A stretch of 64,000 bases of DNA. Source: Verrucomicrobiota bacterium (GTDB lineage: Bacteria; Verrucomicrobiota; Verrucomicrobiia; Limisphaerales; AAA164-E04). The translations under genes were made by a program, and so were the position numbers. The DNA lies in the NCBI GenBank assembly GCA_047947115.1, contig CP170459.1:4032001-4096000 (forward strand). Direction: 5' to 3'. Positions 1 to 64,000 of the stretch are shown piece by piece (position 1 is the first letter of the stretch; each line of letters opens with the position of its first letter). The notes under the pieces are model-generated. The model was not told where the DNA came from and did not search any database. It saw only the letters and a program-made list of their open reading frames with translations.

Positions 1-74
1 ATCACACGCTTCAGATTTCCGTCGATGTGATGGCGGACGGTGAGCTGCAGGAATATGCCGCCAACCCAATTTAA
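1..74 (+). CDS. 3' end of a CDS entering from the left edge (…HTLQISVDVMADGELQEYAANPI*), product unknown
   Basis: Open frame from nt 3 to TAA at 72-74; overlaps the convergent minus-strand stop. Confidence 0.5.
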   Translation, partial: HTLQISVDVMADGELQEYAANPI

Positions 75-355
75 TGGTGTGTCAGTAAATCGATACGATG
101 CGGTTCTCTTCCAAGTTGGATCACCTGGTTTGGTTCCTGAAAGTCCAGTGCAGAAAGCCCCAAGGACGAAACCCCGAATTCCTCCAGCACATTGACAATT
201 TCTTCCGCGTTTTCAGGAGATGGATGAATGAAAAAATAGATATCCGTCTTGTAATCACAAGACCATGCCAGGGCTTGCGCGCCCACGATGAGGAACTCAA
301 CTTTGTGAGAGTTCAACAATGTGATTAACTCTTTCAAGTCCTGGTAGAGTTTCAC
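71..355 (-). pseudogene. Truncated nucleotidyltransferase (MNT/DUF6036-like) remnant
   Basis: GTG at 355 gives KLYQDLKELITLLNSHKVEFLIVG…HPSPENAE…QLGREPHRIDLLT. The RxTxDxD motif is degenerate (YKTDIY) and the ORF stops right after RIDLLT. Confidence 0.6.
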
Positions 356-480
356 TTTCGCTTGCATTCCCAAAATGCAGTTAACTCAAGCAGAATATCC
401 ATTCGTTGAACAGGAGTAAGGCTGCGAAAACAGGCGTTATCAGCTTCTTCAGCTCCCCGATTCAACAGATACCTGGCCAA
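352..480 (-). pseudogene. Small partner-gene remnant upstream of the nucleotidyltransferase
   Basis: Manual translation LARYLLNRGAEEADNACFRSLTPVQRMDILLELTAFWECKRK*; GTGA stop/start overlap with the downstream gene. Confidence 0.4.
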
Positions 481-575
481 CGCGCCTTTCCTTTGCGGAG
501 CGCATGGATATGATTGTGAAACAAAGGCGTTAAACAGCGCTGTGTTCCTTTGGCATGGGGTTCAAATGTTTAGGA

Positions 576-604
576 TTGCGCCTTTAAGTCAGGGGTTTTA
601 GTCT
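576..604 (+). promoter_or_regulatory. Putative sigma70 promoter for the cytochrome-porin operon
   Basis: TTGCGC-17 bp-TAGTCT upstream of ATG 629. Confidence 0.4.
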
Positions 605-628
605 CCGACGTTCATCAGAAATGACGCC

Positions 629-1435
629 ATGAGGTTTTTAAAATTAAATCCATTGTTGGGTGGGCTTTGTGTGGCCTCCCTGGTGGTTTGGGCTGGTTTC
701 GGCGGGACATCCTGCGGTACCACTCATCAAAGGGCGGTGGTTCGGCTTCCCCAGATCGAGGGGGCCGCTTTTGTCGGGAATGCCGCTTGTTCGGATTGTC
801 ATACGAATATCGTGGAGACGTTTCCCGCGAGTCCGCATGCGCGGTTCCACCTCGCTGAAGCAAATCATTCCGGGGAGTCCGGATGCGAGTCCTGTCATGG
901 GGCCGGCAGTCTTCATGTCAAGGCCGGTGGAGGTAAAGGGGTGTTTATTCATAATCCGGGGAACAGTCCGGATTCCTGCCTGGAGTGTCATCGGGAAATT
1001 CATGCAAAATTCAGTCTACCGAATCGACATCCGGTGATGGAGGGGCAATTGAATTGTGTCGATTGCCATGATCCACACGGACGCGACATCTTCAAACCGT
1101 CCTCCTCAAATGGTCTTGCATTTGCCCGCTTGAATCAAAATTGTTCGGAATGCCACCAGGAGCAGGCCCGCAATTTTGTGTTCGAACATGAGGCCATGCG
1201 GGAGGGGTGCACTGAATGTCATGACCCCCATGGTTCGGTGAATCCAAAGATGCTGGTTCAGCGTGATTCCAATCTTTGCTTGAAGTGTCATGCCCAGACT
1301 CAATTCGCCGGTTCCGGGGATATTTTCATCGGCAAGGAACCGCATGGTTTCAATATGCAGGCGGGCGGTTGCTGGACCGCTGGTTGTCACACACAGGTCC
1401 ATGGGTCCATGGTCGATCCCAAATTAAGATTTTAA
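629..1435 (+). CDS. MtrA/DmsE-like multiheme c-type cytochrome (7 CxxCH + 1 CX4CH)
   Basis: CSDCH, CESCH, CLECH, CVDCH, CSECH, CTECH, CLKCH and terminal CWTAGCH; CHGxGSxH, CHDPHG and F-EH motifs and VHGS end are typical of the MtrA/DmsE family; N-terminal signal peptide. Confidence 0.9.
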   Translation: MRFLKLNPLLGGLCVASLVVWAGFGGTSCGTTHQRAVVRLPQIEGAAFVGNAACSDCHTNIVETFPASPHARFHLAEANHSGESGCESCHGAGSLHVKAGGGKGVFIHNPGNSPDSCLECHREIHAKFSLPNRHPVMEGQLNCVDCHDPHGRDIFKPSSSNGLAFARLNQNCSECHQEQARNFVFEHEAMREGCTECHDPHGSVNPKMLVQRDSNLCLKCHAQTQFAGSGDIFIGKEPHGFNMQAGGCWTAGCHTQVHGSMVDPKLRF

Positions 1436-1451
1436 CCTCAGGAGCCCCCTT

Positions 1452-3845
1452 ATGAGATACCATCAACAATCCTTTCTTATGCGCTCCATTCGACGAACCT
1501 TCGGTTGGCAACTAGCCGCTATGATGCTGGGTGGTGCCGGTTTCACCTTGGGATATGGACAAGAATTGCCACCTCCGGCGGATCGCAAGGTTGACTTCAC
1601 AACCGATATTCTTCCGATCCTCAAGGAAGCCTGCTTTCAATGTCATGGACCGGAAGAAGCCAAAGGCGATTTCCGAATGACGACCCGGGAAAACCTGCTG
1701 AAAGAAGGCGATTACGGTGTCAATGTGATCCCTGGCAACAGCGCTGAAAGTCCACTGATCCAGTTCGTCGCTCATCTGGAGGAAGATTCGGAAATGCCCC
1801 CGATCGGCAAGGGAGACAAATTATCCGATGAAAAAATCGGCTTGTTGAGGGCATGGATTGATCAGGGCGTGGCATTTGAAGAGATATCGGAGGAATCGTT
1901 TTACTTCCGGGTCACTCCTGAGTTTCGATTCATTGGAGTGGATGGAAACAAGTCCGCTTTTCGTGAGCATAATTGGATGCGAGATGGAGTGAATGGTGGT
2001 TTACATGATTTTGAATGGAAACAAACCATGGAGGGCGGGAAAACCTTCAGCGGTTCCGGACGTGTGATGGCCCCTTATGATCAGTACGCCATCGAAGCGG
2101 AAATCACGCAGCGGGATTTGGGGTTCTTCCGTTTTGGTTTGAACCAGTCACGATCATATGACGATCCTTATGGCGGTTACTCCCCTGCTTTCGGTCTGGG
2201 CCCCTGGGCGGTAGGGCGTGATCTGCATACTGATTTTTCCAACGCTTGGTTCGAATTGGGATTGGATCGTCCCGACACGCCAAAATTTACATTCGGATAC
2301 GAATACCGGGCACGAGACGGTGCCAAGTCCATGTTGCAATGGGGGCCGGCTTTTGATGCGGCTTTCAACGGCCATAATGTTTATCCCGCCTGGAAGCGAT
2401 TGGATCAGGAAACTCATATCATCACACTGAACGTGGAGCACACGTGGAACGGGTTTCGGATCGAAGACAATTTAAGAGGAGAGTTCTATCAACAGAACAA
2501 CACTCTGTACACGGGAGATTTCATCAATGCTGGAGATGCCCTTCCGGCGACGGTTTCGACTGAAAATGATGATTACGATCATTTCCAGGGCTCGAATGCG
2601 CTTACCGTGGAAAAACGGTTCAAACCGTGGTGGCTTGCCAGTGGCGGTTACTATTATTCTCACCTGAGTGGCGATGCCAAATTGTCACTGGGCAACTTTG
2701 ATCCGAGCAATCCTGCTGCGGCTGGCCTGCCCTTTGATTCACGCGGCATTCAACTCAGTTCCGAGTCGCACATCGTCAATATCAACAGTCTGCTTGGCCC
2801 CTGGAAACAGTGGACGGCCTATGGTGGGGTCCAGACGGAATGGACCCGCCGTAAGGGTACCGGAAACACCACCTTTTTCGGTGTCCCAACCACACTTGGC
2901 ACCAACACGGATCGTTTTCAAATCGAAGAGAATTTCGGCATTCGAAACACCAGCCTTCCCAACACCATCATTTACACCGATGTGAGGCTTCAGCAGGAAT
3001 CCATAGGGCAATCGGAGAGCGGACTCCTGAACGACGGTTTCGATGCGCAAGATGATTTCATGCGCGACACCGATGCCACCGGACGACATGCCCGATGGGA
3101 TCTTGGAACCACCCTGTCCCCTTGGGACAACTGGACGTTTCAACCGAACTACGGATACAAGCGCCGACATCATGACTTCAAGCATCTGCTGGACACGGAC
3201 CGCGGTCCGGAGCCGGGCAACGGCTATCCAGCTGCTTTGCGAGAACGTGAAACCGAAGGGCAGGATTGGGGAATGACTGTGGGATGGAAGCCGGTTCGTT
3301 GGTTAAAGACTTCGCTGGCCTACGAAGGTGAGCAAGCCGATTATCGCACCGACATCAATGCGCTGACGCTGTTCGGAGTTGCCTACCCCGCTGGATCGAC
3401 TTTGGCAGGGAACTATGACAGTCACACCTATCGATTCACCACGACACTGAGTCCGGCTCAACGTTGGTATTGGACCGGCAGCACGAGCTACACGGACATG
3501 CGCATCGTTTCGAGCATGAACGACAACACCTCGATTGCTCCTTATGACGGTGAATTGTTGAGTCTGTTCACATCATGGACATTTCTCTACAGCCCAAGCA
3601 CGACGCTCCAATCCAGCTACACCTTCAATCACGCGAACTACGGCCAGACTTTGCCCCTCGGATTGCCGATGGGCTCCGAATTCGATCAACATGCCTGGCG
3701 ATGCGATGTGCGCAAAAAGCTTGGAGAATCCGATTCGCTTGGGATTCAATACGCCTATTTCCGTTATCGCGATGACCTCGCCGCAGGTTTTCTGGACTAC
3801 GACGCGCATGGCATTTTTATCACCTGGAGCCGAATCTTCCAGTAA
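1452..3845 (+). CDS. Outer-membrane beta-barrel (MtrB/PioB-like) with an N-terminal planctomycete-type cytochrome c domain
   Basis: Signal peptide; VDFTTDILPILKEACFQCHG…MPP…LRAWIDQG heme domain; then ~650 aa of aromatic-rich amphipathic beta-strands (G-NKSAFREH near the barrel start) ending ITWSRIFQ; 16 bp downstream of the multiheme cytochrome. Confidence 0.75.
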   Translation: MRYHQQSFLMRSIRRTFGWQLAAMMLGGAGFTLGYGQELPPPADRKVDFTTDILPILKEACFQCHGPEEAKGDFRMTTRENLLKEGDYGVNVIPGNSAESPLIQFVAHLEEDSEMPPIGKGDKLSDEKIGLLRAWIDQGVAFEEISEESFYFRVTPEFRFIGVDGNKSAFREHNWMRDGVNGGLHDFEWKQTMEGGKTFSGSGRVMAPYDQYAIEAEITQRDLGFFRFGLNQSRSYDDPYGGYSPAFGLGPWAVGRDLHTDFSNAWFELGLDRPDTPKFTFGYEYRARDGAKSMLQWGPAFDAAFNGHNVYPAWKRLDQETHIITLNVEHTWNGFRIEDNLRGEFYQQNNTLYTGDFINAGDALPATVSTENDDYDHFQGSNALTVEKRFKPWWLASGGYYYSHLSGDAKLSLGNFDPSNPAAAGLPFDSRGIQLSSESHIVNINSLLGPWKQWTAYGGVQTEWTRRKGTGNTTFFGVPTTLGTNTDRFQIEENFGIRNTSLPNTIIYTDVRLQQESIGQSESGLLNDGFDAQDDFMRDTDATGRHARWDLGTTLSPWDNWTFQPNYGYKRRHHDFKHLLDTDRGPEPGNGYPAALRERETEGQDWGMTVGWKPVRWLKTSLAYEGEQADYRTDINALTLFGVAYPAGSTLAGNYDSHTYRFTTTLSPAQRWYWTGSTSYTDMRIVSSMNDNTSIAPYDGELLSLFTSWTFLYSPSTTLQSSYTFNHANYGQTLPLGLPMGSEFDQHAWRCDVRKKLGESDSLGIQYAYFRYRDDLAAGFLDYDAHGIFITWSRIFQ

Positions 3846-3864
3846 ACCACAACCTACTTGACCG

Positions 3865-4872
3865 ATGAATCCAACCAAACCTTTCAAAATGGCCCTTTTC
3901 GGACTGGGGCGAGCGGGGCGTTTCCATTTGCAGAGCATTCGACAGTTGCCACAAATCCAATTGGCTCATGTGGTGGATATCGATGAAGACCGGGCTCGTG
4001 AGACCGGAGTTGCGTTTGGCTGTCCTCATGCGACCAGCATCGAACCTGCCTTGTCTGACGTCTCGATTGATGCGGTGATCATAGCGACGCCTACCGGAGA
4101 TCATTACAGTCAAATCATGGCGGCATTGAAGGCTGGTAAATCGGTTTTCACCGAAAAGCCCCTGGGTAATGGTCTTTCAGACATAACGGATTGCTATGAA
4201 GCGGCGCGCGCTGCCAATCGATCCCTGTTTGTGGGCTTCAATCGAAGATTTGATCCTTCCTTCTCCGCACTCGCACGCCAAGTGAGCCAAGGCGATATCG
4301 GCGTCCCACAGCTGATGCGATTGACATCCAGGGACTCGCCCTTGCCAACCATGGATTACATCCGAACGTCACATGGGATATTTCATGATTGTATTGTGCA
4401 TGATTTGGACATGCTGCGATTCATCACAGGGCAGGATCCGGTGGAAGTTTACGCCATCGGGAGCAATTTTGTGGACGGGATACGAGAACTCAACGATCTG
4501 GATAACGTCCTTGTCAGTCTGAAATATGCCAGCGGTCTGTTGGCCAGCATCGATGTGAACCGATTTGCCTCCTACGGATACGATCAACGAATTGAGGCGT
4601 TTGGCAGCAAGGGCATGTTGCAGGCGGAGAATCGATCGCCACGATCCACCGTCCATTCATCCGCTGAGGGTGTCACGCGACCGACCATTGAACATTCTTT
4701 TCCCACAAGGTATCGGGAAGCTTATGTCGAGGAATTGCGTGTCTTTCAAGATTGTGTGACGCATGGCAAGGAACTGCCCATTTCTGAGGAAGATGTCGTG
4801 ATGAGTCACAGGCTTTGTGACATGGCCGAGCAATCGTTTAAAGAAGGCCAGCCTGTTCAGGTGAAACCTTAA
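3865..4872 (+). CDS. iolG: Gfo/Idh/MocA oxidoreductase, myo-inositol 2-dehydrogenase-like
   Basis: GLGRAG Rossmann motif, EKP, GFNRRFD, DCIVHD, YGYDQRIE motifs. Confidence 0.75.
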   Translation: MNPTKPFKMALFGLGRAGRFHLQSIRQLPQIQLAHVVDIDEDRARETGVAFGCPHATSIEPALSDVSIDAVIIATPTGDHYSQIMAALKAGKSVFTEKPLGNGLSDITDCYEAARAANRSLFVGFNRRFDPSFSALARQVSQGDIGVPQLMRLTSRDSPLPTMDYIRTSHGIFHDCIVHDLDMLRFITGQDPVEVYAIGSNFVDGIRELNDLDNVLVSLKYASGLLASIDVNRFASYGYDQRIEAFGSKGMLQAENRSPRSTVHSSAEGVTRPTIEHSFPTRYREAYVEELRVFQDCVTHGKELPISEEDVVMSHRLCDMAEQSFKEGQPVQVKP

Positions 4873-4889
4873 TCCTGTTCCCTTTTCGC

Positions 4890-4918
4890 TTTACCGCTCC
4901 AAAGCCCGGCGTTAAGGT
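4890..4918 (+). promoter_or_regulatory. Putative sigma70 promoter (leaderless spacing)
   Basis: TTTACC-17 bp-TAAGGT, 7 nt before ATG 4926. Confidence 0.4.
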
Positions 4919-4925
4919 CCGCGCC

Positions 4926-5768
4926 ATGTCGCAGGGAATGGCTCCGAAACAGGATCCAAGCCGGAAATTCGCTCCTGATGCCTCATCACACTCGCTGGAG
5001 GTTTCGGACCGGAGTGTTGTGCCCTGGTCCGGATTGACAGCGGGGCAGGTCTGGTCCGCCCCCATGCCATTGAACCGTCAGACTCCGACAAAATGGCTCA
5101 GCAAAGCTTCTCTTTCACTGGTATCCAGCAAAATAGTATCGGTCAAAGGAGTGGAAAACATTGATCCCTCACTCGACCCCTTCATCATAGCTCTCAATCA
5201 TAGCCAAAAACTGGAAGCCATTTACATCCCTGCCCTGCTCCATTTTCTTCGCAAAGGTAGGTTGATCCACTTTTTGGCAGACTGGAATTTTTGTCTGGTT
5301 CCAGGAATTTGGCTGTTTTATCATTTCGGCGAAGTCATCACTGTGGCCCGCAAACCAGCCAGGCCCCGGTTTTTAAACGTGTTCAAACCATTGTTCATCA
5401 AAGGTCAAGGCCCGTTCGATCAGGCCATTGAAGCCCTTCAATCCGGACGCTCAATCGGCATTTTTCCGGAAGGCACGACCAACCGCAGCCCGGATACCTT
5501 GTTAAAGGGATATTCCGGTGCGGCACAGTTGTCTTTGAGTTTGGGGATCCCGGTGGTGCCGGCAGGCATCTCATTCCCTCAGCACGACAAACAACGCCCC
5601 ATCCCCGAAGGAATCCCCTTTTCGGTGGAGTTTGGCAAACCATTGGTTCCTGACACGAATGAAGGGAAACCTTCTTTGAAGAAGGTACGTGACTGGCACG
5701 TCGAAATTATGTCATCAATCTCCCGGTTATCTGGAAAGACCTGGAATCGTCATCAACGCAAAAAATGA
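4926..5768 (+). CDS. PlsC/lysophospholipid acyltransferase family protein (HX4E variant)
   Basis: NHSQKLE (motif I), GIFPEGT (motif III), IPVVP (motif IV). Confidence 0.85.
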   Translation: MSQGMAPKQDPSRKFAPDASSHSLEVSDRSVVPWSGLTAGQVWSAPMPLNRQTPTKWLSKASLSLVSSKIVSVKGVENIDPSLDPFIIALNHSQKLEAIYIPALLHFLRKGRLIHFLADWNFCLVPGIWLFYHFGEVITVARKPARPRFLNVFKPLFIKGQGPFDQAIEALQSGRSIGIFPEGTTNRSPDTLLKGYSGAAQLSLSLGIPVVPAGISFPQHDKQRPIPEGIPFSVEFGKPLVPDTNEGKPSLKKVRDWHVEIMSSISRLSGKTWNRHQRKK

Positions 5769-6433
5769 GTTTATCGCTTTCAAACAAAGTCAACGTGATC
5801 AAGGTCCAAAACGCCGAGGACCGGGACAGAGCCGTCCAGGTGCTGAAGAGCACTTACGATCAGGAAAAGCAATGGATCTATGACGCCGACAAATTCTTCC
5901 CCGTCGAAGACCTGGAGCGAGATGATATTTCCTGGTTCGTCAGCCAGGTGGAAGACTTGCCAGTCGGGGTGCTGAGGGTCATGTACAATCCACCTCTGGA
6001 ACTTTATAAAGAATACGGATTCCAAAAGCTGGAAAGCGGTTTGGATGTGGAAGAATTCGTCAAAAACAACCGGATCGCGGAAATCGGACGTTTTGCCGTC
6101 CTTCCGGAATACCGTCGTTACATCGTCGTGGTGGCGGCCTTAATGCGGGCAGCCAGCCAGGAGACGGTGGAACGGGATTACTCCCACTACGTGACCGATA
6201 TTTTTGAGGGTGAAAAACACAGTCCCTATGAGTTCCACACCCGCGTGATGGGATTCAAGCCGGTTGCTACACATGATGTGGGCGAATTGAATTGCCCCAA
6301 CAGACGCATCACCATGGTCCTGGACATTCGGGAAGCATATAACCGCATCAGGTCCAAACAAAAATGGATCTTTCGCTTCCTCACCAAAGGTTGGGGTGAG
6401 GATCTGCATGCAAAGCTGCTGGACAAAGATTAG
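5765..6433 (+). CDS. GNAT-fold N-acyltransferase (FeeM/LuxI/OlsB-like)
   Basis: VGVLRV and AEIGRFAVLPEYR motifs; ATGA overlap with the upstream acyltransferase. Confidence 0.7.
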   Translation: MSLSLSNKVNVIKVQNAEDRDRAVQVLKSTYDQEKQWIYDADKFFPVEDLERDDISWFVSQVEDLPVGVLRVMYNPPLELYKEYGFQKLESGLDVEEFVKNNRIAEIGRFAVLPEYRRYIVVVAALMRAASQETVERDYSHYVTDIFEGEKHSPYEFHTRVMGFKPVATHDVGELNCPNRRITMVLDIREAYNRIRSKQKWIFRFLTKGWGEDLHAKLLDKD

Positions 6434-7503
6434 CGTCCGAACTGCAGGGAAACGGGTTTACCTCGAACCTTCAGTTGACTTCTCAATATAAACCCGTTGG
6501 GAGTTTTTGAGTAGGCAAAGGAACTCTCACTGTGCGGGTCTTTGATGACGTCCAGAGCATCTTCCCCCTTCAGCAAGACCTGCACACCTGCCACCAGCAG
6601 TTGATGGTTTATGTCGAGTAGTTGCATTTGATTCCGCATATTGCTGAGCATGGGTAGCGTGTGGTTCACTAATGGATCACTGGCGTATTTTTTGGAGATC
6701 ATTTCCTCCTGCTTTGCTTGATCTTCCATGGGAAGTTTCATGAGATCGGCCCAGTCTTCGTAACAATTCTGAATGGCCTGAGTGGTTTTCTCAGGGTAGA
6801 TTTCTTTCTGTTGATGCATCAGTTTTGTGACATAAGCCCGTTCATTGAGGAACACTTCTGAGGGAGTTGAGCCACCTGGTAACTGGCTCAATTTTTTGGA
6901 AAAATCCTGAAGCGCGGAAGCAGGCATCCCTGGCATCGTTCGGGCTATGGCTCGTGTGGCTATTTGATTGATCGCTATTTCGACCAATTTAGTGATCGCA
7001 ACTGCTTTTTGTCCGATATGATTCGACATCGCCAAGCAAGTTAACAAATCGTCCATAGCCTGCTCGGTATTGCCTTTTTCAAGTTCCAGTCTGGATTGAA
7101 GCGTCATCAGAGTGATGATATTGTGTGAAGATAATTTGATTTCGCTGAGTTTCTTGGGATCCGGATCCAGTTCACCGGCCACATTCCCCTCCCTCATCCG
7201 GCTCGCTTGGCGCACCAAGCCGACAGCCTTTTTCTGATCGCCGACAAATCGCTTTAATTCCTCGTCCAATGGCACTGTTGCATACCATGTGTTGTCAGAT
7301 TTGGGCTCATACCGCTCGGCAAGAGCGGCCAATCCAGCGGCAATGAGTTCTTGATTGGCTTGTTGATATAGAGACGTTGCAGAGGAGTTTTCCTGACTCG
7401 ATGCCTGTGGCGCGAGGATTGTCAAGGAAACCAGCAAGCAAAGTGTTTGGCCGTTTGAAGAAATGATGCGTTTGAGCCACTTGAAAGGGGGGAGTTTTAT
7501 CAT
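6430..7503 (-). CDS. Secreted hypothetical alpha-helical protein
   Basis: 357-aa ORF with signal peptide (…LAPQASS); no recognised motif. Confidence 0.7.
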   Translation of the reverse strand: MIKLPPFKWLKRIISSNGQTLCLLVSLTILAPQASSQENSSATSLYQQANQELIAAGLAALAERYEPKSDNTWYATVPLDEELKRFVGDQKKAVGLVRQASRMREGNVAGELDPDPKKLSEIKLSSHNIITLMTLQSRLELEKGNTEQAMDDLLTCLAMSNHIGQKAVAITKLVEIAINQIATRAIARTMPGMPASALQDFSKKLSQLPGGSTPSEVFLNERAYVTKLMHQQKEIYPEKTTQAIQNCYEDWADLMKLPMEDQAKQEEMISKKYASDPLVNHTLPMLSNMRNQMQLLDINHQLLVAGVQVLLKGEDALDVIKDPHSESSFAYSKTPNGFILRSQLKVRGKPVSLQFGR

Positions 7504-7587
7504 CTTGTTTGTTTAAAATTGAAATTGAAAAGAATCCATTACAAATTCCTTGTAAATTCGTAGTTCATTTGAACAACACCGCGCAAT

Positions 7588-9021
7588 TCAGCGATTTAGC
7601 CAGCCTCCCCTAAAACCCGCTCGTTCCAATCCTTTCCGAATGTAAGCGCTGCGTTTCATAATCTCCCACACGAAACCGGATCGATGGTTTTCGATCATCA
7701 ACAGAACAGGCCCCTGATCGATGCCCAGATGTTCCCCATCAAACCAGCCTTTGCCTTCGACCAGTTGGCCATGTCTCAGCGGCACCGTTTTGAATTGGAA
7801 AGAGGGGTTGAAGGCATCCACAAATCCATATTTGTTGTATAAAGGATTACCATAGCGCTGGATCATGTTGCTCAAGCATGGAATGACAATTTCAGGAGCG
7901 AAAGCCACACTCGAGGCGGCTGCAGTGGGAGCGAGTGTCCCGTCATCCCGAATGCTGACCGCGGATGCCCCTCGGGCAGTATAGATCCAGAAACGGCGTT
8001 TTTCACCATTGAATTCCATTTCAATATTCACCGGCCCATCACAGGCAGTCAGTCCCCAGACATTTTCGCCATAATCGGCCCACTGCATGGGATTATCCAT
8101 GGCATAGGCGCGTTGGGCATAGGTCGCACGTCTTGAATTCTCAAACCAATCAATCCCCTGCCCTTTTATGTAATCATCTTGAATGCCGCTAAAATCAATC
8201 CATATGTGTGAATACTGGTGTCCAAACAAAGGGGTGAAATTGACGTGCGGCTGCCCGTAGAAAGTGTTCCATTGGCAGGTTTTTACAAAGGAATGCCAGG
8301 AGTCTTCTCTTGCCGGGTGGGTTGGACTGCCCAAGGCCAGGATGTACAGCAGCATGGCTTCGTTGTAGCCGTTGTAATCATGAGACAGCATACCTGATTC
8401 AGGTTTCCATCCATGGGAAATGAGACCGCCTCTGACCTGCGCCCAGTCCCATTCCACGCGTCGATAGAGAAAGTCCGCCAACTCACGGATGCGGGATTCA
8501 AGTTCTGTGTCCCTGTCATAGTATTCGAGACAGAACAGCATTCCCCCCATCAAAAGCGCGGTATCGATGGTGGAGAGCTCCACCTGACGGAAACGTTGGC
8601 CTGTATTTGGGTCGAGAAAATGATAATAAAATCCTTTGTAGCCAGACGTGTTTTCTGCTGATTCCGATTGTGTTGAATTTTTGAAAAACTCCAAAGTTGC
8701 GAGAGTTTTGCTGACCGCATCATTTCGTTTCAAGAACCCCCGTTCGACGGCCACAGGGAAGGCAGTCAAAGCAAAACCGACCGCTGCAATGCTGGCAAAA
8801 GCGTCCTCTTTGGGGGCACGGTCAAGAGTCAATCCGTTCCGATCATTGGAAAACTCCCAGAACCACGCAAACGTTCTCTTTTGGATATCATTCAACAATG
8901 CCTCCGTGTTGTTCATGGGCTCCAGCAATTGTGCTTTCAAGGCTCCATGCGCACCATCAAACAAGAGCAAGACCGCCAGGACGGTGCTCCTGAGGCGGAG
9001 TAAAACTAAGGAAGTCGGCAT
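7588..9021 (-). CDS. Glucoamylase-like / GH144-type beta-1,2-glucanase
   Basis: SIAAVGF, GFYYHF, ELSTIDTA, YNEA, LFGHQYSH, WGLTA, LGIDQG and IEN motifs; signal peptide. Confidence 0.85.
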   Translation of the reverse strand: MPTSLVLLRLRSTVLAVLLLFDGAHGALKAQLLEPMNNTEALLNDIQKRTFAWFWEFSNDRNGLTLDRAPKEDAFASIAAVGFALTAFPVAVERGFLKRNDAVSKTLATLEFFKNSTQSESAENTSGYKGFYYHFLDPNTGQRFRQVELSTIDTALLMGGMLFCLEYYDRDTELESRIRELADFLYRRVEWDWAQVRGGLISHGWKPESGMLSHDYNGYNEAMLLYILALGSPTHPAREDSWHSFVKTCQWNTFYGQPHVNFTPLFGHQYSHIWIDFSGIQDDYIKGQGIDWFENSRRATYAQRAYAMDNPMQWADYGENVWGLTACDGPVNIEMEFNGEKRRFWIYTARGASAVSIRDDGTLAPTAAASSVAFAPEIVIPCLSNMIQRYGNPLYNKYGFVDAFNPSFQFKTVPLRHGQLVEGKGWFDGEHLGIDQGPVLLMIENHRSGFVWEIMKRSAYIRKGLERAGFRGGWLNR

Positions 9022-9027
9022 GGACGA

Positions 9028-9056
9028 AGACTAGGCAAATGCCTCGGACCATTCAA
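9028..9056 (-). promoter_or_regulatory. Putative sigma70 promoter (leaderless spacing)
   Basis: Minus strand TTGAAT-17 bp-TAGTCT, 6 nt before ATG 9021. Confidence 0.5.
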
Positions 9057-9123
9057 CACGTGATTCCATTATCGCTATTTTTGCTTTGCCTTTTGCCGGA
9101 TTTGGTCAAGAGTTTGACAAGTT

Positions 9124-10032
9124 ATGAAGCATCTATTTCTCAAACAAAATCTGATGGGCTGGATCTTTGGCATCGTCTCATTCTTAGGCATGGCCTTATC
9201 TTCGGATATTCAAGCAGGCGACCGAAATACGCCTATCAAGGTCATGAGTTTCAATATTCGTTATGGAGCCGCCAATGATGGTGAAAACAGCTGGAAACAT
9301 CGTGATTACCTCGTCCTGGAAACCATTCAGAACTATGGTCCGGATCTGATAGGATACCAGGAAGCCCTTAAATTCCAGGTCGATTTCCTTAAGCAAAACC
9401 TCAAAGGCTATGGTTTTCACGGAATCGGCCGTGACAAGGGCACTGAAGAAGGTGAATACGTGCCCGTGATGTGGAAGATGGACCGGTTTGAACTGGTCGA
9501 TTCCGGACACTTCTGGCTAAGTGAAACACCAGAAATTCCCGGTAGTGTCAGTTGGGATTCCTCCCTGACCCGCATGCTATCCTGGGTGGTCCTCCGGGAC
9601 AAAAAAGCGGTTGGCTACCAGAAGGAATTGGTTTTTGCCAACACCCACTTTGATCATCGGGGCAATCAAGCCCGCTTGGAATCAGCCAAGTTGATTCGTC
9701 AACGTGCGGAGGAAATCATGAACGACATCCCCATCATCCTGACAGGCGACTTCAACACCACCGAAGATCTGGCGCCGTATGCCGCTCTCTGCAAAGCGGA
9801 AGGTTTTAACGGGAAACCGCTCGTGGACGCATTTCGAGTGATTCATCCCGAAGTTTCTGACAACGAGCGTTCCTTCGGCGCATGGGTTGGCCGAAGGGAT
9901 GGAAAACGAATCGATTGGATCCTGCACACCGACGATTTCGTGACGCTTAACGCAGCTATCAACTACACGCAGGATGCTGGCCGTTATCCATCCGATCACT
10001 ATCCGGTAGAAGCGATCGTCCGTTTAAAGTAG
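9124..10032 (+). CDS. Secreted endonuclease/exonuclease/phosphatase (EEP) family protein
   Basis: SFNIRY, QE, NTHFDH, GDFN, IDWI and SDHYP motifs; signal peptide. Confidence 0.9.
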   Translation: MKHLFLKQNLMGWIFGIVSFLGMALSSDIQAGDRNTPIKVMSFNIRYGAANDGENSWKHRDYLVLETIQNYGPDLIGYQEALKFQVDFLKQNLKGYGFHGIGRDKGTEEGEYVPVMWKMDRFELVDSGHFWLSETPEIPGSVSWDSSLTRMLSWVVLRDKKAVGYQKELVFANTHFDHRGNQARLESAKLIRQRAEEIMNDIPIILTGDFNTTEDLAPYAALCKAEGFNGKPLVDAFRVIHPEVSDNERSFGAWVGRRDGKRIDWILHTDDFVTLNAAINYTQDAGRYPSDHYPVEAIVRLK

Positions 10033-10069
10033 ATCCATCCATCAAAAAAAGAAATCATACGCGAACTTA

Positions 10070-11431
10070 ATGAGTGTTGAGCGGGAAGTCAGCCGTAAGG
10101 CTTTGGAAATATACGATCGTGACCTGAGGCCATTGGCTGAAAAGTTGGCCTTTGAACTGCCTGTTCGAGCCAAGGAGCCGCCGGGCTTGCCGAATGTCCT
10201 TTTTCTTGGAAATCATTCCTCTGGAAAATCATCATTCATCAATCACCTGCTCGAAACGGATGTGCAGAAAACAGGCCTGGCTCCGACCGATGACGGTTTC
10301 ACCATCCTGTGTCACGGCGAGCAGAAAGACACCTTTGACGGGCAAACGGTCACCACCCACCCGTCACTTCCCCTCCGAAATCTAAACCGGCTTGGCCCTG
10401 CTTTTATATCCAGACTCAAGCTCAAAACCCTCCCCAACCCCCTGCTCAAATCATTTGCCTTGATTGATAGTCCGGGAATGATTGATGCGATCGGCGCTGC
10501 GAATACGCGTGAGTATGACTTTGCTTCCGGGGTTCGATTCTTTGCCGAAAAGGCGGATTTGATCCTGTTCTTCTTCGATCCGGACAAACCCGGAACGACG
10601 GCGGAAACGATCAGCATCCTGACCCAGACCCTGGCGGGTTTGGAGTACAAACTTTTGATCATCCTGAACAAGGTCGACCTGTTTCAAAATATCCGCGACT
10701 TTGCGCGCACCTACGGGACCTTGAGCTGGAACCTGTCGAAGGCGATTCGCACCAAGGATATCCCCCACATTTTCAACATATACCTGCCCGAACACAGGAA
10801 ATCGGTCAGTGAACATGGCATATCCAGCATTCCCTTGCAGGACTTTGATGCATCACGTTCCGAGGTGCTTGAGGAAATTCGTCGCACGCCGACACGCCGG
10901 GCAGACAACGTGGTCAGCGATTTGATCCATGCCGGCCGGCGTTTGGTGATGCATGCCAAATTGTGCAACACCATCAGTCTGGACTACCGTAAAATACAGA
11001 TGAAGTGGATGGGTATATCAACGGCGGTCCTAGCGGCCGGCATTGTCTCAACATGGGGGGCGATGCAGATCTGGCCGGGATGGGAAATCGCTTCAAGTGT
11101 TGCCACGGTTTTCCTGTTGGCAACGGCTGGTTGTTGGTTCTGGGGGCGATGGCTATTGAAGCAATTCGTTGGAAAATTGCATGAGTATGCGACATTGGAC
11201 CAGATGTTTGCGGACACCTTCCGCAACGAATTGGCGCTTCAGGATCGGACCGATTTGAATGCCATGTGGTCCGGATTAAAAGAAACGGCACGCAAAACAT
11301 TCAGCGTACTTTCGCCAAGGGATGTTCCCAATTTCTTTTCCATGAGCCGATCCATTCGCAAACTGGAGCATTTGATGGAAGATGATATTCCGAAACTGAG
11401 ACGGTCCATCAATCAGGGAACGGAGGATTAA
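10070..11431 (+). CDS. Dynamin-family EHD-like NTPase with C-terminal transmembrane hairpin
   Basis: G1 GNHSSGKS, G2 APTDD, G3 DSPG, G4 NKVD; two hydrophobic helices around aa 313-360. Confidence 0.8.
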   Translation: MSVEREVSRKALEIYDRDLRPLAEKLAFELPVRAKEPPGLPNVLFLGNHSSGKSSFINHLLETDVQKTGLAPTDDGFTILCHGEQKDTFDGQTVTTHPSLPLRNLNRLGPAFISRLKLKTLPNPLLKSFALIDSPGMIDAIGAANTREYDFASGVRFFAEKADLILFFFDPDKPGTTAETISILTQTLAGLEYKLLIILNKVDLFQNIRDFARTYGTLSWNLSKAIRTKDIPHIFNIYLPEHRKSVSEHGISSIPLQDFDASRSEVLEEIRRTPTRRADNVVSDLIHAGRRLVMHAKLCNTISLDYRKIQMKWMGISTAVLAAGIVSTWGAMQIWPGWEIASSVATVFLLATAGCWFWGRWLLKQFVGKLHEYATLDQMFADTFRNELALQDRTDLNAMWSGLKETARKTFSVLSPRDVPNFFSMSRSIRKLEHLMEDDIPKLRRSINQGTED

Positions 11432-12234
11432 CCTGCAAAAAACTGCGGGAAACGCTGCATCAGAGAACCGGCGATCATCACCAAAGCCACCAGTGCCACG
11501 ATGGAAAGCACAATCCACAACCAGAAACCTGGGGGTAAACTTACAGGGGCGCCGTAGTGGCCAACTTCCTTGTGGCGGTATAATCTCAACCCGAGGTAGA
11601 GGATGATCAGAGAACTGAAGACCAACATCGGAAAACTGAATTGTCCATTGGCTTCATGCCACCACCATTCCTCTGCCAGCACACCAGCATACAGGATTCC
11701 CATGGTGCATACCAGGCTCCAGAACCAGCTCGTGAAAAGAATAAACCGACGTCTCACGACACTGGATACCACAAAGGAAATGCAAAACACATTGAAAGGC
11801 ATGGCCATCACCAGTCCATAGAGCAATCCGGGTTTCAGCACAGGAGCCGGTTCCATTAAACCGGCGTCCAGAAAAAAACGTTTCAAGGTGGCCTGCCAAT
11901 CCAGGCCCAGGACCATGAAATCCAGTCCGACAAACATCAACAAAGTCGATCCCGACACAGCCAAGCGTGCAAGGTAACGATCGGAACGGGTCGCGGGCAA
12001 TGAAAAGGTGAACTCCTCGCAATCATCCACAGCATCCGATCCACCATAAGCGGGACCGGCAACCAACGCGTAAAGGAAAGAAATGACCATGACCCAACCC
12101 GGGTGGGTAAACAGCGGGATCACCCATGCAGCGCCCAGCCAAAGTACAAGAAAGACGAGCAGCAAGCGACTGTGAGCAAACCATTCAGCCCACAACAGCC
12201 CGTAGAAAAAGGAGAATCTGCGCTGAACCGTCAT
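11428..12234 (-). CDS. ABC-2 type permease (Ytr-like)
   Basis: Multiple TM helices; EFTFSLPATR…YLAR motif; last gene of the GntR-ABC operon. Confidence 0.75.
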   Translation of the reverse strand: MTVQRRFSFFYGLLWAEWFAHSRLLLVFLVLWLGAAWVIPLFTHPGWVMVISFLYALVAGPAYGGSDAVDDCEEFTFSLPATRSDRYLARLAVSGSTLLMFVGLDFMVLGLDWQATLKRFFLDAGLMEPAPVLKPGLLYGLVMAMPFNVFCISFVVSSVVRRRFILFTSWFWSLVCTMGILYAGVLAEEWWWHEANGQFSFPMLVFSSLIILYLGLRLYRHKEVGHYGAPVSLPPGFWLWIVLSIVALVALVMIAGSLMQRFPQFFAG

Positions 12235-13106
12235 GGAATTTCGGGAAGATTATTGGTCGACAAAGGATCATCCATGAACAAGGCCCAGGGAAATTCAGGA
12301 GTAAAAGCAACCCGTGAAGCTGAGACATTATCTGAGTCAGATTCTGCTGGAGGGGCAAACCCAGGACTTTCCGGGCCGGCCATGGAGGCTGCGGGGGCCG
12401 CATCAAAGGAGGCGGTTTCTTGTTCAGGACGCGACCAGAAAACTTCACGGCGGACAACCGCTCCATCCAGTTGTGCTCGGAGCACCAGTCCCTCGTAATC
12501 CAACATGGAAGGGAATTCGGGATCAGGGCGTCCGATGCCATGCAACTGACAGGCCGCCAATCCTGCATGAGGCCCGGATTTCACGATGCGATTCCAAGCC
12601 CAGTCATCCCAGGGTAACGGATAAAGATAAGAATACGTATTGGTCGCTTCCAGCCCCGTCATATTCGGCTGAACAAGGTTCCCCCAGTTCCCTTTTGGAT
12701 CCTCAAGGCATTTCAACACCTTGGGACTTCCCAGATAACGTGCCGCCAGCAATTGATCCCAGGTGTGGGGACGGCGTCCGTAATCATCCTGGTAAGTGGT
12801 GAAAGCAATGGCGATCTGCCGTAAATTGGAAATGGATCCCACGATACGAGATTTCTTTTTTGCAGTGGAAAGAGCACTCATTAAAAGCGTGGCCAGAATT
12901 CCGATGATGGCCAGAACCGTGAGCAATTCGACCAATGTGAAGCCCGTGCGCTGCTTCAATCTCCTGGGTGGTCGGTTCCGGTTTCTTCCCATGGTGCCAA
13001 GTGGTTTTGTGGATTTGCACGCACGTGGCCGTTCCCCAAGTTGAGTAGCGATCTTGGGGGAACGGCCGTTTGGCGTCGTGCGGTTATTTTGACAGAATAG
13101 ATTCAA
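12231..13106 (-). CDS. Prepilin-type N-terminal cleavage/methylation domain protein (start may be ATG 12992)
   Basis: G|FTLVELLTVLAIIGILATLL…SNLRQI motif; ATGA overlap with the permease. Confidence 0.85.
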   Translation of the reverse strand: MNLFCQNNRTTPNGRSPKIATQLGERPRACKSTKPLGTMGRNRNRPPRRLKQRTGFTLVELLTVLAIIGILATLLMSALSTAKKKSRIVGSISNLRQIAIAFTTYQDDYGRRPHTWDQLLAARYLGSPKVLKCLEDPKGNWGNLVQPNMTGLEATNTYSYLYPLPWDDWAWNRIVKSGPHAGLAACQLHGIGRPDPEFPSMLDYEGLVLRAQLDGAVVRREVFWSRPEQETASFDAAPAASMAGPESPGFAPPAESDSDNVSASRVAFTPEFPWALFMDDPLSTNNLPEIP

Positions 13107-13118
13107 ATCATCGTTTTC

Positions 13119-16100
13119 TTATTCGGGCAACGGTGTCGGAACAGGTGTCGGATCAGTTGGCAGGGAGCCCATCCAGCCCCGCAACATATCCACCAGTTCC
13201 ATCATGGACTCAGGAGGCCTTCCGAACTCAAAAGTCACCTTGTATTCCTTATCGCCCTGAGTGATGGATACCCACTCTGCTCCACCGTCGGCACAATCCG
13301 GACAACCAATGACTTCTTTGTAACTTTCTATCTCAGAAGTCTCGGCCAACTGCAGCAGATGTTCCCACTCATCCTGACTGATTTCCATGGATTCCTTGAT
13401 GGGCGGGTATTCATCCTGTCTGCTGCTTGCCGACAGGATGATGGTTTGATTTTCCGCGCTCAATTCCCTGGTGCAATATCCGAAACAAAAACCGAAACTG
13501 CTTCCATATCCGATACGAGTCACATCGCTGGGCTCTACAACAACGCCGTAACGATCAAGTGTTTTCAGCAGAGCATCACGCAAGGTGGACACTTCATCCT
13601 GCCAGGCAGGTATTCGGAAGGTTTGCCCTACCGCGTTGATCTCAATCCATTCGGTGCCGGGACAATCCAGGCAAATGGCCAATTCCTGCGCAGCCAGTGT
13701 CTGCACGACGCGCCAATCAACCAGGCCGGTCACGGATTCCCACTCCCCCTTGGTCGTTCGTTCGGAATGGTTCCGGGGACGTACTTGCCCTTTTGGATCG
13801 CTCAGATACCAATTGATATTGCGCACATTCATGTTCAGCTCTCGTCGACACAAACCTTCACAATCCTCTTCCACACGCACATAACGAATGGAATTCACGG
13901 TGGGTTCCGGAGCTTCATATTGATTTCTCATCTTACGCATCAAATCGATCAGAGGCTGGATGGATTCTATTTCGGCCCCAAATTCAAAGGTGACACGATG
14001 CTTCCTTCCGGAAACAGCCACTTCTATCCACTCGGCACCCCCGTCGGCACAGTCGGGACAACCCATGGTTTCAGGAAGTTGAGAAAAAGTATCCCAATCG
14101 ACGGCCTTCAACAGATCATTCCATCCTGTCCCTCCGTAGGTGTATTGTCTGTAAGGAGGATAGGACCCATCTCTTGCAACAGCCACGAAGGCGGTGCGGT
14201 TGGGTTCCACATAAATGGAATTGTCACAATACCCCAGGCACTCACCAAATGTGGACCCTCCGGCCACTCTGACAACGGGGGCCTGGATTTCATGAGGAGA
14301 AAGTCTGTCGGCCCCATAATCAAAGGCGGGGATCCAAAGATGGTTTTCATCGTCTATCAGCGTTCCGGGCAGGTTGAATCCATAACAACCAAAGGGCTGA
14401 TACAAACTCGTCAATGCCATGGACCCGTCGCTGGACAGATCAAACTTCCAGACGTCCTGACCTTGTCGCAACAGCAGTGAATCACTTGTCAGATGAAATT
14501 CATAGGCGGCAAATGGAAGTGACCAGACATCCCCAACCTGTTCGAACTTTCCGGATTGGTTCACCATCCAGTTGCTGATGGTGTAAAGCTCAGGGATGGG
14601 ATTTGCCTGGCTGGTTGATTGATCCAAACGCACCTGACCTGCAATCACCAGCCCATCACCTGTCACCGTAGCAATGTGTGGCCACTGGTCCGAAAATGGA
14701 ATCGAATCGACCAGATGAGCCCCGACACCATCGTAGGCCAGGGCGTCCAACCATTCACGATGGTCGGTTGCCAATGTTTCCGAATCATAGTGAACACCCT
14801 GGGTAATCAGGACACTGCCGTCATGAGAGATGCCCTGAAGGGTTCCAGAAAGACTGATGGCTGGTCTCGGTGTTGGATGAACCGGATCCACATAATCAAT
14901 CACAGACAAGAAATACTTCTGAACCCAGCGATTCACCGGCACTGGATTGGTATTGTTGTCTGGCAACAATTCTTCGTATTCGTTTTTCTGGTAACTGACG
15001 TAGATTTTGCCCCCGGCAGAAAATGCGTCGGAAAAATTCCAGACTTCGTCGACATCCAGATCGAAGAACGACAGAAACTTGACTTCTGCAGCGGTATCAA
15101 ATGCGATGAACTTGGCTCCGGATGACATGGGCCAGGGAGCGATGTCGGCGATCAATGCATCCTCAATAAAAGGCCCACCCCATCTCCAGAACCAATATTC
15201 CTGTGAGGACTGCCAGACGAGCGTGTGGCTATTGATCCATAAAGGATTCATATCTGTTCCCACGACAGGTTCCTCCAATTCCACTGTTTCCTCGCTCAAA
15301 ATGTTCATTTCAGGCAATTGACTCAAATCTACAGCTTTGGTGGTAAATGTGTATACCATCGAAGCAATATCCTCTTTTTCCGCAACCGGCACAGGAATCC
15401 CCTGATTGGATGATTGTGCCAAATAAAGGACGTCCCCTTGTATGACCGATCCCACCACGGGTTGATCACCTAAATTCAGGGTGCTCAGTATTTGGAAATC
15501 GGAATCGGTTTTTCCTACGCGCAGGGCGGATTTTGTAGCGTTCCAAGCCGATGAATCAGCCAATTGAAGCACATAATCCCCATGAGCAAACACGTGATCC
15601 ACACGCCAGGAAAGCACCAACTCTGAAAGCAGATCCAAGTTATCACGATCACCGGCATCCACTGACAATAAACTTTTGCCAGAAAGAGACAGGATGACAT
15701 CATCTTTCAGAGTTGAGCGTCTGGGGGCGACCTCGTGCTGGATGATACCGCGTTTGTTCAGCTCGTCTCCGTCCAACTCAATGAGCTGAACTCCCGTAGT
15801 TGATTGGCTCTCTTCATACGATTGAAAAGGAACCATAATCAAGCCGGCATCCGGTATCCAGCCAAACGCCTTTTCATCCGAATTCGCTTCACTCCAGCTG
15901 TGGTTGGTTCCAATGGGGACGCGGCTCAACAGGCCGGGATTGGCCGGATCCGCGACATCAAACAAGGAGACCGCCACACGCCATCCATCGACGTTGTCGA
16001 TACCGATGCTGAGCAATCGATCGCCCAAAGGCTGAATGTAGGTCGACCAACCTGGAACTTCCAGTTCACCGGCAATAGTCGGATTGCGAGGGTCGGACAA

Positions 16101-17471
16101 GTCGACCACCCAAAGTGGGTCTATTTGGAAAAATGTCACGATGTAAGCTTTGTCGCCATCAAAGCGAGTGGCATGTAGACGTTCGTTTTTGCCCAAGGTG
16201 ACCGAACCCAATTTCTCTGGTTTCTCAGGATTGGTGAGATCAAATGTTTCCAATTCGGTCACAACCGGACGCCCCTGCAATTCGCTGATCACCCTCAGGA
16301 CATCATTGTTCACATCGATCTTGAACTTGTCGATAATGCGCCCGGCTGGACGAATCACGCTGAGTTCCCTCATAGCGCCGTCGGGCTGGCTGATATCAAT
16401 GATATTCAACGTCGAATTCCAACGCTCCGTGCTTCCATATCCGTTAGTGGATACAAATAATAAGTCCGAAGTTGCCTGTATCACATTTTGAAACCCTGGA
16501 ACCCAGAAATTATCTTTTTCCACGGGCGCCATCGGATCGGAGAGGTCAAAAGACGTCACTTGTGATCCATATTCCCATATGGTTTCAGGTCCATTCTTTC
16601 CAGTCACAATTTGGTTGCGGTAAATTTGAGAGGTCACATAAAGCGCGCTCCCCACCAACCGGCTTTCCTGAATGCTTCCATCCAATGGAAGGTCGCTGAT
16701 TTCAACGGGTGTTTCCCCTGTCACATCAACGATCACGAGTCGGCTTTCGGCTCCGTTTCCCCAGTAGGAACAACTGTTGCGGGCCAGCAGGACGGCGTAT
16801 GCGGAGTCCAGCAGATACATTTGTTCACCCGCAGCAGGCAACTCCATTTCCCCCATGAGTCGGGGTTTTTTGGCATCGCTGATATCAATTACCTGTAATC
16901 CGCGATATTGATTGAAGAAATACATGCGATCACCATCGATGCGCCAGATGTCGGATTCGACCACCTCGCGAGCACCGCCTCCATCACCCAACAAATCGTC
17001 TTGCGATTTTTCGGGTGCAGCCACGGGCGCATCAAAATCAACCTGACCATTTTCCGAACCTTCCGGGCCGGCAAAGTCCGAGGCCCCCAGGAAGGCGCTG
17101 GGTTCGAGAGGGGTCTCCCTCTCTGCGCGCAAACGAAGCAACTCGATTTCCTGGGACAAACTCAAATGAAACAAATATTCCCCTTCCTTTCCTTCCGGAT
17201 AAATCACGGCCCGAGGTATCCAGGCCCCCTCGCCCACGCGGGCACGTCCTTCGAGATAAACCTGCTTGAACCCTGCCGGCACATATGCCCGCACGGTAAG
17301 GGCATCCTTCTCCATCTGGGTATCAAGGATTCTTGGTTGATCCTGCAAAGCATTTTGCGCCAAAACAGAGTGGCACGCCAACAACCAAAGCCCGCACAAA
17401 AGTGCAGGTATGGCTCGAAACTGTTCCCCAAACAGTAGTTGACTCGTAGTCTTATACATGGTCCGTTTCAT
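13119..17471 (-). CDS. Large secreted beta-propeller-domain protein with three C-terminal 4-Cys repeats
   Basis: GGAGGT RBS before ATG 17471; signal peptide; VESDIW, ESRLVG, HATRFDGDKAYIVTF-QIDPL, GELEVPGWSTY motifs; repeats containing GCPDCADGGAEW. Confidence 0.8.
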   Translation of the reverse strand: MKRTMYKTTSQLLFGEQFRAIPALLCGLWLLACHSVLAQNALQDQPRILDTQMEKDALTVRAYVPAGFKQVYLEGRARVGEGAWIPRAVIYPEGKEGEYLFHLSLSQEIELLRLRAERETPLEPSAFLGASDFAGPEGSENGQVDFDAPVAAPEKSQDDLLGDGGGAREVVESDIWRIDGDRMYFFNQYRGLQVIDISDAKKPRLMGEMELPAAGEQMYLLDSAYAVLLARNSCSYWGNGAESRLVIVDVTGETPVEISDLPLDGSIQESRLVGSALYVTSQIYRNQIVTGKNGPETIWEYGSQVTSFDLSDPMAPVEKDNFWVPGFQNVIQATSDLLFVSTNGYGSTERWNSTLNIIDISQPDGAMRELSVIRPAGRIIDKFKIDVNNDVLRVISELQGRPVVTELETFDLTNPEKPEKLGSVTLGKNERLHATRFDGDKAYIVTFFQIDPLWVVDLSDPRNPTIAGELEVPGWSTYIQPLGDRLLSIGIDNVDGWRVAVSLFDVADPANPGLLSRVPIGTNHSWSEANSDEKAFGWIPDAGLIMVPFQSYEESQSTTGVQLIELDGDELNKRGIIQHEVAPRRSTLKDDVILSLSGKSLLSVDAGDRDNLDLLSELVLSWRVDHVFAHGDYVLQLADSSAWNATKSALRVGKTDSDFQILSTLNLGDQPVVGSVIQGDVLYLAQSSNQGIPVPVAEKEDIASMVYTFTTKAVDLSQLPEMNILSEETVELEEPVVGTDMNPLWINSHTLVWQSSQEYWFWRWGGPFIEDALIADIAPWPMSSGAKFIAFDTAAEVKFLSFFDLDVDEVWNFSDAFSAGGKIYVSYQKNEYEELLPDNNTNPVPVNRWVQKYFLSVIDYVDPVHPTPRPAISLSGTLQGISHDGSVLITQGVHYDSETLATDHREWLDALAYDGVGAHLVDSIPFSDQWPHIATVTGDGLVIAGQVRLDQSTSQANPIPELYTISNWMVNQSGKFEQVGDVWSLPFAAYEFHLTSDSLLLRQGQDVWKFDLSSDGSMALTSLYQPFGCYGFNLPGTLIDDENHLWIPAFDYGADRLSPHEIQAPVVRVAGGSTFGECLGYCDNSIYVEPNRTAFVAVARDGSYPPYRQYTYGGTGWNDLLKAVDWDTFSQLPETMGCPDCADGGAEWIEVAVSGRKHRVTFEFGAEIESIQPLIDLMRKMRNQYEAPEPTVNSIRYVRVEEDCEGLCRRELNMNVRNINWYLSDPKGQVRPRNHSERTTKGEWESVTGLVDWRVVQTLAAQELAICLDCPGTEWIEINAVGQTFRIPAWQDEVSTLRDALLKTLDRYGVVVEPSDVTRIGYGSSFGFCFGYCTRELSAENQTIILSASSRQDEYPPIKESMEISQDEWEHLLQLAETSEIESYKEVIGCPDCADGGAEWVSITQGDKEYKVTFEFGRPPESMMELVDMLRGWMGSLPTDPTPVPTPLPE

Positions 17472-18432
17472 AATAACCTCCAAATTTTTCATCCACAGGC
17501 ATCGCCTCTTCCGTTGCATGCGATTGCCAATCTTTATTTTCAAATAGTTCCAAAAAAATTTCTTCCAAACTTAAAGGAAAGGACTGCACCCGAATACCGG
17601 GTTGTTTCTCCATTTCCTGAAGCAGGTGTTCCGACTCCAGTTCGCAGATAGCGGTCATCACGGGACCAATGGATTCCTGTCTGATCATACCTGGTACCTT
17701 GAAATTTCTGGGTGGGGCCTCACCTGGAAAAACCACCTGTACTTTCTTCACCCTTTCCTGCAGCTCATCCAACTGCGCGGTACGGGTCAATCTGCCGCGG
17801 TCCATCATGCCCACCTCCTGGGCTATCCTTGCCAGGTCTCCTATATGGTGCGTACTGATCAACATGGTTGTTTCGGGACGCAGTTGGATCAGGTCGATAA
17901 GCAAATCCAACAGTTCACGACGCGCCACGGAGTCCAATCCGGCAGCCGGCTCGTCCAAAATCAGAACCTGGGGCATGGAATGAATCGCCAGCAGGATAGC
18001 CGATTTGCGCTGTTCCCCTCCGGACATTCTTCCCACAGGGATTTCAGTGTTCAGCCCCCATCGTTTGGACAGAACTTTCAACTTGGAATGATCCCAATCT
18101 TCATAAAATGTCCCGACGTAACGCCCCAGGTCGTCCAGACTCATACGCCCCGGCAATTGCTGGTGTTGTGGCACGTACCCTACTCGAGCACGATGGGTTC
18201 GATCTGCCGACCAAAGACACTTGCCCAAAATCATGGAAGCGCCTTGGTCCGGTTTAAGCAGCCCCATCAACAAGCGGAGTGCGGTAGATTTGCCGGCACC
18301 GTTGCGTCCCACCAAACCAAATACCGTTCCCGGGGAGATCTTTAAATCCAACGAACTGACTGCGACCCGATCCCTGGCAAAGGCCTTGGTCAGGTTTCTG
18401 GCTTCAATGGCAGTCAGTGTGTTCATGTTCAA
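17452..18432 (-). CDS. ABC transporter ATP-binding protein (YtrB-like)
   Basis: Walker A GRNGAGKS, signature MSGGE, Walker B LILDEP, H-loop. Confidence 0.95.
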   Translation of the reverse strand: MNMNTLTAIEARNLTKAFARDRVAVSSLDLKISPGTVFGLVGRNGAGKSTALRLLMGLLKPDQGASMILGKCLWSADRTHRARVGYVPQHQQLPGRMSLDDLGRYVGTFYEDWDHSKLKVLSKRWGLNTEIPVGRMSGGEQRKSAILLAIHSMPQVLILDEPAAGLDSVARRELLDLLIDLIQLRPETTMLISTHHIGDLARIAQEVGMMDRGRLTRTAQLDELQERVKKVQVVFPGEAPPRNFKVPGMIRQESIGPVMTAICELESEHLLQEMEKQPGIRVQSFPLSLEEIFLELFENKDWQSHATEEAMPVDEKFGGYYETDHV

Positions 18433-18457
18433 ATTCAGTTCCTGACAGACGACTCGG

Positions 18458-18868
18458 TCATTTGCTTAGAAGTGTTTTTTGCTGTCCCAACGCGATCCAC
18501 TCCTCCTCCACCAGATCCTGCACTTCGGCAAGTTCCATACCCAACTGCTGGGATTCCACAACCAACTGTCGGGCAATGCGCCCCACTTGCACTTTGCGTC
18601 CCGGAATTTGCTTCTTGGTGATCCCCATGCTGACGAATGCCCCTTTGCCTTGTTTCATCTCAATGACGCCTGCATTCTGAAGTTCACTGTAGGCCTTCAC
18701 CACCGTTGCGGGATTCACCGCCAACCGGGTCGCGAGTTCCCGTATGGAAGGAAGTTGATCCCCTCTCGTGAGAGTTCCTGAGGCAATGTAGTGCTTGGTC
18801 TGATCCATCAGTTGCCGGTAAACGGGCAATCCCGAATGAGGATCAATCTGGTAGAACAATGGTTTCAT
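18458..18868 (-). CDS. GntR family regulator, YtrA subfamily
   Basis: PVYRQL…GDQLPSIRELA…VNPATVVKAY…GKGAFV; short C-terminal domain; ATG at 18868. Confidence 0.9.
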   Translation of the reverse strand: MKPLFYQIDPHSGLPVYRQLMDQTKHYIASGTLTRGDQLPSIRELATRLAVNPATVVKAYSELQNAGVIEMKQGKGAFVSMGITKKQIPGRKVQVGRIARQLVVESQQLGMELAEVQDLVEEEWIALGQQKTLLSK

Positions 18869-18890
18869 GGTTACGTTCCTTTTAATTTCG

Positions 18891-18923
18891 GTGTACCGTA
18901 ACACCAGTACACTGAATCGTAAA
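18891..18923 (-). promoter_or_regulatory. YtrA-type palindromic operator overlapping the promoter
   Basis: GTGTAC-N10-GTACAC at 18891-18912; on the minus strand TTTACG-17 bp-TACGGT overlaps it. Confidence 0.7.
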
Positions 18924-18957
18924 GCACTTTTTTGAGCTAATTTACAAGTGGTTTGTA

Positions 18958-21900
18958 TCAAGGCTGGATACTTGCGCGGTAAAAGAGGATGATGGGAATT
19001 CCCTGGTCGTCCGTTGGGACCGGATAGATACTTTCGATTCCTTCCGCATTGCCGAAGTGGAACCAATTAACAAAATCACTGGAATACTCCACTCGATACC
19101 GGATACCTTCCTGACCCCGCACAACCAGGCTCAACTCTCCATTCAGGTTTCTGCGAATACGTATTTTGGGAGGAGAAAGCTGTTCGCCTGTCACATGGAG
19201 AATTTGTTCGGAACAGACCACACCGGTGTTGTTGGAACTGGAACATATCGAAATGGTATAATCTCCCGGCGAAACGGCCCGCATCAACAGTTGAGCCTGA
19301 ACCCCTCCACCTGCCCCACTGGTGAGGCGTCCAAGATTCAGCACGACACGACCAGTGGCTACATTACGACTCCATCCCAGCCCTTGGGACATGATGACCT
19401 CTTCCAGAGCCACACCCTCTGGCATGAACAACTCAACACGCCCCCCTGTCAGTTCGCATGCTCCATTGTTGACGAAAAGAAAAGTCTGGTGAACTTGTTC
19501 ACCCGTTCGCGCCTCTGCCTGCCACGAAACAGGCAGCACCGGCAACACGGCATTGGAACATCCCCCGCAACGCATGGCCCAGCAAACGGCATTCTGGAAT
19601 AGTCTTTTTCTTTGCATGACGCTGTGGTCGTCCCCGTTTCCTGCCAGTGTAAAATTAAGAGAGACTGTCCTGGCTTGCCCGAAATCAGGTTCATTGCCTG
19701 CCGGAGATCTTACCACCAAATCAGTATCACCCGAGAACCCGATCACTTCGGCCTCGTCATCGGCAATACCTCTGTCAGTTTCGAAAGACAGAACAAAAGG
19801 TTCCACATGACCGAATCGGCCATCCAGAATATTGCGAAAGAAACCGGTCTCCTGGAGGTCCAATGGTTCAGTGACGATTTGGCTCCCAAAGGAACGCAGG
19901 TGAATTAATTGATGCCATTGTGCTTTTTCAGATTCACTCAGTGATTCCGTATTGGAAGCGATGCGGTGTCCCAGTATAAACACCGATTTGGAGAGCGTGG
20001 AGATCATTTGTTTCAGCGCCTGCACCATTATTGGTTGAACACCTTTCTGATCTTCCACAATGACCATGGCCAGATCAAAACGATCCAGCATAGTGGTTGT
20101 TATTTCACCTGAATGCACGACCCTGGAACCAACACCCATTTCGAATAAATACTCCTGAATCAGCGCTAGCTCGGCGGAACCCGGATCATCCACCAGCAAC
20201 GCAACCTGCAAACACGTGTCGGAAACGCCTGCCCGCACGGGTTCAGACACCACCGTGGAACCGTCCTCCCTGAATGCAACGGCGCTGAGCAGAAAATCAC
20301 CCACTTCATCCGCTTCCCATTGGAACGTATAGGGAGGAGCATTGCGCACTCCTCTCAGTTCGTCACCTGCAAAAAAATGGACAACATTTCCATCCGGATC
20401 CCCTCCCGCCAACTCGACTTCAATATCCACAAGTTGTCCGACGCAAACCACTGTGGAGTCCTCGGGTGTCACTATTCCAAGCGTGAAATCCGGAGGGCGT
20501 TCGACGACTTCGATCCTGATGTATTCTGTCTGTGCGACGGCTTGATTATCATCTTCAACCAATGCTTTCAGCTCATAGAATCCGGTGGTATCAGGTTTCC
20601 ATTGTAGAAGCGTGGTTACTGGCGACCGTTTAGACAGCATCTGATCATTGGCGAAAAACGTGACCGAATGAACGGAGCCGTCCGGATCAAAAGCTTCAAC
20701 TTCCAGAGAGACTATGTCCCCCTCAAAGAATTTTGATGCATTCTCCGGATGAATCCACCGGATACTGGGACCTTGGTTGGGTCGCTTCAAAACGGTGATC
20801 TGGAACTGTCGAGCAAACATTCCATTGACCGATTCGCCATCACTAAGTGCCAACTCCACTCTGGTTGTTCCTTCAGCCCCCATTACAGGACGGATAAGAA
20901 TTTGGCCGGTTTGTGAGGCCCCGTCATAAATGACTTCGGGGTCATCTATCAGCGCTGCATCTTCTGAACGAGCGGTGATGGTCAGGTGTTGATTTTCAAA
21001 GGTGGAACCGTCATGAATTCCCTTAATTAGGACGGCCCGGACCCCTTCTCCGGGATTCATGACCAAATCCTCCACCGGATCAAAAAAAGGTCTGTCATTC
21101 ACCTCGCGAACACTGATGAGAAAGTCGGCTTCAGAAAACGCGCCCTCAGGGTCTGTTACGCGAAGAGTCCCGGTTGCCGAACCGGAATGATCAGCTGCGG
21201 GAGACAACCTGAGCCGGGCTCGACCATGCTGCACGATCCATTGCCACCCTCCGTTCTCCGGGAATAAATCAGGTCGATCGGTTCGAAAACTCCAGCTCAA
21301 CAAATTCGTGTCATGATCCGAATCCTGAGCATTCAAGGTCAAAATTCGCGAGCGGTCCTCGAAAATGACAATATCAGAAGGGGGTGTCAAAACCGGAGCA
21401 GCATTGACTGAATTTTGAAACAGAACCACCACCGATTGCTCCACCATGCGTTCGGGTTCTTCATCTGTAATGAGACGCACAGTCAATGATGCCTCACCGT
21501 TTTCTCCCGTTGTTACAGGTAGACCGGACACCCCCCAGAATTGTCCGACAAATTCAACAGGAAACACTTGTCCAGGTCGGGCGGAAGAAAGCGCTTCCAT
21601 GCGTTTGATAGGTACCGGGCTGGCAATGTTCCGAAAAATATCAACAAGTTGCGCAGCGGATTTCGCATGTCGATAATTGGCACAAGTGGCTCCCGCAATG
21701 GTCTGGAGTAATGCCGATCCTTCAGACGGATTGGCTCCCAGATAAACGGTATGCACCTTGACGTTTTCATTGCTCGCGCGGAATGCCGCATCCGCAGCAC
21801 TGCCAGCTGAACTTTCCCCATCGGAAAATAGAATGATACTTCGAGCCACGTCCGCGGCATCTTGTGCCAATATTTCGTCGAGAGCCACCTGCATAGCCTG

Positions 21901-24150
21901 TTCGATATTGGTGCCACCGGACTGATCAAATTGATCCAAGCGGGCAAGTACCTGTTCAAAATTCTCCGTCAATGGCTGAACCAGGCGAGCGGACTGATCG
22001 AAGTCCACCAGGCCAATGCGAATATTCAGCCCCTTTGGCATGGCTTTGACGAAGTTCCTAACCGCACTCAGGCGCAGATCTTGCGGATCGGTTGTTTGCA
22101 GACTCTCTGAACTATCCAGTGCCAAAACAAGATCAATGCCTCTTACCCCAGGGCTTTCTCCGATACTGCCTGCCATGGTCACTTCGGAATCGTTGAGAAC
22201 ATTACCTGATTCAGGGAAAGCGATGGTCAGCGAGGGAAGCGGAAAGCCTCCCCCTTCGTTGCTCACCGGGCAGTGCTCCAATCGTTCGAGTTGAAAGCCG
22301 TAGTGCGCCTGAGTTGTGGAAGCGTGATAACATTCCAATCGATAGGTGCCTTGTTGGGTAATGGTGATGAACTGGGTATAGGAAGCTGCGGGGCGCAATG
22401 GACCGTCGAACAAAACCCTTTTACCGGGAGTGATCAAACGCCACATCAATGTTGGCGATCCGCTGCCGAGTGTCGGGCGAAAATGCCAGGTTTCCGGCTT
22501 GTCGGCACGGATCAGATAGGTGTCCACCTCACCTGGAACATTCAGTATCCCCTCTCCCGTTCCGTTTTGGGCGGGAACCACCTCAAATGGTTCCATACCC
22601 TTGCTGAACAATTCCGGAGGAGGGACATTCCAGATTCGAAACGCATACTTGCCGGTGCCTGCGTGTTGGGAACCACCGACAATCACTTGATAGGAACCCG
22701 ATTCCGAAAGAACCAACACCCCCGGATCTTTACAACGCAGGCATTCCTCAAACATTACCCTTCCTTCAGGATCTTCCATGCGCCAGCTCAAGAAACCTAA
22801 TTCACGATCAGCCTGCAACGATTCGACAAACACCGACTGACCTGCAACAGCATTGAACCGATACACATCCTGAGCTCCGGGAACTCCGATATGGCCGGCT
22901 CCTTCCCCGGGTTGGTTGAAAGTGATCAAATCCCCCAGTTCGATGGAAAATTCTTCGTTGGCTGGCACCGGCTGTAGGTGAATCCGGTAAGCTCCCTTCC
23001 CGCTTGCAATATTTCCTCCAATAGTCATTCGGTATTCACCAGCTTGACTCAGGTAAACAAGGCCTGGATCTCCTGAGAAGAAATGGGTGGAGAGGACCCT
23101 TTGGTTTTCCGGTCCCAGCAACTGCCATTCGGCAAATTGAAGATCCCTGTCGGCATCCACGAGGTCCAGAAACAACCAACCTGGTTCAGCCATGGTCCAG
23201 CTATAAACGTCAGTTGATCCCGCCACCTGAATAAAGCCCGCACCCGGCAGACTGCTATCCAGTTCCAAAGCCTGTGAAACATCAATCGGCAACTCATCCG
23301 GAGGAGGGATGGTATCAAGCTGAAAATGATAACTCCCTAGAGCGGCGCTTTCTGAATCCCCAATGACCAGGGAAAATATTCCGGATTCGTTCAAAGTGAT
23401 GATGCTTGGGGAGTATTGGGCCAAGTCACCTGAGTATAGGGCCCCAAGCGTCGGGCTGAACAAGCTCCAGTTCACATCGTCGAGCGTTCGTTCAAAAGCA
23501 ATCAATCGAAAAACGATTTGTTGACCAGCTTCAACCTGAAACAAATACTCATCCCTTGCACCCGGCGATTCAATCACCCCAGCACCTTCAAATTCAGTCG
23601 ATTTACCGTCAATTTCGGTCCCAAGGGCAATGTGGAATTCCTGGGGATCCGGGACCGAATAAAGGCGAAAGGCGTAATCCCCTACCACATTCAAATCCGA
23701 GCGACCGACGACAATCTGATATTCACCTGTACGCGGCAATGTCAAAAAGCCATGGTCACGACAGGCAAAACACTGAAGAGAAATGGATTTTCCGGTTGGA
23801 TCGAACACTTCCCAGGTCACAAAACTCAAATTTGGATCATGCGTCAACATGTCCAGAAAGATTGACTGTCCGGGCGCTCCTTCAAACACATAGATGTCCT
23901 GCTCTCCTCGCTTGCCAATCCGCCCCGCCCCAACTCCCGGTTGATCGCGAGAAACAGTCTGGTCCAGGGAAATGGTAAATGTCTCGGCAATAGCCTGGCC
24001 AAGTAAATTCATAAAGAGCGCGCTTGCGAGCGCCAAAGCTGCAAACATCCTGCGAGCGACATAGGTGAAGGTCGCACCGTTTGGGCATCCCCATCCCGCC
24101 ATGTGAACATCCGAAAGGGATGGCTCGTCTTTTCTGAAACAATCAAGCAT
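18958..24150 (-). CDS. Large secreted multidomain protein: about five PPC-like repeats, vWA, Ig/cadherin-like domains, C-terminal conserved domain (start may be ATG 24048)
   Basis: Repeats GAGxIxxxGxxDxYxF…GxYxF; vWA MIDAS DSSES…GGTN…FSDG; VNAAP/VNDRP Ig linkers. Confidence 0.85.
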   Translation of the reverse strand: MLDCFRKDEPSLSDVHMAGWGCPNGATFTYVARRMFAALALASALFMNLLGQAIAETFTISLDQTVSRDQPGVGAGRIGKRGEQDIYVFEGAPGQSIFLDMLTHDPNLSFVTWEVFDPTGKSISLQCFACRDHGFLTLPRTGEYQIVVGRSDLNVVGDYAFRLYSVPDPQEFHIALGTEIDGKSTEFEGAGVIESPGARDEYLFQVEAGQQIVFRLIAFERTLDDVNWSLFSPTLGALYSGDLAQYSPSIITLNESGIFSLVIGDSESAALGSYHFQLDTIPPPDELPIDVSQALELDSSLPGAGFIQVAGSTDVYSWTMAEPGWLFLDLVDADRDLQFAEWQLLGPENQRVLSTHFFSGDPGLVYLSQAGEYRMTIGGNIASGKGAYRIHLQPVPANEEFSIELGDLITFNQPGEGAGHIGVPGAQDVYRFNAVAGQSVFVESLQADRELGFLSWRMEDPEGRVMFEECLRCKDPGVLVLSESGSYQVIVGGSQHAGTGKYAFRIWNVPPPELFSKGMEPFEVVPAQNGTGEGILNVPGEVDTYLIRADKPETWHFRPTLGSGSPTLMWRLITPGKRVLFDGPLRPAASYTQFITITQQGTYRLECYHASTTQAHYGFQLERLEHCPVSNEGGGFPLPSLTIAFPESGNVLNDSEVTMAGSIGESPGVRGIDLVLALDSSESLQTTDPQDLRLSAVRNFVKAMPKGLNIRIGLVDFDQSARLVQPLTENFEQVLARLDQFDQSGGTNIEQAMQVALDEILAQDAADVARSIILFSDGESSAGSAADAAFRASNENVKVHTVYLGANPSEGSALLQTIAGATCANYRHAKSAAQLVDIFRNIASPVPIKRMEALSSARPGQVFPVEFVGQFWGVSGLPVTTGENGEASLTVRLITDEEPERMVEQSVVVLFQNSVNAAPVLTPPSDIVIFEDRSRILTLNAQDSDHDTNLLSWSFRTDRPDLFPENGGWQWIVQHGRARLRLSPAADHSGSATGTLRVTDPEGAFSEADFLISVREVNDRPFFDPVEDLVMNPGEGVRAVLIKGIHDGSTFENQHLTITARSEDAALIDDPEVIYDGASQTGQILIRPVMGAEGTTRVELALSDGESVNGMFARQFQITVLKRPNQGPSIRWIHPENASKFFEGDIVSLEVEAFDPDGSVHSVTFFANDQMLSKRSPVTTLLQWKPDTTGFYELKALVEDDNQAVAQTEYIRIEVVERPPDFTLGIVTPEDSTVVCVGQLVDIEVELAGGDPDGNVVHFFAGDELRGVRNAPPYTFQWEADEVGDFLLSAVAFREDGSTVVSEPVRAGVSDTCLQVALLVDDPGSAELALIQEYLFEMGVGSRVVHSGEITTTMLDRFDLAMVIVEDQKGVQPIMVQALKQMISTLSKSVFILGHRIASNTESLSESEKAQWHQLIHLRSFGSQIVTEPLDLQETGFFRNILDGRFGHVEPFVLSFETDRGIADDEAEVIGFSGDTDLVVRSPAGNEPDFGQARTVSLNFTLAGNGDDHSVMQRKRLFQNAVCWAMRCGGCSNAVLPVLPVSWQAEARTGEQVHQTFLFVNNGACELTGGRVELFMPEGVALEEVIMSQGLGWSRNVATGRVVLNLGRLTSGAGGGVQAQLLMRAVSPGDYTISICSSSNNTGVVCSEQILHVTGEQLSPPKIRIRRNLNGELSLVVRGQEGIRYRVEYSSDFVNWFHFGNAEGIESIYPVPTDDQGIPIILFYRASIQP

Positions 24151-24329
24151 ATCTGTTTGTGATACAATTCCTCACACAAGGCCCACCGAACAACTAGACC
24201 ATCACAAAAATGACAATATAGCATAACTTGTGCTAACTTGCAGCGCCAAGGGTGGATAATTTGAGGTGTGTGTCAGGATTGATCCCATTCAATCCGCCAA
24301 GTGCATCACCTAAAAACAACACAGCACAT

Positions 24330-24358
24330 TTGACAAGTGCCACCCTGGACCGTATATG
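24330..24358 (+). promoter_or_regulatory. Putative sigma70 promoter
   Basis: TTGACA-17 bp-TATATG upstream of the peroxiredoxin gene. Confidence 0.5.
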
Positions 24359-24401
24359 AAAGGCACGTATTTTGCGACATAACTGAACAAAAATTGTAAA
24401 T

Positions 24402-24881
24402 ATGGCAATCTCAATAGGAACAAAAGCTCCGGATTTCACCTTGAAATCCAAAAATGCGGACGGTGTCAGCGACATCCAACTCAGCGCCAACCTCAACAAG
24501 AAAAACACAGTTATTCTGTTTTTCCCTTTAGCCTTCACGGGTGTATGCACCACTGAACTTTGTGATGTCACTGCCGGATTGGGTCAATACAGCGACCTGA
24601 ATGCGGATGTCATCGGTATCAGTGTGGACAGCCCCTTTGCACAGGAAGCTTGGGCACAAAAAGAAAACATCGGCATTACCCTTGCCAGCGATCTGAACAA
24701 GAAAACCGCCGCTGACTACGGAGTCTTACTGGATGATCTCCTGGGATTCGGTGCGACCAGCGCTCGCGCAGCATTCGTGGTCGACAAGGAAGGTGTCGTG
24801 CAATACGCCGAACAGACCCCTACCCCGAAGGACCTGCCAAATTTCGATGCCATCAAGGCATGTTTGCAAGGCTTGCAGTAA
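24402..24881 (+). CDS. Peroxiredoxin (AhpE/BCP-like redoxin)
   Basis: FFPLAFTGVCTTELC (PxxxTxxC), ISVDS, RAAF motifs. Confidence 0.9.
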   Translation: MAISIGTKAPDFTLKSKNADGVSDIQLSANLNKKNTVILFFPLAFTGVCTTELCDVTAGLGQYSDLNADVIGISVDSPFAQEAWAQKENIGITLASDLNKKTAADYGVLLDDLLGFGATSARAAFVVDKEGVVQYAEQTPTPKDLPNFDAIKACLQGLQ

Positions 24882-24911
24882 TCCCCTCTTAAAGCTCTAC
24901 ACTTTTACACC

Positions 24912-24954
24912 CGCCCTGCCTCCGAACCATTTTGGTCGAGCAGGGCGTTTTTTT
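24912..24954 (+). terminator. Intrinsic terminator
   Basis: CGCCCTGC…GCAGGGCG stem followed by T7. Confidence 0.8.
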
Positions 24955-25078
24955 GTGTTGGTTTAATGCGTAGTGCGGGAAAGTGATCGAAAATACGAAA
25001 TCCCCCATCATGGGTGTGGGCCCTGTGGACCAGCGAGGCATGGGATCCCCAAACTTTGGTGTAGACCCTCTTTTTGAG

Positions 25079-25154
25079 TGGTGGAGCCGTGGGGAGTCGA
25101 ACCCCAGACCCCCACAATGCCATTGTGGTGCTCTACCAACTGAGCTACGACCCC
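25079..25154 (-). tRNA. tRNA-Ala (GGC)
   Basis: 76 nt GGGGTCGTAGCTCAGTTGGTAGAGC-ACCACAATGGCATTGTGG-…GGTTCGACTCC…CTCCACCA; G3:U70, A32-U38, encoded CCA. Confidence 0.97.
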
Positions 25155-25270
25155 ACTCAAAGAGGAAGGACTTTATGGTTTATGTCCGGCTTGTTGTCAA
25201 AAGGAAAATCAAATTTTGAAGTTTTTTTTTCAAAAACTCCAAAGGAAGCTCCCCACTATGGGCCCAGGGT

Positions 25271-26173
25271 CTAAATATCGTATTGCGTCAGACTGTCAGG
25301 ATCCATTGGCATTGTTAACAAAACTTTGAATGTGGATCCCATGGTCAGACGGCTTTCAAGGGCGATTCGGCCTCCCATGTGTTGGACAATTTTTTTACTG
25401 ATCGCCAACCCCAAACCAGTTCCCCCGTAATTGTGGCCATCGGCCTTGCCATGCGCCTGAGAGTATACGTCAAATATGCTCTCCAACTGATTCTGAGGTA
25501 TACCAATACCGGTATCCGCCACTGATATCTCAAGGTTGACGTCACCTTGCTTGGTCGCTTCAGCTTCTGTGTGGATTCGAATGGATCCCGAATCCGTGAA
25601 CTTGACCGCATTGGCCATCAAATTGAGGAGCACCTGGCGCATACGATTCTTATCCCCAATGACAATCAAAGGTAAATCCGTATTGAATGTGGTCTCAAAA
25701 CTCAGGCTTTTCCGGCGAAGTTCCGCTTGAAACAATTTGGAGCAATCCTGAATGAGTTTACGCAATGAAAAGGAATCCTGATCCAGCTCCAGCTTGCCTG
25801 ATTCCATCTTGGAGACATCCAGTAAATCGTTAACCAGAGACATGAGTGTTCCCGTGGATTCATCCAACACTGAAACGTAATCACTTTGCTCCTCATTTAA
25901 AGGGGTGTCCTTCAGCAGCCGTATCATGCCGCACATACCATTAAGAGGATTGCGAATTTCGTGGCTCACATTTGCCAGGAGCAGACTCTTTTGCCGACTG
26001 GCTGTTTCGGCTATTTTGCGTTCTGCGTCGTGTTTCTCCTGTATGGCTTGTTGTACTCTTTTCGCCGAACGATAAAAGACCTCGGCAAAAATCATTCCCG
26101 TAACGATCACTGCCATGATGATTGTGATGGTCTGATATCCTCCTCGGCATGATTGCTCCACATGACTGACCAA
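25271..26173 (-). CDS. Sensor histidine kinase core (HisKA + HATPase), probably N-terminally truncated
   Basis: H-box NVSHEIRNPL, N-box NLMANAVKFT, DTGIG, GGTGLGL; one TM helix, no receiver domain. Confidence 0.8.
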   Translation of the reverse strand: MVSHVEQSCRGGYQTITIIMAVIVTGMIFAEVFYRSAKRVQQAIQEKHDAERKIAETASRQKSLLLANVSHEIRNPLNGMCGMIRLLKDTPLNEEQSDYVSVLDESTGTLMSLVNDLLDVSKMESGKLELDQDSFSLRKLIQDCSKLFQAELRRKSLSFETTFNTDLPLIVIGDKNRMRQVLLNLMANAVKFTDSGSIRIHTEAEATKQGDVNLEISVADTGIGIPQNQLESIFDVYSQAHGKADGHNYGGTGLGLAISKKIVQHMGGRIALESRLTMGSTFKVLLTMPMDPDSLTQYDI

Positions 26174-26196
26174 TGGGGTAGTTTACGCCCGAGTGA

Positions 26197-27612
26197 CTAT
26201 TCAGCAATACAGTAAAGGTGATGATGGCTTCTGACATACAAAGCATCTCCGCTGACAACGGGTGAAGCATCAATATCATCACTCAATTCGTTGATTGAAA
26301 GCACGTTTAAGGTGTCGGAACTATCAATCACAATGGTTATACCGTTCCTGCCAGCCAGGTAAACCCGATTGGCGGCCCCGACTGGCGATGCATAAAAGCC
26401 GGATGGCCCCTGGAGTCTTTGCTGACTGTAAAACGGTTCTCCCGTTTTAGGGTGCACGCAGGTAATGACCGCATTGTTCCCCTGAGTGAACCATATTTTT
26501 CCATCATATAGCAATGGGGACGGCACATAGGGGGTTCCGCGATTGATTTCCCATTTGATGTAGTCCGATCCGGTCAAATCCCCTTTTCCGCCCAATGCAA
26601 TCGCCATGGCCATGTTTCCCCGGTAGCCCGATACTGCATAGACGTTTTCTCCGTCGGCAACCACGGAAGGGATGGCATTGGTGGTTTGTCCTCCGCATTC
26701 CCAAATCAGTTCCCCTGTTTCCAGATGATAGGATCGAACTTTGTTGGTGGCGTTGATGATGACTTGCGTCACCCCCTGGTGAGTGAGCACATAGGGCGTG
26801 GTCCATCCGGTTTTCTCATCACGCCGCTGCTTCCATAATTCTTTGCCGGTCCTTTTATCAAATGCATAGACGAACGAATCAGATTCATTGTCCCACAGGA
26901 CGATCAGCGTATTGCCATGCAAGGTTGGTGAAGCCCCTTCTCCAAATCCATTGCGCGAGGGCATGTTGCCTAGGTCCTTGTCCCAGATTTCATTTCCATC
27001 CATGTCGTAGCAGTATAATCCACGTGAACCGAAAAAGGAGATGACATGCTCCCCGTCCGTTACAGCTGAGGCGGAACTGTAGGTATTGGTGGGGTGATGT
27101 CCTTCATGTGGGATTTCTTTGCCACCTTCACGCGTCCACAGCGTCTCTCCCGTATTTTTATGGATGCAAAAAGTGGTAAAAGCATATTCCTGTGTCGGCG
27201 CCGCGCCACCACTTCCGCCGCGCCTGCGCCGTTGCTCCTGTGAAGCGGGGGGGCGATCGGCTTGCTCAAGAGATGCCTGGGGGGGATTTACCGGAACAGC
27301 CGAAAGCAAAAACAAACGCTCCTCCCAAATCACTGGTGTCGAATGGCCTTCGCCGGGAATGTCTTTTTTCCATTTGATATGCTTGGTTTCACTCCATTCA
27401 ACGGGAGGATTTCCAGTTAGTGCATACCCATTGGCTGTGGGGCCACGCCATTGCGGCCAATTCGTTGACTCGGCAGCCTCGGCGGATACGATGACAGCAA
27501 TTGCCCCGATAACGGAACAGCAGAGGGTTGGATAATTTTTGCTCATATGATGCATATCTGTGTCGTTAAGTAGTTGCAGGAGTATGATCCGAAACTTTTG
27601 AATGTATTCCAC
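26197..27612 (-). CDS. PQQ-binding-like (BamB-type) beta-propeller protein (true start probably ~27545-27555)
   Basis: NWPQWRGP, W…PGEGHSTP and repeated TG…W / SP motifs. Confidence 0.85.
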   Translation of the reverse strand: MEYIQKFRIILLQLLNDTDMHHMSKNYPTLCCSVIGAIAVIVSAEAAESTNWPQWRGPTANGYALTGNPPVEWSETKHIKWKKDIPGEGHSTPVIWEERLFLLSAVPVNPPQASLEQADRPPASQEQRRRRGGSGGAAPTQEYAFTTFCIHKNTGETLWTREGGKEIPHEGHHPTNTYSSASAVTDGEHVISFFGSRGLYCYDMDGNEIWDKDLGNMPSRNGFGEGASPTLHGNTLIVLWDNESDSFVYAFDKRTGKELWKQRRDEKTGWTTPYVLTHQGVTQVIINATNKVRSYHLETGELIWECGGQTTNAIPSVVADGENVYAVSGYRGNMAMAIALGGKGDLTGSDYIKWEINRGTPYVPSPLLYDGKIWFTQGNNAVITCVHPKTGEPFYSQQRLQGPSGFYASPVGAANRVYLAGRNGITIVIDSSDTLNVLSINELSDDIDASPVVSGDALYVRSHHHLYCIAE

Positions 27613-27740
27613 TTATTGACTTTCAGTGAAACGGATTGGTTACACAAAACATGTGGAAATGTTCCGCATCTGGTTTGACAGAGCAAAGACTCGTCCACAT
27701 AGTTCTGTCCCATCATCCGATAAGAATCCTTTCTCATTTT

Positions 27741-28685
27741 ATGAACAAACGAACCTTTATCAAAACGAGCGCCGGCCTGGCTGGATTAACTGCACTGGGA
27801 AGTGCCTGCCGAACGATGGAGCACTCTCCAACGGAAGCTTCCACTCTTCACCTCCAAAGCCGTATTAAGCTCGGGATATCCAGCTATTCCTACTGGCATT
27901 TCAGGGATCCAAAAACGAGCATTGAAACCGTGATCGACAAATCGGCGGCATTGGGCGTCGAGGGAGTGGATATTCTGCATCGTCAGATGGAATCCGAAGA
28001 TACCGCTTATCTCCAGAAATTGAAACGACACGCATTCATCAATGGAATTGACCTGATAGCCCTTTCCATCCATCAGGATTTTGTCGATCCCGACCCTCAA
28101 GTCAGAAAGCAACACATTCAACATACCTTGAAGTGCATTGACCTGGCGCATGAAATGGGCATCCCCTGCATCCGTCTGAACTCCGGACGATGGAACACCA
28201 TCAACTCGTTTGATGATCTGATGGCGGCGCGCGGCTTGGAGCCCATCCTTCCCGGTTACACAGAACAAGACGGATTTGACTGGTGCATTGAAAGCATTGA
28301 AGCCTGTATGAACCACGCCGAGCGACAGGGCGTCATTCTGGCTCTGGAAAACCATTGGGGCCTTACCCGCACTCCCGAAGGATTATTGCGCATTTTAAAC
28401 GCTATTGATTCCCCCTGGCTGGGCGGGTTGCTGGACACTGGAAACTTCCTTGAAAACCCGTATGAAAAGTTGGAACAAATCGCCTCGAGAGCCGTTTTCG
28501 TTCAAGCCAAAACATACGAAGGAGGCGGAGAATGGTATACCTTGGACCTGGACTATGACCGGATTGCATCCATCTTGAAAGCCGTCCAATACCGGGGATA
28601 CGTCTCCCTTGAGTTTGAAGGCAAAGCGCCGGCGGATGAAGGCGTCGCCAAAGGCATCTCCACATTGAGGTCTGCGTTGACCTGA
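27741..28685 (+). CDS. Tat-exported sugar phosphate isomerase/epimerase (TIM barrel)
   Basis: MNKRTFIK Tat-like leader; LENH, DTGN and EFEG motifs. Confidence 0.85.
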   Translation: MNKRTFIKTSAGLAGLTALGSACRTMEHSPTEASTLHLQSRIKLGISSYSYWHFRDPKTSIETVIDKSAALGVEGVDILHRQMESEDTAYLQKLKRHAFINGIDLIALSIHQDFVDPDPQVRKQHIQHTLKCIDLAHEMGIPCIRLNSGRWNTINSFDDLMAARGLEPILPGYTEQDGFDWCIESIEACMNHAERQGVILALENHWGLTRTPEGLLRILNAIDSPWLGGLLDTGNFLENPYEKLEQIASRAVFVQAKTYEGGGEWYTLDLDYDRIASILKAVQYRGYVSLEFEGKAPADEGVAKGISTLRSALT

Positions 28686-28732
28686 ACGTGGGATCAATGA
28701 ACCTTCCCTGGGGAATTTAATCGACTGATCCA

Positions 28733-30766
28733 ATGCGCTCGACACCAGCGATAAAAGTGGAAAACAGCGCCAGCGCCCCCGCCAATACACTGTCACAATC
28801 AGTCACCACCATCCCTTTGACATCAGTGGATGGCATAGGTAAAGCGCGAGCAGCGTTGCTGGGAAAACTGAAGTTGCAAACTGTCGAAGACGCCCTGCTT
28901 TACAGACCGCGTCGTTATGAGAACCGAGCCAACTTGTTGACCATCGCCGAGCTCATGATTGATGAGTCCGCAGCGGTGAGCGGGGTCATTGTCGAATGCG
29001 GTGTCAAATATTGGCGGCAACGAAGGAGCTCGGTTTTTGAATGCGTCGTTGAAGATTCGACTGGTCGACTTCATTGTCGATGGTGGAACATGCCATTCCT
29101 CAAACGCATGTACCAAAAGGGACAAAAGTTGTTCATCCACGGGAAGATGAAGCAACTCAAGCCCCGGACTATGGATCATCCTGAAACGGAGTTCCTTACC
29201 GGCGAAAACCATGAAGATGCAAGAATTCACATGAATCGGATTGTGCCGATCTATGGGTTGACAGAAGGTTTGCAACAGCGTTGGCTTCGTGAACTCATCT
29301 TCCATCTTCTGGAATCCCATGGGAAAATCATACACGAACCGCATCCGCATATCATGAAGCAACACCGCCTTTCCTTTCATGAAGCCGTGCACCTCCTGCA
29401 CGCACCGGACTCGATGAAGGACATAGAGTCTGCAAGGGAAAGGCTCGCGCTGGAAGAAGCCATCGAAATTCAGGAACAAGTTCAATTCCGGCGAAAAAGG
29501 TTTATGGAAACCATGAGAGCGGCTCCGTGCCAACATGACAACCGCTTCATCAAACCCATGCTCCAAAACCTGCCTTTTGACCTGACCAAAGAACAAATCA
29601 GGGTGATGAGCGAACTGCGCGCTGACCTTTCCAGAAAGCATCCGATGAGACGATTGCTTCAGGGCGACGTTGGGTCCGGAAAAACATTGATCGCCACCTT
29701 GGCGGCTTTGATGGTTTTGGAGAGCGGATTCGATGTGCTTTTAATGGCCCCCACCACGCTGCTCGCGGAACAACATCACCGGACAATTTCCCGATGGTTC
29801 CAACCCTTTCCAATCAATGTTCAACTTCATACCAGCACATCGAAACCCGTAAACGAAGGAAACCTCCCCTGTATCATGATCGGCACGCATGCCTTGATTC
29901 ACAGCGGCGGAAAGGATGCAAACATCGGCATGGTGATCGTGGATGAACAGCACAAATTCGGAGTGGCCCAACGGGAAAAACTTCTCAAAAAGGGGCATTC
30001 GCCGCATCTCCTGATCATGACCGCCACACCGATTCCCCGAACCTTGGGGTTGACTTTGTATGGAGATCTGGATGTATCAGTGCTCAGAGGCCTGCCCAAG
30101 GGAAGAGGTCCATTAAAAACCTATTTACGCACCCCTGAAGCCAGGGACAAGGTGCTTGATTTTGTTAAAAAGGAGCTATCCAAAGGACGACAAGCCTATT
30201 TTGTGTATCCCCGAGTAGAGGAAAAGCAACAGCCCGGCATCAAGGCTGTCACCCGGGAATCTCAGGCCCTTCGGTCCTTTTTCGAGCCTTATGAAGTGGA
30301 GGTGTTGCACGGAAGGATGAAAGCCGAAACATCTGAGGCCATTATGACTCGTTTCACCCAGGGCACACTGCATGTGTTATTGGCCACCACGGTGATTGAA
30401 GTCGGGGTGGATGTGCCGAACGCAACCGTCATGGTCGTGGAGAACGCCGAACAATTTGGCTTGGCTCAGTTGCATCAAATACGCGGCCGAATTGGGCGAG
30501 GCAGTCACGACTCGCATTGCATCCTTCTAGGAGATGCCACTCAAAAGGACGCATGGGAAAGACTAAAGGTTCTGGAAGAAACAAGGGACGGCTTTGAAAT
30601 CGCCGAGGCTGATTTCAAAGCGCGCGGCCCAGGGGAACTGGCAGGGAAGCAGCAGAGCGGACTTCCAGACTGGCATTTTCTTGATTTGCACAAGGATCAA
30701 AGCCTGCTGGATCAAGCCAGGACGGCAGTCAGGTCCAGTATGGGACTGCCTACCTCGACCGTTTAG
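28733..30766 (+). CDS. recG: ATP-dependent DNA helicase RecG
   Basis: OB wedge domain, QGDVGSGKT, DEQH, MTATPIPRTL, QLHQIRGRIGR, RGPGE. Confidence 0.95.
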   Translation: MRSTPAIKVENSASAPANTLSQSVTTIPLTSVDGIGKARAALLGKLKLQTVEDALLYRPRRYENRANLLTIAELMIDESAAVSGVIVECGVKYWRQRRSSVFECVVEDSTGRLHCRWWNMPFLKRMYQKGQKLFIHGKMKQLKPRTMDHPETEFLTGENHEDARIHMNRIVPIYGLTEGLQQRWLRELIFHLLESHGKIIHEPHPHIMKQHRLSFHEAVHLLHAPDSMKDIESARERLALEEAIEIQEQVQFRRKRFMETMRAAPCQHDNRFIKPMLQNLPFDLTKEQIRVMSELRADLSRKHPMRRLLQGDVGSGKTLIATLAALMVLESGFDVLLMAPTTLLAEQHHRTISRWFQPFPINVQLHTSTSKPVNEGNLPCIMIGTHALIHSGGKDANIGMVIVDEQHKFGVAQREKLLKKGHSPHLLIMTATPIPRTLGLTLYGDLDVSVLRGLPKGRGPLKTYLRTPEARDKVLDFVKKELSKGRQAYFVYPRVEEKQQPGIKAVTRESQALRSFFEPYEVEVLHGRMKAETSEAIMTRFTQGTLHVLLATTVIEVGVDVPNATVMVVENAEQFGLAQLHQIRGRIGRGSHDSHCILLGDATQKDAWERLKVLEETRDGFEIAEADFKARGPGELAGKQQSGLPDWHFLDLHKDQSLLDQARTAVRSSMGLPTSTV

Positions 30767-30978
30767 TTGTCAAACGCACACCTCCCACACCCCGATGGGT
30801 TCCCGGTACAGGGAGGAGCAGCATCGTGTTCGCCACTGCTGGCAGCAAAGACGCTCAACTTTTTCTCAAGCTGCGAGGAGCCGCAGTCTGGACAGCAAAC
30901 ATCCGACCAATCATGAGATCGCACCAGGATCTCATTCTCTTCCTTACAGGCGCCACATTTGAATTCGTAAATAGGCAT
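30763..30978 (-). CDS. FmdB-family zinc ribbon protein
   Basis: MPIYEFKCGAC…CPDCGS. Confidence 0.85.
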   Translation of the reverse strand: MPIYEFKCGACKEENEILVRSHDWSDVCCPDCGSSQLEKKLSVFAASSGEHDAAPPCTGNPSGCGRCAFDN

Positions 30979-30999
30979 GTTCTTTGAATCGGTAAAATT

Positions 31000-31182
31000 T
31001 CAGTTTTGAATCCAGCCTTTGCCGGGGATGAACTCCCGGCTTCCGGATTTGGATTTACAGGCTGTCACAGATAGACACAGCAAGATTATCAAAGCTCCGA
31101 CAAACACCTTAAAAACGGGATGCTGCCGACACCTGACTTCCTGACGGCTACCACTGCTGTTTTGAATCCACATGACATTCAA
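31000..31182 (-). CDS. Small putative lipoprotein
   Basis: Hydrophobic stretch plus VTA-C lipobox; mature peptide CKSKSGSREFIPGKGWIQN. Confidence 0.55.
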   Translation of the reverse strand: MNVMWIQNSSGSRQEVRCRQHPVFKVFVGALIILLCLSVTACKSKSGSREFIPGKGWIQN

Positions 31183-31233
31183 TTACTACAGTATTGCCAT
31201 CATGACAAGAGAGTGATTACGTTAGTTCTCGAG

Positions 31234-31794
31234 ATGGGTGGGTCCATACAATCTCTCAAAGGCCAACTTTTGTTGGATGGCGGCATGTTGACCGGTTCTT
31301 TTTTTCATCGAACCGTCGTATTCGTGTGCCAACACAACGAAGAAGGAGCGTTCGGTCTGATTCTCAATCGGCGTATGGAACACACGATTCAGGAACTGAG
31401 CACCGAAGTTATCCCCGAAAAACTGGAACAAACGCCGATCCATGTGGGAGGGCCCGTTCAGCCTGGCGCTTTGAGTTTTTTAATCACGGATTCTTACCTG
31501 GATGAGGAGGAAATCATCCCCAACGTGGCCATGGGACACTCGTTCGATCGTCTGGTGGCACTCTGCAACCATTATTCCCCCCAACGTGACATCCGAATCT
31601 TCTCAGGCTACTCAGGCTGGAGTCCCGGGCAGTTGGACGCGGAAATAAAGCGAGGTTCCTGGAAGACTCATCCGGCCAGCAAAAAACTGGTTTTTGACCA
31701 CGATCCTGAAGATCTGTGGCGCCATGTCATGTATCAAATAGGCTGGGAAGAACGTCTTCTGGCCGATTCTCCTGACGATTTGTCCAGTAATTAA
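31234..31794 (+). CDS. YqgE/AlgH family protein
   Basis: FHRTVV…H…GAFGLILNR, GGPV, GYSGWSPGQL, C-terminal N. Confidence 0.9.
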   Translation: MGGSIQSLKGQLLLDGGMLTGSFFHRTVVFVCQHNEEGAFGLILNRRMEHTIQELSTEVIPEKLEQTPIHVGGPVQPGALSFLITDSYLDEEEIIPNVAMGHSFDRLVALCNHYSPQRDIRIFSGYSGWSPGQLDAEIKRGSWKTHPASKKLVFDHDPEDLWRHVMYQIGWEERLLADSPDDLSSN

Positions 31795-31853
31795 AAACCT
31801 TCAATACAACAAACATCAATCCAAGCACCAGACTTCACTGCACCATACGATTC

Positions 31854-33947
31854 ATGAAGCTCCATATCATCCGTCGTCTCACTCCCAAAACGTTCATCTC
31901 TCTGATTTGCTGTTTGATATCACTCCATCGGGCACAGGCTCAGGCCCCTGTTGAAGCCGCCTGGATCAGCGCCGCATCGGGTAATTGGACGGATGTCTTT
32001 CGATGGAACACCTTTGGGTTCCTTCCCTACCCCAACAACGACGAAATGGATACGTTCAACGTGCTGATAGCACTGGATGCTTCACCTCAAATCACGCTCG
32101 ACACGGACATCACCATTGAGAACCTCCACCTGGCCTCCAGTTTTATTGCGGGAGGTAACACATTGACTCCCCGGGAAGGTTTTATATGGCGAGGAGGCGG
32201 GTTCAATGGCGGAAACGGAAGCCTTCATTCATTGAAGCCCATCCAGATGTCTGGTGGACAAAAATTTCTTCGAGGATTTCATGTTTACAGCCACATCGAA
32301 ACTTCGTGGGTATCCGGCAATGTGGACTCACGATCGGGAGGGGTTTTTCACAACCAACCGGACTCGACCTTCAATGTGCTTTTTGATGGAGACTGGGAAG
32401 CAGAGAGCGGACTTATTCCGGCAGAATTCATCAATCTTGGTCAATTTATCAAAACTCAATCCATCGGAATCACGCACATGGGGCCTGATTTCACGAACAC
32501 AGGAGATGTTCTGGTGGAGACAGGCACTCTGAAGTTCTCCGGTAGGAAAAATAATCTGGGCAACATTCAGGCATCTGATAACTCATTGCTGGAATTCGCC
32601 GGCGGTTACACGTCGGTTCCCGAATCCAGCTTGGTCAGTCGGGGATCAGTCCGATTCAATTCGACTCAGGATGTTGTGGAAATCCGGGGATTGTTCGATG
32701 TGGGCAAGGAAACCGATTTCGCCGCGAAACAAACATTTTTATATCCCGAGGCACAATTTAAATCCGCTGGTGACACTGTTTACGTCAGAAACGGCAACAC
32801 TCAATTCGATACTCAGGAAACTGTGGGGGTCAAGGAACTGTTTCTTGTTGAACGCGGTCAACTTCTCGGAAGCGATCCCATTTCGGTTCAAAACCGGTTC
32901 ATCTGGTCAAATGGCACGACGCTGAGTGGTGATTCTCCCCTGTATAATGTCACCTTGGCTGAGTGGATCAAGCTGGAAACATCCGAGTTGCCGAGGATTC
33001 TTGGCGAACGTCCATTTGTGAATTTTGGCAAAGTGGAATGGTCCGGCGGTGACATGTTGATGTCATCCGACGCCACCATCGTAAACCAGAATGGAGCGGA
33101 GTTCACCATCCAGAAGAACATTATTGCAGGAGCGTTGAATGAAGGGGGAAAAGCTTCATTTCTCAATCAAGGCACTTTGAATGTGGAGAGTTCAGCATCT
33201 TCCGTGATCCTCGACCTGAATCTTGTAAATAAAGGAACCGTTCACTTTCCGAACGGTAGAATGATCATTGGCGGACATATTCAAGTGGAAGGAGGCACTT
33301 TGACCTCCGAGAATGCAATCATCTCCACCCCGGCCATGTCACTTCGCAACGGCACCTTTACGGGATCCGCCATTTTGCAAGGACATTTGGACATCAGCCA
33401 AAAAACCGCCGTTCGAACAGCTAGATCCGGTCTGCAGGTGCGTGGCAACTTGGAATGCGCCCCTGATGTGGAGTTCATTCTTTCCGTCAGTGAGGAACAA
33501 GCTCAACTTCAGATTCCTCCGCTGGATGTTACCGGGACTGCTTCCTTGGGGGGGGCGATGCTGATTGAATTTAAAGGGGATTGGCAGCCCGAATCGGGTC
33601 ATCGCATTCCGGTGTTGAGATCCCAGTCCATTGTCGGCAAGTTCAGGAACATTTTTCCATTTCGGTTGAACGAAACCATTTCACTCATGCCTGTTTACGA
33701 AGATGAAATGTTATGGTTGATGCCGTTCGACGATGGAGGGGAGTTACCTGTGTTGAATGTGTTTCTGTTGAACAATGAAGTACTGCTCACCTGGCCCCGG
33801 CATTTGTCCAATTACCGGGTTCAGGCCAGAGGATCTGTATTTGAAGGCGAGTGGACAACCCTCAAAAAAACTTTGGTCAACTACATGAAGCTACCCATTG
33901 AAGATGCGGGCATGACCTTTCGACTGATCAGGGCCGATGCACTTTGA
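31854..33947 (+). CDS. Secreted beta-helix/passenger-like protein with C-terminal conserved domain
   Basis: Signal peptide AQA; W…GNW…W N-terminus; N-G repeats; C-terminal LTWP…Y-VQ…W…FRL. Confidence 0.7.
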   Translation: MKLHIIRRLTPKTFISLICCLISLHRAQAQAPVEAAWISAASGNWTDVFRWNTFGFLPYPNNDEMDTFNVLIALDASPQITLDTDITIENLHLASSFIAGGNTLTPREGFIWRGGGFNGGNGSLHSLKPIQMSGGQKFLRGFHVYSHIETSWVSGNVDSRSGGVFHNQPDSTFNVLFDGDWEAESGLIPAEFINLGQFIKTQSIGITHMGPDFTNTGDVLVETGTLKFSGRKNNLGNIQASDNSLLEFAGGYTSVPESSLVSRGSVRFNSTQDVVEIRGLFDVGKETDFAAKQTFLYPEAQFKSAGDTVYVRNGNTQFDTQETVGVKELFLVERGQLLGSDPISVQNRFIWSNGTTLSGDSPLYNVTLAEWIKLETSELPRILGERPFVNFGKVEWSGGDMLMSSDATIVNQNGAEFTIQKNIIAGALNEGGKASFLNQGTLNVESSASSVILDLNLVNKGTVHFPNGRMIIGGHIQVEGGTLTSENAIISTPAMSLRNGTFTGSAILQGHLDISQKTAVRTARSGLQVRGNLECAPDVEFILSVSEEQAQLQIPPLDVTGTASLGGAMLIEFKGDWQPESGHRIPVLRSQSIVGKFRNIFPFRLNETISLMPVYEDEMLWLMPFDDGGELPVLNVFLLNNEVLLTWPRHLSNYRVQARGSVFEGEWTTLKKTLVNYMKLPIEDAGMTFRLIRADAL

Positions 33948-33965
33948 TCGCCCGACAGCCACAGC

Positions 33966-33994
33966 TTGCCGCAATCCATCACACGGTCTATACT
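33966..33994 (+). promoter_or_regulatory. Putative sigma70 promoter (leaderless spacing)
   Basis: TTGCCG-17 bp-TATACT, 7 nt before GTG 34002. Confidence 0.55.
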
Positions 33995-34001
33995 ACCTAT
34001 C

Positions 34002-34931
34002 GTGAATAAGTTGATTACTCAGTTGACGAATGATTTATTGGCCTCCTATGCGGGTAAAGGGGGCATCAACCATCTTGATGGCGTCAACCTCCCATCCAAA
34101 TCGACAATCTCTGAAATCACTCAGGACCTTTTAAAATTACTTTTTCCGGGCTTTTTTGATGACCATTTGATCCATTCCTACGAGTTACGGATCGAAACGG
34201 CCAATCTGATGGACAGTGTCTTTGGCCGATTGGAGGACGAAGTTTACAAAAGCTTTTTGCATAATCCGCCGGAGGGGCTCAAAAAGGAGGAAACGAGATC
34301 ACTGTCTCACGAAGTGACCTGTGAAGTTCTAGGCAAATTGCCGGCTCTGCGGGAAATTCTTCACACTGATGTGGAAGCCGCATTCAATGGTGATCCGGCA
34401 GCCTTGAACCAGAACGAAGTCATTGTGGCTTATCCGTTCATTGAAGCCATTGCAGTCCAACGCCTAGCTCACGAAATGCACAACAGGAATATCCCGTTGA
34501 TTCCGCGTATCATGACGGAGTGGGCTCATGCCAGAACCGGTATGGACCTGCATCCAGGCGCAAAAATCGGCACTCATTTCTTTATCGATCACGGCACAGG
34601 GACCGTGATTGGTGAGACAAGCGTCATAGGAAACCACGTCAAAATGTATCAGGGAGTTGCTTTGATCGGTCGTTCTTTGAAAGGAGGTCAATCCTTGCGA
34701 GGCATCAAGCGCCATCCGACCATTGAAGAACGAGTTACTCTATACGCCAACGCGACCATCATGGGGGGGGATACCGTAGTCGGAGCGCGCAGTACCATAG
34801 GGGCCAATGTGTTTTTGACACACAGTGTGCCAGCGGATTCACTTGTTCTAACAGATGAAGTCAGTTTGAAGATCCTGAACAAACTGGAACACAGGGCAGC
34901 CCGAAAGCATTCAACCCCTGAAAACACCTGA
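34002..34931 (+). CDS. cysE: Serine O-acetyltransferase (long/EpsC type)
   Basis: GDPAA, E-AH-RTG-DLHPGA, IDHGTG-VIGET, KRHPT. Confidence 0.9.
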   Translation: MNKLITQLTNDLLASYAGKGGINHLDGVNLPSKSTISEITQDLLKLLFPGFFDDHLIHSYELRIETANLMDSVFGRLEDEVYKSFLHNPPEGLKKEETRSLSHEVTCEVLGKLPALREILHTDVEAAFNGDPAALNQNEVIVAYPFIEAIAVQRLAHEMHNRNIPLIPRIMTEWAHARTGMDLHPGAKIGTHFFIDHGTGTVIGETSVIGNHVKMYQGVALIGRSLKGGQSLRGIKRHPTIEERVTLYANATIMGGDTVVGARSTIGANVFLTHSVPADSLVLTDEVSLKILNKLEHRAARKHSTPENT

Positions 34932-35098
34932 TCTCGATTTTAACGACCGGACAATCCATGGTGTGATCCAATTCACGGCCTTCCGTTCAAAAAACAAGTA
35001 AATCCTTCATCTTGAAGGCAGCATGGGATACCCCCTGAGATAACTTTTTGCGTAAAAGTCAAAGCGTGGTATATTGCCTCACGTTGTTTTTTAATTTT

Positions 35099-35920
35099 AT
35101 GGATGTGTTCAGTCGTATCGGGTTGTCTGGAAGCAGTCGTTCTAAGGTTGATTTAATCGGTCTGAGGGGTGTTTTCAAAAAAAATGGCCGCAAAGAAAAC
35201 CAAGGATTTACCTTGGTGGAACTTTTGGTCGTGATCGCAATTATCGCCATACTGGCAGGATTGCTTCTTCCGGCGTTGAGTAATGCTAAAGCATCTGCTC
35301 AGCGCATCAAATGTTTGAGCCAAGTGAAGCAGCTTGCCTTGTCTTCCCAGCTTTATCGCGACGATTGGAAGGGCAATTTCCCGGCAAGAGCTGATGGCAT
35401 ATCTGATCAAAACGGGGTAGTCCCGACGAGTTGGCCCGGTTCACTCTTCCAGCATTTCCAATCCACCAACATGCTGCGCTGCCCCTCTGACAGAAAAAAC
35501 AATTTGGCAGGCGAACAAATTAATGTGGCGGACAAGGTATCCCGCTCTTACATCATGAATGGATGGAATGATTTTTATCTCGCTCGAATGAAGCGGGACT
35601 ACAATCTTGCAGCATTGAGCGGACTGTCTTTTAATGAAAGCTCCATCAACCAACCTTCCGATACCGTGGTGTTTGGCGAGAAAAAGGATAATTCACTGGC
35701 GCTCTACATGGATTTTCTTGAGGGTTTTGGAAATGATATCCGGGAAGTGGAACACGGGCGTCACAGCAGTTCATCCTCCCCCGAAAACGGATCATCAGTC
35801 TACGCCATGGCAGATGGCAGTGCCCGCCCCATGAAATTTGGAGGGTCTTTTCAACCTATAAACATGTGGGCAACAGAATCCATCTGGAGAACCAATACTG
35901 CCATTTTTGTTATCGAATAA
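35099..35920 (+). CDS. Prepilin-type N-terminal cleavage/methylation protein, H-X9-DG-like
   Basis: [25 protein letters not shown]…C; CPSD; RH…ADG. Confidence 0.9.
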   Translation: MDVFSRIGLSGSSRSKVDLIGLRGVFKKNGRKENQGFTLVELLVVIAIIAILAGLLLPALSNAKASAQRIKCLSQVKQLALSSQLYRDDWKGNFPARADGISDQNGVVPTSWPGSLFQHFQSTNMLRCPSDRKNNLAGEQINVADKVSRSYIMNGWNDFYLARMKRDYNLAALSGLSFNESSINQPSDTVVFGEKKDNSLALYMDFLEGFGNDIREVEHGRHSSSSSPENGSSVYAMADGSARPMKFGGSFQPINMWATESIWRTNTAIFVIE

Positions 35921-35976
35921 TTTATCGCACACACAAATCTCATTGCTGTTTCCATTCCGGATCCGTGCAAAAAAGT

Positions 35977-36009
35977 AAAAGCCCCGCAGAAACTTTCGGC
36001 GGGGCTTTT
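35977..36009. terminator. Bidirectional intrinsic terminator
   Basis: AAAAGCCCCGC…GCGGGGCTTTT between convergent genes. Confidence 0.85.
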
Positions 36010-36035
36010 GATTTGTTCGATGATGATCAGCAATG

Positions 36036-37370
36036 TTACTTCGAAGTAATCTTGTAAACCTTACCCTTCATGTTCATCAATCCATTGGAAACATTCGTCA
36101 ACAAATACAGTTCCCCTTCATCATCCTCACCGAAAGCCGTGATATAGGCTCCGATTTTCCCATTTGAAGGCCCCTCAACATCCAGAGCTTGAACAGACCA
36201 CTCACCGGAACCATTAACCGAGGCAGCAAGCAACACACCATCTGGCATTGCCCAATTTCTGCTCCAATCGGCGAACACGTAACGCCCTTTCAATCCCTCG
36301 ATCTTTTCTCCGCGGTAAACATAACCTCCAGTGACACTGATGCCGAAAGCATCCGAATCATTGCGAAATCCATTTTTGTTTTTGTATTCAAAAATAGGGT
36401 CAGTGAAAGAAACACCGCGTATGTCTTTTTCCGGGGACTCATCCGGCACTTGCCTGGGTTTGTCAGGATTGAATCCGTGCATTCCTTCGCGCAGGTTCCA
36501 TCCATAATTCGCACCTTTGGTGACGATATTGACTTCCTCAAACAGATTCTGACCGATGTCAGCGACGAATAATTGATGGTCCCCGCCCCGATCAAAACTG
36601 ATGCGCCAGGGATTCCGTAAACCCAGGGCGAAGATTTCCTTTCGATGCCCTTCTCCCTGAAACGGATTGTCGTAAGGAATGGCATAAGGATCCCCGTGAT
36701 TGACATCAATGCGAAGAATCTTGCCCAGTAGATTTGTCAAATCCTGACTATTCCCAATTTCCGAATGACCAATGCCCTTTCCATTGCCGTTCCCTCCATC
36801 TCCGCTGGCAATGTAAAGAAAACCATCTGTAGGGCCAAAAGCCAGAGAACCTCCATTGTGATTGAAATATGGTTGATCGTATTGAAGCAATATCTTTTCT
36901 GATTCCAGATCAATACGTTCGCCATCTTCCTTCATGGTGGTAAATTCGGAAACATGAGTGGTATGATTCCATTCACTGGAAGCTGAACTCCTGAGTGGGG
37001 CGGCGTAAGTGACGTAGATTTTACCGTTTTCTTTAAAATCAGGATGCGCCGCAACCCCCAGTATCCCGCGTTCGTCAAATCCAAGATTCAATTTCGTCAA
37101 ACGATGGGACAGTGACAAAAAAGGCTGCCCTCTCACGATGCCTCCCGAGGTGACCAGGTAGATGGTTCCGGCCTGATCCGCCACGAGCAATGAACCTTTC
37201 CCGTCATTTAACGGAGTCAAGGCGATGGGCGAAGTAAATCCCTCGGCAAATGGTTTTAAAGTCAGCGTTGGCAGCTCCGCCTTCGCTGTAACGGCTAACA
37301 AACCTGCCGTCAGCATGACGGCCGCGCTGTTTCGGAATGTTTGAATCCTGGAGAGTGGTTTTATGTTCAT
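36036..37370 (-). CDS. PQQ-dependent sugar (glucose/sorbosone) dehydrogenase family
   Basis: ERGILG, NHNGG, GDGG, GKILRID, GLRNPWR, NYGW; signal peptide from ATG 37370. Confidence 0.9.
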   Translation of the reverse strand: MNIKPLSRIQTFRNSAAVMLTAGLLAVTAKAELPTLTLKPFAEGFTSPIALTPLNDGKGSLLVADQAGTIYLVTSGGIVRGQPFLSLSHRLTKLNLGFDERGILGVAAHPDFKENGKIYVTYAAPLRSSASSEWNHTTHVSEFTTMKEDGERIDLESEKILLQYDQPYFNHNGGSLAFGPTDGFLYIASGDGGNGNGKGIGHSEIGNSQDLTNLLGKILRIDVNHGDPYAIPYDNPFQGEGHRKEIFALGLRNPWRISFDRGGDHQLFVADIGQNLFEEVNIVTKGANYGWNLREGMHGFNPDKPRQVPDESPEKDIRGVSFTDPIFEYKNKNGFRNDSDAFGISVTGGYVYRGEKIEGLKGRYVFADWSRNWAMPDGVLLAASVNGSGEWSVQALDVEGPSNGKIGAYITAFGEDDEGELYLLTNVSNGLMNMKGKVYKITSK

Positions 37371-37542
37371 GTTTCTAGTGTCATTGATTTGCATAATAAA
37401 ACTGAATCTGCAAAGAATACGGGGCTCACCGTCAGGTGACAAGTGGAGAGCGGAGGAATTTATCAGGCATCCGGTATTGATCCCCCCTCCCCTAACGATG
37501 TAAAACCCATCAAATCGAAGCGATAGCCATACGAATAACAGC

Positions 37543-38277
37543 ATGACAAACATTATCATAACAGGTTCCAAAGGACGCATGGGGGAAGCGCTCATACGTT
37601 GCGCCAAGGACCACGCTGACCTGAACGTTGTCGGTGAAATAGATATGGGAGACGATCTGAAACCATTATTGCCCCAGGCGGACGCCGTCATCGATTTCAG
37701 CTTCCACGAAGTCACTCGCACTTTTGCCGAACAGTGCGCGGATGCCGGGAAGGCCATCATTATAGGAACCACGGGCCATACCGAATCTGATCGTAGCGCC
37801 ATCCAGCAATTATCCAATCGCATCCCAATGGTCTGGGCGTCAAATTATTCAACCGGAGTCAACACCCTTTTTTGGCTGACACGAAAAGCGACCGAGATTC
37901 TCGGGCCCGATTTCGACCTCGAAGTCATCGAAATGCACCACCGCATGAAACGCGATGCCCCCAGCGGAACGGCTGCCACACTGGCAGAGATATTGGCTGA
38001 TGTGCGAAAAGCCCAGTTGAGTAAAGTCATCCGGCATGGCCGTGAAGGCATCGTCGGGGCCCGCACTAAGGAGGAAATTGGTATGCATTCGTTGCGTGGA
38101 GGCGATGTGGTGGGTGACCACACAGTTGTTTTCGCAACACAAGGCGAACGTGTTGAATTAACGCACAAGGCATCCAGTCGAGACACCTTTGCCAACGGAG
38201 CATTGAGAGCCTCAGGTTGGGTGGTAAAACAAAAACCCGGATTATACTCCATGCAGGACGTACTGGGTTTGACTTAA
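37543..38277 (+). CDS. dapB: 4-hydroxy-tetrahydrodipicolinate reductase
   Basis: GRMG, GTTG, EMHHRMKRDAPSGTA, GDH. Confidence 0.95.
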   Translation: MTNIIITGSKGRMGEALIRCAKDHADLNVVGEIDMGDDLKPLLPQADAVIDFSFHEVTRTFAEQCADAGKAIIIGTTGHTESDRSAIQQLSNRIPMVWASNYSTGVNTLFWLTRKATEILGPDFDLEVIEMHHRMKRDAPSGTAATLAEILADVRKAQLSKVIRHGREGIVGARTKEEIGMHSLRGGDVVGDHTVVFATQGERVELTHKASSRDTFANGALRASGWVVKQKPGLYSMQDVLGLT

Positions 38278-38278
38278 A

Positions 38279-38821
38279 GTGAGAAAAGTTGGCGTAAATG
38301 GGAATAGTGACTGCGTTCCGGTATTGATCGCCATTGGGTCAAATCTGGGGAATCCCGAATCCAAGATTCAGGATGCTTTCCGGGAGTTGAAACGATTGAG
38401 TCGTGGACATTTCAAACAATCGTCTCTCTGGAAATCTGCACCGCTGGACTGCCCCGAAGGATCGCCCGATTACATCAATGCTGCCGTTTCCTTCACGGTC
38501 CAAGGAGGCACACAACCTGTATCGTTTCTGGAACATCTATTGGAACTTGAGGATCGCCTGGGGAGAAGGAGATCTGGCATACCCAACGAAGCACGCGTCA
38601 TCGATTTGGACCTCATCTGCTTCGGCTCGGTAATCCATCATGAAAAAAAGCTGATCCTGCCACACCCCAGGGCGCACTTGAGAAATTTCGTCCTGGCTCC
38701 TCTGGCAGAGATTGAGCCAACATTCGTCATTCCTGGACAGGGGAAAACGGTGAGCCAACTACTGGAAAATTTGGCAACCAGTGGTGGATCATCGGGCTTG
38801 AACCGAATCCATTCGACTTGA
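38279..38821 (+). CDS. folK: HPPK (2-amino-4-hydroxy-6-hydroxymethyldihydropteridine diphosphokinase)
   Basis: IGSNLG, YINA, RVIDLD, LPHP…R-FVL-PL. Confidence 0.95.
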   Translation: MRKVGVNGNSDCVPVLIAIGSNLGNPESKIQDAFRELKRLSRGHFKQSSLWKSAPLDCPEGSPDYINAAVSFTVQGGTQPVSFLEHLLELEDRLGRRRSGIPNEARVIDLDLICFGSVIHHEKKLILPHPRAHLRNFVLAPLAEIEPTFVIPGQGKTVSQLLENLATSGGSSGLNRIHST

Positions 38822-38850
38822 CAAACCCACAACCGAGCCCCCCCATCCCG

Positions 38851-40070
38851 TCATTCTTCCAAATGTATCCGAAAGAATGTCGCGAATGCACCAGGTTGGA
38901 TGATTGTTGATAGAGTCGCAGGAATCTGTACGGGAGCTATATCCTCAACAGGGAACCACTTCAAAAAATCAGAACTTTGCTCAAGGCGAACAAAGGTTCC
39001 CTCTGGTCCAGTAACATCAAACATCAGTTCACCAAGGTCATTCACGCAAACATACTCAACAATAATGGGTTCACGAGTAGCTTAAGACATTTTGTTCCAT
39101 ATTTTCAGGCTCGAAGTTTGACGATCCCACAACGATAGAAGCCCCACGTTGCCTTGATGATCTAATACCGGTTCCATTGAACGGATACTTCCCACGCTGG
39201 GACCAATGAGCATGATTTGGTTTTGAATACTTTGAAGATCCTGGGATAGGGACGCGATTCGCAGTTCCCTGGACTGGAAACCTTGACTCCAGGTGAGGGT
39301 CGGAGGGTTCGCATCAAAACCAGGCGCCCACTTGATCGAATTTGGTTGCACCGAGTTGAGCAACACCTGCTGCGATGTGATGGCGCTCACTTCGGGATTA
39401 AGGATCCCGGTCAACAGGTTTCCATCTGCATCTGCCCAGGCCAAAGCGAGTTGATTGTCTGGCGTGAGGATCAAATCGAGTGCATTGCCGAGATGGGTGG
39501 CCAAGGTCATCCGCGGTCCCGGGGTGGTATTTGTCCAATTGGCTCCCAGGAGTGTGCCCTCTGCCTTGAGTGCGGCATGCGCCCAGGATCCTTTGCGCAC
39601 CAATCTGACGGACCGGATGACTTCATTGGCCATGATTGTGTCAGGTTCGGACCATGAGGAGCCGTTCCAAATCGAAGTCATCAAATTGGCGACAGGAGAG
39701 GTCGGGCCCGCTGTCGTGTGGACCATTGCAACGGCGACTTCTTCATCGGAAACAGCAGCTTCGATCTCACGACACACGCCGTCGGTTTCGATCAGGGTGA
39801 CTGGAGTCGACCATGTTTGTCCCCCATGGTCGGTGATGGATGATTTGATCTTTGATTGAGGGTATGGATTCAGCGAATCATCTTGCTGAATTTCACACCA
39901 CATGGCCATCCATGATTCACCTCCCAAAGCGACGATGCTGGAGCTGATCATCCCATCGCTTTCGGTGATCACTCCGGCTCATCGAAGCCGGTTTCAGATT
40001 GCCTGGAAAACATTAATTTCATACGACCCTTATCCAAATCTCCACGAAACCACCCCTCCGACTCGCTGGC
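38851..40070 (-). pseudogene. Degraded secreted protein (BNR-like repeats + C-terminal conserved domain)
   Basis: ORFs 39082-39972 and 38851-39045 share a frame and are separated by one TAA (KMS*ATREP); a 1-nt frameshift near 39973 links to an upstream coding-like frame (…KLMFSRQSETGFDEP). Confidence 0.65.
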
Positions 40071-40272
40071 AATTTTGACGGCAACGGAACATTGGAGTTT
40101 TCGGATGACCAATCAATGGAGGTCCAGGGAAATGCGGATTTCAACGGACCAAATTTAGATTTCCCGAGATGATCCCACCCGCATCAAGGTCCAGCTTATA
40201 ATTCTGCCCAGACGCGATACAGCTCGTTTTTTCCGACTCAACATCAAAGTGCAGAACCCAACTCAGCCTTGA
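40071..40272 (+). pseudogene. Relic of a secreted-protein 3' end
   Basis: Fragments NFDGNGTLEF…FNG and …RRDTARFFRLNIK* in different frames; no start codon. Confidence 0.35.
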
Positions 40273-40427
40273 GCAGCATTCAATCGTTGGTATCATTTTC
40301 ACCGGTGAGCAATCAGATTACCGACGGTGGAATAGTAAAAAAATCCACATTTTCAGAAAATGCCGGTCGCCACCGGGCAAGAGCCCCGATCGCAATGTGG
40401 AGGCAATACAACACCAAACACCTTTAG

Positions 40428-41546
40428 CTAGGTCAGTTTTCTAAAGCGTTGGTCCTTGGCAAGCATCTGCACCAATTGCTTAATCTGCTGACTGTGAGAT
40501 TTTGCAGCGATCAAGCAGGCGTCGTCTGTCTGCACAACGATGCAGTCCAGGATACCGATCAATGCAATCGGTCGTCCCTTTTTCTTTCGGGCATCGAAGA
40601 TAATGTTACCGTGTGAATCCAATTGCATCAGGTCACCACGAAAATAATTTCGATTGCCGTCGGATGCCAAGTGGCGTTCCAACGCCGTCCAGGATCCCAG
40701 ATCGTCCCAATCAAACGCACCCTCTGCCATGACCACATTCCCGGCTTTTTCCATCAGAGCGAAATCAATGGAGATCCGCTCGATATCCGGATATTCCTTC
40801 TTTAGGGCACGCTTCAACAATGTGGGCCGGTTTGCCAATCTGGTCCAGTTCCGGCACGCTTCAGCCATCTTGGGCCGATGGGTTTCCAGAGCGTGGAGAA
40901 ACGTCTCCACCGACCACACAAACATACCTGCGTTCCATCGATAATTCCCGGATTTTAGGAACCGTTTCGCTTTTGTCAGGTTGGGTTTCTCTACAAACTG
41001 GCGAACTTTCCAAAAGGGCGTTTGGATCTTCACTTTGCCCAGTTCCGGTTTCAACATCGAATCGGTCATGATGTATCCATACCCGGTGGCGGGTTCTGTC
41101 GGACGAATGCCGATCGTCACCAACGCTGGTTGCCTGGATGCCAAATGATAGCAATCTTTCAATACTCTTTGAAATTTCTTACGGTCTTGAATCAAATGAT
41201 CCGCTGGCAACACCGCCATCGTCGCTTTCGAATTGCGGCTCGCCACCAAAGCGGCTCCCAAGGATATGGCCGCGCAGGTGTCGCGCCCACAGGGTTCAGC
41301 AATGATATTCTCAACAGGCAAGTTAGGCAGTTGCTTTTTGACTTCGTTTGTCTGAGCCTGATTAGTGATGATCAGAATGTTGTCAATCGGCACGAGCTCA
41401 AGCACCCGATCGACGGTCTGTTGAAGAAATGACCGGTCTCCCAACAGCCTGATCAGTTGTTTGGGTGTTTTCTCACGACTGACCGGCCAGAATCGCTCCC
41501 CTCGCCCGCCGGCCATGACCAGGATGTAGCGGTCAAGCTGACTCAT
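40428..41546 (-). CDS. manC: Mannose-1-phosphate guanylyltransferase
   Basis: MAGGRGERFWP-SR…PKQ, EP-GRDT, PADH, FVEKP, WNAGMF, WDDLGSW. Confidence 0.9.
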   Translation of the reverse strand: MSQLDRYILVMAGGRGERFWPVSREKTPKQLIRLLGDRSFLQQTVDRVLELVPIDNILIITNQAQTNEVKKQLPNLPVENIIAEPCGRDTCAAISLGAALVASRNSKATMAVLPADHLIQDRKKFQRVLKDCYHLASRQPALVTIGIRPTEPATGYGYIMTDSMLKPELGKVKIQTPFWKVRQFVEKPNLTKAKRFLKSGNYRWNAGMFVWSVETFLHALETHRPKMAEACRNWTRLANRPTLLKRALKKEYPDIERISIDFALMEKAGNVVMAEGAFDWDDLGSWTALERHLASDGNRNYFRGDLMQLDSHGNIIFDARKKKGRPIALIGILDCIVVQTDDACLIAAKSHSQQIKQLVQMLAKDQRFRKLT

Positions 41547-41558
41547 GTTATCAGGAAA

Positions 41559-42359
41559 TTAGAATTTTTTGATTGCATTGGACAAGGATCCTACAAATTC
41601 AGAAACGTGAGAAACAAGCGTATCCGATTTCCCCTCCTCGGCGATCTTATTGACCACAGCACTTCCGACAATAATGGCATCACCATATTCCGCCACTTGG
41701 CGCGCCTGTTCCGGATTGGAAATGCCAAAACCTATGGCGATCGGGAGTTGGGTTCGCTGACGGATAGTGCCGGTCATTTCTGAAATGGTTGACGAAATAC
41801 TGGATTGCATTCCCGTCACGCCTTCTCTTGATACATAATAGATGAATCCTTTTCCATGCTCGACGATGGATTGAATCCTTGCGTCGGGTGTCGTCGGCGC
41901 AATCAAAAACACTGGGCAAAGCCCGGCGTTCTGCATCAACTGACTGTAGTCCTCCGATTCTTCCGGCGGTAGATCCAGAATCAAAATTCCATCGGCCCCG
42001 GCATCGGCACTTTCCTGAATAAATCGCTTCAATCCATATCGGTGAAGCAAATTGTAATAAACGAAAAACACGATGGGGATTTCAGATTCTTTCCGAATGG
42101 ACTTCACCGTTTCCAACACGCCACCAGGTGTCGTGCCGGAATCCAATCCCCGCTGAGCGGCCAATTGGTTTACAAGGCCGTCAGCAAGCGGATCACTGAA
42201 CGGTATTCCAAGTTCCAGCACATCCGCGCCAGCATTGTCGAAGGCAAGAGCCAGTTGGCGCGTCGACTCCAGATCCGGATCTCCCGCGCCGATATAAACC
42301 ACCAGGCCCTTTTTACCTTGGCTCTTCAAATCGGCAAAACGTTGCTCAATACGATTCAT
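41559..42359 (-). CDS. trpA: Tryptophan synthase alpha chain
   Basis: LELGIPFSDPLADG, DLPPEE, GVTG, GFGIS. Confidence 0.97.
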   Translation of the reverse strand: MNRIEQRFADLKSQGKKGLVVYIGAGDPDLESTRQLALAFDNAGADVLELGIPFSDPLADGLVNQLAAQRGLDSGTTPGGVLETVKSIRKESEIPIVFFVYYNLLHRYGLKRFIQESADAGADGILILDLPPEESEDYSQLMQNAGLCPVFLIAPTTPDARIQSIVEHGKGFIYYVSREGVTGMQSSISSTISEMTGTIRQRTQLPIAIGFGISNPEQARQVAEYGDAIIVGSAVVNKIAEEGKSDTLVSHVSEFVGSLSNAIKKF

Positions 42360-42538
42360 TTTTCAAATAGTTGGGTTTCCTGCGTCAGGATGCAAGAGTT
42401 AATCAAACCAACTGGAATGGTAATCGGTTTTTCTTCTTAGAAGCTTTGAATAATCGTCCCTATCATGAGTGCGGATATCAAGAAAGCGGTTCCCTTAACA
42501 GGAACCGCTTTCTCGTGAGTAATTCATTTGCCTTGGGC

Positions 42539-43702
42539 CTAGATCTTGACCCATTGCCGTGTCTCGGCGGATTCTTCGACCGCTTCCATGACACGCTGGT
42601 TAAGCATACCGTCTTCAAACGTAGGCTGGACAGCGCTGCCATCCACCACCGCATTGACGAAGTCGGCCAAGGTGTGAACGAAGGTGTGTTCATAGCCCAG
42701 AATGTGGCCGGGAGGCCACCATTGCCCCACGAAAGGATGATCTCCACCGGGCTGGGTAACCAGGATGTCGCTGAATCCCTGGCGATCGCTGGCCACCGTG
42801 TTGTCAAACCATTTGAGGCGGTTCATGTCTTCGAAATCGAAGTAAAGGGATCCTTTCGAACCATTGATTTCAATGACAATGTTGTTTTTGCGACCTAGTG
42901 CGAAACGAGTGGCTTCCAAATTGGCGACGGCTCCGTTTTGAAATTTCCCGATAAACAACGCGGCGTCATCCACAGTGACTTCGCCCATGGTTTTGCCACC
43001 GGCACCGCCCAGACCGTCTCCTTTACCGGAGGAGTCTTCGATCGGGCGCTGTTTGATGAAGGTGTTCATCATGCCGCAAACTTCCTCGAATTCACCCACC
43101 AGATAACGTCCAAGATCGATGATGTGTGCATTGATGTCTCCGTGAGCGCCACTTCCGCTGATACCTTTCTGCAGCCTCCAGACCAAGGGGAACTCAGGAT
43201 CCACAATCCAGTCTTGGGCGTAACGTGCGCGGTAGTGATAAATTTTTCCAATGGCACCCTCTTCAATCATTTTCTTGGCATGGGCGATGGCGGGAATGCG
43301 GCGATAATTGTGACAAACCATGTGCACAATACCCGCTTCCTTGGCGGCATCCACCATTTCCTGACACTGCGCCACAGTCATGGCCAGCGGTTTCTCACAC
43401 AAAACGTGTTTACCGGCCTTGGCAGCTGCTATGGAAATTTCAGCATGCGAATCATTGGGTGTATTGATGTCAACAATATCGATCTCTGGATTGTTAATCA
43501 CTTCTTCCCAACTGGTTGAAATATTTTCCCAACCAAGTTCCTTGGCCGATGCTTCCAGGGCTTCCTTATTGCGACCACAAATGGTGTGCATTTTAATGTC
43601 GGCTTTCAACGGAAAGAAATGGGGAGCCTGCCTCCAACCGTTGGAGTGAGCTTTCCCCATGAACCGGTAGCCGATCATACCGACGTTAAGTGTTTTGGAC
43701 AT
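42539..43702 (-). CDS. Gfo/Idh/MocA oxidoreductase
   Basis: GYRFMG, CEKP, NYRR, GDINAH. Confidence 0.9.
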   Translation of the reverse strand: MSKTLNVGMIGYRFMGKAHSNGWRQAPHFFPLKADIKMHTICGRNKEALEASAKELGWENISTSWEEVINNPEIDIVDINTPNDSHAEISIAAAKAGKHVLCEKPLAMTVAQCQEMVDAAKEAGIVHMVCHNYRRIPAIAHAKKMIEEGAIGKIYHYRARYAQDWIVDPEFPLVWRLQKGISGSGAHGDINAHIIDLGRYLVGEFEEVCGMMNTFIKQRPIEDSSGKGDGLGGAGGKTMGEVTVDDAALFIGKFQNGAVANLEATRFALGRKNNIVIEINGSKGSLYFDFEDMNRLKWFDNTVASDRQGFSDILVTQPGGDHPFVGQWWPPGHILGYEHTFVHTLADFVNAVVDGSAVQPTFEDGMLNQRVMEAVEESAETRQWVKI

Positions 43703-43799
43703 AATTCCTTGCTTACGCTTCTAAAGTTTAATGGTTGATTCGATTAATCCGTGCTTTATAAAGATCTCGCGAGAGCAAGTCAACGCGCGACTTGAAGTT

Positions 43800-44183
43800 A
43801 TGTGGATACAGATATTGAAATCAAAACTGCACCTTGCCACGGTCACCGAGGCATGCGTGGATTACGAGGGAAGCATGACCATTTCTCAGGACCTCATGGA
43901 CCTGTGCGGGATCCTGCCATACGAGAAAGTTCTGTGCGGCAATATGGCAAATGGCAGTCGCTTTGAAACGTATGCCATTCCAGGGGAAGCAAAAAGAGGA
44001 CAAATCATCCTGAATGGGGCCACCGCACACCTGGGAAAGGTCGGGGATCGGCTCACCATCATGACTTTTGCTAATGTGAAACAAGAGGATGCCGGTGTTT
44101 GGACTCCCAAAGTTCTTGTTCTGGACACATCAAACCGGGTCGTAAAGCGACGCGGCATTCAGGATGCGGAACCTGCCAGCTGA
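43800..44183 (+). CDS. panD: Aspartate 1-decarboxylase
   Basis: KSKLH-ATVT, YEG|S self-cleavage site, RFETY, LNGA. Confidence 0.95.
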   Translation: MWIQILKSKLHLATVTEACVDYEGSMTISQDLMDLCGILPYEKVLCGNMANGSRFETYAIPGEAKRGQIILNGATAHLGKVGDRLTIMTFANVKQEDAGVWTPKVLVLDTSNRVVKRRGIQDAEPAS

Positions 44184-44261
44184 GACTCCCAGCTAAACCG
44201 GACCTTTCTTGTTCCTGTTTGATTCAATCCACAAAAAGATACCAACAGCTGATACCAGTTC

Positions 44262-45272
44262 ATGCCAGCACTCAACATACAAAAAATCGCCGATCATGTG
44301 GGAGGTAAGTTAACCGGTGATTCAAGCATTGAAATCGTCGGAATTGCTCCCGCAGACACGGCACAGGAAGGTTACCTTACCTTTGCCGAGAACGAACGCT
44401 ACCTCGAGGCTGCGCTAAACAGCAAAGCTTCAGCCATCCTGATTCCAAACGGAGAAATCAACACGGACAAAACCGTGATTCAGATTGACAATGTCAGGGT
44501 CGGATTTGCCAAGTTGCTAGCTTTGCTCTACCCGGAACACGTGCCGGCTCCCGGCATTCATCCTTCCGCCGTCATTGCTCCGTCCGCCCAGGTCGCGGAT
44601 TCGGCCCATGTGGGACCTTACTGCATCATTGAGGCTGGCGCCCAGGTCGGTGAGAATGTGGTATTGAGTGGGCACGTCTATGTCGGAACACACACCGTCA
44701 TTGATGATGGCTCGGCCATTTTTCCCAACGTCACCCTGTATCCATCAACCAAAGTCGGCAAGCGTGTCAGGATTCACTCCGGTGCTGTCATTGGATCCGA
44801 CGGGTATGGATATGTCCTGGATCATGGATTTCACCGCAAAATACCACAGATCGGCAACGTTGTGATCGAGGACGACGTGGAGATCGGGGCCAATACGACC
44901 ATCGATTGTGGCGCATTGGGATCCACGCGCATTGGTAAAGGTACCAAAATCGACAATCTTGTCCAACTTGGGCACAATGTCCAGATAGGAGAACACTCGA
45001 TCATTATTTCCCAAACGGGTATTGCCGGCAGTTCCAAGGTTGGCAACTATGTCATCCTGGCAGGTCAAACAGGTGTCGCCGGCCACATCACCATAGGCGA
45101 CAAAGTGGTAGTGGCCGCACAATCCGGGGTCATGCATTCAATTCCTGCGGGAGAGAAGTGGATGGGTTCTCCCGCTCAACCTGACAAGCAGGCCAAACGT
45201 CAGTTGATCTCCATCCAGCAACTTCCAGACTTGCTCAGGAGAATCAAAAAATTCCTGAACCTGCAATCATAA
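44262..45272 (+). CDS. lpxD: UDP-3-O-(3-hydroxyacyl)glucosamine N-acyltransferase
   Basis: Hexapeptide repeats, [25 protein letters not shown]. Confidence 0.95.
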
Positions 45273-45284
45273 CACCCGCCATCA

Positions 45285-45755
45285 ATGTTCAAGCAAATCG
45301 ACTCCGACCTGATCGAAAAGTGCCTGACCCAAGCCCGTCAATCCCCCAGGAAGCGCAGTCACTTCAACCTACACGAAAGCCTGGAGGCGCCTGTTCAACG
45401 CCTCTGTATTGCTTTGATTGATGGGACTTATGTTCCACCACACAGACACCCGCAGTCCAATAAATGGGAACTGCTGGTTGCCATAAAAGGGATCAGCCTT
45501 CTGGTAATTTTCGATGATGCCGGCAACATCAAAAAGGTGTTCGAGATCAGTCCGACAGGTCCGCTTTCGGCGGTCGAGATCCCCCCCAACACCTGGCATT
45601 CGCTTCTGCCTAAAGAAGCGGAAAGTGTTGTACTTGAGGTGAAAGAAGGACCGTATACGCCAAATAAGCCTGAGTATTTTGCAGCTTGGGCCCCCGAAGA
45701 AAGCAGCGATCAAGCAAGTGAATACCTTTTGAAACTTCGGAAAAGCTGCGGATAG
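45285..45755 (+). CDS. WbuC family cupin-fold metalloprotein
   Basis: SPRKR-HFNLH, PHRH, WH, EVKEGPY, AWAPEE. Confidence 0.85.
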   Translation: MFKQIDSDLIEKCLTQARQSPRKRSHFNLHESLEAPVQRLCIALIDGTYVPPHRHPQSNKWELLVAIKGISLLVIFDDAGNIKKVFEISPTGPLSAVEIPPNTWHSLLPKEAESVVLEVKEGPYTPNKPEYFAAWAPEESSDQASEYLLKLRKSCG

Positions 45756-45786
45756 AACTTCAAGTTTCGGTTTGGGATCCACAGAT

Positions 45787-45815
45787 TTGACACAGCCTGG
45801 GTCTGCTGGTAACAA
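45787..45815 (+). promoter_or_regulatory. sigma70 promoter for the NusG-paralog gene
   Basis: TTGACA-17 bp-TAACAA with an extended -10 TG. Confidence 0.6.
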
Positions 45816-45937
45816 CTGTGCGGTATTGGCAGCTAAGCCACGTTCTGCCGGTCCGTAGGCGGGGCAAAAGACAAGGAATCATTCACTGACAAATAATGAG
45901 AACCATCCAGGGAAGGAATACCAAGGATCCGGAGATA

Positions 45938-46435
45938 ATGCACGCGGACACGGATACATTGTGGTTCGTTGCGCACACACGCCCGAGGTGTGAGAAAAAG
46001 TTGCAGCATTATCTTGATCGCGAAGCCTTGCGCCATGTCCTGCCGACGATCAAAAAAGTTCACAAATACAAGGGTAAAACCGTTTCGTTTCAAAAACCGT
46101 TGTTCCCCGGATACATTTTCCTGAACATACATCCTTTCAAGCGACAGACAGTCTATCAGAGCGACTATGTTGCCAATCTGCTGGATGTGCCGGATCAGGA
46201 GGAATTCTACCAGCAGCTCGGAGATATTCTCGAAGCGGTCGATTCGGGTTATGAAATCCAATTGGCACCGGAGATTGGAGTCGGAAAAAGAGTCATGATT
46301 CGTTCCGGCCCCATGCGCGGTATCGAAGGATGGGTGGAAGATCGTTATGGTGTCAGCACTGTTCTTTTGAGGCTGGACTTCATTGGGCAGGCAGCCGCCA
46401 TGAAAATGGATGCAGACATTCTGGAACTCGTCTGA
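45938..46435 (+). CDS. NusG/RfaH/UpxY family transcription antitermination factor
   Basis: WFVAHTRPRCEKK, PLFPGYIF, KOW GKRVMIRSGPMRGIEG; GGAGA RBS before ATG 45938. Confidence 0.9.
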   Translation: MHADTDTLWFVAHTRPRCEKKLQHYLDREALRHVLPTIKKVHKYKGKTVSFQKPLFPGYIFLNIHPFKRQTVYQSDYVANLLDVPDQEEFYQQLGDILEAVDSGYEIQLAPEIGVGKRVMIRSGPMRGIEGWVEDRYGVSTVLLRLDFIGQAAAMKMDADILELV

Positions 46436-46449
46436 CCTCATCTTCCATC

Positions 46450-46932
46450 ATGCAGATATCCACGCTGATTTATTGCTTTGATTCAAGCGACCGCGTGTTG
46501 CTGATACAACGCAACAAGGCGCCCAACAAAGGATTTTGGAGCCCTCCGGGAGGCAAATTGAATCAGAGCACGGGTGAATCACCGCATAGCTGTGCTGCAC
46601 GCGAATCAAAAGAAGAACTCGGACTGGACGCCAAGCCGGAGGCATTTCATCTGACCGGCATGGTCAGCGAAACGGGTTACGAAGGCAATGGTCACTGGTT
46701 GATGTTTCTTTTCGAATACCAACATCCGCTGCCTTATTGTCCACCGCCACATCCCGAAGGAGCGTTTGAGTTTTTTTCAAGGCAAAGCCTGGGGTCACTT
46801 AAAATACCGGAAACCGACAGAACATTTATCTGGCCCTTGTTCTGGAAATACCGAGGCGGATTCTTTACCGCCCATTGCGACTGCACCAAACCTGACGCAT
46901 TTGATTGGCGATTGCTTCAGGCGATGAAATGA
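46450..46932 (+). CDS. NUDIX hydrolase
   Basis: PGGKL…GES…AARESKEELG Nudix box. Confidence 0.9.
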   Translation: MQISTLIYCFDSSDRVLLIQRNKAPNKGFWSPPGGKLNQSTGESPHSCAARESKEELGLDAKPEAFHLTGMVSETGYEGNGHWLMFLFEYQHPLPYCPPPHPEGAFEFFSRQSLGSLKIPETDRTFIWPLFWKYRGGFFTAHCDCTKPDAFDWRLLQAMK

Positions 46933-46951
46933 ATAGATAAATTGATCCACC

Positions 46952-47428
46952 ATGATTGATCGACAAAGTGATGACTTTTTCATGAATGAAGCCCTCCGCC
47001 AGGCCAGGCGAGCCTATACCGCCGACGAAGTCCCCGTCGGAGCAGTCATTGTTCACGAGGGCCAAATAATTGCGCGTGCCTTTAATCAGGTAGAATTGCT
47101 CAAGGACGCAACTGCTCACGCCGAAATGCTGGCGCTAACCCAAGCCCAATCCGCCATCGGTGACTGGAGATTGAATGGATGCTCGCTTTTCGTGACCAAA
47201 GAGCCTTGCCCCATGTGCGCCGGCGCAATCGTTCACACACGCATCGACCGTGTCATTTTTGGCCTGGCCGACCCCAAAGCCGGCGGTGCGGGATCTGCTA
47301 TGAACATCCTGCAATTCCCAACATTAAACCACCACAGTGCCATCACAAGCGGTGTCATGGAGCAGGAATGTCGATCCTTGATTCAGACATTCTTCGCTCA
47401 GAAACGAGCCTCCAAACAAAACAACTGA
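46952..47428 (+). CDS. tadA: tRNA adenosine(34) deaminase
   Basis: EVPVGA, HAE, EPCPMC, DPKAG, C-terminal FF. Confidence 0.95.
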   Translation: MIDRQSDDFFMNEALRQARRAYTADEVPVGAVIVHEGQIIARAFNQVELLKDATAHAEMLALTQAQSAIGDWRLNGCSLFVTKEPCPMCAGAIVHTRIDRVIFGLADPKAGGAGSAMNILQFPTLNHHSAITSGVMEQECRSLIQTFFAQKRASKQNN

Positions 47429-47451
47429 AATCACTCCCTGATGTGCGGGCA

Positions 47452-47760
47452 TCAGCTCACCATCAAAAGGGAGACACGGATATTTTCCTCCGTGCGTGTG
47501 ACACCATTCGCCTGGGGATCAAGAACGGGTTCGCCATCCACCAGGAAGAGATAGCGATGTTGGCCTGTATGCATGGGAAGTTGAAGGTGCCAGGCCCCAT
47601 CAGGCATTCGCTGCATGGGATGATCGGATCCATGCCAGTGATTGAAATCCCCAAGCAATTGAACTGATTTCGCCTTGGGGGCGAAGTAACTGAAGTTAAC
47701 TGGCACAACAGTGCGTTTGGCCGAATAACGATGTACGGTTTCTGGTGTTTGCTCTCTCAT
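47452..47760 (-). CDS. Glycogen-binding CBM48 (isoamylase early set) domain protein
   Basis: A-SV-L-GDFN-W…G-W…Y-F-VDG…DP. Confidence 0.85.
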   Translation of the reverse strand: MREQTPETVHRYSAKRTVVPVNFSYFAPKAKSVQLLGDFNHWHGSDHPMQRMPDGAWHLQLPMHTGQHRYLFLVDGEPVLDPQANGVTRTEENIRVSLLMVS

Positions 47761-47897
47761 AAATCCAATATTCCTTCTTTTATTCCCTTAACAAGAGGAA
47801 TTCAGCCCGGTTCACATTCCATGCGAATGGACAAACGTCGAGAAAGAAAGCAGATGTCGTACCTGGCTTCAAGGAACTTCCTTAGTTTTTTACAACA

Positions 47898-47926
47898 TTG
47901 CCAAGCGATCCATTTATGCTTAGAAA
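47898..47926 (+). promoter_or_regulatory. Putative sigma70 promoter (leaderless spacing)
   Basis: TTGCCA-17 bp-TAGAAA, 6 nt before ATG 47933. Confidence 0.45.
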
Positions 47927-47932
47927 GTCGAC

Positions 47933-49051
47933 ATGCAAATCTTTGACTCATTCAATCCACCTGCACGCCTTCTGATGGGACCCGGTCCGAGTAATGCCGC
48001 TCCGTCGGTCCTTTCCGCCCTGGCCAATCCCCTGCTTGGCCATCTGGATCCTGCTTTCATTCAAATGATGGAAGAGATCAAATCCATGTTGCGAAGTGTA
48101 TTTCAAACGAAAAACCAAATGACTTTTCCAGTCAGTGGAACAGGAAGTGCCGGAATGGAGTTTTGTTTTGTCAATCTGATCGAACCAGGTGATGAGGTCA
48201 TTGTCTGCATCAACGGAGTATTCGGCATGCGAATGGCCGACCTGGCGGAGCGTTGCGGTGCAAACGTTATCAAAGTGGAAGCGCCCTGGGGCGAGATTAT
48301 CCGCCCGGAGCAGGTCAAAGAAGCGGTCACAGGTCGTTCCCCCAAACTGGTGGCCCTGGTTCATGCAGAAACCTCAACAGGCGCTCTTACCCCGGTGGAA
48401 AGCATATCCGAGATAGCTCATGGAGCCGGGGCGCTCATGCTTTTGGACACCGTCACTTCTTTGGGTGGGTGCAAAGTGGATATTGACGGTTGGAATATCG
48501 ATGCAGTTTACTCCGGCACTCAGAAATGTCTGAGTTGCCCCCCAGGATTGGCCCCTGTGTCATTGAGCCCAAGAGCGCTGGAAACTGCACAGAACAGAAA
48601 AACAAGGGTGCAGAGCTGGTATCTGGATGTGAACATGCTTTCAGGATACTGGGGTAGCGAACGGGTTTATCACCACACCGCTCCCATCTCCATGAATTAT
48701 GCACTGCATGAAGCGCTTCGTCTCATTCTCGAAGAAGGTCTCGAAACCAGATGGGAACGTCACCGCCAAAACCATTTGAGATTGGTGGAAGGACTCAAAA
48801 CACTTGGACTGGGAATCGCTTCCCAGCAAGGGCACCAGCTCTGGCAACTGAATGCAGTTACCGTTCCTGAAGGAACCGATGAAGCTGGCGTGCGCAAACG
48901 CCTGCTGGAAGAGTACCAGATCGAGGTCGGAGCCGGACTTGGCCCAATGAAAGGGAAAATCTGGCGCGTTGGCTTGATGGGAGAATCATCACAAGCCAAA
49001 TACGTAGATCATTTTCTGGAAGCCATGACCGCGATCCTGAAAGGATCCTGA
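47933..49051 (+). CDS. Alanine-glyoxylate aminotransferase family (class V PLP)
   Basis: LMGPGPS, HAETSTG, DTVTS, TQKCL-CPPG, RVGLMG. Confidence 0.9.
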   Translation: MQIFDSFNPPARLLMGPGPSNAAPSVLSALANPLLGHLDPAFIQMMEEIKSMLRSVFQTKNQMTFPVSGTGSAGMEFCFVNLIEPGDEVIVCINGVFGMRMADLAERCGANVIKVEAPWGEIIRPEQVKEAVTGRSPKLVALVHAETSTGALTPVESISEIAHGAGALMLLDTVTSLGGCKVDIDGWNIDAVYSGTQKCLSCPPGLAPVSLSPRALETAQNRKTRVQSWYLDVNMLSGYWGSERVYHHTAPISMNYALHEALRLILEEGLETRWERHRQNHLRLVEGLKTLGLGIASQQGHQLWQLNAVTVPEGTDEAGVRKRLLEEYQIEVGAGLGPMKGKIWRVGLMGESSQAKYVDHFLEAMTAILKGS

Positions 49052-49065
49052 TCAACGAAACCGCC

Positions 49066-49947
49066 ATGCGATTTGGAAGGAAACGGCCGACTGAATCCAT
49101 AGGGGCTAACGTGGTAAAAAAGCGTGTGTGGTGGCTTACCAAATTATTGTGCGCTCTTGGGCTGCTTTATTTTGCCTTGAAGTGGTTTGAGTGGTCTCAA
49201 ACCTACCAGCCCAGCCGGCGTGTGGTTTCATCCATCGATACCATTTCTCATGACGGACTTGAGTTTCAAGTATTGTCAGGAGGCAGGTATCAGGTTCAAG
49301 CTTGGCTTCTCCCGGCCGCCCGGGGCGCCGCCTATCAGGACTGGCTGGTGATCTTTGCTCATGGCAATGCCGGCAATATCAGTCACCGGCAATCCTTTTA
49401 CCAAACCTGGCTTCATCTTGGATTCAATGTGCTGGCTTTCGACTATCGCGGCTATGGTGCCAGCGAAGGGAGACCATCCGAATCCGGCACTTACGAGGAT
49501 CTCCGTTCGGTTCTGGATTGGGCATTGAAAAACGGGTTTCCTCAAGAACGTATTTTACTGCTGGGGAAATCACTGGGTGGCGGGGTTGCCTCCGAAGTGG
49601 CCAGGGATGGCAACAGCGCCGGCCTGATCCTGCATTCCACATTCACCAGCATTCCCGACATTGGGGCAGAACTATTCCCCTTCCTGCCTGTCCGCTGGCT
49701 CGCCACCATACTACATGACACATATGGAAAGTTGCATGACCTGCAAAAACCGGTCCTGATACTGCATAGTCGATCTGATTCTCTGATCTCCTTCCATCAT
49801 GCTGAACGCAATTACTCGGCAGCTCAATCGCCGAAGTGGTTGTTTGAAATTTCAGGTGATCACAATGATGACGAATGGGAAAGAGTCACCTCACTCGAAC
49901 CGGCCGTCACAACATTCATGCGACACCTGACCCTCTCTCAACAGTAG
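49066..49947 (+). CDS. Alpha/beta hydrolase (ABHD13/Bem46-like)
   Basis: HGNAGN, DYRGYG, GKSLG, GDHN; N-terminal TM helix. Confidence 0.9.
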   Translation: MRFGRKRPTESIGANVVKKRVWWLTKLLCALGLLYFALKWFEWSQTYQPSRRVVSSIDTISHDGLEFQVLSGGRYQVQAWLLPAARGAAYQDWLVIFAHGNAGNISHRQSFYQTWLHLGFNVLAFDYRGYGASEGRPSESGTYEDLRSVLDWALKNGFPQERILLLGKSLGGGVASEVARDGNSAGLILHSTFTSIPDIGAELFPFLPVRWLATILHDTYGKLHDLQKPVLILHSRSDSLISFHHAERNYSAAQSPKWLFEISGDHNDDEWERVTSLEPAVTTFMRHLTLSQQ

Positions 49948-50012
49948 GTCCATCAGACGATCAATCCCGTATTAATCTCGACTCAAAGCCCTTACTTTCC
50001 TATCCCTTTCCT

Positions 50013-51314
50013 ATGACGAAGAAGTTTCCCCCAGGAAAACAAAGCATTGCCCATCTGTCCGAACTGGCCCAACGCATTGAAGCGCCCCCCATTTCATGGC
50101 TCATGGATCAAAAGCTGAAGTATCCGGATTTGATTTCACTTGCTGCGGGTTTTACGGATGGGCCCTCGTTGCCGGTGGAAGAGGTGCAGAAGATTTTCAA
50201 AACCATCACCCGCACCAAAAAGCGAAGCATGGAAATTCTCCAGTATGGCGTGGGCGCTGGACGCGACCTGTTAAGGGATTTGACCGCTTCCAACACAGCA
50301 AAACTGGATGAACAGGACGCGAATAATCCGGCCTATCATACGGATCGGATCCTCATCACCCACGGCAGTCAGCAGTTTCTTTATCTACTGAGTGAAGCGC
50401 TTTTTGAGAAAAACGATATCGTCATCCTGGAAGCGCCTACCTATTTCGTTTACCTCGGCATGCTGCAGAGTTTTGGGGTTCAAAGCAGGAGTATCCCGAT
50501 GAAATCTGATGGGATGGATATCGAACACTTGAAAGCAACTCTCGAATCCTTGAAAAAAAGCGGACGTCTTTCCAGTGTTAAACTGCTCTATCTGGTGTCC
50601 TATTTTCAAAACCCGACGGGCTATTCCACATCGTACGCCAAGAAAAAGGCAATCTTGAAACTGGTTCGTTCGTATGAGAAGCACGCGGGACATCCCATCT
50701 ATATTCTTGAGGATGCTGCTTATAGGGAACTCAAATTTCCAGCCACTCCCGAACAACCTTCCATGCTTTCCTTGCCACACGCTCGGGATCGAGTCATCTA
50801 CTCCAGCACATACAGCAAACCATTTGCCACGGGTATACGGGTTGGTTACGGATTTGTCCCCGAACCTCTCAGGACCATTTTGCTCCGCATCAAGGGGAAT
50901 CATGATTTTGGTACGGCAAATCTGCTGCAGGCAGTTGTAGAGGAAGCTTTGCGATCCGGACTTTACTCCGGTCATGTGCATCAGCTCCAGGCCGAATACG
51001 CAAAGAAATCCGAATGGATGTGTCAAAGCATTCGCAAGTATTTCTCAAGTCAAGTTCGCTGGAACCATCCGTCAGGCGGGCTTTACGTATGGGCTCAAGC
51101 CCCTGACCATGTGTCCACCGGTCCGGACAGCAGGTTATTCAAGGCCTGCCTGAAGGAGAGGGTCATGTACGTGCCGGGGAGTTATACTTACGGGGAAGAT
51201 TTGACACCTAACAAGCCGGATCAGTCCATGAGAATCAGCTATGGGAGTGCCTCTCGCAGTGAAATTCAAAAAGGCATCAAACGACTGGGAGCCGCACTGC
51301 ATGCGGCGGAGTAA
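50013..51314 (+). CDS. PLP-dependent aminotransferase class I/II (LysN-like)
   Basis: LQYG, GSQQ, FQNPTG, EDAAY, YSK…G-RVG. Confidence 0.9.
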   Translation: MTKKFPPGKQSIAHLSELAQRIEAPPISWLMDQKLKYPDLISLAAGFTDGPSLPVEEVQKIFKTITRTKKRSMEILQYGVGAGRDLLRDLTASNTAKLDEQDANNPAYHTDRILITHGSQQFLYLLSEALFEKNDIVILEAPTYFVYLGMLQSFGVQSRSIPMKSDGMDIEHLKATLESLKKSGRLSSVKLLYLVSYFQNPTGYSTSYAKKKAILKLVRSYEKHAGHPIYILEDAAYRELKFPATPEQPSMLSLPHARDRVIYSSTYSKPFATGIRVGYGFVPEPLRTILLRIKGNHDFGTANLLQAVVEEALRSGLYSGHVHQLQAEYAKKSEWMCQSIRKYFSSQVRWNHPSGGLYVWAQAPDHVSTGPDSRLFKACLKERVMYVPGSYTYGEDLTPNKPDQSMRISYGSASRSEIQKGIKRLGAALHAAE

Positions 51315-51339
51315 GTTGATTGGGACAGGTGGTCTTACC

Positions 51340-52029
51340 CTACCACCCAAAGGCTCCGGGTTGGGATTTGATCACCTGAGCTGCGTTGCCTTTGTGCACG
51401 ATAAAGGGCTTGCCGGTTTCGGCGTCGTTGATAACCACCGCCAGTATTTTGCCGTTCTCAAACTGTGAAATGACATCGGAGCTTCTTCCCAGTAGTCGGA
51501 AGTCCGGTAAAAGCAGTGCAAAGGATGTGGCCTCGGATTCATTCCACAGCGACTGTCTTTGGATACCCTTAGGCAAACCGATCAGGCTGACCACCACTTT
51601 GTGATCTGCATGAGCATCGGCCAGACTCTGAAAGGATGCCGCATCAACAATAAAACTGAGGGGTGTTTTGGATTTTGGGGGGATGAAAACCGAGTTGGGA
51701 TCTTTGAGATAACTTTCGCTCAGTTCTGGGTAAACCTTGGTGACTGTAACGTTTTCCCCGAGCCCCGTCCGCAACCCATCATGGCCCATGGTGTCGTGGT
51801 CCTTGATTTTTTCGGTGGCATCAGGCCGTTGAACAAAGGGATTGCCCACCAGCAAAACGCTTTCACCGGGTTTATTGTCACGGATAAATTCACCCAGAAG
51901 TCGCATGGACTCGAAACGACCGTCAAGATGTAATGAATACGAGCTGGCCGGCCGCCAAAGAATCAACAGCACGATGGCTGCCACAGCAATCAGACTGATC
52001 GCGATGGCATTCGATTTCGTGATTTTCAC
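51340..52029 (-). CDS. Membrane-anchored hypothetical protein
   Basis: N-terminal TM helix; GTGA overlap with the upstream prepilin-type gene. Confidence 0.7.
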
Positions 52030-52694
52030 GGGAAATAACTTTCCTCGTCGTCTTCTCCGAACAACGCCTCGTAGCCAAGTTCTTCAAGACGGGAACGACT
52101 CATCGACTCAGTATGCCCATCGAAGAACCAACCGTTTGCCGCATTGTTGTGGCGGGCGTGAATTTCAGTGGCGGTTGCCTGCGTGAAGGTATGGAACTGT
52201 TCTGCGCCGATCCCGAGACGCCCACGGCTGCTAGTGTCCGCAATGTGAACGTAATCCGAAGGTTGGCGAATGTTGTCAACTTTCAGGAAGTTTTTGAACT
52301 CACCCGTTGTAAACTCCTCCGGGGGATCTATGCGGATACCGTAGGTACGAAACCAGTTGGTAAAAAACCTCGGTTTATAGGAAGGGCAAAGAAACAATTC
52401 CTCTGTTCCTAGATTTTGGTTGGAAAAAAGGACGGAACCCCAGGTAAAACTTGGGTTCAACGGATCATGCAGCTGGATCTTGCCGTCAAAGTCTTCGGCA
52501 TACATGATGGTGGCTAATCCCAACTGACGCAAGTTGTTCAAGCACTTGATTTGTCGGGCCTTTTCCTTGGCTTTTGACAGCGCAGGCAGCAACATCCCCG
52601 CCAAAATGGCAATGATGGCAATAACCACCAGCAACTCGATTAGGGTAAACCCCAACCTATGGTGTCGATTTACCCTGTCGCTAAGCCTCCTCAT
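52026..52694 (-). CDS. Prepilin-type N-terminal cleavage / H-X9-DG domain protein
   Basis: [37 protein letters not shown] is an exact H-X9-DG. Confidence 0.9.
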
Positions 52695-52905
52695 AATGGT
52701 TGAAGCAGTCAACATTTGACGTGGAAAGATGAATGCGTCGACATTCGGTGTCAATAAGAATCTGGAAATCAATGCAGACCAACCGGTTCAACGCAGACTG
52801 GTTGATCCAATCACGGATCAACTCTCCAATTTCTATCATTGATGAACAAGGAACGACAGCCTCGGCTTGACGAAAGCAATAAAACTGGGAAATCTCCCTG
52901 TCTCA

Positions 52906-54294
52906 ATGTTTTTTAATTCAGAGACATTTCTATGGTTCCTGCTGGCCTTCACGCTGCTTTATTTCCTGGTGAGAAGGAGCCTGTCCCAACGCAACCTGTT
53001 AATCCTTGTTGCGAGCTATCTGTTTTATGGTTGGTGGGATTGGAGATTTCTCTTTTTGCTGCTCGGTTCCAGTCTGGTGGATTTCTACATTGGACTTCGC
53101 GTCAAGAAGGCCAGTGAATCGAAAGTGCGAAAGCGCCTGGTTGCAATCAGTCTTGCCGTCAATCTGGGGGCCCTCGGAGTATTCAAATACCTCGATTTTT
53201 TCATCGGATCCTTACAGACAACCCTCCAGACCATCGGGGTTCAGGCAAACCTTCCTTTTCTTGAAATTATTCTTCCTGTCGGCATTTCGTTTTATACCTT
53301 TCAAAGTCTGAGCTACACACTGGACGTTTACCGCAACAAGGTGGAGCCTACCCAAGACCTGGTCGCTTTTCTGGCATACGTTTCTTTTTTCCCACAGTTG
53401 GTGGCGGGTCCTATCGAACGCGCCAGCAACTTGTTGCCTCAGTTCCTGTCGGAACGAAAGGTCACAAAAATGGGATTCGAATCCGGCCTCTGGCTGGTCA
53501 TCTGGGGCATGTTCAAAAAAGTTGTCCTGGCCGATAATTTTGGTCTGTTATCGGATATGATTTACGGTCCTCACAGCGTGGATGGCGCCATTGTCGTGCT
53601 GGCAACCATTGCATTCGGAATGCAGATTTACTGTGACTTTTCGGGTTACTCCGATATCGCACGCGGATTGGCATCCATGATGGGGTTTCATCTCATGGTC
53701 AATTTCAACCTGCCCTATTTTGCAAAATCACCAAGCGACTTCTGGCGGCGCTGGCACATCAGCTTATCCACATGGTTCAGGGACTACCTCTACATCCCGC
53801 TGGGTGGCAATCGAGGTGCCTCGGGTAGTGTCATGCGAAACCTGATCATCACCATGTTGGTCGCCGGACTCTGGCATGGAGCCGGATGGAACTTTGTACT
53901 GTGGGGACTTTGGCATGGCATCATGCTGTGCTTGTTTCAGGCAACTTCACTGGATAAAAAAGTACCTGTGTTTATTGGATGGTTACTGACCATGATGGTG
54001 GTATTTTATGGATGGCTTATGTTTCGGGCTCAATCGCTTGACCACATCATGCAATTGACTTCGAACATTTTCGTATGGGAATTTCCTGAGTGGATTGGCA
54101 GTTATGTCCTGAATTTGGTGATCTTCACCCTGCCTCTGCTGGCCATGCAAATCTGGCAATATCGAACTCAAACGATCTATCCCCTTCTCCCTCACCGCGG
54201 CTGGCTCAAGGCTGGACTCATGACTCTTTGCGTGTTTTTCATCTCGGTATTCTGGAACCCGGCCGGCAGCCCGTTTATCTACTTCCAATTCTAA
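52906..54294 (+). CDS. MBOAT O-acyltransferase (AlgI/PatA-like)
   Basis: LPVGISFYTFQ, FFPQLVAGPIER, DFSGYSD, FWRRWHISL, GLWHGA, FIYFQF end. Confidence 0.95.
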   Translation: MFFNSETFLWFLLAFTLLYFLVRRSLSQRNLLILVASYLFYGWWDWRFLFLLLGSSLVDFYIGLRVKKASESKVRKRLVAISLAVNLGALGVFKYLDFFIGSLQTTLQTIGVQANLPFLEIILPVGISFYTFQSLSYTLDVYRNKVEPTQDLVAFLAYVSFFPQLVAGPIERASNLLPQFLSERKVTKMGFESGLWLVIWGMFKKVVLADNFGLLSDMIYGPHSVDGAIVVLATIAFGMQIYCDFSGYSDIARGLASMMGFHLMVNFNLPYFAKSPSDFWRRWHISLSTWFRDYLYIPLGGNRGASGSVMRNLIITMLVAGLWHGAGWNFVLWGLWHGIMLCLFQATSLDKKVPVFIGWLLTMMVVFYGWLMFRAQSLDHIMQLTSNIFVWEFPEWIGSYVLNLVIFTLPLLAMQIWQYRTQTIYPLLPHRGWLKAGLMTLCVFFISVFWNPAGSPFIYFQF

Positions 54295-54306
54295 AAGCCA
54301 TTCACC

Positions 54307-55278
54307 ATGAACAGTCACTACTACGAATTCGATACGCAATGGATCATCAAGCTGCTTGGCACCTTGATTGCGTTTATGGTTGGCGGAGCTTTGGTTTTGC
54401 GATTCGCAGCCCCCATCCTTCCATCGTCCCGCAACACATGGGATATGGATCGCACCATCATGGCGCATCAGGCCGACGCATCCGGTCGCGCGAATGATGC
54501 GGATATTCTGTTAATTGGTGATTCCTCCTGCCTCATGAACATCGATGCCTCGATTGCTTCAGAACACCTTGGAAAAAAAGTGCTCAATCTGGGAACTGTC
54601 AGTTTTCTGGACGTTGAAATGTTTGGGAATTTAGTGAAGCGATATTTGGAGAGCTGCTCCAAGTCACCTGACACGATCGTTTTGGTTACCCACCCGGATT
54701 TTCTTCGAAGGTCTTCCGCTTCCAGATCGCATGTTGCCTGGATGGAGCATTATCTGGCTGGAAGAGATGATCTTTCTCGAAGGCGCAATTGGAAATCCAT
54801 TGACCAATGGCTGGGAGCCCACATCCTTCAAGGAAGAATCCTGAAATATCTGCCGCGTCCGTTATCTGTGGAGTTTGGGCAACAGTTCGGCTTCACTCAT
54901 GACTTGGAAACCTACATGCATCAGCATGGAGGATCCGCCCTTGATCCTAGAACGTTGGATGCGGAAAAGTTAACGGGGAGCCGGGAATACCGCATATCCT
55001 CACCAAATAAAAAAGCAGCCTCCTTGTTTGCTCTGACAATCCCTGATAATACCAGGCTATTCATCGCACTCACACCACTTCCCGAAAGTTTCGTGAACGC
55101 TCAATTTTCCGACGATTTGGAAGCAATCAGAAAAGAATGGGCGACAACTTTGAGTGCCGACCGGGAACTTGCGGCCCTGCCCTTTTCCATGCCCGACGAA
55201 CTGTTTGCATCCAAGACACATCTGGCTCCTGCCGCCGTGGAAGATTATACCATCAATTTTGCGGAATCATTGAAGTGA
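54307..55278 (+). CDS. SGNH/DltD-like periplasmic partner of the MBOAT
   Basis: N-terminal TM helix, IGDSS, NLG, C-terminal HL; 12 bp downstream of the MBOAT gene. Confidence 0.6.
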   Translation: MNSHYYEFDTQWIIKLLGTLIAFMVGGALVLRFAAPILPSSRNTWDMDRTIMAHQADASGRANDADILLIGDSSCLMNIDASIASEHLGKKVLNLGTVSFLDVEMFGNLVKRYLESCSKSPDTIVLVTHPDFLRRSSASRSHVAWMEHYLAGRDDLSRRRNWKSIDQWLGAHILQGRILKYLPRPLSVEFGQQFGFTHDLETYMHQHGGSALDPRTLDAEKLTGSREYRISSPNKKAASLFALTIPDNTRLFIALTPLPESFVNAQFSDDLEAIRKEWATTLSADRELAALPFSMPDELFASKTHLAPAAVEDYTINFAESLK

Positions 55279-55328
55279 TGCCATTCAGATTCGCTTACTC
55301 GCGAGAATACCTTGCCATACCTAAACTA

Positions 55329-56477
55329 GTGTAGTCCGCCTTACAGATAGCATATTAAAAGAAATGTGTTAAAGTCGTTACATGCGAGTTGCTCCGCCCA
55401 TTGAATTGACAGCTAAAGAACGTAAAAAATTGGAAACCATTCGCCGTGGGCGAAGCAGTTCAGTGCGGGCACGTGAACGAGCCGCGATCATTCTGTTGGC
55501 CGCCGATGGATTGGAGAACAAAGAAATCGCCGATCAGCTCGGGCAGGATAAAATGAAAGTGGGACGTTGGAGAAAGCGATACTCCCAAGGCGGTCTTGAA
55601 GCTATTCTCAAAGACAAATCACGGCCTGGTCGAATCAAGCCTCTTTCAAAAGCAAAAGTAGCACTCATTATTAAGCTAACACTCAACGAAAAGCCTGAAA
55701 GCGCTACCCAATGGAGCCGAAGCTTGATGGCTCAAAAGGTAGGAGTAAGTCCCTCCAGTGTAGGTCGAATCTGGGCAGCCAACGGACTCAAACCGCATCG
55801 GATCAAATCATTCAAACTTTCAAACGACAAACAATTTCAAGAAAAGCTCGAAGACATTGTCGGCCTCTATCTAAGTCCTCCTGAGCATGCGTTGGTTTTT
55901 TCGTGCGACGAGAAGAGTCAAATCCAAGCGCTTGACAGGACTCAACCTGGTTTACCAATGAAGAAGGGACGACTGCGGACAATGACGCATGATTACAAAC
56001 GCAACGGAACGACATCACTTTTCGCGGCTATGAACACAGCCGACGGGAATATTATCGGAACCTGCATGAACAAGCATCGGCATCAGGAATGGATTCGGTT
56101 TCTTAATTTGATTGAAAAATCAACACCCAAAGGAAAAGAGATCCACTTGATCTGTGACAATTACGCAACCCATAAGCACGCCAAAGTCAAAGCGTGGCAG
56201 AAGCGACATCGTCGATTCCATTTCCACTTTACGCCCACCAGTGCTTCATGGTTGAACATGGTGGAACGTTTTTTCCGAGACCTGACGGTCAACACAATCA
56301 GAGGTGGGGTGTTCCATAGTGTTGGAGATTTAACCCGAGCTATCGAAGAGCATATTACCCATCACAACCAGAATCCAAAACCATTTGTCTGGACGGCTAA
56401 CGCGACGGACATTCTTGAGAAAGTTAAGCGTGGCCGAGAGAAACTTGTTAATATGCAGTCTGCTTGACGGACTACAC
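55329..56477 (+). mobile_element. IS630-family insertion sequence with TA target duplication
   Basis: Inverted ends (CTA)GTGTAGTCCGccttaCAGA / TCTGcttgaCGGACTACAC(TAG); TA at 55327-28 and 56478-79. Confidence 0.9.
55382..56467 (+). CDS. IS630 family transposase
   Basis: HTH N-terminus, DEKSQIQAL, HDYKRNGT, DNYATHK, SWLNMVERFF. Confidence 0.95.
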   Translation: MRVAPPIELTAKERKKLETIRRGRSSSVRARERAAIILLAADGLENKEIADQLGQDKMKVGRWRKRYSQGGLEAILKDKSRPGRIKPLSKAKVALIIKLTLNEKPESATQWSRSLMAQKVGVSPSSVGRIWAANGLKPHRIKSFKLSNDKQFQEKLEDIVGLYLSPPEHALVFSCDEKSQIQALDRTQPGLPMKKGRLRTMTHDYKRNGTTSLFAAMNTADGNIIGTCMNKHRHQEWIRFLNLIEKSTPKGKEIHLICDNYATHKHAKVKAWQKRHRRFHFHFTPTSASWLNMVERFFRDLTVNTIRGGVFHSVGDLTRAIEEHITHHNQNPKPFVWTANATDILEKVKRGREKLVNMQSA

Positions 56478-56567
56478 TAGCGTATTAGGTTCCTCCTGAG
56501 CCTGACTCATGCTTCTCGGCATGCGGTCCAACTTAAAAATCTACAAAGGAGGGTTTTATGTTTTTGT

Positions 56568-56903
56568 ATGGGATTAAAAAACTTCAAATATCACTATTGT
56601 GAAATGCGCGGGGTGAAACCTGATTCGTTTTCCAAATCCATCATTCTCGAAACGTGTTATCCACAGGCACGATCCTACTACAGCATCCTCTTGAAAATGG
56701 GTGACGCACGCACCGAGGCAGAAACTGTTTTAATACACGATCTGGCCGAAGCCGAATCAGTGCAGAAGATGGAGGCCATGATCAACGGGGTGTATTTCGC
56801 CTCATACTTGAAATCCCTCGGGACTTTTCGCAAAAAACTGAAACTGCGGCTTTCCGGCAGCAAAATTGTTTTGGTCGGACGTGAAGCATTTGCCTCACAA
56901 TGA
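56568..56903 (+). CDS. Hypothetical protein
   Basis: 111-aa ORF with AAGGAGGG upstream. Confidence 0.6.
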   Translation: MGLKNFKYHYCEMRGVKPDSFSKSIILETCYPQARSYYSILLKMGDARTEAETVLIHDLAEAESVQKMEAMINGVYFASYLKSLGTFRKKLKLRLSGSKIVLVGREAFASQ

Positions 56904-57100
56904 GCAGGCTCAGGCGAGCGTGCTTTTAACTCAACGGGTTTTAGCATGGTCTGGCATACGACCTGACAGATAACCATTTTTCGGATGCAGCCCTCGCAGG
57001 AACGTGCTTGATCTAAGCCTTTTTTGCAGTCATCATCATTCAAACACCCATCATGGAGCCAAACTGATTTCGAACTTCATGACACGTGGTGCTCTTGATC

Positions 57101-60100
57101 ATGAAAAACACGCATGCCCTTCATTACAACAGGTCGGCTTTTCAGCGACTCTCCGCTGTTTGCCTGAATACCCTGGTTTGCCTTTTTTCCTATGCTTGGA
57201 TCAACGCTGCCAGCAGTGAATCGATCTCCTTTGCCCGCCAAATCAGACCCATCCTTTCCGACGCTTGCTTTCAATGCCATGGCCCCGACGCGAACAAACG
57301 GAAAGCAGGTCTGCGTTTGGACCAGGAAACGTCCGCCAAAAAGCAAATTGACGGAGTCTGGATCATCAAAGAAGGCGCCCCCCATGACAGTGATTTCATC
57401 GATCGTATCTTTACCTCGGATCCGGATGAAATCATGCCTCCGCCAAAGTCGGGGAAAACATTAAAAGAGGAAGAGAAGGCAATGCTGAAAACCTGGATTG
57501 AGCAAGGAGCTCCCTGGGAAATGCATTGGTCTTTCGAACCCCTCCATCGTCCGATTGTGCCGATCGTGAAGGATTCCGAGTGGCCGGTCAATCCGATTGA
57601 CTTTTTCATTTTATCGAAACTGGAGAAGGAAGGCATCCGCCCATCCCTTCCAGCTAATCTAAATACACTTGCTCGCAGACTTCATTTGGATCTGACCGGA
57701 CTACCACCTACGGTCGAAGTTACGAGACGATTTGTGGACTCTGAAGATCCGCTGGACTACGAGCGAATGGTGGACTCCCTGCTTGCGGACAAAGCCTATG
57801 GAGAAAAACTGAGTACCCATTGGCTGGACCTGGTTCGATATGCAGACACGGTTGGATATCATGGCGACCAACCCTATACCGTGTGGCCATATCGTGATTA
57901 TGTGATCGACGCCTTCAATTCCAACATGCCATTTGACCGCTTTACCCGGGAACAAATTGCTGGCGACCTTTTACCGAATGCCACACGCACCCAGAAGGTG
58001 GCTTCAGGGTTCAATCGATTGCACATGATCACCGCGGAGGGAGGCGCTCAAGACAAGGAATATCTTGCAAAATATGCGGCCGACCGAGTGCGGACCACCG
58101 CCGGTGTTTGGTTGGGGGCGACCATGGGGTGCGCCGAATGCCACGATCACAAGTATGATCCTTATACGATGAAAGACTTTTACAGCCTTGCCGCCTTCTT
58201 CGGAGATTTGAAGGAAAAAGGTTTTTATGGAGGATCTGTCTGGGAACCCGAGATGCCCCTCCCTTCCAATTCCCAGGAACAGGAGCAGGACCAGCTTCTG
58301 ACGAGAGTTGACACTCTTCAGAAACAATTGGCAACTCCCACCAAGGAACTGACACAAGCACAATCGGCATGGGAAACATTGGTACAAGATTTGGCATCAC
58401 AAGGTCGCCTTACCTGGATTCCGATTCAGCCCGAACAGATTGCCAGTGAGAATGGAACTGAATGGATTCAGCAGGCCGATCTTTCCATCCTCACACGCGG
58501 TCCGAATCCTGAACAGGAAACCTTCACCTTACAATGGGAACCGGGCCAGGAAGAAGCCATCACCGGACTGCGGTTGGAAGCTCTCACCCATCCATCCATG
58601 GACAAGATGTCTCTTTCCAGAGGCGGCGGCAACTTTGTGCTGAGCGAAACGATCCTGACAGTTGTTCGAGGTGATAATGAAATCCCGATCAAGATCGAAC
58701 ATGCGGAAGCCGACTTCGCTCAGAATAATTTCGACGCTCGCCGCGTTCTCGATGGGAATGAAGAAACAGGATGGGCTGTCGACGGCGCCAACAAGAAGGA
58801 AAACCGGCAACTCCTCCTCACATTACAGGATGCATTCCACCCGCAAACATCCGACACCTTGAAGCTGAGATTGAAATTCACCTCAAAGCACAAACATCAT
58901 GTGATGGGAAGATTTCGTCTGACTTCAACATCGGTTCCCGATCCCGTTTTGAGTGAAACAGGTTTGTCGGATGAGATCTATGGCATTGTCACCAAACCAT
59001 CCACGGATCGAACGGAAGATGAAACAGCTCAACTGACCAAACATTTCATGGATCGCACTCCTTTGCTGGATGAAGCACGCACTCAACTGGCATCCGTAAA
59101 AAGGCGATTGGACACGCTCAAAAACGAGATTCCTACCATGCTGGTTTCCATGTCGGTCAAACCTCGGGTCATGCGCATCCTTCCTCGAGGGAACTGGATG
59201 GATGATTCCGGCGACATCGTGCAGCCTGCGATTCCGGATTTTCTGGATTCGGAAGGGTTGAACAAAGAGGAAAGCCCACTGTCCCGGATGGATCTGGCCA
59301 ATTGGCTTGTCTCGGATAAAAACCCTCTCACCGCACGCCACTTCGTGAATCATTTGTGGAAAATCTATTTTGGCTATGGCCTTGCAAGGGTTATGGAAGA
59401 TACTGGATCGCAGGGAACACCCCCTACTCACCCGGAATTGATCGACTGGCTGGCATCGGAATTTATCCGTAGTGGCTGGGACGTCAAACACATCGTTCGC
59501 CTGATGGTCACGTCCCAAACCTATCGTCAAACCTCAACACCCAGCGACTGGCTGATGGAGCGCGATCCCTACAACCGACTTTATGCACGACAGTCGAGAT
59601 TTCGTCTGGATGCAGAAATCATACGGGACCAGGCGTTGGAGGTGTGCGGTCTGTTGATGGATCAGGTTGGTGGACCCAGCGTCAAACCGTACCAACCGGC
59701 AGGTTATTATTCCCAGCTCAATTTCCCCAAGCGAACATATCAACATGACACGGGTTCCTCCCAATACAGAAGAGGGCTCTACACCCACTGGCAACGCACA
59801 TTTCTGCATCCCATGCTGAAAGCTTTCGATGCACCAACCCGTGAGGAGTGCACCGCTCAACGCCCTCGATCCAATACTCCCCTACAGTCACTGAACCTGC
59901 TGAATGATCCATCATTTGTGGAGGCTGCCCGCACCTATGCCGCTGAAATTTTAACCTCCGGCAGAGGTTCGGATCGTGAACGTATTCGAAGCGCATTCGA
60001 AAAAGTCACCTTAAGGCCTCCCAGTCACAAAGAACTTCAAATACTTGAAGACCTGCTAAATGACATGAGGGACGGATACCGGACAAATCCGGAACGGGGC

Positions 60101-60223
60101 AGAGAACTTGTCAAGGTCGGCCTGAATTCGGCGGGAGCGCAATGCCCTCCAGATGAGTTGGGGGCATGGACTTCGGTGACCCGTGCACTGTTCAATCTTC
60201 ATGAAACCATCACACGCTACTGA
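57101..60223 (+). CDS. Planctomycete cytochrome c + DUF1549 + DUF1553 (PSD1) protein
   Basis: CFQCHGPD…MPP; HWSF, NPID, WLDLVRYADT, CAECHDHK; NPLTAR, PTHPEL, FDAP, TPLQSL. Confidence 0.92.
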   Translation: MKNTHALHYNRSAFQRLSAVCLNTLVCLFSYAWINAASSESISFARQIRPILSDACFQCHGPDANKRKAGLRLDQETSAKKQIDGVWIIKEGAPHDSDFIDRIFTSDPDEIMPPPKSGKTLKEEEKAMLKTWIEQGAPWEMHWSFEPLHRPIVPIVKDSEWPVNPIDFFILSKLEKEGIRPSLPANLNTLARRLHLDLTGLPPTVEVTRRFVDSEDPLDYERMVDSLLADKAYGEKLSTHWLDLVRYADTVGYHGDQPYTVWPYRDYVIDAFNSNMPFDRFTREQIAGDLLPNATRTQKVASGFNRLHMITAEGGAQDKEYLAKYAADRVRTTAGVWLGATMGCAECHDHKYDPYTMKDFYSLAAFFGDLKEKGFYGGSVWEPEMPLPSNSQEQEQDQLLTRVDTLQKQLATPTKELTQAQSAWETLVQDLASQGRLTWIPIQPEQIASENGTEWIQQADLSILTRGPNPEQETFTLQWEPGQEEAITGLRLEALTHPSMDKMSLSRGGGNFVLSETILTVVRGDNEIPIKIEHAEADFAQNNFDARRVLDGNEETGWAVDGANKKENRQLLLTLQDAFHPQTSDTLKLRLKFTSKHKHHVMGRFRLTSTSVPDPVLSETGLSDEIYGIVTKPSTDRTEDETAQLTKHFMDRTPLLDEARTQLASVKRRLDTLKNEIPTMLVSMSVKPRVMRILPRGNWMDDSGDIVQPAIPDFLDSEGLNKEESPLSRMDLANWLVSDKNPLTARHFVNHLWKIYFGYGLARVMEDTGSQGTPPTHPELIDWLASEFIRSGWDVKHIVRLMVTSQTYRQTSTPSDWLMERDPYNRLYARQSRFRLDAEIIRDQALEVCGLLMDQVGGPSVKPYQPAGYYSQLNFPKRTYQHDTGSSQYRRGLYTHWQRTFLHPMLKAFDAPTREECTAQRPRSNTPLQSLNLLNDPSFVEAARTYAAEILTSGRGSDRERIRSAFEKVTLRPPSHKELQILEDLLNDMRDGYRTNPERGRELVKVGLNSAGAQCPPDELGAWTSVTRALFNLHETITRY

Positions 60224-60253
60224 TTCCTCAATCGTCAATCACTCATCAGCCTT

Positions 60254-61683
60254 ATGAACGCATTTAATGCAGCCCTTCAACGCCGCAGTTTCCTGAATCG
60301 CTCCACCGTCGGCATTGGCTCTCTCGCCCTGAGCCAGTACCTCAAGCCGTGGCAAACCGCTGCACAAACCACCGAAATTGGAGCAAGACCATGGCCGGGC
60401 GTCATTGACCCGATGCACTTGCAACAGAAGGCTAAAAGGGTGATTTACTTGTGCATGGCCGGCGGGCCAAGTCATCTGGAGACGCTCGATTACAAACCAA
60501 AGCTTGCTGAGATGGACGGCAAGCCCATGCCGGAATCGATCACCAAAGGCCAGCCCATCGCACAGCTGCAAGGCCAAAAACTCAATTGTCTAGCCCCCCA
60601 GCATCCGTTTGAAACCTATGGGCAATCCAAACAGCAGATTTGTTCTCTTTTTCCAAAGATCGGTGGCGTCGCAGATGATTTGTGTATCATCCGCTCCTTT
60701 CATACGGAACAAATCAACCATGATCCGGCCCACACTTTCATCAATACCGGTTCATCAGTATCAGGACGTCCCAGCATGGGCTCCTGGTTGCTGTATGGTT
60801 TGGGTAGTGAGACCGAAAACCTGCCCGGATTTGTGGTGCTGACATCGGTAGGCAAAGGTGGGCAGGCGCAACCGATTTCGTCCAGACAGTGGCACAGCGG
60901 GTTCCTGCCCAGTAATTTTCAAGGGGTGCAGTTTAATGCCAACGGAGATCCTGTTCACTATGTGTCATCTCCTCCGGGTGTTCATAACAACGAACAACGC
61001 CGGCTTGTTGACGCCATCAACGCCCTGAATCGCGAAAAAGACATCCTTGTGTCGGACCCGGAAATCGCCACGCGTATCAGCCAATATGAAATGGCGTTCC
61101 GGATGCAGACCAGCGTGCCTGAATTGATGGAATTAAAAGATGAACCAAAGCACATTCTGGACATGTACGGAGCCGAGGCCGGGGATGGTTCTTTTGCTTC
61201 CAACTGCCTTCTTGCCCGGCGACTGGCCGAGCGCGGGGTTCGTTTTATACACCTCTATCATCGTGGCTGGGATCATCATGGTAACGTAAAAGGGAATATG
61301 GTCACGACGGCCAATGAAGTCGACCAGCCCACAGCTGCTTTGATCACCGATCTTAAACAAAGGGGCATGCTTGATGATACCTTGGTCATTTGGGGGGAGA
61401 ATTTGGACGCACCCCCATGGCGCAAGGAAGCGGGCGCGACCATCATATACGGGGATTTTCCCTCTTTATGGCTGGCGGAGGTATTCAAGGCGGGATGTCT
61501 TACGGCAACACCGATGATCTGGGTTACAAGGCCGTGGATCGGCCTTTTCATGTTCATGATCTCCATGCCACAATGCTTCACCTTTTCGGTATCGACCACT
61601 TGCGACTCACCTACCGTTTCCAGGGGCGCGATTATCGTCTGACAGACATTGCCGGGAATGTGGTGCAGGATATTCTGGCATAA
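60254..61683 (+). pseudogene. DUF1501 protein (Tat-exported), frameshifted in a G-run at 61392-61397 (real or sequencing error)
   Basis: RRSFL, GGPSHLE, WDHH; the conserved WGGEFGRTP motif needs G7 but G6 is present; the C-terminus (GRDH…RLTD) continues in ORF 61390-61683. Confidence 0.85.
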
Positions 61684-61720
61684 ATTTTACAGGCGACCTT
61701 GCTCCATTTGAATTATCATC

Positions 61721-62926
61721 ATGCGCACCTACTGGGATTTCCATTCAGCTGGAAAACTGTTGTTCGGCAGCGGAGTTTTGAAGCAACTTCCCGTTGAGTT
61801 AAAACGCAACGGTTACACCCGCCCCCTGATCATCACCGATCGCAATATTGTTCAAGCAGGCCTTCTTGAAAGGCTCAAACTAGCTCTGGGTGACTCGGTG
61901 GAACACTTGCGGGTATTTGATGGAGGAGAAGCTGAGCCTTCCTTGAAGGCCGCGCAGCTCGCACGTGAAGCGGCAAATGAAACCGCTCCGGATGTCATCA
62001 TCGGACTGGGTGGCGGCAGTAATCTTGATCTGGCGAAAATCACAGCACTGTTACATTGCCACGGGGGGCAACCTGCCGATTATTTCGGGTTTGACCAAGT
62101 TCCTGGCTCTGTTACTCCGCTGATATGCATTCCCACCACAGCGGGCACAGGCAGCGAGGTATCCCACGCAGCAGTATTAACCGATACTGAGTCAGGTTTG
62201 AAAGTCAGCACATTGAGTGCGCACCTTCGTCCGAGTCTGGCGTTGGTGGATCCCGCACTCACGGAAACATGCCCCGCAAGAGTCACGGCTGAAAGCGGCA
62301 TGGACGCACTGACTCATGCCATAGAGGCCTATACCTGCCGGCTCCCGCTGGAAATGAAAGAGGACGACGATGTGATGATGCCCTATCCCGGCAAAAACCC
62401 GGTTTCTGATGCCTTTGCTGAAAAGGCCATTCGACTGGTAGCCCGGCATCTGGTCAGGGCCGTAAAGCATCCATCCGATACCATAGCCCGTGAAGGCATG
62501 GCATTGGCCGCCACTCTGGCTGGGTTGGCTTTTTCGAACGGAGCGGTTGCCGTGGTGCATGCCCTGGAATATCCCATGGGTGTTGCACTCCATTGCTCGC
62601 ACGGACAGGGAAACGGACTGTTACTGCCTTATGTGATGCGATTCAACAAGCCGGCCAGATTGGAGGAATTTGCTTCCATTGCTGATTTTTTAGGTTGCGA
62701 CATTGAAGGCGTGTCCCGGGAGGAAGCCGCGGAATTAGGGATTCGGGCAGTCGAAAAACTGAAAGAAACCGTCGGTATACCCCGAGGCATTCGTGATATT
62801 GGCGGAAAGGACACGCAGCTTGAAGGATTCGCCGATAAATCGCACCAGATTTCCAGACTGATGAATATCAATCCCATCCAGCCTTCCAAAGACGATTTAT
62901 TGTCCATACTCAAGGCAGCCTTCTGA
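61721..62926 (+). CDS. Iron-containing alcohol dehydrogenase
   Basis: GGGSNLD-AK, PTTAGTGSE, DALTHAIE, HALEY, HG. Confidence 0.92.
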   Translation: MRTYWDFHSAGKLLFGSGVLKQLPVELKRNGYTRPLIITDRNIVQAGLLERLKLALGDSVEHLRVFDGGEAEPSLKAAQLAREAANETAPDVIIGLGGGSNLDLAKITALLHCHGGQPADYFGFDQVPGSVTPLICIPTTAGTGSEVSHAAVLTDTESGLKVSTLSAHLRPSLALVDPALTETCPARVTAESGMDALTHAIEAYTCRLPLEMKEDDDVMMPYPGKNPVSDAFAEKAIRLVARHLVRAVKHPSDTIAREGMALAATLAGLAFSNGAVAVVHALEYPMGVALHCSHGQGNGLLLPYVMRFNKPARLEEFASIADFLGCDIEGVSREEAAELGIRAVEKLKETVGIPRGIRDIGGKDTQLEGFADKSHQISRLMNINPIQPSKDDLLSILKAAF

Positions 62927-62977
62927 CATTTCAATTTTTTTAAAGATAACGACACTAAGATTTGTATCGAAATGGTT

Positions 62978-62994
62978 CTGGCACCGATTTTGCT
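62978..62994 (+). promoter_or_regulatory. sigma54 (-24/-12) promoter
   Basis: CTGGCAC-CGATT-TTGCT matches TGGCAC-N5-TTGCW. Confidence 0.75.
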
Positions 62995-63004
62995 TAGTCA
63001 GTCA

Positions 63005-63168
63005 TAGCATTCAAATGAGAAACCTATCCGGAAATATCCGGTGAACGTTGCAGGAGATGGTGTAGCCACAAACGTTCCCGTGTGATACACGGCATGGTTT
63101 TTCTGATTGAAATGTGTTACAGTTGAGTGACAATGATCAACGAAGCGGGTTCAACAATCAAACCGCTC
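63005..63168 (+). ncRNA. Candidate structured 5' leader RNA (four-way junction plus two hairpins)
   Basis: Outer stem GAGAAACC/GGTTTTTC encloses hairpins CCGGA/TCCGG, GAACGTT/AACGTTC and CCGTGT/ACACGG; further hairpins GTTGA/TCAAC and AGCGG/CCGCT. Confidence 0.4.
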
Positions 63169-63199
63169 GGGATGAGGCAATTTATATACTGGCGACAAT

Positions 63200-64000
63200 A
63201 TGGGGCAAGGCAAGCTACAGAAACAGCGGCACGAGCTTAAGTATGTGATACCGGAGCATTTGGCTTTGGCGGTGCGTGATTTTGTGCGCTGTTATCTTGA
63301 TTTGGACCTCAATGGTGCCGATCAGCCGGATCTGTCCTATCCTGTTCACAGCCTGTATATGGATTCACCTGGGATGGCTCTTTACAACAGCACCATCAAT
63401 GGAGATAAGAACCGATTTAAGTTACGCATTCGTTTCTACAACGAACGGGAAGACACCCCTGTTTTTTTGGAAATCAAACGTCGGATGAACAACATCATCA
63501 GCAAAAAACGCGTTGGAGTCCCACGATCCTGCATGCCTCAGATATTGGCCGGACAAATTCCGGATGCATCGTACCTTTACCACCAAGAAAATCCTGCTGA
63601 CCAGACAGTTTTCAACGATCCGACTCTTGCCAGCCAGGAGCAGGCTCTCATTGATTTTGTAGATATGGTCAACCGACTGGAAGCACAACCGGTATCGCAT
63701 GTCGCATACCGACGGGAAGCCTGGGTGCAACCCGACAGTAACCAAGTCAGAGTCACTCTTGACAGACAGGTGAGGTGCGAGCCTGATCCGGGTGCCCGCA
63801 TGATGACCGCGATGCAAAACCCTACTTTGGTCTTCGGCGACTGGGTAATCCTTGAATTGAAGTTCACCGATCGTTTTCCAAACTGGTTCAGAGAGCTGGT
63901 GGAGATTTTCAATCTGACACAATGCGGTGCTGCCAAGTATGTTGACGGAATTACCCTGATGGGCAAGGATCAGACTTCCGAACTGATCGCCTCACATATG
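63200..64000 (+). CDS. VTC (polyphosphate polymerase) domain protein, runs off the right edge
   Basis: Manual translation MGQGKLQKQRHELKY…SLYMDS…RFKLRIRFY…FLEIK…YRREA…RVTLD…ILELKF…KY; absent from the ORF track because there is no stop in the window. Confidence 0.85.
   Translation, partial: MGQGKLQKQRHELKYVIPEHLALAVRDFVRCYLDLDLNGADQPDLSYPVHSLYMDSPGMALYNSTINGDKNRFKLRIRFYNEREDTPVFLEIKRRMNNIISKKRVGVPRSCMPQILAGQIPDASYLYHQENPADQTVFNDPTLASQEQALIDFVDMVNRLEAQPVSHVAYRREAWVQPDSNQVRVTLDRQVRCEPDPGARMMTAMQNPTLVFGDWVILELKFTDRFPNWFRELVEIFNLTQCGAAKYVDGITLMGKDQTSELIASHM

Follow-up and report, generated by a model that had tools for sequence, protein, structure and literature searches.

A probable two-protein electron conduit of Limisphaerales with a PSCyt1 monoheme domain fused to its predicted MtrB-fold barrel

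Two adjacent genes in the 64,000-nucleotide stretch analysed here (the window) probably encode an MtrAB-type electron conduit, in which an octaheme cytochrome would sit within a beta-barrel that carries its own monoheme domain as a tethered periplasmic shuttle. The first gene (629..1435, +) specifies a 268-aa octaheme c-type cytochrome, related to MtrA, DmsE and GSU2203, that is predicted to be a lipoprotein. The second (1452..3845, +) begins after a gap of 16 nt and specifies a 797-aa monoheme-fused outer-membrane beta-barrel. The two genes adjoin in nearly every homologous locus read.

The pair sits alone amid unrelated genes and is kept alongside a fuller respiratory paralogue in the same genome. 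The 20 kb around it (locus L064) hold no further ORF with a CXXCH motif, and neither an MtrC-like nor a quinol-oxidising gene adjoins it, in agreement with the sequence-only reading, which had seen no MtrC or quinol oxidase next to it. The fused pair has no conserved neighbour that is a regulator, a transporter or an enzyme. Scans for sigma-70 promoters and terminators gave results no better than chance. An estuarine RNA contig that begins at window position 625 spans both genes and lends the pair weak support; such contigs reveal neither strand nor level and may possibly be DNA, their uncovered stretches are no evidence, and their depth gives no basis on which to rank the paralogous loci against each other.

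The cytochrome contains seven CXXCH motifs and one CX4CH motif. It matches TIGR03508 (E 5e-41) and NF041028 (E 6e-48), in both cases under the cut-off, and its 140.8 bits fall short of the 192.2 bits that mark a decaheme of the DmsE family. Residues 114-261 align with residues 180-324 of MtrA (6r2q_A, E 6e-24), which sets its hemes 3-8 against hemes 5-10 of MtrA, those that are buried in the barrel or lie toward the outside (PMC7198977). The proposal of an MtrA/DmsE-like multiheme cytochrome followed 16 bp later by a barrel is thus borne out. The noncanonical eighth motif (CWTAGCH, 1370..1390, +) aligns with MtrA heme A10, which faces outward (PMC7198977), and its C220, C225 and H226 are invariant in the octaheme alignment; one relative (L084) has an ordinary CXXCH in its place. 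Eight histidines outside the motifs are invariant across 120 aligned octaheme sequences and would suffice for eight bis-His hemes. The protein is also predicted to be a lipoprotein, with Cys29 (713..715, +) as the putative lipid attachment site in a lipobox-like GTS-C that follows a hydrophobic signal. This cysteine, absent from the sequence-only reading, is invariant in the octaheme alignment (A2), and a cysteine past a hydrophobic stretch, 23-27 residues ahead of heme 1, occurs in the partners at 37/37 fused and 40/40 unfused loci.

The barrel (about aa 149-797; 1896..3842, +) is predicted to have 26 strands and the MtrB fold. In an AlphaFold2 model of the 797-aa protein (pLDDT 91.6, pTM 0.84), DSSP assigns 26 strands downstream of the heme domain. 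The first strands are short and a helix lies between strands 1 and 2, and MtrB has equivalent N-terminal features in its short first strands and capping helix (PMC7198977). MtrB is also the best Foldseek match of the modelled barrel (6r2q_B, E 2e-13, TM 0.61/0.70), and VIA-align pairs 558 residues of the two at 12% identity (Z 22.2, rmsd 3.5). The large C-terminal beta-barrel of the earlier reading is therefore upheld in the model, but its expected relation to the MtrB_PioB HMMs over aa ~145-797 is not: neither PF11854 nor TIGR03509 matches the window protein. One barrel homologue reaches 18.5 bits against an MtrB_PioB cut-off of 240, and a precomputed PF11854 mark occurs on 4 of 120 barrel homologues among the matches listed. 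A PDB search with the single porin sequence gave no match, and PDB profile searches with the porin did not retrieve MtrB. NF041027, which models the GSU2204 family (cut-off 350 bits), does not match the window protein either; none of five genomes exceeds its cut-off, and 10 of 70 barrels match it weakly (best E 1.6e-9, far under the cut-off). The kinship of the modelled barrel to MtrB is thus one of fold and not of sequence models. Another frame of the genome (423 aa), distinct from the barrel ORF, is weakly matched by both PF11854 and NF041027. The barrel family is present in 225 of the 301 genomes sampled from the order, and because it misses the standard MtrB models, EET in Verrucomicrobia is undercounted by annotation.

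Ahead of the barrel, about aa 45-140 (1584..1871, +) form a PSCyt1 monoheme domain with a CFQCH heme motif at aa 61-65 (1632-1646, +). Met115 (1794-1796, +), the first residue of an MPP at 1794-1802, is the likely distal heme ligand. Pfam PSCyt1 (PF07635) matches aa 61-117 with E 5e-16 and 59.5 bits, against a gathering cut-off of 22. This agrees with the sequence-only reading, which had described a monoheme c domain at the barrel's N-terminus, suggested PSCyt1 for aa ~45-140 and set the domain apart from that of Cyc2. A CXXCH arose by chance in 2 of 20,000 shuffles of the barrel protein. The two cysteines, the histidine and the MPP are invariant in 115 sequences, and the spacing from CXXCH to MPP is 49-50 residues in 117 of 119 homologues; from this conservation we infer heme attachment and ligation by the methionine. 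A search for the fused protein yields 282 homologues at E<=0.001, and among the matches listed all 120 carry PF07635 and 119 keep the heme motif. The predicted conservation of the fusion in relatives therefore holds, and its recurrence in many independent genomes rules out an assembly chimera.

In 107 of the 109 homologues that could be measured, 30-33 residues separate the heme domain from the first strand, a constancy that suggests a fixed position. One candidate position is inside the barrel, since in Cyc2 and in TonB-dependent barrels an N-terminal domain serves as the plug (PMC5566968); the octaheme would then lie on the membrane face, at the outer surface like MtrC or OmcB. This layout would suit a lipoprotein octaheme, and a table for Limisphaera labels the octaheme a putative outer-membrane cytochrome (PMC13608581). 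We nevertheless consider it very unlikely, because the same lipoprotein octaheme accompanies unfused barrels, which lack the heme domain, because the barrel retains the 26 strands of MtrB, and because the octaheme's homology is to the part of MtrA that lies buried in the barrel. In addition, two homologues (P0034, P0271) have a tandem pair of heme domains, which fits a tether outside the barrel better than a plug.

Barrel-octaheme pairs form two paralogous lineages, fused and unfused, and the source genome has both. The octaheme and barrel trees divide into the same two lineages, and ten genomes with both types can be read off the tree; a scan of genome contigs with a single protein as query returned one full-length locus only. 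Eight heme motifs are found in all 76 octaheme partners from fused and unfused loci, and the partner of the unfused barrel is the same octaheme in 40 of the 40 cases examined. The earlier suggestion of a fused heme that makes up for a shortened partner must be rejected because unfused barrels use this same octaheme. The octaheme-partner count omits L067 as well as the loci omitted from the neighbourhood counts below. In L067, a 1085-aa ORF that seems to join the three parts results from a frameshift, with the last heme motif in another frame; alignments built on this ORF put porin rows onto the octaheme.

The surroundings of the two lineages differ. A separate monoheme gene occurs at 30 of 41 unfused loci (directly downstream in 23), other multihemes at 36 and a quinol-type module at 24, compared with 0 of 37 fused loci in each case, although this contrast represents one evolutionary event and not 78 tests because two lineages are compared. 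Over up to 19.5 kb, all 37 fused loci lack any other ORF with three or more CXXCH motifs, and this count alone is independent of the monoheme and quinol profiles, which were derived from unfused loci. Loci were picked for long contigs, and the counts exclude L092 and L102, which are cut by contig ends, and L103 and L104, which are unfused and of another class. Because unfused pairs mostly adjoin a separate monoheme gene and fused pairs have none, the fused domain likely stands in for a soluble periplasmic shuttle, a role that agrees with the periplasmic relay proposed in the sequence-only reading. The replacement would be functional, with no literal gene fusion, and the partners may differ, since the separate monoheme protein is basic, in contrast to the acidic to neutral fused domain, and a profile of that separate protein finds no match among the fused proteins.

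By analogy with MtrAB, both proteins would be exported by Sec and receive their hemes in the periplasm, and the octaheme would thread into the 26-strand barrel from the periplasmic side. Heme 8 would then face out, and hemes 1-2 would lie at the periplasmic end near the lipid anchor and the fused heme. The His/Met monoheme domain is likely held at the periplasmic mouth of the barrel as a tethered shuttle, where it would perform the task of the separate small cytochrome gene in the unfused sister operons. PmcA, a His/Met monoheme protein of Sideroxydans, binds both MtoA and the inner-membrane protein ImoA (PMC13390432). The inner-membrane partners of the fused pair may be encoded elsewhere in the genome. 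With no MtrC-like partner, its partners on the outside would probably be soluble (Fe(III) chelates, humic quinones) and not minerals.

Within the conduit model we lean slightly toward outward electron flow in anaerobic respiration. Strains of Limisphaera for which a pair of this kind is listed can respire both ferric citrate and ferrihydrite (PMC13608581), but this iron reduction is not assignable to the fused pair because the unfused cluster is present in Limisphaera too (PMC13608581). The same architecture could also serve mainly for uptake, as in MtoAB and PioAB, with Fe(II) or reduced humics giving up electrons that pass inward through a high-potential fused heme and reach heme-copper oxidases or alternative complex III. 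We regard this role as possible if somewhat unlikely. The heme domain folds closest to FoxE (Z 9.0, rmsd 3.2, 102 aligned), a His/Met iron-oxidation cytochrome (PMC10654088), and then to PccH (Z 5.3), but these fold scores are modest, and a Foldseek search limited to the heme domain found nothing at E<=0.001. His/Met ligation also leaves the potential unfixed, as PmcA is at -143 mV (PMC13390432). The genome has three matches to heme-copper oxidase subunit I and three NrfD-family genes, and MtrC-like and quinol dehydrogenase genes were not found near the pair, all of which would accord with uptake. L. ngatamarikiensis, the type species, is among those listed with the pair, and some members of the genus are strict aerobes, but the cultured Limisphaera strains live as heterotrophs and have been shown to reduce Fe(III) (PMC13608581). 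Several fused pairs have cupredoxin-domain genes nearby, which would also suit uptake except that these encode variable secreted Ig-domain proteins and are not conserved operon members.

The genome contains 62 PSCyt1 matches, mostly in proteins of 800-1100 aa, and to our knowledge PSCyt1 is a domain without known function. It might be a shuffled docking module, in which case the pair could have a non-respiratory role as a redox sensor or as an electron source for periplasmic PSCyt1-family enzymes or reductive iron uptake. The isolation of the pair beside a fuller respiratory paralogue would be in keeping with such a role. We find it improbable, however, as the genes beside the pair include no conserved regulator, transporter or enzyme and no direct evidence supports a partner of this kind. 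The PSCyt1 protein network of PVC bacteria is large and unexplained. A doubtful extension of the conduit model is that the pair, with nine hemes in two proteins, both wires the outer membrane and makes a hard-wired contact into this network, possibly carrying electrons inward while the unfused paralogue carries them outward. If so, the pair would provide both a first defined job for the PSCyt1 domain and a near-core electron link to the outside in an order abundant in soil, peat and marine settings.

In studied conduits, free and transient shuttles hand electrons over between the outer-membrane wire and the periplasm, and the choice of periplasmic shuttle sets the direction of electron flow. 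In the fused pair the porin itself carries the likely shuttle, which would allow the junction between wire and periplasm to be purified as a single complex and measured; the pair also offers a handle on PSCyt1. Cultured, iron-reducing strains of Limisphaera appear to have both versions, and the question is therefore testable now (PMC13608581).

The closest structural reference is MtrAB of Shewanella (PDB 6R2Q), which shares the 26-strand fold with short first strands and a capping helix (PMC7198977) and the homologous multiheme partner encoded directly upstream of the barrel. The window pair differs in that its partner has 8 hemes and not 10, ends in a CX4CH motif and is a predicted lipoprotein, and in that its barrel bears a monoheme domain and has 12% identity to MtrB. 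The adjacent surface decaheme MtrC of MtrCAB systems is absent from the fused pair. Cyc2 likewise combines a single N-terminal c-type heme and an outer-membrane barrel in one chain (PMC5566968, PMC13741234), but its barrel has about 16-17 strands (PMC10654088) and no MtrA-type partner, whereas the barrel of the window pair has 26 strands, bears a PSCyt1 domain and has an octaheme as its obligate neighbour. The layout of the unfused sister operons is that of MtoAB with MtoD, PmcA and ImoA in Sideroxydans, a porin-cytochrome system without MtrC that works with a small monoheme shuttle as well as a protein of the NapC/NirT type; in Sideroxydans the monoheme protein is freestanding and the wire is made up of ten hemes (PMC13390432). 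GSU2203/GSU2204 (NF041028, NF041027) pair an MtrA-type cytochrome family with an MtrB/PioB-type barrel family that contains CXXCH, but the partner is a decaheme (PMC13188914).

Among Verrucomicrobia, He et al. 2017 describe an eight-heme cytochrome next to a porin with at least 20 strands and call the system non-homologous to MtrAB (PMC5615132). Judged by description and not by sequence, that complex very likely belongs to the family of the 629-3845 pair; in the searched text the words "fused" and "fusion" are absent and PSCyt1 is not linked to the porin. The EET3/EET4 clusters of peat Verrucomicrobiota are also Limisphaerales porin-multiheme systems, modelled as Mtr-like and expressed in situ, but they are multi-gene clusters with extracellular cytochromes and are closer to the unfused lineage; their main text does not contain "fused", "monoheme" or "planctomycete" (bioRxiv 10.64898/2026.05.27.727921). 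The nearest counterpart is in Limisphaera, where a Sec/SPII cytochrome with 6-7 motifs adjoins a porin that bears a single heme motif at its N-terminus, and where another locus has a heme-less porin of 26-28 strands (PMC13608581). Matched by description and not by sequence, we infer these locus types to be the two types of the source genome. In the text searched, the porin is filed as OMR-family and unrelated to MtrB, its domain is unnamed and no role is proposed, and MtrB is said also to have such a heme motif (PMC13608581). The earlier impression that the fusion was undescribed was too strong: the fusion as such has no description in the literature searched, from which most subscription papers were absent, but a porin with an N-terminal heme motif is in print for Limisphaera (PMC13608581) and NF041027 includes a CXXCH. 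The fused pair is a common Verrucomicrobia variant of a known system, already partly in print.

The octaheme cytochrome gene (629-1435, + strand, 268 aa) and the heme-fused barrel gene (1452-3845, + strand, 797 aa) lie 16 nt apart, in the positions assigned by the sequence-only reading. A motif search finds a single CXXCH in the barrel frame (CFQCH at nt 1632-1646, + strand), and the motif was reproduced in 2 of 20,000 shuffles of the 797-aa protein. Named homologues of this protein belong to Verrucomicrobiota, including Pedosphaera and subdivision 3, which points to Limisphaerales/Pedosphaerales as the probable order of the genome. All 120 barrel homologues listed of 282 contain PF07635 and 119 of them keep CXXCH, as expected if the fusion is conserved in relatives. 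The fused pair is real, conserved and common. A short ORF at window 71-373 (- strand) resembles a truncated nucleotidyltransferase-type gene.

The N-terminal domain that distinguishes fused from unfused barrels is PSCyt1. Its C, C, H and MPP residues are invariant, in line with the earlier proposal of a monoheme c domain with a candidate distal Met. This Met lies 49-50 residues past the heme motif in 117 of 119 homologues, and the near-constant spacing is consistent with a His/Met-ligated heme. Folded alone, the domain reaches pLDDT 81, and the solved structures nearest to it score modestly, FoxE at Z 9.0 and PccH at Z 5.3. Among homologues the linker between domain and barrel hardly varies in length. 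PSCyt1 has 62 matches in G000, the genome of the window, and is therefore a mobile module. A further PSCyt1 domain occurs at window 57266-57445 (G000:C1:4089266-4089445) within a 1046-aa frame, and two homologous barrels (P0034 and P0271) carry the domain twice, in tandem.

An AlphaFold2 model of the barrel protein (115 input sequences, pLDDT 91.6, pTM 0.84) places 26 strands after a helical domain, in agreement with the large beta-barrel that had been predicted after the heme domain. The probable position of the heme domain relative to the barrel is inferred from this topology. The first four strands are short and a helix lies between strands 1 and 2, as is likewise described for MtrB (PMC7198977). 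MtrB is the top match in Foldseek and in VIA-align (Z 22.2, rmsd 3.5 A, 558 residues, 12% identity), where the runners-up reach Z 18.3 with far fewer residues aligned. The proposed MtrB/PioB type is thus upheld by predicted fold but not by HMM search, in which the MtrB sequence models missed the protein. Judged from the model, the barrel appears to resemble MtrB in its way of working, but by HMM it is no member. A barrel profile search returned 1,558 representatives at 50% clustering, and the best 150 of these divide into 52 with the heme domain and 98 without.

The octaheme has seven CXXCH motifs and a last motif, CWTAGCH. It matches both the GSU2203 and DmsE decaheme models with scores under the cut-offs, and aligns with MtrA (E 6e-24) so that its hemes 3-8 line up with the final six of MtrA. 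In MtrAB these six are the barrel-buried and outward hemes, and heme A1 sits some 20 A into the periplasm (PMC7198977); the hemes missing from the octaheme are consequently those of the periplasmic half. An alignment of 120 sequences shows no variation at any motif residue or at eight additional His, and no other His is invariant. That number suffices for bis-His ligation of all eight hemes and supports the CX4CH site as genuine. A Cys after a hydrophobic stretch, 23-27 residues ahead of heme 1 in 77 of 77 partners, is read as a putative lipoprotein signal, and Sec/SPII is reported for the equivalent Limisphaera cytochrome (PMC13608581). Most likely, the octaheme would be lipid-anchored and enter the barrel from the periplasmic side, where the fused heme is predicted to meet its inner end.

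It had been suggested that the fused heme compensates for a shortened partner, which predicts longer partners for unfused barrels. This idea is contradicted by eight motifs in 40/40 unfused and 36/36 fused partners. A wider count that includes some loci twice gives eight motifs at 94 unfused and 64 fused loci. Six partners have fewer: four are truncated where the locus ends, one contains masked bases and one is broken by a frameshift. Four loci have no separate octaheme partner.

Searches detected the barrel in 225 of 301 genomes sampled from the order. For the phylum the figure is 30 of 401, and for another class 3 of 151, two of these three being read as unfused. In a quick tree built from 93 barrel rows, one change is enough to separate the 38 fused from the 55 unfused (support 94), although midpoint rooting leaves the order of events unproven and one row counted as fused (L092) is truncated at a contig end. 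The octaheme partners split the same way. Two unfused barrels of the other class branch beside the fused group, as would be expected had the fusion been gained once. Ten genomes in the tree hold both types (G000, G436, G438, G442, G515, G518, G523, G527, G658 and G667). The unfused barrels nearest the fused lineage, at loci L103 and L104 (G337 and G247), are followed by a tetraheme c554-like gene, a layout that is possibly ancestral. In G623, a 1085-aa ORF (L067:9003-12260, - strand) joins octaheme, heme domain and barrel, with a frameshift ahead of the last heme motif; it is probably an assembly error, because both genes are intact at L086, the sister locus.

The unfused paralogue in G000 (C1:463189-465099) heads a series of octaheme, barrel, monoheme cytochrome c, pentaheme, 4Fe-4S protein and NrfD/DsrP-type membrane protein. 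The barrel of this operon (L063, G000:C1:459547-469027) has an acidic N-terminal extension. With the divergent nine-heme cytochrome, a secreted protein, that lies alongside, the operon has the appearance of a complete chain across the envelope. Among 41 unfused loci, a separate monoheme gene is present in 30, additional multihemes in 36 and a module of NapC/NirT or NrfD type in 24, whereas none of these occurs in 37 fused loci. This contrast is a pattern rather than a statistic, since it sets one lineage against another in loci of up to 19.5 kb picked for long contigs, using profiles built from the unfused set. The fused and separate monohemes belong to different subfamilies of opposite charge. 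On the most economical interpretation, the shuttle's position was taken over by the fused domain, letting the pair stand alone.

Secreted cupredoxin and Ig-domain proteins recur near fused pairs in varying position and form (L070, L074, L075, L083, L092, L095, L097, L100 and L101). In two genomes a DUF2231 membrane domain fused to PSCyt1 adjoins the pair (L094:7681-8637 and L097:6712-7572) and may be its inner-membrane partner. A 423-aa frame at G000:C1:1532943-1533719, with weak MtrB_PioB and GSU2204-family matches, is unrelated to the fused locus.

Twenty RNA runs cover parts of the window, each less than half of it. In run X1 a single contig of 3,303 nt from a close strain starts at window 625 and extends through the porin gene; X2 contributes fragments across 647-2704, X3 almost none and X5 scattered ones. 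The same runs cover the unfused locus. These contigs support expression weakly, because they show neither strand nor level and could derive from DNA.

We rate electron export by the pair slightly ahead of electron uptake. Limisphaera strains use ferric citrate and ferrihydrite as respiratory electron acceptors (PMC13608581), He et al. 2017 found porin clusters only in humic bog genomes (PMC5615132), and the His/Met partner of MtoA can be low-potential (PMC13390432). An uptake conduit would suit the FoxE/PccH-like fold of the fused domain, three heme-copper oxidase matches in G000, and a neighborhood of the fused pair in which a quinol dehydrogenase gene was not found. Without MtrC, soluble outside partners would be likelier for the pair; Shewanella lacking MtrC still reduces Fe(III) chelates (PMC7198977).

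He et al. 2017 described Verrucomicrobia porins adjoining eight-heme cytochromes, and the text passages and seven searchable supplements of that paper contain no PSCyt1-porin link (PMC5615132). NCBIfam has a CXXCH-containing MtrB-type family (NF041027; PMC13188914), and in a 2026 preprint on peat, clusters of Limisphaerales are modelled as conduits resembling Mtr (bioRxiv 10.64898/2026.05.27.727921). The 2026 Limisphaera paper tabulates both locus types, including one porin with a single N-terminal heme motif, but classes its porin as unrelated to MtrB (PMC13608581). Our literature search found no description of a PSCyt1-porin fusion or of its tie to shuttle-gene loss. The fused pair is a variant of porin-cytochrome systems already glimpsed in print, to which the present analysis adds the predicted MtrB fold, the identity of the heme domain, the division into two lineages and the pattern of shuttle replacement.
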